Positions 1 through 18,475 of a DNA stretch of 18,475 nucleotides are shown piece after piece (the first letter of the stretch is position 1; each line of letters starts with the position of its first letter). Under the pieces are notes generated by a model. That model did no database searches, was not told the origin of the DNA, and worked only from the letters and a program-made list of their open reading frames with translations. The stretch is from Candidatus Bathyarchaeia archaeon (lineage in GTDB: Archaea > Thermoproteota > Bathyarchaeia > Bathyarchaeales > Bathycorpusculaceae). The stretch lies in NCBI GenBank assembly GCA_038883795.1, contig JAVZLK010000032.1, positions 1-18,475 of the forward strand, read 5' to 3'. Position numbers and translations under genes: made by a program.

Positions 1-946
1 GAGAAGAGAACCCTAACCTTCCAAGCACGCCAGTTTTGGGAGCATAGATTCCGCGAGAAATTTTAATCGAGGGCGCTTCATACAAGCCGAACTTAACGTT
101 CAAATTAACAGCAGCTAAAAAAAGGAAATAAATGAACGCTACGGAAGCCGATAAAAATAGCGCTGTTTCCAGCCACAAGCCAGTAGCAAAGGCTGAAAGA
201 GTCATACCAGGCCAAAGATAGGGAATGAACCAAAGTATCCTCTGTCCACAAGCAACCGATTCGATAAGGGCTAGAGGTGACACACTGTAGTAAAGGGAAA
301 AATAGATTACATAAAAGACTATAAAAAATAGGATAGTGCCAATAAGCCTCACCCAAACTGCAACTCGTCCAGCAACCTTTGTAACAGCTCCAGAAATTCT
401 AGCCTGCAAAACCTTGAACACTTCAGTAGTTATGCTGGCTAAAAAGAGACTCGCCAACAACGCAAGCACTGTGAAAACAGCTAGAGGCACTAAGCCCAGA
501 AATGAGGAAAGGGTAATTATGCTTGAACAAATAAAAACTGTGATTATGAGAGGTGCGCCTATGATATTAGCCAGTATGGAGGCAAGCGTGTGCTCTTGCC
601 ATGTGATGGGGAACCAGTAAAGAGGTTGAATCGACACTTTGGCTCCGATACGTTGGAATTGGCTCATTTGAGTAAAAACAAGTCCGTAAAGAAGTGCGAT
701 CGTTGGAAGGGTTATGAAAAGACTGGTGGCGCCCTCCAGAACAAGCTGTTTGAACGCTAAGTCAGTTATTCCAGCAAAGAAGTTCCCAATAAACCATCCA
801 ACTAACAAGCCTAAAAGGCACGCGCCTATGTATAAGGCGTATGTGACAGTCTTGTTTTCTCGAAACCTCCTAAACCTTGTTCCCCTAATCATTCGAGAAG
901 CCTTAACGTCTACGCTAACCAGCCTAAGAACATTCTTCCAGTTCAC
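1..946 (-). CDS. ABC transporter permease-like polytopic membrane protein (3' part runs off the window start)
   Basis: Not in the ORF track. GTG at 946 overlaps the ATPase stop (GTGA). The frame is open to base 1: MNWKNVLRLVSVDVKASRMIRG...YALYIGACLLGLLVGWFIG...PLYWFPITWQEHTLASILANIIG..., with many hydrophobic helices. Confidence 0.85.
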   Translation of the reverse strand, partial: MNWKNVLRLVSVDVKASRMIRGTRFRRFRENKTVTYALYIGACLLGLLVGWFIGNFFAGITDLAFKQLVLEGATSLFITLPTIALLYGLVFTQMSQFQRIGAKVSIQPLYWFPITWQEHTLASILANIIGAPLIITVFICSSIITLSSFLGLVPLAVFTVLALLASLFLASITTEVFKVLQARISGAVTKVAGRVAVWVRLIGTILFFIVFYVIYFSLYYSVSPLALIESVACGQRILWFIPYLWPGMTLSAFATGLWLETALFLSASVAFIYFLFLAAVNLNVKFGLYEAPSIKISRGIYAPKTGVLGRLGFSS

Positions 947-1716
947 TTCATTAACGCCTCTACAATAGGCTTAACATCACTTGTTCCAGTAAGCTTAAGG
1001 AATATGTCCTCCAACCCTGATTCAGGCATCTTCGCCTTCTGCCTTAATTCCTTCATAGTGCCTAAAGCCAATAATCTTCCCTCATACATTATGCCTATTC
1101 TATCGCACATGGCTTGAGCGATTTCCAAAATATGCGTGGACATGATTGTTGTTACGCCTTGCGAAGCCAACTCACGTAACAAATCCTTAATGATTCTCGC
1201 GGACTTTGGATCCAAACCGCTTAAAGGCTCATCCAAAAGTAGAAGCTCAGGCTTATGCATTAAAGCGTGTATAATGACAACCTTCTGTTTCATCCCCTCA
1301 GAATAAGAACTTATTGTGTCGCCTTCTCTTCCTTCCAAATCCAGAGCCCTAACAAACTCTTCAATTCGCTTTTTCTTCTCATCCGGAGCCATACCATAAA
1401 CATCACCCGTAAAATCAAGAAACTCAAGACCCGTTAGAAACTCATAAACACGAGGAGATTCAGGCACATACCCTATTTTCCTCTTAACTGCAACTGGATC
1501 ATCCTCAACATTAATACCTAAAACGTTCACAGAACCAGAACCAGGCTTAACCAATCCCAAAATCATTTTAAGCGTTGTCGACTTTCCAGAACCATTTGGA
1601 CCAAGAAGCCCAAAAATTTCACCTCTTTTCACCTCCAGATCAAGATAATCTACAGCTGTCACATCGCCATAACGCTTAGAAACGCTAGATAACTTAACAG
1701 CAAATGAAAGAGTCAT
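943..1716 (-). CDS. ABC transporter ATP-binding protein (ABC-2/CcmA-like exporter)
   Basis: Walker A GPNGSGKST, signature variant YSEGMKQK, Walker B LLLLDEP, H-loop STH. Confidence 0.95.
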   Translation of the reverse strand: MTLSFAVKLSSVSKRYGDVTAVDYLDLEVKRGEIFGLLGPNGSGKSTTLKMILGLVKPGSGSVNVLGINVEDDPVAVKRKIGYVPESPRVYEFLTGLEFLDFTGDVYGMAPDEKKKRIEEFVRALDLEGREGDTISSYSEGMKQKVVIIHALMHKPELLLLDEPLSGLDPKSARIIKDLLRELASQGVTTIMSTHILEIAQAMCDRIGIMYEGRLLALGTMKELRQKAKMPESGLEDIFLKLTGTSDVKPIVEALMK

Positions 1717-1751
1717 AGATTTATCACCCTAATTTAAACAAAATAATCTTT

Positions 1752-2307
1752 TTAAAATAAAACTTTAGCGGGAAAGTGATAAGGATTAAACAGATATGTA
1801 AACGTCTGAGAATTTGACATCACATTTCTCGCGGGAATGAAAATATAAAGCATCGGTTGATATCCAACCGCCTTTTGTTTATGTTTCAACTCGGCCTCTA
1901 CGAAACACCCGTTTTCTAACTTTTTACGAATAATTGGAACATGTCTCATGATTATCTCAAATTCTTCCAGAAATTTCTTATCAGTCTCTTCCTTTTTTAT
2001 TTCAAACTCTTGATCGAATAAAGGAGTGCCTTTTGCATATTCCCTTAACTTTTCTAATTCTTCTTTTGTAAAAAGTTTGTGATCGTATCCTAACTTTAAC
2101 ATCTTTCCAGCTTCTATTAAAGCCCCATTCTTTTTGTAAGATATTTGCCACTCCAATAAGTCGTCACCTTCAATGGCGACTTGACGAGCAGCAACGGGCT
2201 CATCTTTTCTCTTTATTCTAACCTTGCTTGTTGGAAGAGTAATTGGTAGGTAGCAAACTATTTTTTGGTTCTTCCAATCAACTTCCGACTCAACCGATGC
2301 GTATCAC
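1752..2307 (-). pseudogene. R.PabI-family (HALFPIPE) restriction DNA glycosylase; start out of frame and C-terminus lost
   Basis: The frame of ORF 1752..2156 extends upstream to 2303: SVESEVDWKNQKIVCYLPITLPTSKVRIKR...LLEWQISY...LKHKQKAVGYQPMLYIFIP. These match PabI motifs as I recall them (LPITRPTSKIRVK, EWQISY, LKHKQRAVGYQSMVYVCIP). There is an in-frame TGA at 2306-2304, and the nearby GTG (2307) and ATG (2311) are in other frames. Similarity stops after IPARNV. Confidence 0.85.
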
Positions 2308-2362
2308 TCATTTTAAAACCTATAACAATTCCGCCAGTGGATACTTCAGCGTTCTCAAGACT

Positions 2363-2377
2363 TATATAAATTTTGCG
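2363..2377 (-). promoter_or_regulatory. Putative archaeal BRE/TATA promoter of the PabI-like gene
   Basis: The minus strand reads CGCAAAA-TTTATATA, about 55 nt upstream of the presumed start. Confidence 0.5.
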
Positions 2378-3011
2378 TGTGCTGGATTAAGTTAGAATAT
2401 TCATAAAAAGCAAGTAGTGTTAATTCGACTTTTCTTTCTTTAGAGAAAAGGCGTAGCATACATAAAGGGTTTATATAAAGGTCAAAACTTGAAATGAATT
2501 TAGACATCCTTTAAGTTCCGACTTACATTAAACCGTTAAAGCTAACCCATATAATGCGTAAGGCTAACGTGAACTGTAGCGTATTGAAAAATGCTTAGCT
2601 TTTTTAAACAAACCAGAATTCTATTGAAGAGAGACCAGCAGACAAAAAAGAGTTGCTTATGCAATAACTAAGATAGGTCCTATAACTAAATACTTAAAAG
2701 AACTAAATCAAGTGCCGCCCATATGAGACTCATGCAGTTTTTTGTATTTCCTAACTTTCTTGCAAACGGGACAGTAAAAATAGGCTGATTTTTCTTGCAG
2801 AATGCGACCGCATTTCCAGCACTTCAATTACTATAACTCCAAACGTTAGCCCTTAATAGTAAGTCCTGAGTTTTACTTAGAAGCGCATTGACTGCATAAA
2901 GCCAGTGCAACTTTTCCACTCCATTGAGATTGTGGCTCCCGAAAAAGTAGCCTAATATGTTCTTCGAGAGCAGGAATCGACTGCGTGCGCGGTTGTTGGG
3001 AGGCGAGTGGA

Positions 3012-3273
3012 GTGAGGTTTCAGCTTGTCGCTCGGATAACGCGCGCGCGATGTTGAGCTTCTGCGGAAGAGCATACACGAGCTTGGCACAGTTTTCTATC
3101 AAACAGACGATAAAGACAATGTTGTCTTGGTCATTTACTTCAGCGGAAGCAGGATTGTGCGCTACAACGGGAGCGTGGATGAATAGCTTTCCAAGTTTGT
3201 TAGGGCTATGGGCTACAAGGTCAGCTCCATTGAAGTCGATGAGGTTCAAGGCTACGTGAAAATTGTCCAGTGA
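3012..3273 (+). pseudogene. Degenerate small hypothetical protein (frameshift plus internal stop)
   Basis: GGAGG precedes GTG 3012 (MRFQLVARITRA). After a frameshift at a (CG)n run (3040-3049) the reading continues DVELLRKSIHELGTVFYQTDDKDNVVLVIYFSGSRIVRYNGSVDE*LSKFVRAMGYKVSSIEVDEVQGYVKIVQ*, with TAG at 3184 and TGA at 3271. GTGA overlaps occur at both ends. Confidence 0.55.
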
Positions 3274-3711
3274 AAAGCCTTGAGGTCAAGTTGCCTGCTC
3301 ATCGCTGTTCCGCTTGATGAAAAAGCAGGTGACAGCCCAAGCCCGATTGACCTTGCCAAAACCGTTGATGTGCAATTGCGAGCAATTTTCTCAGCCGTTC
3401 GCAAAGACAACTTTTTCCAAATGAAGACTTTGTTGTTGCATCGCAAAATAGGGTCCGAGCCTTGGCCTGTTCCAAACCCAACCCAGCTGATTCCTGCGGT
3501 GCATAAGGGTAGTGGCGTTGGTGTTTTCCTCGATTTTAAATTGTTAACTCAGCTTGACAAGGACATGAACCGTGCGGTTTGGAGTCCCGAAGCATGGCAG
3601 CTTGAAGCTGCCTTGGAAGTAATCAGGTGGAGCCAGAAGGCAACGCATGATCTTTTGGGCAGACCCTTCGGCGGAAAAATGCCCTATGCAGAATTAGCAG
3701 ACTTCATGTGA
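3270..3711 (+). pseudogene. Hypothetical protein, probably a degenerate member of the same decayed operon
   Basis: A 143-aa protein-like frame (3280..3711). The GTGA-coupled start at 3270 is out of frame with it. No family recognised. Confidence 0.4.
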
Positions 3712-3754
3712 GGCTTTAAGATGGAGTGTATGCTTTGTTTTCCGTTTACGCTCG

Positions 3755-4381
3755 CGCGGCGACGAATTATGCGGAGTCATAGTCTACTGCTATCCGCCAC
3801 CCACATGCTTCGGAAGAAGACTTGTTCTGCCAAAGATGTCTATGAAGGAGCTGAACGAGAAGCTAAGCATAATAAGCCGAGTAGTCGTGCACCCAAAATA
3901 TCGAACAATAGGCTTAGGCACCAAACTTGTTAAAGAAACACTACCCTTAGTTGGAACGCCTTACGTGGAAATGCCAGCGGTCATGGCAAAATACAATCCT
4001 TTCGCAGAAAAAGCAGGAATTCAAAAGATAATCGAACAACCACCACCAAAAGAAGCCTTAAAAATAGCAGAAATCCTGCAAAAACACGGGTTCAATGTTC
4101 AATTACTTAGCAGCGAAAAATACGTCTTGAACAAGCTGAAAACCCTCGATAACAGACAAATAGCAACCATAAAAAAAGCATTCATCACACACAGCCACGC
4201 ACGCTTCATGAAAAACTTCTTCCCTCACCAACCCTTCGGAGACAAGAAAACCTACACTAAAGAGTTATCAGAAGCAAGTGCTGGAAGACTTGCACACTTA
4301 ATCAAAGTCTGCAGCTATCTGCTGCAAACCAAGGTATATCTTTTCTGGCAGGCTGGCTACTTTAATCTTGACCGATTTTAG
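3755..4381 (+). pseudogene. 5'-truncated GNAT acetyltransferase half of a COG2401-type (ABC ATPase-GNAT fusion) gene
   Basis: The frame of ORF 3836..4381 extends upstream as RGDELCGVIVYCYPPPTCFGRR, followed by ISRVVVHPKYRTIGLG (acetyl-CoA-binding motif A) and AVMAKYNPFAEKAG. An in-frame TAG lies at 3695 and no ATPase domain is present upstream. Confidence 0.7.
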
Positions 4382-4570
4382 CATTCTTGGAAGTATTTCG
4401 ATTGCCGATATTCTTACAGAAGAATATCGAATTATCCACTCTATCTGGGAACTTGTTAACAGCTCTTCTTCATTCCCAAAGCGTTCATGCAAAAAATAAA
4501 TAGAAGTTCATATAAAAAATTGTAGAGAGAGGCGAGTAAAACTGCTTATGCTATATTTGAGGTGAAACAA

Positions 4571-5398
4571 GTGGCTGTGTCTGATACGGAATTGTTAGAT
4601 TGCGTAAACTCCTTTGAACAGCTTGAGAGACCATCTAAAATAATAGAAAAGTGCAGAAAAGCAGTTCAAAAAGGACTTGACCCTGTTTCTAAAGCTATTG
4701 TTTATGGTCTTTTGATGAGCACATACGCCAAGGAAGAGGATTTGGAAAAAACTCATCAGGCGTTGCTTAGTGCGAGAGAGGCTTTGGGAGAAGCTATCGG
4801 CTTAACAGGAGATGAGTTAAAGACGTTTGTTTCTAACGCACGCTTAGAAGATCGAATTTTTCGCGCTATTGATGATAAAATCGATCCAAGAGAGAAATTA
4901 GCCGAAAACTCAATGTTAAGAGATATTATGCTTTGCCCACTTTATCCTTTGAGATCTGATGATTTTCGGGAGGATTTAACAGAAAATGAAAAGATAGAGG
5001 CAACACTTAGATGGTGCAGTGATTTTCCAGGCGTTATACTATATCTCTTACTGGGGGACCTCTGGGCTCCCTACAATATAGACTATGCGATAAAGTGCTT
5101 TAAAATATTAAAAAAACATGAGGCTGATGGCCGCCCACCTCAAACAATACCCACAATTGCAGAACTTGCGGCTGGATATAAATTAGGCAAGTTATATAAG
5201 ACTAAAGGCGATCTTGCTTCTGCAAAAAAGGAGTTCGAGGATGTTATATCCGCCCGCTCACATACTGAATGGCATAACCAGTCAGATGAGGAAAGACAAT
5301 TGGCAGAGCACTGGATTTTGAAAGCAGAAGAGGATCTCGCTGATGCCGAGCGACGGTTGCCTAAACGTGGACTATTCGGTCGCCTCCTGAAATTTTAG
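4571..5398 (+). CDS. TPR-like alpha-helical protein with a C-terminal amphipathic tail
   Basis: TPR-like segments (LYLLLGDLW...AIKCFK; AGYKLGKLYKTKGDLASAKKEFEDVI) and the ending PKRGLFGRLLKF. GAGGTGA at 4559-4565 looks like the RBS, so GTG 4571 is preferred over 4562. Confidence 0.75.
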   Translation: MAVSDTELLDCVNSFEQLERPSKIIEKCRKAVQKGLDPVSKAIVYGLLMSTYAKEEDLEKTHQALLSAREALGEAIGLTGDELKTFVSNARLEDRIFRAIDDKIDPREKLAENSMLRDIMLCPLYPLRSDDFREDLTENEKIEATLRWCSDFPGVILYLLLGDLWAPYNIDYAIKCFKILKKHEADGRPPQTIPTIAELAAGYKLGKLYKTKGDLASAKKEFEDVISARSHTEWHNQSDEERQLAEHWILKAEEDLADAERRLPKRGLFGRLLKF

Positions 5399-5432
5399 AC
5401 GAAAAAGCAAGTTTTATGGTAGATGTGAAGTA

Positions 5433-5591
5433 ATGGCAAAACGAATATGTGATGTCTGTGGCAAAGAGAAAGATGTGAAGGGAGGAAAAGTGTGTGCTAA
5501 TGGGCATTTTGTATGCTCAGATTGTGTTTATGGCGGGTTTTTCGGACCGACACGGACAACATGTCCTTTATGTGGTAAACCTCTAAGATAG
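5433..5591 (+). CDS. Stand-alone 52-aa C3HC4 (RING-HC) zinc-finger protein
   Basis: Below the ORF-track cutoff. MAKRICDVCGKEKDVKGGKVCANGHFVCSDCVYGGFFGPTRTTCPLCGKPLR* gives C6-x2-C9-x11-C21-x3-H25-x2-C28-x2-C31-x12-C44-x2-C47. It starts 34 nt after the TPR gene on the same strand. Confidence 0.85.
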   Translation: MAKRICDVCGKEKDVKGGKVCANGHFVCSDCVYGGFFGPTRTTCPLCGKPLR

Positions 5592-5733
5592 AGTATATTC
5601 CTATCAAGAACATTCAAATTCCTCTTCAAAGTCCCACGAAGCTTCAAAAGAACAAAAAGAATGGATTTGCGGGTGATTTCTCCCTGCGGTGATTGTTGTA
5701 AAATATCTACTTTTTTAACTGTAAAAGGAAGTT

Positions 5734-6759
5734 TTAAGAAAGGTATTTTTTAATGAAATTGGCTACATCTATGGTTTCTATTCTGGAACCGCAATGGCTA
5801 CAGTATTGAATAGCTTCAGCTGTGGTTTCCCCGCTAATACGCACTGGTGCCCCGCAATGAGAGCAGTGATAGGTGATAGTGAAACCCCTTTCGCCCAATT
5901 GCCGAATTAAAGCATTTAAATCAAGCACAACGACCTCTCTTTTCTTACGCCTCATCTCCCCCGCCTTTTCCGGCATACCCAACTCTTCATAAATCCGCGC
6001 AGCCTCTTCGTAGCGCCCAACCTTTTCAAGATACTCCAAGTGGGGTTTAAGTCTCTTAAAATGTCGCATATACGCCTGTTGTAAAAGCTCTTCTCGCTTA
6101 AGTTTCACTCTGCTATATAGATCAGGATCATAAAATTTTGCGGAAAAAACATTATTGTCAACGTCCCAACCCACAGCCCAAACCTCTCCCGAACCTTCAC
6201 TCCCAATTCCGAAAATATTAGGCCAATCTGAATTACCCCACAAATTCTCGTAATCAGCCTTATACTCATTACCATAGCGGGATTCAACCGTATCCGTCCT
6301 TATACTTATGGCCCTTGGCTCACCAAAGTATGATTCCCACTCATCTATATCTGGCATATAGCCTCGGTATATCTCTTTCACATTATTGACATCAGCTACG
6401 AAAATGTTTGGAAAGAAAATTGCTATATGCCTTTCTCTCTCTTCTTTAATAACTTTCACTTTAGGCTGAGCCGCAAACGGTAAGCTTACCCAAAACACAA
6501 GAACAGCTAAAAGTGCAAGAGCGACGAATGCATATCGCCATGTTTCTGTAATGTAAGATGCAATAAAAGGTCCAATAAAAGGTCCAAGAGCGATTATAAC
6601 CACTAGGAACAATAAACTGGCCAACGCAATATACTTGGGGTAGTTCTCCTTTCGACGCACTTCTTCGATATATTTATGCTTTACTATAACTTCCGTGCCT
6701 TCTTCAGACCCTCTCTTCGCTCCGCTTCTAACTTGAATTGGAATATAACTATCTTCCAT
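5734..6759 (-). CDS. Membrane protein with two TM helices, a TPR-like helix pair and a C-terminal zinc ribbon
   Basis: Two hydrophobic stretches (~aa 43-70 and 76-96), GRYEEAARIYEELGMPEKAGEMRR, and CSHCGAP...YCSHCGS. GGAGG RBS upstream. Confidence 0.85.
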   Translation of the reverse strand: MEDSYIPIQVRSGAKRGSEEGTEVIVKHKYIEEVRRKENYPKYIALASLLFLVVIIALGPFIGPFIASYITETWRYAFVALALLAVLVFWVSLPFAAQPKVKVIKEERERHIAIFFPNIFVADVNNVKEIYRGYMPDIDEWESYFGEPRAISIRTDTVESRYGNEYKADYENLWGNSDWPNIFGIGSEGSGEVWAVGWDVDNNVFSAKFYDPDLYSRVKLKREELLQQAYMRHFKRLKPHLEYLEKVGRYEEAARIYEELGMPEKAGEMRRKKREVVVLDLNALIRQLGERGFTITYHCSHCGAPVRISGETTAEAIQYCSHCGSRIETIDVANFIKKYLS

Positions 6760-6791
6760 CCCAGATTCTCCTCCTTCTAAAAAACTTCAAA

Positions 6792-7178
6792 TTAGACAAT
6801 AGTTTTTCCCAAGTTAGGTTTTTTAGATTTTTTCAAGGAAGCTAATTCTCTTTCTTCCTCCGCTGTCAACCCTTCTTTCTTTTTCTTGCATTCCAGTTCG
6901 GCAACTCTCTCCTGCTTGATCTCCTTAACCATCAATCTTATTGCCTCAACATCGTTCATTTCATCAAAAGTCTTGCCGTATTTTTTGATTTGCCTTATTT
7001 TTTCTCTGGTTAATACAATAACATGTTGTATCCCTTTACTTGCCTCATTTTTGGGAATAAGCAGGGTTGCGTTACAGTAAGGGCACTTGACATACGAAAC
7101 ATCTTTAGTTATCTCTTCGGTTACATAAGCACCACAACGTGGACATCTGATAGCATGTGCTTCTCGCATAATCTTCAC
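6792..7178 (-). CDS. Zinc-ribbon protein with a charged helical C-terminus
   Basis: CPRCGA...CPYCNA. Co-oriented with, and 32 nt upstream of, the membrane zinc-ribbon gene. Confidence 0.8.
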   Translation of the reverse strand: MKIMREAHAIRCPRCGAYVTEEITKDVSYVKCPYCNATLLIPKNEASKGIQHVIVLTREKIRQIKKYGKTFDEMNDVEAIRLMVKEIKQERVAELECKKKKEGLTAEEERELASLKKSKKPNLGKTIV

Positions 7179-7273
7179 TTATCCTTTCGATTTTTGACAC
7201 TATATTATCTGAGCAATAAATTCTAATATTCTTTTACATTAATTAATAAGCATACCACTAGAGTTCTGGCTTT

Positions 7274-7288
7274 ATGAAAGGCGTTTTC
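7274..7288 (+). repeat. IS110 left sub-terminal inverted repeat ATGAAAGGCGTTTTC
   Basis: Exact reverse complement of 8530-8544; lies 5 nt inside the left core. Confidence 0.9.
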
Positions 7289-7290
7289 TG

Positions 7291-7430
7291 ATTAGTGCTT
7301 AGGCTGGCCGGTCTGGCGACTAACTGGTCTTTACGACCGGCGTTCTGACTGGACCGTGCCTTGAGCTGCTAAAGAAAAGGGCTTTGCGCCCGGATGAGTG
7401 TTTGCAGCCTGAAGCCAGCCGAAATGAAGT
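7291..7430 (+). ncRNA. Candidate bridge/seek RNA in the IS110 5' non-coding end (boundaries approximate)
   Basis: Stem GCCGGTC(7307-7313)/GACCGGC(7335-7341) encloses GCGACTAAC, the reverse complement of target GTTAGTCGC. GTTCTG (7342-7347) equals the left target. ATGAGTG (7394-7400) and AAGCCA (7412-7417) match the two halves of the circle junction. Confidence 0.6.
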
Positions 7431-7450
7431 GAAAGGGGGTGAAGTGGGTA

Positions 7451-8497
7451 ATGAGGTATGTAGGTGTGGATATCAGCAAGAGGAAGTGTATGGTTGCGGT
7501 TGTTGATGGGGATGGCGTTTTGGTTGATGAGTTCAGCTTTGCTAATGATGTTGAAGGCATAAAACGGTTTGTTTCTAGGCTTTCAGAAGGCGATTCAGTA
7601 GTTATGGAGTCTACTGGCAATTTGTGGTTTAACTTGTTTGAGGCTGTTGAGGCTAATGGCGTTAGGGCAGTTTTGGCTAATCCTTTGAAGATGAAGGCTA
7701 TTGCTTCTGCTAAAATTAAGAATGATAGGGTTGATGCTAAGGTTTTAGCCTTTCTATTGCGCGGTGGGCTTGTGGCTGAATGTTATGTTCCGCCCAAAGA
7801 AGTTAGGGAGCTTAGGGCTTTGGTTAGGCATAGGGTTCAGCTTGTTAGGGCTGTTGGCATGGTGAAGAACCGAGTTCACAGTTTGCTTGACAGGCATGGG
7901 TTTAGGCATAACTTTTCAGATGTTTTCGGCCGGGCTGGGTTGGAGTGGCTTAGACGTTTGGAGGTTAAGCCTTTGGATAGGCTTCTATTGGAAAGCTACA
8001 TTGAACAAATTGAATGTCTTGAAAGGTTGATAAGGAGGGTTGATGCTGAAATCGAAGGAAAAGCTGCCATAGATGGGGATGTTAGGCTACTGCTTAGCTT
8101 GACTGGCGTTGGCGTTTGTTCGGCTTTGCTTATTAAGAGCGAGATCGGCGATATCAAGCGTTTTCCAAACTATAAGAAGCTTGTCAGCTGGGCTGGTTTG
8201 GCTCCTTCTCTTTACCAGTCTGGGAATACTATGCGTTATGGGCGTATTACGAAGCAGGGTTCTAAGCTGCTTAGGTGGGTTATGGTTGAATGCGCCAGAG
8301 TTGCTGTCCGCTATGATGTTAGGCTTGGCGAGTTTTATAGGCGGGTTAGGCGTAGGCGTGGTGAGCAGAAGGCTTTGGTTGCTGTTGCTTGTAAGATGTT
8401 GAAGATCATATGGTTTATGTTGACTCGTAGGGAGCCTTACCATTCCATGAATGAACGTTTATACGGCGATAAGCTTTATAGGCTTTTGAGGCATTAG
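7451..8497 (+). CDS. IS110-family transposase/recombinase
   Basis: RuvC-like DEDD residues (YVGVDIS, VVMESTG, KNDRVDA) and a C-terminal domain with GVG, WAGLAPSLYQSG and ITKQGSKLLR. GGGGGTGA at 7435-7442 favours ATG 7451 as the start. Confidence 0.97.
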   Translation: MRYVGVDISKRKCMVAVVDGDGVLVDEFSFANDVEGIKRFVSRLSEGDSVVMESTGNLWFNLFEAVEANGVRAVLANPLKMKAIASAKIKNDRVDAKVLAFLLRGGLVAECYVPPKEVRELRALVRHRVQLVRAVGMVKNRVHSLLDRHGFRHNFSDVFGRAGLEWLRRLEVKPLDRLLLESYIEQIECLERLIRRVDAEIEGKAAIDGDVRLLLSLTGVGVCSALLIKSEIGDIKRFPNYKKLVSWAGLAPSLYQSGNTMRYGRITKQGSKLLRWVMVECARVAVRYDVRLGEFYRRVRRRRGEQKALVAVACKMLKIIWFMLTRREPYHSMNERLYGDKLYRLLRH

Positions 8498-8529
8498 TTT
8501 AACTGCTGGCTTTGGGTTCGGGTCTGGCG

Positions 8530-8544
8530 GAAAACGCCTTTCAT
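8530..8544 (-). repeat. IS110 right sub-terminal inverted repeat GAAAACGCCTTTCAT
   Basis: Exact reverse complement of 7274-7288; lies 3 nt inside the right core. Confidence 0.9.
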
Positions 8545-8547
8545 GAG

Positions 8548-8568
8548 TGTTAGTCGCTGCTAAGAGAA
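8548..8568. promoter_or_regulatory. 9-6-9 palindrome copy 1, split by the IS110 (its first bases TTC are at 7264-7266)
   Basis: Reconstructed empty site TTCTGTTAG-TCGCTG-CTAAGAGAA. Confidence 0.65.
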
Positions 8569-8588
8569 AAGCGACGAGCAGTTGTCAA

Positions 8589-8612
8589 TTCACTTAGACG
8601 TTACTAACAGAA
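8589..8612. promoter_or_regulatory. 9-6-9 palindrome copy 2
   Basis: TTCACTTAG-ACGTTA-CTAACAGAA. Confidence 0.6.
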
Positions 8613-8722
8613 CAGCACAAAATAGTTTTTAAAAGCTAAAAAATTGCATAGAGAAACTGTGCAAATGAAGGAGGTTTGCCGCAATTTATGTTTTTCTGTT
8701 GCTTGCACAGAAGGTTTTTAGT

Positions 8723-9631
8723 TCACATTTTTGAGTATTTAATAATCCATTCGTTAAGAACTGTTTTTAAGTCGTTGGCTATTGAAATGGCATTTTCTAG
8801 TCTTGTTTGATTGATGTTGAAGCTTATTACTGTGTGATTGCGCCTAACTCCCTCAAATGCTTCTGCGACTTCGAATCCCATGTCAAAAATTTTCTGGGAT
8901 GCTATGAAGTTGAGTTCCTTGAAGGCATCTATTAAAATGGAAACATTCTGAAGATTATCAAAAATATCGCACACACCTCCTGCGCCACCCACAGTAATGT
9001 TCCACAACAAATCCTCAATTACTTGAAGCGCGTCTCCATAGGAAGATGGAAGCAAATATATTCGTAAAGCCCGTATGTATCCAATACCGGATTGTATGTA
9101 GTGTCGAAAGTAACGGATCAAAGAGCGAACATTTTCAGAAGTTGGTTCAGACCGCAAAATATCTGAAGCATATGATAGACTAAAATGGAACCCCCTTGCC
9201 GTTTCTAAAATTGCACCTTGAACATTCCCCGTGAGTGCTTGAGATAAGTTATAATAGTAAATGTTGAATGCCGTTAACACTATAATAATTATAAGGACTG
9301 TGCAAAGCAGAACTTTTGAAATTTCTTTCCCTCTAAATTTCACGATAAACTGTGATGGCCTTGGAATCTCTTCCACACCGCTCATTAAATCCACAGCAGC
9401 TCTTCCAACACTTGAGAGCTCATATTTTCCACCAGCAGAGCGTCTAATCAATTCTCCTAAATTTTCTAGGTGATAACTTAAATGCCCACTATCAATTTGG
9501 ACAACGTTCAGAATTTCCGTAAAAGATAATTGTTTATCCTTTAAAATTCTAAGTATTTTTCTACGTAGTGGATGTTTAAGCGATTTAAAAATTAAAGAAT
9601 AGGTTTCTCCTTCCACCTCTCCTTTAGACAT
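8723..9631 (-). CDS. Membrane-anchored winged helix-turn-helix (ArsR/HTH_20-like) transcription regulator
   Basis: N-terminal IFKSLKHPLRRKILRIL...LSFTEIL...SGHLSYHLENLGELI...YELSSVG, then one TM helix (VLLCTVLIIIIVLTAFNIYYY) and a ~170-aa C-terminal domain with N-x-S/T sequons. Confidence 0.85.
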   Translation of the reverse strand: MSKGEVEGETYSLIFKSLKHPLRRKILRILKDKQLSFTEILNVVQIDSGHLSYHLENLGELIRRSAGGKYELSSVGRAAVDLMSGVEEIPRPSQFIVKFRGKEISKVLLCTVLIIIIVLTAFNIYYYNLSQALTGNVQGAILETARGFHFSLSYASDILRSEPTSENVRSLIRYFRHYIQSGIGYIRALRIYLLPSSYGDALQVIEDLLWNITVGGAGGVCDIFDNLQNVSILIDAFKELNFIASQKIFDMGFEVAEAFEGVRRNHTVISFNINQTRLENAISIANDLKTVLNEWIIKYSKM

Positions 9632-9855
9632 ATATTTTTCTCCTAAACCATAATACTTTCAATGTGCAAAAAAGGATTTTTGTGAAGAAAAGTTAACTAG
9701 CAGAACCTTCCTTCCAAATATTAAGAAGTAAATCTTTCTTCACGCATTATTTAAACCAAGCCAGTTGCTGGTGAACCTGTATTTTAAGATTATTTTGGGC
9801 GTCTTTCGGGAGGCACTTTTAATATTTGCGCTAACGCCGATAATTTAAGCAGATG

Positions 9856-9879
9856 TTCTGTTAGTGTCTCCTAACAGAA
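9856..9879. promoter_or_regulatory. 9-6-9 palindrome copy 3 (perfect arms)
   Basis: TTCTGTTAG-TGTCTC-CTAACAGAA, between the divergent regulator and first NosD gene. Confidence 0.7.
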
Positions 9880-9973
9880 GTTGAAAATTCAGTATTTGAG
9901 CACAGCTCAATTTTTGCTTACAGTAATAGGCTAATGGCTTTGAACTCATCCTTTTATACTAGTCTTCTTGGAC

Positions 9974-9998
9974 AGAGGATTTCTTCGTAATTTTTATA
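9974..9998 (+). promoter_or_regulatory. Putative promoter block (upstream element plus TATA) of the first NosD gene
   Basis: AGAGGATTTCTTCGTAATTTTTATA begins 68 nt before the ATG and is 19/25 identical to 11375-11399. Confidence 0.55.
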
Positions 9999-10041
9999 TT
10001 AACTTAGTTTGCTTATATTTTGTTAAAGGAGATTAGAGATT

Positions 10042-11172
10042 ATGAAAAGAATTGTTTCTGAAATAATGACAGTCTTATTTCTTACAAGCATGTTAATATC
10101 GGCGTTTAACATTCAACCTGTGAAGTGCGAGTGGACTGGGGGAACCATATATATTAGCACTGATGGAAGCATAGAGCCGGCAAATGCACCAGTAATAACT
10201 TACGATTATGTGACTTATACCTTAACTGATAACATTGGAAGCTCCGCGCATGGAATCGTTATCAAAAGAGACAACATTATAATTAATGGAATGGGCTACA
10301 CAATTCGGTGCATAGGCTCAGGCTCTTACAGAGGAATATCCCTTGAAAATAGGAAGAATGTTACAATAAAGAATACAAAAATAAAGAATTTCTATTATGG
10401 TATTTACTTTAATTATTCCTCAAACTGTGAAATATACGGGAATAGCATAACATCAAATACTGAAGGCATCTACTTTGGGGGCGATTCTTCAAATAATGCG
10501 ATATGTGAGAATGACATTGCAGTGGACGAGTGGATGAACTGCGGCATCCATCTCATATATTCCTCAAATAACACGATATACAAAAACAATATGATAGTGA
10601 CATCTGGAGATGGCATCCTAGTCGAGCAATCGTCGAATAATGAAATATGTGAAAACAGCATATGTGCCCAAATTCTATTTAATAGTTGGGCTGGTATATA
10701 TCTCAAGCAGTCCTCAAACAACAAGATATACGGAAATGACATAAAGGAAAATTCGAACGGCATTTACTTCGAAGGTTCCTCAAATAACGCTATTTATGGA
10801 AACAACTTAACACGGAACCGTGTGGGCATCTGGCTTCAACACGCCTCAAATAACAAGTTTTATCATAATAACTTCGTGCAAAACCAATGGTATCAAGTCT
10901 ATACTTTTAGTTCTGTAAATGTTTGGAACGATGGGTATCCTTCAGGTGGCAATTACTGGAGCGATTACTTGACGCTGTATCCTGGCGCTGACGAGCTGGA
11001 CAATTCTGGCTTATGGGATACGCCTTACGTTATTGACAAAGATAACCAAGATCACTATCCTTTAATACATATATATGCCATACCAGAATTCTCGTCAGCC
11101 ATAATCCTGCCACTATTATTAGCATCGACACTGCTGGTCGCCATATTCGCAAAAAGAAAAAATCCGAATTAA
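10042..11172 (+). CDS. Cell-surface NosD/CASH parallel beta-helix protein with PEF-CTERM sorting signal
   Basis: Signal peptide, repeated GIxLxxSSNNxIxxNxI turns, WNDGYPSGGNYWSDY, and C-terminal IPEF + TM helix + basic tail. Confidence 0.92.
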   Translation: MKRIVSEIMTVLFLTSMLISAFNIQPVKCEWTGGTIYISTDGSIEPANAPVITYDYVTYTLTDNIGSSAHGIVIKRDNIIINGMGYTIRCIGSGSYRGISLENRKNVTIKNTKIKNFYYGIYFNYSSNCEIYGNSITSNTEGIYFGGDSSNNAICENDIAVDEWMNCGIHLIYSSNNTIYKNNMIVTSGDGILVEQSSNNEICENSICAQILFNSWAGIYLKQSSNNKIYGNDIKENSNGIYFEGSSNNAIYGNNLTRNRVGIWLQHASNNKFYHNNFVQNQWYQVYTFSSVNVWNDGYPSGGNYWSDYLTLYPGADELDNSGLWDTPYVIDKDNQDHYPLIHIYAIPEFSSAIILPLLLASTLLVAIFAKRKNPN

Positions 11173-11294
11173 AAATTTTATAAATCCAAATATTTGGCCC
11201 ATTTTTCTGAAAAATATGGAAATGCATCTTAACCTTGATATTTTGAACAACATGTAAACTAGCCCGGACCACAATACAATATTCGCCGCCTTGG

Positions 11295-11318
11295 TTGTTT
11301 TAATGTCTGTTAACAGAA
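11295..11318. promoter_or_regulatory. 9-6-9 palindrome copy 4 (degenerate left arm)
   Basis: TTGTTTTAA-TGTCTG-TTAACAGAA; the spacer differs by one base from copy 3. Confidence 0.5.
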
Positions 11319-11374
11319 ATTGCAAGCTTAAGTCAAAATGCAACGAGGTAAATAGTTATGTTGAAAGAACTAAT

Positions 11375-11399
11375 AGAGGATTCTTCCGTAAATTTTAAG
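11375..11399 (+). promoter_or_regulatory. Putative promoter block of the large surface-protein gene
   Basis: AGAGGATTCTTCCGTAAATTTTAAG begins 66 nt before the ATG and parallels 9974-9998. Confidence 0.55.
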
Positions 11400-11440
11400 T
11401 CCACTTTGCCGGCTATTTTATTTGGAAAGGAGCAGACAAA

Positions 11441-14400
11441 ATGAACAAGGCCATTTCTGGAGTAATGTTAACATTGCTAATTTTATCAAGTATGTTAGCT
11501 TTCGCGTTTAATATTCAACTAGTCAAGGCAGACTATGTATGGAAAGAAACCATTTACATTCGTGCAGATGGAAGTATAACACCTTCAGATGCACCTCTCT
11601 TTACGGCGGATAAGGTAACCTATGTGCTAACAGATAACATTGTAGATGCAGCTCCATATACCGGCGATACCGCAGTAATCATAGAAAGGGATAATATAGT
11701 GTTCAATGGGAATGGCTATACAATTCAAGGCAAAAATAAAGACCACACTTGCTATGGAATGGATCTTACTGGAAGAAGCAACGTCACGATCAAAAACTTA
11801 AACATTAAAAGCTTCGATTATTGCCTCCGCTTAGAATTTTCTTTAGGCAATACGCTGTATGAAAATAACATAGCAGACAACTATTATGGAGTTTATCTTG
11901 TGTCTTCCTCACAAAACATTCTGGCAGGAAATACTATTTCAAGAAACCGTAATTGTGGCGTTTATCTGGACGTATCTTCAAGCAATACTTTGCTCCGAAA
12001 TAATATTCTAAATAACCTTTATGATATTGAACTTTCATCCTCCGTCAGTAACACCATATTCGGAAACAACATAACAGATAGCAGTATGGCTGGTATTCTC
12101 TTAGGTGGTTCTTCTCGATATAACATGATTTTTGAGAATTACATATCAAACAATGGTTATGGCATCTGGATTTCAGGGACGGAAGACAACATTTTCTATC
12201 ACAATAATTTTGTAAACAATGGTATGCAAGTCTATTTTTCCTACACATGGCCAACGAATATATGGGATAATGGTTATCCCTCAGGTGGTAATTTTTGGAG
12301 CGACTACACAGGGGTTGACGAGAAAAGCGGTCCCTACCAGAATGAAACTGGAAGCGACGGAATAGGTGACACGCCATACATCATTAACGCTAATAATCGA
12401 GACCAGTATCCACTCATGAATCCACCAACTATGCCGTCAAAGCGGGATCAGTGGCCAATGTTTCGTCATGACAAGCAGCGAACGGGCAGAAGTGAATTCA
12501 ATGGTCCTCATACACCTCAAGTTAAATGGACCTTTGATACAGGCGGTAACGTTTTTTCACCAATAATAGGCTCTGATGGCACTATCTACGTGCATTCAGG
12601 TGGCAATAGCAAAAACCTTTACGCAATAAGCCGGGATGGTTCTTTGAAGTGGAGCTTCCACGTGGAGAGCTCTTACTCCGCTCCAGCCGTAGGACCAGAT
12701 GGTACCATATACTTCGGATCATACGATAAGAAATTTTACGCGTTAAATCCGAATGGAACATTAAAGTGGTATTTTCAAACAGGAGGATACATTTACTCTT
12801 GTCCCGCGATAGATTCTGATGGTACCATATACTTCGGATCATACGATGGATATTTATATGCCCTTAACCCAGATAGTACGCTTAAATGGGCATATTACGC
12901 TGGTCGCCAAATAGATACCTCTCCTGCTATATCATCTGATGGCACTATTTACGTGTTCTCAACTGGGTTCTCAATTAATGACCCGGCTATACTCTACGCC
13001 GTAACCTCTAACGGCACTCTGAAATGGACTTATAAGGCGCCTATGGGCGTTATTGCATGTTCTTGCCCTGCTATAGGTTCAGATGGTACGATATATTTCG
13101 GATGCTTTGACGGTAAACTTTACGCTTTAAACCCCGATGGAAGCTTGAAGTGGAATTATCAAGCACAAGATGACATCGTCTCTTCTCCTGCAATAGGACC
13201 CGATGGTACCATATACTTCGGATCATACGATAAAAGATTCTATGCTTTAAACACTGATGGTAGCTTAAAATGGTGGCGCTGGACAGAGGGCCCCATTTAC
13301 TCATCCGCTGCTGTAGGAGCTGATGACACAGTATACTTCGGATCCTCTGATGGATATATTTACGCCTTTAACCCTGATAGCACTCTTAAGTGGAGCTACC
13401 AAACGGGTTATGCGATTGGCTCATCTCCAGCAATAGGCTCAGACGGTAGCCTATTTATAGGTGCAGGTCCAATACTCTACGCTTTTGGCACTGGCTCAGA
13501 CTTCCTAATTAAAGCTTCCCCAACTTTATTAACTATTCAACAAGGCAGTTCAGCCGAATCGACCATCACGGTAACATCCATAAATGGCTTCAGCCAACCT
13601 GTTCAACTAAGTGTGTCCGGGGCGCCTTCTGGAGTTACGGCAATCTTAAATCCGGTGCAGGTTACACCGCCTTCAGACGGCTCAACTACTTCTATCTTAA
13701 CAGTATCGGTTGATGCAACAGTTAATGTTGGAACTTACACTTTAACTGTGATTGGAACAAACGGCACTCTAACCCATAGTGTGGATATCTTTTTGCATGT
13801 AGTAGCTTTGCCAAAGTTTGTTTTGGTTCCTTCTGAGGGTTGGCAACGCTTGGAGCTTTTCGTTCCAACATGGCGGCGTTCCGCTGAATATCCTGGAAAA
13901 GTGGTGTTTGAAATTTTTAACAAGCGTGACATGTGGTATATTATTAAAGTCTACAAGAGGATGCCTGACAATACTTGGCAGGAGGTGATTCCCGACGAAT
14001 TTTTAAGCCTAACTGGACCATATCTGGGACCTTATAGTGTTAAAACTTTCGTTTTTCCATACGTTCTTGAAGAAGGCGATGAGATAAAGATTGAAGTTTG
14101 GAATGACTTGAACGACAATGCACTTCGCGCCCTATGGGCTTTAGACTTTAGCGTGAGAGCTTTGCTGGGAATATCCATATCACCTCAAATCACAAACTGG
14201 CCTGAAATCAAAACCAAACTTCTAACATTCTATAATGGCTACTTGGAAGCTATAGGGAATCTTTGCCTCGGAAAATGGAAGCTTGGGCTATTGCAGCTGT
14301 GTAAGGCTTTGGTGGGAAGTGCTGCGTCAAGGGAATTTGCCGAAATAATTAATCTCCTCGGAGTTCAAACAACAGCTGCAACCATAGCCAGAATCGCCTT

Positions 14401-15751
14401 CAAAGTTATAACATCAGCTTTTTGGCTAATTCCAAACGTACCATTATGGTGGCCCCTGTTTGAAAATATGAACAGAGAACCGTTCATGGAAGATGTCATT
14501 TTTACGGTTAAGGGAACTGGGACAGAGCTCCCTAATCTGAAGGTGATCGAAGGCTTAACAATAGTTCAAAGTGAGCCATATTATGTAGGCGAAACTATTG
14601 ATGCCCAATTCACCTTAAGAAGTGAAGATGAATCACCAGTAACATTACATGTGTTAATGGTTGGAGGACTTGGACCTCGGGGAGAAATCCAAGACTTCAC
14701 CTTCAAGACTAATATAACGATTAATCCAGGCCAATCCTACATGTATGAAGGCAAAATGCAATTAATAAGTAATGGCACATACCATTTCTTCATAGCCTAC
14801 CAAACTCCTGAAGGAGAATGGGTCACCAACGTGCCAACGGATGCTGACGCAGTAAACTCCCTAGACATCAATGTTCAAATTCCAGAAGTTCTTATTGGGG
14901 CTGAGCTTTGCAGTCCAGGAGAATTGCGGATTTATGACTCTCAAGGCAGGGTTACTGGCTTATTAAACGGTGAGGAATTAATGGAAATTCCTAACTCATT
15001 CTATCATGACGGCATAGTTGTCATATACTATCCAAACGACTCCTATAGGTTTCAAGTTAAGGGTGTAAGTGAAGGAGAATACAACATAACCTTAGGAAGA
15101 TTTTTCTATGAAAACTTAACAACGTTTGAAGCTACAAGAATACCAATAAGTAACAATTCTCTGCATCAATTCACCTGCGACTGGGACACCCTCTCCATAA
15201 ACGAGGAGGGCGTCCTCATTTACGTGGATTCAGACGGCGACAACTTTTTCGAGAAAACCTTCCCCTCAGATAGTGAGTTAACAGCCAAAGAGTTTATGTT
15301 CCCAGCGAAGGCGACATTCACATTTAATGCCCTCTGGGAGGGTGCTAACTACCCCATCACCATGTACAGTAGCAACTCTTCAATAACAAACTTCAACTTC
15401 AACCAATCAGAGAAGCAAATAACCTTTCAATTATCAGGCGAAGCAGATGAATCTGGCTATTGTAACGTTTCCATACCAAAAACTCTTCTTAAGGGCGAAC
15501 CTTGGATTGTTAAGCTTAATGGAACAAACTGGAACTATACAGCGACAGAAAACGAAACCCACAGCTTCATATACATCACTTATACGTTTGGCAGCGCTTT
15601 CGAAGTTGCAATCCAAGGAACATGGGTCGTGCCAGAATTCTCGTCAACCATAATTTTAACATTATGCATGCTTACAATTTTAGTCATAACCATTCTCATA
15701 AGAAAAAACAAAATTCCTAAAATCCTAAGGCAGAAAATTATACATTTGTGA
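11441..15751 (+). CDS. Large multidomain surface protein: NosD beta-helix, PQQ/BamB-like beta-propeller, Ig-like domains, unknown helical region, PEF-CTERM
   Basis: Signal peptide, beta-helix turns and WDNGYPSGGNFWSDY, then WPMFRHDKQRTG and ~8 repeats of SSPAIGxDGTIYFGSYDxxLYALNPDGSLKW, an Ig-like Ser/Thr-rich module, and C-terminal VPEF + TM + basic tail. Confidence 0.92.
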   Translation: MNKAISGVMLTLLILSSMLAFAFNIQLVKADYVWKETIYIRADGSITPSDAPLFTADKVTYVLTDNIVDAAPYTGDTAVIIERDNIVFNGNGYTIQGKNKDHTCYGMDLTGRSNVTIKNLNIKSFDYCLRLEFSLGNTLYENNIADNYYGVYLVSSSQNILAGNTISRNRNCGVYLDVSSSNTLLRNNILNNLYDIELSSSVSNTIFGNNITDSSMAGILLGGSSRYNMIFENYISNNGYGIWISGTEDNIFYHNNFVNNGMQVYFSYTWPTNIWDNGYPSGGNFWSDYTGVDEKSGPYQNETGSDGIGDTPYIINANNRDQYPLMNPPTMPSKRDQWPMFRHDKQRTGRSEFNGPHTPQVKWTFDTGGNVFSPIIGSDGTIYVHSGGNSKNLYAISRDGSLKWSFHVESSYSAPAVGPDGTIYFGSYDKKFYALNPNGTLKWYFQTGGYIYSCPAIDSDGTIYFGSYDGYLYALNPDSTLKWAYYAGRQIDTSPAISSDGTIYVFSTGFSINDPAILYAVTSNGTLKWTYKAPMGVIACSCPAIGSDGTIYFGCFDGKLYALNPDGSLKWNYQAQDDIVSSPAIGPDGTIYFGSYDKRFYALNTDGSLKWWRWTEGPIYSSAAVGADDTVYFGSSDGYIYAFNPDSTLKWSYQTGYAIGSSPAIGSDGSLFIGAGPILYAFGTGSDFLIKASPTLLTIQQGSSAESTITVTSINGFSQPVQLSVSGAPSGVTAILNPVQVTPPSDGSTTSILTVSVDATVNVGTYTLTVIGTNGTLTHSVDIFLHVVALPKFVLVPSEGWQRLELFVPTWRRSAEYPGKVVFEIFNKRDMWYIIKVYKRMPDNTWQEVIPDEFLSLTGPYLGPYSVKTFVFPYVLEEGDEIKIEVWNDLNDNALRALWALDFSVRALLGISISPQITNWPEIKTKLLTFYNGYLEAIGNLCLGKWKLGLLQLCKALVGSAASREFAEIINLLGVQTTAATIARIAFKVITSAFWLIPNVPLWWPLFENMNREPFMEDVIFTVKGTGTELPNLKVIEGLTIVQSEPYYVGETIDAQFTLRSEDESPVTLHVLMVGGLGPRGEIQDFTFKTNITINPGQSYMYEGKMQLISNGTYHFFIAYQTPEGEWVTNVPTDADAVNSLDINVQIPEVLIGAELCSPGELRIYDSQGRVTGLLNGEELMEIPNSFYHDGIVVIYYPNDSYRFQVKGVSEGEYNITLGRFFYENLTTFEATRIPISNNSLHQFTCDWDTLSINEEGVLIYVDSDGDNFFEKTFPSDSELTAKEFMFPAKATFTFNALWEGANYPITMYSSNSSITNFNFNQSEKQITFQLSGEADESGYCNVSIPKTLLKGEPWIVKLNGTNWNYTATENETHSFIYITYTFGSAFEVAIQGTWVVPEFSSTIILTLCMLTILVITILIRKNKIPKILRQKIIHL
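12698..13231 (+). repeat. Three identical 30-nt blocks in the propeller repeats
   Basis: GATGGTACCATATACTTCGGATCATACGAT at 12698-12727, 12818-12847 and 13202-13231. Confidence 0.9.
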
Positions 15752-15799
15752 AAACCCAAACTGAAATGGATAATACAAGTATTGAAAGGGAGTTAATTC

Positions 15800-16405
15800 A
15801 TGTTTGAGGCGACTGATGTTATCGCAATTATTATATCCGTTATTTCTTTTGCCGTATCTCTTTTTATGTATCGCATCTCAAGGGAAAATCTTTCGTTGAA
15901 TGCGTTCATGAAAGCTATTGAAATTTGGGGTTCAAACGAGGTGAGAGAAGCACGGAGATATATACGTGAATGTTTTCCTGATTACTCTAAGGGTGAAGAT
16001 TTAACTGGAGAAAAAATGGAATTAAAAATTCAAAATGGAGAACAGATTAAGCGTGGATATCTTAAAGTCAGAGAGTTAAGTAGTGAAGAGAGAGATTATT
16101 TTGAGAAAATAGCAGTGACCGCGGACAGGGTCGGTTTTATGTTGTTTGAGTTAAAAAACTTGCCTAAGAGATTTAAAAGAGCCTATCTTGATTGGTTATA
16201 TGACACTTTTTATAGCATATGGAATAAGATTGCGCCTCATGTAAATAGAGAAAGGGAAGCACGACGCTTTGTTCCATATTTTGAAAAGCTGGCGTATTTA
16301 GGATATTATGTATCTTTAAGGGAGAACAGAAATAACAAAATTGTTCTTTTAGATCCCAAAAAGATGGAAGAGGCATTACAGGAATATAAAAACTTGTGGA
16401 ACTGA
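15800..16405 (+). CDS. N-terminally membrane-anchored protein, DUF4760-like
   Basis: N-terminal TM (VIAIIISVISFAVSLFMY) and a helical domain with EVREARRYI, ADRVGFML, WNKIAPHV and PYFEKLA, a pattern I associate with DUF4760. GGGAG RBS upstream. Confidence 0.65.
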   Translation: MFEATDVIAIIISVISFAVSLFMYRISRENLSLNAFMKAIEIWGSNEVREARRYIRECFPDYSKGEDLTGEKMELKIQNGEQIKRGYLKVRELSSEERDYFEKIAVTADRVGFMLFELKNLPKRFKRAYLDWLYDTFYSIWNKIAPHVNREREARRFVPYFEKLAYLGYYVSLRENRNNKIVLLDPKKMEEALQEYKNLWN

Positions 16406-16643
16406 CTTAACAAAGAAGGAACGCAAGCATAAATTTTGATACTTTTTCTTTTGCCAATATTGACGGAAAAGGAAAGCTGGCCAATAGGTTTTATCAGCGT
16501 TCGTGTTAACCTCAAGATTACTACTCTCTGAATCCATAGTTCAACCCAAGACAATCATATCGAATCCTACTAAATCTGATAGGCAAGTGTAAGAAAATTT
16601 TATGGAGTGCGCTACAAGTATAAACCTAAGGATAGAAAAAATT

Positions 16644-17807
16644 TTAGGGGATTTGGGGTTTTGTTTCTTCCTTTTTCTTCAGAGGAACTGTTACGATTAA
16701 AGTGGCTAGCACGAATAGTGGTAAAATTATGATTGATGGAAATTCTGGCACGACCTTCATAAGCGGATACCTGTCTTTGTTGTTCTCATCTATAACGTAT
16801 GCTGTGTCACCTATTCCATCTCCATTTGCATCAACACCAGTGTAATCGCTCCAGTAGTTTCCACCAGAAGGGTAGCCATCATCCCAAACATTAGGACTGC
16901 TGTCGCTATAAACTTGCTGGGTGTTGTTTACGAAGTTGTTATGGTAAAACTTGTTGTATGTTGCGAACTCTATATAAATGCCATACGTATTTTTTGTTAT
17001 ATTGTTTCCGGATATTATATTATTTTGAAGAGGGCTGCTTGAATAACCTTCCATACGAATGCCATACGTATTTCTTGTTATATTGTTTCCGAATATTATG
17101 TCGGAAAAGTCGAGATCAATACCACTCTTACTGTTTGCTATGATGTTCCCTGATATTGTTATACGTTGCGATCCGACATTGATGCCTGTGCCGCTTTTTG
17201 CTGTTATATTGTTTTCATATATTTTGTTGTCAAGGCAAGACCAGTAGGTGCCGCCCCCAACGACGATACCATCTCCAACATCTACTGACACTATGTTTTG
17301 AAATATTAGATTGTCATAACAATTACCCAAAAGATAGATGGCAGCCCTGTTGTATCCTGTCGCCATTATACTATTTTGGAATATTGTATTGTTTGAACAG
17401 TGACTAATCAGATAGATGCCCCACCAGTTGTTTGCTAAGCTATTTTCAAATATTTTACAGTTTGAAGAATACTCGAGATAAATGCCATAATCGCTGTCCC
17501 TTATATATGTGTTCTTGATTGTTATATTAGCTCTATTGCTGAGTCGGATTGCTCCTCCCTGAACCATGTAGCCTCCGCCGTCAAAAACTATGTTATCCCT
17601 CTCAATAACAATTCCTTCGTATACATTATTGGTTAACGTATAGGTAATGTTGTCGATCGTCGAAATTGGTGCGAGCGGAGGATAAATTGAACCGTCACCT
17701 TTAATGTATATGGTTGAGCCAGTTTTGGCTGATTGAATGTTAAATGCAAACATTAACGTGCCTATTAAAAGCAGACCTAACATTACGCTAGAAATAATTT
17801 TCTTCAT
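16644..17807 (-). CDS. Cell-surface NosD/CASH parallel beta-helix protein with PEF-CTERM sorting signal
   Basis: Start placed at MKKIISS (17807) by alignment with the paralogs MKRIVSE and MNKAISG. Has WDDGYPSGGNYWSDY, DGIGDTAYVID and VPEF + TM + basic tail. Confidence 0.92.
   Translation of the reverse strand: MKKIISSVMLGLLLIGTLMFAFNIQSAKTGSTIYIKGDGSIYPPLAPISTIDNITYTLTNNVYEGIVIERDNIVFDGGGYMVQGGAIRLSNRANITIKNTYIRDSDYGIYLEYSSNCKIFENSLANNWWGIYLISHCSNNTIFQNSIMATGYNRAAIYLLGNCYDNLIFQNIVSVDVGDGIVVGGGTYWSCLDNKIYENNITAKSGTGINVGSQRITISGNIIANSKSGIDLDFSDIIFGNNITRNTYGIRMEGYSSSPLQNNIISGNNITKNTYGIYIEFATYNKFYHNNFVNNTQQVYSDSSPNVWDDGYPSGGNYWSDYTGVDANGDGIGDTAYVIDENNKDRYPLMKVVPEFPSIIILPLFVLATLIVTVPLKKKEETKPQIP
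16977..17099 (-). repeat. Internal 42-nt duplication (2 mismatches, 81-nt period) in beta-helix turns
   Basis: 16977-17018 versus 17058-17099, encoding GNNITKNTYGI and GNNITRNTYGI. Confidence 0.85.
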
Positions 17808-18030
17808 TTTCCTTTCTTCTTCACTCATACAATCACGCATTTTACTATGTTCATTTTTGTTTTAAAATTTTCGCACACAACTAAGAAATATGCTCTATTT
17901 TAGAGATTTACTCATTATTTTTGTTTTATCCATCGTATTCCATCTCCGTCTATTATCGTATCTCCTTGCAATGTTGCTTTCTCCGTTATGCCTTCTCCGT
18001 TAGCATAGAGAGTATCATGTTCCTCCAATC

Positions 18031-18054
18031 TTCCGTTAGTCGCTGTTAATGGAA
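18031..18054. promoter_or_regulatory. 9-6-9 palindrome copy 5, with the same spacer as the IS110 target
   Basis: TTCCGTTAG-TCGCTG-TTAATGGAA, immediately upstream of the TATA-like TTTTAAAA (18057-18064). Confidence 0.6.
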
Positions 18055-18145
18055 CGTTTTAAAATTAATGTTATTTTTCTTATTATTTTTGGCCTTTTTG
18101 CCTGTTCGCTGAAGTTGTGTATTTTTCTTCTGAGGGGTAGGGTGT

Positions 18146-18475
18146 ATGTGGATTAAAGAAAGAATCATGGTCAAACCGCTGGTAATAGTGTTTGCAGTCG
18201 CTGCGCTTACACTTACGCTGGTTGCCTTTGCTCTCTTGCAGTCTTCTGTCCGCATTGGTGGTCGTGGCGCTGTTAAGGTTGTTGGTGTTGGAGTTTTCTG
18301 GGACAGCAACTGCACTAATCCAGTTTCGTTTATTGATTGGGGGATGGTTGAGCCAGGCTCAATGAACAACATCACCGTTTATGTGAGGAATGAGGGAAAC
18401 GTGGCTGCAAGCCTTTCTTTGGCTACTGAAAACTGGAATCCCACAAATGCTTCAGACTACCTAAGTCTCAGCTGG
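18146..18475 (+). CDS. Secreted or membrane-anchored beta-rich (Ig-like) protein, partial (runs off the window end)
   Basis: Not in the ORF track. GAGGGG RBS, then MWIKERIMVKPLVIVFAVAALTLTLVAFALLQSSVRIGGRGAVKVVGVGVFWDSNCTNPVSFIDWGMVEPGSMNNITVYVRNEGN..., open to the end of the window. Confidence 0.85.
   Translation, partial: MWIKERIMVKPLVIVFAVAALTLTLVAFALLQSSVRIGGRGAVKVVGVGVFWDSNCTNPVSFIDWGMVEPGSMNNITVYVRNEGNVAASLSLATENWNPTNASDYLSLSW

What the first reader, a model, noticed from the sequence alone, without database searches (positions are those of the whole stretch)
4571..5591. Unannotated stand-alone RING-HC protein paired with a TPR-like protein: possible split E3-ligase-like module
Seen in sequence: a 52-aa ORF (5433..5591) fits the canonical C3HC4 RING spacing, with CANGHFVCSDC and CPLCGKPL recalling SINA/Siah-type RINGs. 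It lies 34 nt behind a TPR-like gene. Established: RING domains recruit E2 enzymes, small RING proteins act in archaeal ubiquitylation (Caldiarchaeum subterraneum), and TPR plus U-box is the layout of eukaryotic CHIP. Inference: a two-gene substrate adaptor plus RING unit. No ubiquitin, E1, E2 or JAB gene is present in this window.
Basis: partly seen in the sequence, partly recalled or inferred. Interest (0 to 1): 0.72.

Follow-up and report, generated by a model that had tools for sequence, protein, structure and literature searches.

The report
Stand-alone RING-like zinc finger gene
A tiny, strongly conserved two-zinc RING-like protein gene sits next to a helical-repeat scaffold gene in a microbe where no ubiquitin machinery was found, so it is more likely a binding adaptor than a ubiquitin ligase.

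Summary
ORF 5433..5591 (+) encodes 52 aa with C-x2-C-x11-C-x3-H-x2-C-x2-C-x12-C-x2-C, 34 nt behind an all-helical TPR-like gene. It is a real gene. The profile search found 144 protein clusters. The ligands are near-invariant, and pN was below pS in 376 of 376 pairs. The AlphaFold model (pLDDT 80.8) lies nearest to RING, ZZ and PHD cross-brace fingers, with SIAH1 RING first in Foldseek.

The family is patchy across many bacterial and archaeal phyla. It was not found in 38 of 40 relatives of this genome.

The pairing is partly real. Of 92 distinct family members, 28 have a TPR, HEAT or ankyrin gene directly adjacent on the same strand. Others sit in J-domain/vWA operons.

The E3-ligase reading is not supported. 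The own genome gave no E2, ubiquitin or JAB match. Canonical E2 was found in 1 of 28 other host genomes. No ubiquitin-system gene appeared among about 285 neighbour proteins. Two of four E2-contact positions are non-canonical.

Best reading: an E2-independent zinc-finger adaptor micro-protein, mechanism unproven.

The parts
4562..5398 (+). TPR-like all-helical (alpha-solenoid) protein gene, 278 aa from GTG 4562 or 275 aa from GTG 4571. It is the candidate scaffold partner of the finger.
   Evidence: ORF. Pfam TPR_8 scores 20.5 bits, below the 25.7 cut-off. The AlphaFold model has pLDDT 90.7 and 15 helices. Foldseek gives LGN TPR, consensus TPR, 14-3-3 and Pex5 TPR at prob 1.0, but E>=1.4e-3 and TM 0.25-0.35. 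The protein collection holds only 5 other clusters. Homologues lie next to the finger in L010, L012 and L082, and two genes away in L080 and L085.
5399..5432 (+). 34-nt intergenic spacer between the two same-strand genes. Co-transcription is likely but is an inference.
   Evidence: Sequence. No transcript data could be obtained.
5433..5591 (+). 52-aa stand-alone RING-like (C3HC4, predicted cross-brace, two-zinc) finger micro-protein. Net charge about +5.
   Evidence: Searches give the ORF and ligands. Searches show conservation. One search shows purifying selection. One search gives the model. Searches place it nearest RING/ZZ/PHD folds. Searches give sub-threshold RING Pfam hits.

Best explanation
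The 52-aa ORF encodes a genuine stand-alone binuclear RING-like zinc finger. It is predicted to be a treble clef in which ligand pairs 1+3 and 2+4 each hold one zinc. It belongs to a small, unnamed, strongly conserved micro-protein family scattered across bacteria and archaea.

The family is encoded again and again directly beside genes for protein-interaction scaffolds. These are TPR, HEAT and ankyrin solenoids, or vWA and J-domain proteins. The window's TPR-like gene is one such partner.

Most likely the finger is an E2-independent, zinc-stabilised docking or adaptor subunit. It would bind the neighbouring scaffold, a common target, or both, through its invariant basic and glycine-rich first loop (GKEKDVxGGK) and its CP[LI]C..K tail. 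It does not ligate ubiquitin.

Shown: the gene is real and under selection, it has RING-like ligands and a RING-like predicted fold, its neighbours are recurrent, and no E2 or Ub matches were found. Inferred: zinc binding, the cross-brace pairing, physical binding to the scaffold, and the adaptor role.
For: Real gene under selection:
- 19 close homologues.
- 144 clusters at E<=1e-3 among 1.84 billion representatives, nearly all 43-117 aa.
- pN<pS in 376 of 376 pairs, mean pN 0.189 against pS 0.729.

Ligands: in 47 sequences C6, C9, C21 and C44 are invariant, and H25, C28, C31 and C47 are at 90% or more. Asp replaces ligand 6 in 13 and ligand 8 in 21 of 167 full-pattern sequences.

Fold:
- pLDDT 80.8, with the helix starting at C28xxC31.
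- Foldseek's top rows are almost all RING or U-box. SIAH1 RING is first (TMq 0.60, rmsd 2.5, 33% id, prob 0.99, E 0.076).
- A Foldseek-independent scan of 48,161 chains puts RING, ZZ, PHD and LIM fingers on top at Z 3-4.8.
- Family members hit zf-RING_5 (35 of 47), Sina_RING (22 of 47) and Prok-RING_4 (16 of 47) at E<=0.01.

Scaffold neighbours:
- 28 of 92 distinct fingers have a TPR/HEAT/ANK-class gene adjacent on the same strand, and 34 have one within two genes.
- That class makes up 30 of 112 adjacent ORFs of 100 aa or more, against 4 of 198 ORFs three or more genes away.
- Pfam confirmed TPR in 12 of 13 adjacent cluster-0 members, and confirmed ankyrin, HEAT, vWA and DnaJ representatives.
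- The window's own TPR-like family stays next to the finger although gene order changes.

No ubiquitin route: and no Ub-system family among the neighbours.
Against: - 36 of 92 distinct fingers have none of the recurrent partner classes within two genes. Some sit beside housekeeping genes such as pheS/pheT (L006). So the finger may act alone.
- The most conserved surface is constant while the partners differ (TPR, HEAT, ANK, vWA, a 114-aa family). That fits a common target better than partner-specific docking.
- Neighbour class tracks the poorly resolved finger tree only weakly: 25 changes against a shuffle mean of 32 and minimum of 28.
- The class labels came from recurrent neighbour clusters. 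Some members had no Pfam hit (L036, L048, L078, L059), so the enrichment figures are biased upward.
- All fold matches have Z<5 and Foldseek E>=0.076. RING cannot be separated from ZZ or PHD by structure.
- Every Pfam RING hit of the window protein is below the gathering score.
- No binding, zinc or expression data exist.
Confidence: 0.5

Rival explanations
1. Component of a conflict or defence-type or signalling island. Variable repeat proteins (TPR, HEAT, ANK, WD40, LRR) or vWA/J-domain proteins would sense something. The constant RING-like micro-protein would transmit or assemble the response, for example by oligomerising. This overlaps with the adaptor reading but specifies the biological role.
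For: - The gene is patchy and not vertically inherited. It was found in 1 of 41 genomes of the window's genus, family and order, apart from two weak hits in larger frames.
- The loci hold IS or integrase genes and defence-type genes: IS110 in the window; MTase+HNH, SIR2_2, DruA+IS66+group II intron, and a HerA-like gene; AAA_15, Eco57I-type MTase, HEPN AbiV and HEPN RiboL-PSP; a type IIG RM and an E2-E1-JAB fusion near L007.
- One fusion joins a DUF4145 domain, a HEPN family according to PMC3710099 passages, to the finger (P0074).
- Near-identical fingers have different partner classes.
Against: - No PADLOC model hits the finger, the TPR-like protein or the small partners.
- There was no match in IMG/VR contigs, phage records or plasmids.
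- No effector (nuclease, protease, pore) is consistently adjacent.
- Synonymous sites between homologues are saturated, so spread is old rather than recent.
- The defence-gene neighbours are anecdotal and were not tested against a background.
Confidence: 0.2
2. One reading: a split RING E3 ubiquitin ligase, with the TPR-like protein as substrate adaptor and the finger recruiting an E2~Ub.
For: - C3HC4 spacing and a RING-like predicted fold.
- Conserved Pro and Leu/Ile after ligand 7, which are two RING E2-contact positions: P in 149 of 167 and L/I/V in 161 of 167.
- Adjacency to solenoid, vWA, WD40 and LRR proteins resembles eukaryotic E3 substrate receptors.
- One host, a Heimdallarchaeota MAG, has UQ_con genes.
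Against: - Own genome (87% complete): 0 UQ_con, 0 ubiquitin, 0 Prok-JAB and 0 JAB/MPN matches.
- UQ_con was found in 1 of 28 other host genomes. Prok-E2_A was found in 1 of 29.
- 0 of about 285 neighbour proteins hit E1, E2, Ub or JAB families.
- The single nearby E2-E1-JAB gene (L116) lies about 7.4 kb away, across an opposite-strand restriction gene.
- The C1+2 position is mostly A/S/K/N. C6+4 is mostly Gly. The linchpin position C8+1 is Gly in 89 of 167.
- The loop carrying the RING helix shrinks to 5-6 residues in 33 of 167 members.
- No fusion to any Ub-system domain was seen.
Confidence: 0.06
3. E3-like specificity factor for E2-less Ubl conjugation. This would be SAMP/ThiS/MoaD-type modifiers activated by a ThiF-type E1, with the scaffold neighbour choosing the target.
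For: - The own genome has one strong ThiF-family gene and three ThiS/MoaD-family genes.
- Such components occur in both bacteria and archaea, which would fit the family's range.
- The architecture resembles RING plus adaptor.
Against: - ThiF and ThiS are near-universal sulfur-carrier genes. The control rang in 14 and 12 of 14 genomes, so their presence says little.
- None lies in the window or in any scanned neighbourhood.
- No JAB-type protease was found in the own genome.
Confidence: 0.06
4. Small basic zinc-finger regulator that binds nucleic acid or a large enzyme, like haloarchaeal CPxCG micro-proteins or small anti-sigma zinc fingers. On this reading its neighbours are incidental.
For: - Mean net charge is +5.3, with an invariant K/R-R at the N-terminus.
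- It is stand-alone and 45-60 aa.
- There are weak NCBIfam hits of family members to the HVO_2142 zinc-finger family (E 0.002-0.003, far below cut-off).
- CsfB and ribosomal zinc proteins appear among the low-Z fold matches.
- 36 of 92 fingers have no recurrent partner.
Against: - It does not explain the adjacent-gene enrichment for interaction scaffolds.
- The family's best sequence and fold matches are RING, ZZ and PHD protein-binding fingers.
- No HTH or other regulator is consistently linked.
Confidence: 0.1

Closest known systems
Eukaryotic RING-HC (C3HC4) domains, nearest SIAH/Sina RING
   Same: Eight ligands in C3HC4 order and spacing. It has GHxxCxxC and CPxC signatures. SIAH1 RING-ZnF1 (9g0l) is the first Foldseek hit at 33% identity over 48 columns. 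Sina_RING is hit by 22 of 47 members at E<=0.01.
   Different: It is a stand-alone 52 aa with no further domains. The hosts lack E2 and Ub matches. The hydrophobic E2-contact residues at C1+2 and C6+4 and the basic linchpin are mostly missing. All scores are below Pfam cut-offs.
Prokaryotic RING fingers of Burroughs, Iyer and Aravind 2011 (Pfam Prok-RING_1/2/4)
   Same: These are RING-like binuclear treble clefs in bacteria and archaea. That paper's abstract, as I recall it, states that not all prokaryotic RINGs act with ubiquitin. Prok-RING_4 is hit by 16 of 47 members, best E 2e-6.
   Different: The window protein scores 15.9 bits against a cut-off of 27. The described Ub-linked families sit with E1, E2 and JAB genes (passage of PMC7159879), and this family does not. 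I could not read the 2011 paper (not held), so I cannot say whether this family is in its catalogue.
Small RING E3 of the Caldiarchaeum subterraneum Ub/E1/E2/RING/DUB cluster
   Different: There the RING lies in one cluster with Ubl, E1, E2 and DUB. Here none of these is in the window or in about 285 scanned neighbours, and no E2, Ub or JAB match was found in the genome.
CHIP (TPR + U-box Hsp70 co-chaperone E3)
   Same: A helical-repeat module is paired with a RING-class fold. Elsewhere the family sits with J-domain proteins in six loci: L040, L046, L050, L060, L099 and L100. L050 also has a vWA protein fused to a DnaK substrate-binding domain, and the L099 J-domain protein carries a cyclophilin domain.
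   Different: Here there are two genes, not one chain. The finger keeps its zinc ligands, which a U-box lacks. The window's genome gave no HSP70 match and no E2 match.
ZZ domains (p62, Nbr1, CBP, KCMF1)
   Same: They are binuclear cross-brace fingers of the same size that bind peptides without an E2. Their Z-scores (3.5-4.2) equal those of RINGs.
   Different: ZZ ligand pattern and sequence signatures differ. No ZZ Pfam model appeared among the hits. ZZ is reported as eukaryote-only (passage of PMC4506424).
Haloarchaeal CPxCG zinc-finger micro-proteins (e.g. Brz, HVO_2142 family)
   Same: They are stand-alone zinc-binding proteins of 45-60 aa with CxxCG knuckles. There are weak NCBIfam hits to HVO_2142. 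Brz is known to me only from the listing and abstract of PMC2253796.
   Different: Those are one- or two-ribbon C4 fingers. This family has the C3HC4 RING order and RING-like predicted fold.

Membership tests
RING finger superfamily (binuclear cross-brace treble clef) | Eight zinc ligands in the order C3HC4 with canonical spacing | tested here: met
   The spacing is C-x2-C-x11-C-x3-H-x2-C-x2-C-x12-C-x2-C. The ligands are invariant or at least 90% conserved in 47 sequences. 1 window segment fits the pattern, against 0 in 200 shuffles.
RING finger superfamily (binuclear cross-brace treble clef) | Overall fold like solved RING-class fingers | tested here: met
   The AlphaFold model has pLDDT 80.8. 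The Foldseek top list is almost all RING or U-box. A wide VIA scan of 48,161 chains is topped by RING, ZZ, PHD and LIM fingers. This rests on a predicted model only, all Z<5 and E>=0.076, and RING is not separable from ZZ or PHD.
RING finger superfamily (binuclear cross-brace treble clef) | Cross-brace ligation: pairs 1+3 bind one zinc and pairs 2+4 bind the other | not testable with these tools
The only indirect sign is that the predicted helix starts at C28xxC31, where a treble clef supplies its second ligand pair.
RING finger superfamily (binuclear cross-brace treble clef) | Reaches the gathering score of a Pfam RING model | tested here: not met
   For the window protein, zf-RING_5 scores 20.4 against 27.9, zf-C3HC4_3 18.7 against 27 and Sina_RING 15.4 against 29.3. 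At family level 35 of 47 members hit zf-RING_5 at E<=0.01.
RING-type E3 ubiquitin ligase (function) | An E2 conjugating enzyme in the same genome | tested here: not met
   UQ_con gave 0 hits in the own genome, which is 87% complete, and hit 1 of 28 other host genomes. Prok-E2_A hit 1 of 29. Prok-E2_B hit 0 of 29, but its control rang nowhere, so that search is inconclusive.
RING-type E3 ubiquitin ligase (function) | Linkage to Ub/Ubl, E1, E2 or JAB genes | tested here: not met
   No such family was hit among the window ORFs or among about 285 neighbour proteins from the related loci (at E limits from 1e-3 to 1e-8). The one exception lies about 7.4 kb away in L116.
RING-type E3 ubiquitin ligase (function) | Canonical E2-contact residues: hydrophobic at C1+2 and C6+4, Pro at C7+1, basic linchpin at C8+1 (positions recalled from c-Cbl, BRCA1 and RNF4) | tested here: not met
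   In 167 full-pattern sequences, C1+2 is A 43, S 30, V 29, K 21, N 17. C6+4 is G 70, R 20, H 17. C8+1 is G 89, K 34, R 9. Only C7+1 (Pro in 149) and C7+2 (L/I/V in 161) are RING-like.
RING-type E3 ubiquitin ligase (function) | Stimulates E2~Ub discharge or substrate ubiquitylation | not testable with these tools
   This needs a biochemical assay.
Prok-RING_4 (PF14447) | Score at or above the gathering cut-off (27 bits) | tested here: inconclusive
   The window protein scores 15.9 bits, E 0.012. 16 of 47 members hit at E<=0.01, best 2e-6. It is probably related, but membership is not shown.
CHIP-like TPR + U-box co-chaperone ligase | TPR module joined to a U-box, acting on Hsp70/Hsp90 with an E2 | tested here: not met
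   The TPR-like protein is a separate gene. The finger keeps its zinc ligands, so it is a RING type and not a U-box. The own genome gave no HSP70 match and no E2 match.
TPR repeat family (for 4562..5398) | Pfam TPR model at gathering score | tested here: not met
   TPR_8 scores 20.5 against 25.7 and TPR_6 14.9 against 26.3. The homologue in L010 hits eight TPR models, all below cut-off.
TPR repeat family (for 4562..5398) | Helix-turn-helix repeat solenoid fold | tested here: inconclusive
   The model has 15 helices and pLDDT 90.7. Foldseek gives LGN TPR, designed consensus TPR, Pex5 TPR and 14-3-3 at prob 1.0, but with TM 0.25-0.35 and E>=1.4e-3.
Double zinc ribbon (DZR_2, PF18912) | Score at gathering cut-off, and a fold of two ribbons | tested here: inconclusive
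   It is the best single Pfam hit of the window protein, at 21 bits against 27. 13 of 47 members hit it. The fold question cannot be settled from a predicted model.

The most novel reading that the evidence does not exclude
The finger and its interchangeable partner (TPR, HEAT, ankyrin, vWA or J-domain) form a ubiquitin-independent 'RING plus substrate receptor' module. It is old, strongly conserved and present in both prokaryotic domains. It would work either as an E3-like specificity factor for E2-less Ubl conjugation (ThiS/MoaD-type modifiers with a ThiF-type E1, both present in this genome) or as a chaperone-coupled triage adaptor. If so, the RING-plus-adaptor logic of eukaryotic E3s such as CHIP would predate E2 enzymes and exist apart from them.
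Probability: 0.1. Interest if true: 0.85.

Novelty: new variant of a known kind. Interest (0 to 1): 0.52.

Why it matters
RING fingers are usually read as ubiquitin-ligase modules. Here a RING-like fold is kept under strong purifying selection in many bacteria and archaea in which no E2 or ubiquitin gene was found. Its gene also sits beside the same kinds of proteins that serve as substrate receptors in eukaryotic E3s: TPR, HEAT, ankyrin, WD40, LRR and vWA.

If the physical pairing is confirmed, the family is a tractable 52-residue model for what RING-class fingers do without ubiquitin. It would also bear on how RING-plus-adaptor ligases arose.

On the practical side, it adds an unannotated micro-protein family that has no Pfam or NCBIfam model of its own. 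A second unannotated partner family of about 114 aa also goes missing from gene calls and annotation.

Tried and rejected
- Complex prediction on TPR-like (A3) plus finger (A2): no verdict, ipSAE 0.05 and 0.07 against a mark of 0.32, and the controls were not run. This is no evidence either way.
- The look-up of sequencing runs: no RNA holder listed. One DNA holder (X1) and two same-study rows hold next to none of the words.
A second call sent in the same turn failed on a missing field.
- Burroughs et al. 2011 (PMC5938088): not held. Whether the family is already catalogued there stays open.
- Paper searches for the family or its contexts found nothing specific. This covers only the held open-access library.
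- No match in IMG/VR viral contigs (one peptide pattern), phage records or plasmids.
- PADLOC: no model for the finger, the TPR-like protein or the small partners.
- NCBIfam: none.
- ESM Atlas: only 'hypothetical protein' clusters for the finger, and nothing for the 114-aa partner.
- PDB profile search with the 114-aa partner family: nothing below E 0.13.
- Zinc-ribbon folds did not appear near the top of the fold lists.
- Searching the metagenome records themselves for E1 failed because the records are not held. I scanned 118 more neighbour proteins by Pfam instead.
- Prok-E2_B search: the control rang nowhere, so it is uninformative.
- A 'split DnaJ zinc-finger' idea was dropped. The CxxCGxx knuckles do not fit the DnaJ CxxCxGxG motif (motif recalled), and the own genome has no HSP70 match.
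- hhalign among 16 unannotated neighbour clusters joined only clusters 1 and 5.
Full report
**Observation.** One search lists an ATG-started ORF at 5433..5591 (+) of 52 aa, and one search shows its DNA. The cysteines and the histidine lie at 6, 9, 21, 25, 28, 31, 44 and 47. This gives C-x2-C-x11-C-x3-H-x2-C-x2-C-x12-C-x2-C, within the canonical C3HC4 RING spacing (consensus recalled). The upstream same-strand ORF ends at 5398, so the gap is 34 nt. Its longest frame starts at GTG 4562. Exactly one six-frame segment of the window fits the canonical regex, and none of 200 shuffles produced one.

**A real gene under strong selection.**
- The 5.8-billion-protein collection holds 19 close homologues of 46-58 aa at 65-81% identity.
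- A profile search of 1.84 billion cluster representatives finds 144 clusters at E<=1e-3 and 65 at E<=1e-10. Nearly all are 43-117 aa.
- In a 47-sequence alignment, C6, C9, C21 and C44 are invariant. H25, C28, C31 and C47 are at least 90% conserved.
- Among 247 collected sequences, 167 show the full eight-ligand pattern. Asp replaces ligand 6 in 13 and ligand 8 in 21. The loop between ligands 6 and 7 ranges from 5 to 20 residues, with modes at 6 and 12.
- Among the 28 members of exactly 52 aa, all 376 non-identical pairs have pN<pS, with mean pN 0.189 against pS 0.729. Synonymous sites are near saturation. The protein is therefore old and tightly constrained, not a chance frame.
- One copy (L017) is broken by a stop.

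**Fold.**
- With the 47-row alignment, AlphaFold2 gives mean pLDDT 80.8. It predicts three short strands and a helix that starts at C28xxC31. A treble clef places its second ligand pair there (inference).
- Foldseek against the PDB gives no hit at E<=0.001. Its ranking is almost entirely RING or U-box domains. SIAH1 RING-ZnF1 comes first (E 0.076, prob 0.99, TMq 0.60, rmsd 2.5 over 48 columns, 33% identity), followed by TRIM21, RNF8, TRAF6, RNF125 and others.
- VIA-align on Foldseek's list, and independently on 48,161 representative chains, gives Z 3-4.8. The matches are an archaeal 30S zinc protein, the alpha-COP RING-like domain, ZZ domains (p62, Nbr1, CBP, KCMF1), RINGs (RNF213, TRAF3, SIAH1, RNF146, Nse1), and PHD and LIM fingers.
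- These Z values are low in absolute terms, as expected for 52 residues. They place the model in the binuclear cross-brace class but do not separate RING from ZZ or PHD.
- Sequence evidence favours RING. A profile search of PDB sequences returns mainly RINGs at weak E-values: RNF4 tandem construct 6.4e-5, arenavirus Z 0.011, TRIM5, MAT1 and RING2.
- Scanned one by one at E<=0.01, 35 of 47 members hit zf-RING_5, 22 Sina_RING, 16 Prok-RING_4, 13 zf-C3HC4_3 and 13 DZR_2.
- For the window protein itself every Pfam hit is below the gathering score. NCBIfam has no model.

**Distribution.**
- A scan of one genome per species found 29 loci. Their record titles name Dehalococcoidia, Chloroflexota, Caldiserica, Planctomycetaceae, Cloacimonadota, Acidobacteria, Ignavibacteria-type MAGs, Aminicenantes, Proteobacteria, Bacteroidales and Acholeplasmataceae. 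Among archaea they name Methanocellaceae, Heimdallarchaeota, ANME-1, Altiarchaeota and Methanogaster. Identity is 50-83%.
- Several loci lie on contigs of 90-600 kb, so binning error cannot explain all of this.
- A metagenome scan found 101 more relatives, of which 80 were kept.
- Among 40 other genomes of the window's genus, family and order, the profile found only two weak hits (E about 5e-4), both inside larger frames.
- The gene is thus accessory and patchy. In the window an IS110 transposase lies 1.8 kb downstream.
- No match was found in viral contigs, phage records or plasmids.

**Neighbourhoods.**
- I called ORFs in all 110 loci (29 + 80 + window), clustered neighbours by BLASTP and named clusters by Pfam on representatives.
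- After collapsing identical fingers there are 92 distinct ones. Of these, 28 have a TPR/HEAT/ankyrin-class gene directly adjacent on the same strand, and 34 have one within two genes.
- 12-13 have a member of an unannotated family of about 105-140 aa. Clusters 1 and 5 belong to it and are homologous by hhalign (96.6%, E 5e-10).
- 5-6 have a vWA gene. 36 have none of the recurrent classes within two genes. 19 loci are cut on one side.
- As an internal control, the repeat class makes up 30 of 112 adjacent ORFs of 100 aa or more, 7 of 91 at distance two, and 4 of 198 further away.
- That contrast is inflated because the classes were defined from recurrent neighbours. Some cluster members also had no Pfam hit of their own (L036, L048, L078, L059).
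- Pfam did confirm TPR in 12 of 13 adjacent members of the largest cluster, ankyrin in 2 of 2, and HEAT in 3 of 4 scanned.
- The window's own TPR-like family is small, with 5 other clusters. Even so, it lies next to the finger in L010 (gap 13), L012 (gap 74, with an extra membrane domain) and L082 (downstream, gap 38). It lies two genes away in L080 and L085, fused to zinc ribbons. Adjacency kept through changes of order argues for functional linkage.
- Its AlphaFold model is all-helical (15 helices, pLDDT 90.7). The nearest folds are TPRs and 14-3-3, at prob 1.0 but TM 0.25-0.35. 'TPR-like solenoid' is therefore fair, but Pfam membership is not met.
- A second recurrent context is a J-domain / vWA / finger operon:
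  - L040: beta-propeller, DnaJ, vWA, finger.
  - L050: DnaJ, vWA fused to a DnaK substrate-binding domain, finger.
  - L100: DnaJ, vWA, finger, then TPR.
  - L060: DnaJ, vWA fragment, 131-aa protein, finger, TPR-TM2.
  - L046: finger, vWA, DnaJ.
  - L027: vWA, 144-aa protein, TerY-C, finger.
  - L099: DnaJ-cyclophilin, finger.
- Other neighbours include WD40, LRR, FHA+PP2C, HEPN, integrase, transposase and restriction-modification genes.
- On a poorly resolved tree, neighbour class changes 25 times, against a shuffle mean of 32 and a minimum of 28. Even near-identical fingers have different partners.

**Ubiquitin test.**
- The own genome (2.18 Mb, 87% complete) gave no UQ_con, ubiquitin, Prok-JAB or JAB/MPN match.
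- It has one ThiF-type gene and three ThiS/MoaD genes. These are near-universal sulfur-carrier components.
- UQ_con occurs in 1 of 28 other genomes carrying the finger. That one is the Heimdallarchaeota MAG, and the gene is not on the finger's contig as scanned.
- Prok-E2_A occurs in 1 of 29. There it is an E2-E1-JAB fusion about 7.4 kb from the finger, beyond an opposite-strand type IIG restriction gene.
- The Prok-E2_B search was uninformative.
- None of about 285 neighbour proteins submitted to Pfam hit an E1, E2, Ub or JAB family (E limits 1e-3 to 1e-8, so weak hits could be missed).
- None of the few fusions involves such a domain. They are DUF4145/HEPN, hemerythrin and membrane anchors.
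- Of the four positions that contact E2 in canonical RINGs (recalled), only Pro at C7+1 and Leu/Ile at C7+2 are kept. C1+2 is mostly A/S/V/K/N, C6+4 mostly Gly, and the linchpin C8+1 is Gly in 89 of 167.
The second part of that criterion, that homologues are unlinked to TPR genes, is not met.

**Mechanism.** The best-supported reading is an E2-independent zinc-finger adaptor. It is a constant, basic micro-protein (mean net charge +5.3) whose most conserved surface is the first loop GKEKDVxGGK and the CP[LI]C..K tail. It would work with variable interaction scaffolds encoded next to it.
- What is shown is the gene, its selection, its ligands, its predicted fold class, its recurrent neighbours and the lack of E2 and Ub matches.
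- Zinc binding, cross-brace pairing and any physical contact are inferred.
- A Hsp70-coupled version cannot be general, because the window's genome gave no HSP70 match.
- The rivals are a role in conflict or defence-type islands, a true E3, an E3-like factor for E2-less Ubl conjugation, and a small nucleic-acid-binding or enzyme-binding regulator. They are laid out separately with odds.

**Comparison and novelty.** Prokaryotic RING-like fingers are a known kind. They are described by Burroughs et al. 2011, cited in PMC7159879 and PMC4506424. I could not read that paper itself. A small RING acts in the Caldiarchaeum Ub cluster (PMC11354881 passages). This family differs in three ways. It is a stand-alone 45-60 aa protein with no model in Pfam or NCBIfam. 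It lacks linked Ub genes. It has a consistent guild of solenoid, vWA and J-domain neighbours. My paper searches found no description of it, but they cover only the held open-access library. I rate it a new variant of a known kind, of moderate interest.

**Limits.**
- ORF calling was mechanical.
- Neighbour classes rest on representatives.
- Many metagenome loci are short.
- Taxon labels are those of MAG records.
- No expression data or complex verdict could be obtained (see Tried and rejected).

Noticed in passing
window 5734..6759 (-) and 6792..7178 (-): Two converging genes just downstream of the finger also carry zinc ribbons. One is a 341-aa protein with N-terminal membrane helices, a weak TPR-like stretch and a C-terminal CxxC...CxxC ribbon. 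The other is a 128-aa protein with an N-terminal ribbon. All Pfam hits are sub-threshold. Zinc-ribbon proteins also recur near the finger elsewhere (L025, L043, L072, L080, L085).
   Followed up: partly
window 7439..8497 (+): An IS110-family transposase (DEDD_Tnp_IS110 + Transposase_20). A 40%-identical IS110 gene also lies six genes from the TPR-like/finger pair in L010.
   Followed up: partly
window 3280..4381 (+): ORF 3836..4381 holds only the C-terminal half of a GNAT acetyltransferase fold (weak hits). ORFs in other frames lie just upstream (3280..3711, 3721..3933), in a stretch of raised GC (0.483). This may be a frameshifted or split gene. A GNAT gene also lies two genes after the finger in L012.
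   Followed up: no
window 10042..11172 (+), 11441..15751 (+), 16644..17840 (-): Three NosD/right-handed beta-helix proteins. One is a 1436-aa giant with added beta-propeller repeats. A related NosD protein with a zinc ribbon sits directly before the finger in L043.
   Followed up: no
L013:3461-3802, L015:985-1320, L018:756-1097, L028:4376-4687 and others: An unannotated family of about 105-140 aa, ending in acidic tails such as ...GGEEVIEY. It has no Pfam, NCBIfam, PADLOC or PDB match. It lies next to the finger for 12-13 of 92 distinct fingers. It is itself large and very conserved: 270 clusters at E<=1e-3, with the 120 best listed at 67-99% identity to the query.
   Followed up: partly
L040, L046, L050, L060, L099, L100, L027: Operons that join a C-terminal J-domain protein, a vWA protein and the finger. 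In one locus the vWA protein is fused to a DnaK substrate-binding domain, and in another locus a TerY-C protein stands in its place. One J-domain protein is fused to cyclophilin.
   Followed up: partly
L116 (G003:C26:98000-116000) 3508..5814: A 769-aa E2-E1-JAB fusion protein (PADLOC E1-E2 and JAB models), followed by a 1117-aa type IIG restriction-methylase on the other strand. It lies about 7.4 kb from the finger of L007, in a defence-island-like setting.
   Followed up: yes
P0127 (468 aa), P0074 (244 aa): Two odd relatives. P0127 has three copies of only the first half of the finger, separated by Thr-rich linkers, with weak Big_3 and dockerin hits and a signal-like N-terminus. P0074 fuses a DUF4145 (HEPN) domain to a complete finger.
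   Followed up: no
L017:4001-4156: A copy of the finger gene in an Aminicenantes MAG is interrupted after residue 40 by a stop. It is a probable pseudogene.
   Followed up: no

What the first reader, a model, noticed from the sequence alone, without database searches (positions are those of the whole stretch)
7264..8568. Archaeal IS110 whose 5' non-coding end carries guide-like matches to its palindromic target and its own circle junction
Seen in sequence: with a TG core, the empty site is GAGTTC-TG-TTAGTCGCTGCTAAGAGAA and the circle junction is CATGAG-TG-GCTTTATG. The ~180-nt left end contains GCGACTAAC (7316-7324), the reverse complement of target GTTAGTCGC, inside a loop closed by a 7-bp stem. 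It also contains GTTCTG (7342-7347, left target plus core), ATGAGTG (7394-7400, left donor plus core) and AAGCCA (7412-7417, reverse complement of core plus right donor). Established: IS110/IS1111 recombinases use bridge/seek RNAs that pair with target and donor DNA. Inference: this is an intact archaeal RNA-guided recombinase aimed at a repeated chromosomal palindrome. The right-target match precedes the left-target match, unlike IS621, and a 5' non-coding region is combined with 15-bp IS1111-like sub-terminal IRs. Each match is only 6-9 nt, so the case rests on their co-occurrence.
Basis: partly seen in the sequence, partly recalled or inferred. Interest (0 to 1): 0.85.

Follow-up and report, generated by a model that had tools for sequence, protein, structure and literature searches.

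The report
Archaeal RNA-guided insertion sequence (IS1111-type)
This is an intact jumping gene of a hot-spring archaeon that appears to carry its own guide RNA for choosing where to insert, a mechanism already known from bacteria, here in an unusual but not unprecedented layout.

Summary
Window 7269-8549 is an intact 1281-bp IS110-family element in a Bathyarchaeia-like genome. Its 182-nt left end encodes a conserved 123-nt RNA (7300-7422) with five helices. These are supported by compensatory changes in 62 relatives.

Across 62 related loci with both flanks, the 3' side of the first internal loop copies the left flank plus core. The 5' side is the reverse complement of core plus right flank. 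The core (TG or AG) changes in step in both flanks and in two guides. ATGAGTG (left-donor guide) is supported.

Two details fail. AAGCCA is the 3' strand of the closing helix, and it does not track the element's first bases. The 7-bp stem is not the conserved one.

The guide order "unlike IS621" is the published IS1111 order. A relative 46% identical in protein carries the same target-loop module downstream of its gene. So this is an IS1111-type element with its RNA at the 5' end, a layout already noted as an exception in print.

The target is a REP-like 24-bp intergenic palindrome (27 copies in this genome). No RNA or activity data exist. It is a new member of a known kind, of moderate interest.

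The parts
7261..7268 (+). Left half of the disrupted target: GAGTTC plus core TG (7267-7268)
   Evidence: It matches the left-target guide at 7342-7347. It is the left arm of the 24-bp palindrome family.
7269..8549 (+). The insertion sequence: 1281 bp, counting the right-hand core copy 8548-8549
   Evidence: Copy B in the same genome aligns to window 7271-8549 at 80% identity. The termini are shared with about 80 related loci.
7274..7288 (+). Left sub-terminal inverted repeat ATGAAAGGCGTTTTC. It holds a TTTATGAA stretch that may act as an archaeal TATA box about 25-30 nt before the RNA (inference only).
   Evidence: 15 nt, 100% complementary to 8530-8544. The TTATGAAAG motif recurs across the related left ends.
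7300..7422 (+). Predicted bridge/seek RNA. Helices: P1 7302-7308/7414-7420, P2 7310-7314/7351-7355, P3 7326-7329/7335-7338, P4 7365-7369/7404-7408, P5 7379-7382/7388-7391.
   Evidence: Alignment A2 of 62 sequences. 95.4% of cells pair, 11 of 25 pairs show changes on both sides, and 0 of 500 shuffles reach this. The minimum-energy fold of this copy reproduces the helices. Model R1 finds only this copy and copy B in the genome.
7316..7324 (+). Right-target guide, on the 5' side of the first internal loop. GCGACTAAC is the reverse complement of G(core)+TTAGTCGC at 8549-8557.
   Evidence: In relatives, contiguous complementarity anchored at the core is 6 nt or more in 43 of 62 loci, against 108 of 3734 mismatched pairings.
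7342..7349 (+). Left-target guide GTTCTG (7342-7347, same sense as flank 7263-7268), followed by AC (7348-7349). In relatives this AC usually equals the element's first two bases.
   Evidence: At least 4 of the 5 non-core positions match in 60 of 62 loci, and all 5 match in 43. Among mismatched pairings all 5 match in 10 of 3400. The two bases after the guide equal left-end positions 1-2 in 62 of 76 loci. In this copy only the C matches (AC against GC).
7370..7378 (+). 5' side of the second internal loop, UAAAGAAAA. It is the candidate (unproven) right-donor guide: UAAAG is complementary to element positions 2-6 (CTTTA, 7270-7274).
   Evidence: the loop's fourth base against left-end position 3 is Watson-Crick in 0.82 of 76 loci and Watson-Crick or G-U in 0.89 (mutual information 0.21). 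The signal is weak and confounded by relatedness.
7394..7400 (+). Left-donor guide ATGAGTG, same sense as the right end plus core (8543-8549)
   Evidence: The core base changes in step. In 9 loci with an AG core the guide reads ATGAGAG and the right end CATGAGAG. Distant relatives change the guide and the right end together: L110 ATAGATG, L111 ATAGGTG.
7412..7417 (+). It overlaps the 3' strand of P1 and is not supported as a guide.
   Evidence: P1 pairs are kept with compensatory changes. Most relatives start with ACTTT yet carry GCCAGC, ACCAGC or GCCGGC here.
7451..8497 (+). DEDD recombinase gene, 348 aa, stop codon included
   Evidence: Pfam PF01548 and PF02371. It aligns to IS621 (PDB 8wt6, E 3e-14), with D7, E53, D92, D95 and S257 opposite residues conserved in IS621, which I equate with its published catalytic residues. 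All five are invariant in 12 relatives.
8530..8544 (+). Right sub-terminal inverted repeat GAAAACGCCTTTCAT
8550..8568 (+). Right half of the disrupted target palindrome, TTAGTCGCTGCTAAGAGAA
   Evidence: Five other sites in the genome carry TTCTGTTAGTCG without an element.
8589..8612 (-). Neighbouring intact copy of the same palindrome family (loop TAACGT), 40 nt from the insertion

Best explanation
Window 7269-8549 is an intact IS110-family insertion sequence of IS1111 type in a Bathyarchaeia-like archaeon.

Shown here:
- It encodes a 348-aa DEDD/Ser recombinase.
- Upstream of the gene lies a conserved structured RNA of about 123 nt. It has a closing helix P1 around two stem/internal-loop/hairpin modules.
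- In module 1, the 5' strand of the loop is complementary to the top strand of core plus right flank.
- In module 1, the 3' strand of the loop copies the left flank plus core, so it would pair with the bottom strand.
- In module 2, the 3' strand of the loop copies the element's right end plus core.

Inferred from the published IS621 and IS1111 work:
- The RNA is made, perhaps from a promoter overlapping the left sub-terminal repeat and co-transcribed with the recombinase mRNA.
- It binds the recombinase.
- It holds the excised circle junction (CATGAG-TG-GCTTTATG) and the target (GAGTTC-TG-TTAGTCGC) together.
- The strands are then exchanged at the shared TG core.

The chosen target is one loop class (TCGCTG) of a REP-like 24-bp intergenic palindrome, TTCTGTTAG-N6-CTAACAGAA. 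Sister elements in other genomes carry guides for other loop classes of the same palindrome. How the left end of the element (the right donor) is recognised is not settled.
For: Protein:
- Pfam domains match.
- D7, E53, D92, D95 and S257 align with residues conserved in IS621, which I equate with its catalytic residues. All five are invariant in relatives.

Element ends:
- The sub-terminal repeat is a perfect 15 bp.
- Copy B ends at the same termini.

RNA structure:
- In 62 sequences, 95.4% of cells pair and 11 of 25 pairs show double changes. No shuffle of 500 reaches this. Slid controls pair at 19-39%.

Guides, in 62 non-identical loci with both flanks (of 83 parsed):
- Left-target guide positions -7 to -1 equal the locus's own flank in 50, 56, 61, 59, 60, 60 and 61 of 62.
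- All 5 non-core bases match in 43 of 62, against 10 of 3400 mismatched pairings.
- The right-target run is 6 nt or more in 43 of 62, against 108 of 3734.
- There are 46 distinct guide pairs, and 32 match on both sides.
- A blind mutual-information scan recovers the same columns.
- The core is concordant in left-target guide, left flank, right end and left-donor guide in 59 of 62 loci (50 TG, 9 AG).

Distant relatives:
- L110, L111 and L107 change the left-donor guide, and L110 and L111 change the right end with it.
- L110 (46% identity) has the same target module downstream of its gene. Its guides match its own junctions.

Target:
- 27 palindromes occur in the genome against 0-1 in shuffles, and 23 of 27 lie outside long frames.

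Literature:
- The guide order and long repeats match IS1111 (PMC11187229, passages and section 6). The mechanism comes from PMC11208160 and PMC11208158 (passages).
Against: - No RNA, binding or transposition data exist for this element or family. No RNA holder was listed.
- The right-donor guide could not be identified. Only a weak UARRG/CYTTA relation appears.
- 19 of 62 loci have a right-target run under 6 nt. This includes copy B in this same genome, whose guide resembles its flank only at a 3-nt offset, 7 of 8.
- One left-flank score of 0 (copy B) is an artefact of my fixed-offset rule. Its left end has one extra T. Read by eye, GCGCATG matches.
- Only one copy of this isoform is assembled, although five candidate empty sites exist.
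- The fold z-score for this copy alone is modest, -1.83.
- The related loci are kin, so locus counts overstate independence.
- R1 E-values are rough. The L110 hit is weak (E 4.5e-4 to 5.3e-3) and rests on my reading of its junctions.
- Transposase similarity does not separate IS1111 from IS110. It scores 67 bits (26% identity) to IS4321 and 56 bits to IS621.
Confidence: 0.88

Rival explanations
1. The RNA guides target choice only, as a 'seek' function. The element's own ends are recognised by the recombinase through the 15-bp sub-terminal repeats. Module 2 then plays a structural or partial role instead of being a full donor-binding loop.
For: No column of the RNA covaries convincingly with left-end positions 1-10. 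The sub-terminal repeats are long and highly conserved. For ISEc11, the short seekRNA carrying only the target matches was sufficient for transposition (PMC11187229, passages from the Discussion).
Against: The ATGAGTG segment follows the right end and the core through TG/AG and through ATAGATG and ATAGGTG in distant relatives. That is what a left-donor guide would do. Module 2 has the same stem/loop/hairpin geometry as module 1, with compensatory changes in P4 and P5.
Confidence: 0.25
2. The element is a recent but now inactive relic. The guide matches are real history but nothing moves today.
For: Only one copy of this isoform and one 80%-identical copy are in the assembly. Five matching palindromes are unoccupied. 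No contig joins 7268 to 8550, that is, no empty site for this locus was seen in four runs.
Against: The ORF is intact with all five catalytic residues. The 15-bp repeats are perfect, and the guides match the flanks without decay. Contigs in related hot-spring metagenomes join the same left end (7263-7271) and the right-flank position 8558 to other flanks (tables 7-8). Assemblies often collapse repeats.
Confidence: 0.2
3. The short matches between the left end and the flanks are chance, and the left end is only a 5' UTR or promoter region.
For: Each match in this copy alone is 6-9 nt. The fold z-score of this copy alone is only -1.83.
Against: GTTAGTCGC is 50-fold over expectation in the window. 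The same loop positions follow different flanks in 46 guide classes.
Confidence: 0.02

Closest known systems
IS1111-group elements with seekRNA (ISEc11, ISPa11, ISKpn4, ISPst6; Siddiquee et al. 2024, PMC11187229)
   Same: DEDD recombinase of about 330-350 aa. Long sub-terminal inverted repeats (15 bp here). The RNA segment complementary to the target's top strand lies 5' of the segment matching the bottom strand. Insertion is site-specific.
   Different: The long non-coding region and the RNA lie upstream of the recombinase gene (182 nt against 52 nt downstream), not downstream. The host is archaeal. Both loop modules sit inside one closing helix. Protein identity to IS4321 is only 26%.
IS621 and other IS110-group bridge RNAs (Durrant et al. 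2024, PMC11208160; Hiraizumi et al. 2024, PMC11208158)
   Same: The RNA is in the left end, upstream of the gene. It has two stem/internal-loop modules. Guides on the two loop strands pair with opposite DNA strands and overlap a 2-nt core. The recombinase has the same domains, and its Asp/Glu/Asp/Asp and Ser residues align.
   Different: [quoted passage not shown] Here the first loop is the other way round. IS621-type elements have only 2-3-bp sub-terminal repeats. The IS621 handshake bases sit next to the right-hand guides. Here the two extra bases that follow the element's first bases sit next to the left-target guide.
ISMtsp17, ISHvo10, ISAcp5: IS1111-related entries noted as exceptions with an upstream, or both, non-coding regions (PMC11187229, section 6)
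   Same: IS1111-type features combined with an upstream non-coding region. ISHvo10's name suggests a haloarchaeal (Haloferax) host (recalled, from no call). A Natrinema plasmid element 44% identical to this recombinase has an R1 match upstream of its gene.
   Different: I could not obtain those sequences, so relatedness is untested. The paper gives no RNA structure or guide assignment for them in the text I read.
REP-targeting IS110-family elements of Pseudomonas (ISPpu9, ISPpu10; PMC12288879 and bioRxiv 10.64898/2026.03.19.712850, search listing and start of abstracts only)
   Same: Insertion into repeated extragenic palindromes or a conserved intergenic sequence.
   Different: Bacterial hosts. 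The palindrome here is an unrelated 24-bp archaeal repeat of unknown function.

Membership tests
IS110 family (ISfinder sense: DEDD recombinase elements) | Recombinase with DEDD_Tnp_IS110 (PF01548) followed by Transposase_20 (PF02371) | tested here: met
   1.1e-30 and 3.5e-24, both above the curated cut-offs.
IS110 family (ISfinder sense: DEDD recombinase elements) | Catalytic Asp/Glu/Asp/Asp in the RuvC-like domain and the Ser of the SG motif | tested here: met
   the alignment to IS621 (8wt6) places D7, E53, D92, D95 and S257 opposite residues conserved in IS621. I equate these with the residues PMC11208158 names as essential. All five are invariant in 12 relatives.
IS110 family (ISfinder sense: DEDD recombinase elements) | Site-specific insertion with a shared core dinucleotide at both junctions and no longer target duplication | tested here: met
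   TG lies at 7267-7268 and 8548-8549. The core at the left flank and the right end is concordant in 59 of 62 loci.
Bridge/seek-RNA-guided recombinases | Non-coding RNA whose internal loop strands covary with the two sides of the target | tested here: met
Bridge/seek-RNA-guided recombinases | A second loop whose strands covary with both sides of the donor (circle junction) | tested here: inconclusive
   The left-donor side is met (core TG/AG, L110, L111). The right-donor side shows no clear signal.
Bridge/seek-RNA-guided recombinases | The RNA is expressed, binds the recombinase and is required for recombination | not testable with these tools
   The runs found are contigs only and none is on record as RNA.
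IS1111 group | Sub-terminal inverted repeats of 7-17 bp | tested here: met
   15 bp, perfect. The criterion is from PMC11208160 section 12 and PMC11187229.
IS1111 group | The longer non-coding region, with the RNA, lies downstream of the recombinase gene | tested here: not met
   The left end is 182 nt (7269-7450) and the right end 52 nt (8498-8549). The RNA is at 7300-7422. The paper allows 'a few' exceptions.
IS1111 group | [quoted passage not shown] | tested here: met
   [quoted passage not shown] The same holds in all parsed relatives.
IS1111 group | Transposase falls in the IS1111 clade across its full length | not tested
   No tree with ISfinder references was built. Raw similarity is equally low to IS4321 and IS621. 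The GL-P----SG motif is present, but IS621 shows it too.
IS110 group (IS621-like) | [quoted passage not shown] | tested here: not met
   The order in the first loop is reversed. The repeat is 15 bp.

The most novel reading that the evidence does not exclude
This archaeal lineage may be a separate, more recent case of the guide-RNA module moving from the 3' end to the 5' end within the IS1111 type. L110 would keep the old layout. The move would have produced a single RNA closed by P1, transcribed from an archaeal promoter built into the left sub-terminal repeat. The two bases after the left-target guide, which follow the element's first bases (AC, AT, TC, AA in separate lineages), would act as a bottom-strand 'handshake'. 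That would imply an order of strand exchange opposite to IS621.
Probability: 0.25. Interest if true: 0.6.

Novelty: new member of a known kind. Interest (0 to 1): 0.42.

Why it matters
It extends sequence-level evidence for RNA-guided DEDD recombination to Bathyarchaeia, Nitrososphaerota and a haloarchaeal plasmid. It also gives a worked case in which the same target-loop module sits at either end of related elements.

It shows an archaeal REP-like palindrome serving as a landing pad, with sister elements naturally re-aimed at different loop classes of it. The source appears to be hot-spring communities, so the enzyme could interest those seeking heat-stable programmable recombinases. Archaeal IS110 recombinases also bear on the proposed link to Nop5 and C/D-box RNPs (bioRxiv 10.1101/2024.06.21.599552, passages).

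The mechanism itself is known. A 2026 preprint already catalogues 86 bridge-RNA models over 32,190 loci (10.64898/2026.10.21.760802, section 8). This family may be in that catalogue already.

Tried and rejected
- Rfam found nothing in the window at gathering thresholds.
- The left flank (window 6500-7268) was sought in 30 relatives to find an orthologous empty site. No match was found in those searched.
- Sequencing runs: no RNA holder was listed. All four runs laid were contigs, and no contig joined 7268 to 8550. This says nothing about expression or excision.
- Model R1 gave no significant match on IS4321 (L112; best E 0.67). By eye I could not recognise the module in its 3' non-coding region.
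- I looked for a right-donor guide in three ways. These were a mutual-information scan, targeted tables and the variable end of the second loop against left-target bases. Only the weak UARRG/CYTTA relation came out.
- I looked for a handshake-like relation between the two bases after the left-donor guide and the first two right-flank bases. There was none.
- I did not build a recombinase tree with ISfinder references, because I could not obtain named IS1111 and IS110 reference sequences other than IS4321.
- Supplementary files of the papers were not seen. The supplementary tables and figures of PMC11208160, PMC11187229 and the 2026 preprint may already list this family or its layout.
- No listed paper held 'Bathyarchaeia' together with the other terms.
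Full report
**Observation.** Reading the window confirms every string and coordinate in the finding.
- The element runs from 7269 to 8549. TG stands at both junctions (7267-7268 and 8548-8549).
- Perfect 15-bp sub-terminal inverted repeats lie at 7274-7288 and 8530-8544.
- The left non-coding end is 182 nt. The ORF is 7451-8497. The right non-coding end is 52 nt.
- The ORF carries both IS110-family Pfam domains.
- It aligns to the solved IS621 recombinase, with D7, E53, D92, D95 and S257 opposite residues conserved in IS621, which I equate with its published catalytic residues. These residues are invariant in 12 relatives.
- GTTAGTCGC or its complement occurs three times in the window against 0.06 expected.
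- Rfam has no match at gathering thresholds.

**Other copies.**
- The genome (2.18 Mb, 81 contigs, 87% complete) holds one more copy, 80% identical, on another contig. It aligns exactly to the predicted termini.
- A scan of species-representative genomes gave 28 loci. All but one are labelled as archaeal MAGs, mostly Bathyarchaeia and Nitrososphaerota.
- A metagenome scan gave 80 more loci.
- From these I parsed 83 left ends. Of them, 66 have both flanks and 62 are non-identical.

**The RNA.** An alignment of 62 left-end segments (A2) supports five helices:
- P1 closes the whole RNA.
- P2 and P3 frame the first internal loop.
- P4 and P5 frame the second internal loop.

In this alignment 95.4% of cells pair. 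Eleven of 25 pairs change on both sides. None of 500 shuffles reaches this. Sliding the partners by 1-3 columns drops pairing to 19-39%. The minimum-energy fold of this copy alone gives the same helices with a modest z-score of -1.83.

**Guides for the target.**
- The 3' strand of loop 1 copies the left flank. Positions -7 to -1 (the core is -2 and -1) equal the locus's own flank in 50 to 61 of 62 loci.
- All five non-core bases match in 43 of 62 loci. At least four match in 60 of 62. Only 10 of 3400 pairings of a guide with the flank of a locus with a different guide match all five.
- One of the two poor scores is copy B. My fixed-offset rule misplaced its boundary, because its left end has an extra T. 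Read by eye, its guide GCGCATG equals its flank.
- The 5' strand of loop 1 is the reverse complement of core plus right flank. The contiguous run is 6 nt or more in 43 of 62 loci, against 108 of 3734 mismatched pairings.
- There are 46 distinct guide pairs. In 32 of them both sides match.
- A blind mutual-information scan of every RNA column against every flank position picks out the same columns with the expected sense.
- The 19 weaker right-hand cases include four loci with an extra AGTG between the right end and the matching flank. They also include copy B (see the list of things noticed in passing).

**Guides for the donor.**
- ATGAGTG, on the 3' strand of loop 2, copies the right end plus core.
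- The core is TG in 50 loci and AG in 9. It is the same in the left-target guide, the left flank, the right end and this segment in 59 of 62 loci.
- Relatives at 44-48% protein identity have changed this segment. Two of them changed the right end with it: L110 reads ATAGATG and L111 reads ATAGGTG. L107 reads ATAGCTG, and its right end matches except for the last core base.
Most relatives begin ACTTT yet read GCCAGC, ACCAGC or GCCGGC there, and those changes are compensated in P1. It is therefore not supported as a guide.
- I found no clear right-donor guide. The start of loop 2's 5' strand (UARRG) is complementary to element positions 2-6 (CYTTA), with a weak association.
- The two bases after the left-target guide equal the element's first two bases in 62 of 76 loci. 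These are AC in 54, AT in 6 and TC in 2. L107 adds AA and L110 adds AT. This resembles the handshake idea of PMC11208158 but on the other guide. It is a lead, not a finding.

**Which family.**
- In IS1111-type seekRNAs the top-strand complement comes first, the repeats are long, and the non-coding region is usually downstream, with a few exceptions such as ISMtsp17 (PMC11187229, passages and section 6).
- This element has the IS1111 guide order and repeats, but its RNA is upstream.
- Model R1 built from A2 finds the RNA upstream of the gene in a 48%-identical relative (E 3e-15). It finds it weakly upstream in a Natrinema plasmid element (E 5.6e-5).
- In L110, 46% identical, R1 finds only the first module, and it lies downstream of the gene (E 4.5e-4).
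- L110's sequence shows that this module's loop strands match its own junctions: AGAGGGTGAT on the left and GTTGAAAAA on the right. A left-donor segment follows the module. It also has 10-bp sub-terminal repeats.
- So the same module occurs at either end within this lineage.
- Protein similarity does not decide between the groups, and I built no tree.

**Target.**
- The rejoined flanks give one copy of a 24-bp palindrome, TTCTGTTAG-N6-CTAACAGAA.
- With at most one mismatch per arm there are 27 copies in the genome, against 0-1 in five shuffles.
- 23 of the 27 lie outside any open frame of 120 aa or more.
- The loops fall into a few classes. This element's right-target guide reads into the TCGCTG class.
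- Five more sites with TTCTGTTAGTCG are unoccupied.
- Sister elements at 85-90% protein identity in other genomes sit at the same position of the same palindrome. Those whose left end is held (L003, L004, L031, L035) keep the left-target guide and carry right-target guides for other loop classes, GTTAGTAAC or GTTAGTAAT. I read this as natural re-aiming.

**Distribution and activity.**
- R1 matches 16 of 151 sampled genomes of the class, with one to five copies each.
- Only contigs of hot-spring metagenomes hold parts of the stretch. In them the element's ends are joined to other flanks. That fits several insertion sites in those communities but is weak evidence.
- No RNA or excision data were obtained.

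**Verdict.** The main interpretation is supported by comparative evidence, with two details corrected. The mechanism is a known one. The layout is an IS1111-type RNA at the 5' end, in archaea. Print mentions this layout only as an exception, and bridge-RNA diversity has since been catalogued at scale (10.64898/2026.10.21.760802, section 8). I rate it a new member of a known kind, of moderate interest.

Noticed in passing
window 8589-8612 (-), 9856-9879, 18030-18053, and the disrupted copy 7261-7268 + 8550-8568: A REP-like 24-bp palindrome family, TTCTGTTAG-N6-CTAACAGAA. It has 27 copies in the genome against 0-1 in shuffles, and most are intergenic. The loops fall into a few classes (TGTCTC, TCGCTG, TCATCG, TAAATG). 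Its function is unknown. Many copies lie within about 1.5 kb of contig ends.
   Followed up: partly
L015, L051, L057, L059 right junctions; copy B at L002 about 2781-2784: In four unrelated insertions the right end CATGAGTG is followed by an extra AGTG before the flank that matches the right-target guide. Copy B has AGT there. This is a recurrent 4-nt duplication of the right terminus, with no explanation so far.
   Followed up: partly
L002 (G000:C8:42584-43863), copy B: The second copy in the same genome has a left-target guide that matches its flank (GCGCATG). Its right-target guide resembles the right flank only at a 3-nt offset, 7 of 8. This could be an off-target insertion or a decayed flank.
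   Followed up: partly
L107 junctions (about 190-200 and 1500-1515): The core reads TG at the left junction and TA at the right junction. The right-target guide agrees with TA, while the left-target and left-donor guides agree with TG.
   Followed up: no
L018, L017, L019: Close relatives of the element sit on contigs binned as Micrarchaeia, Promethearchaeati and 'bacterium'. This could be horizontal transfer or binning error. L018 carries a left end next to, and in opposite orientation to, another recombinase gene.
   Followed up: no
window 10042-17840: A cluster of three NosD/right-handed beta-helix proteins. One is a 1436-aa protein that also has beta-propeller domains. These are probably secreted or surface proteins.
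   Followed up: no
window 7244-8650 in run X1: Summed contig word depth over the element is 24-260, against 5-6 on both flanks. This suggests many related copies in that community. Summed depth is not a copy number.
   Followed up: no
alignment column 114 of the script alignment (window about 7356): A junction base just after P2 tracks the first core base: T with an A core, G or A with a T core (Watson-Crick or G-U in 0.94-0.98). This may be clade history rather than pairing.
   Followed up: no
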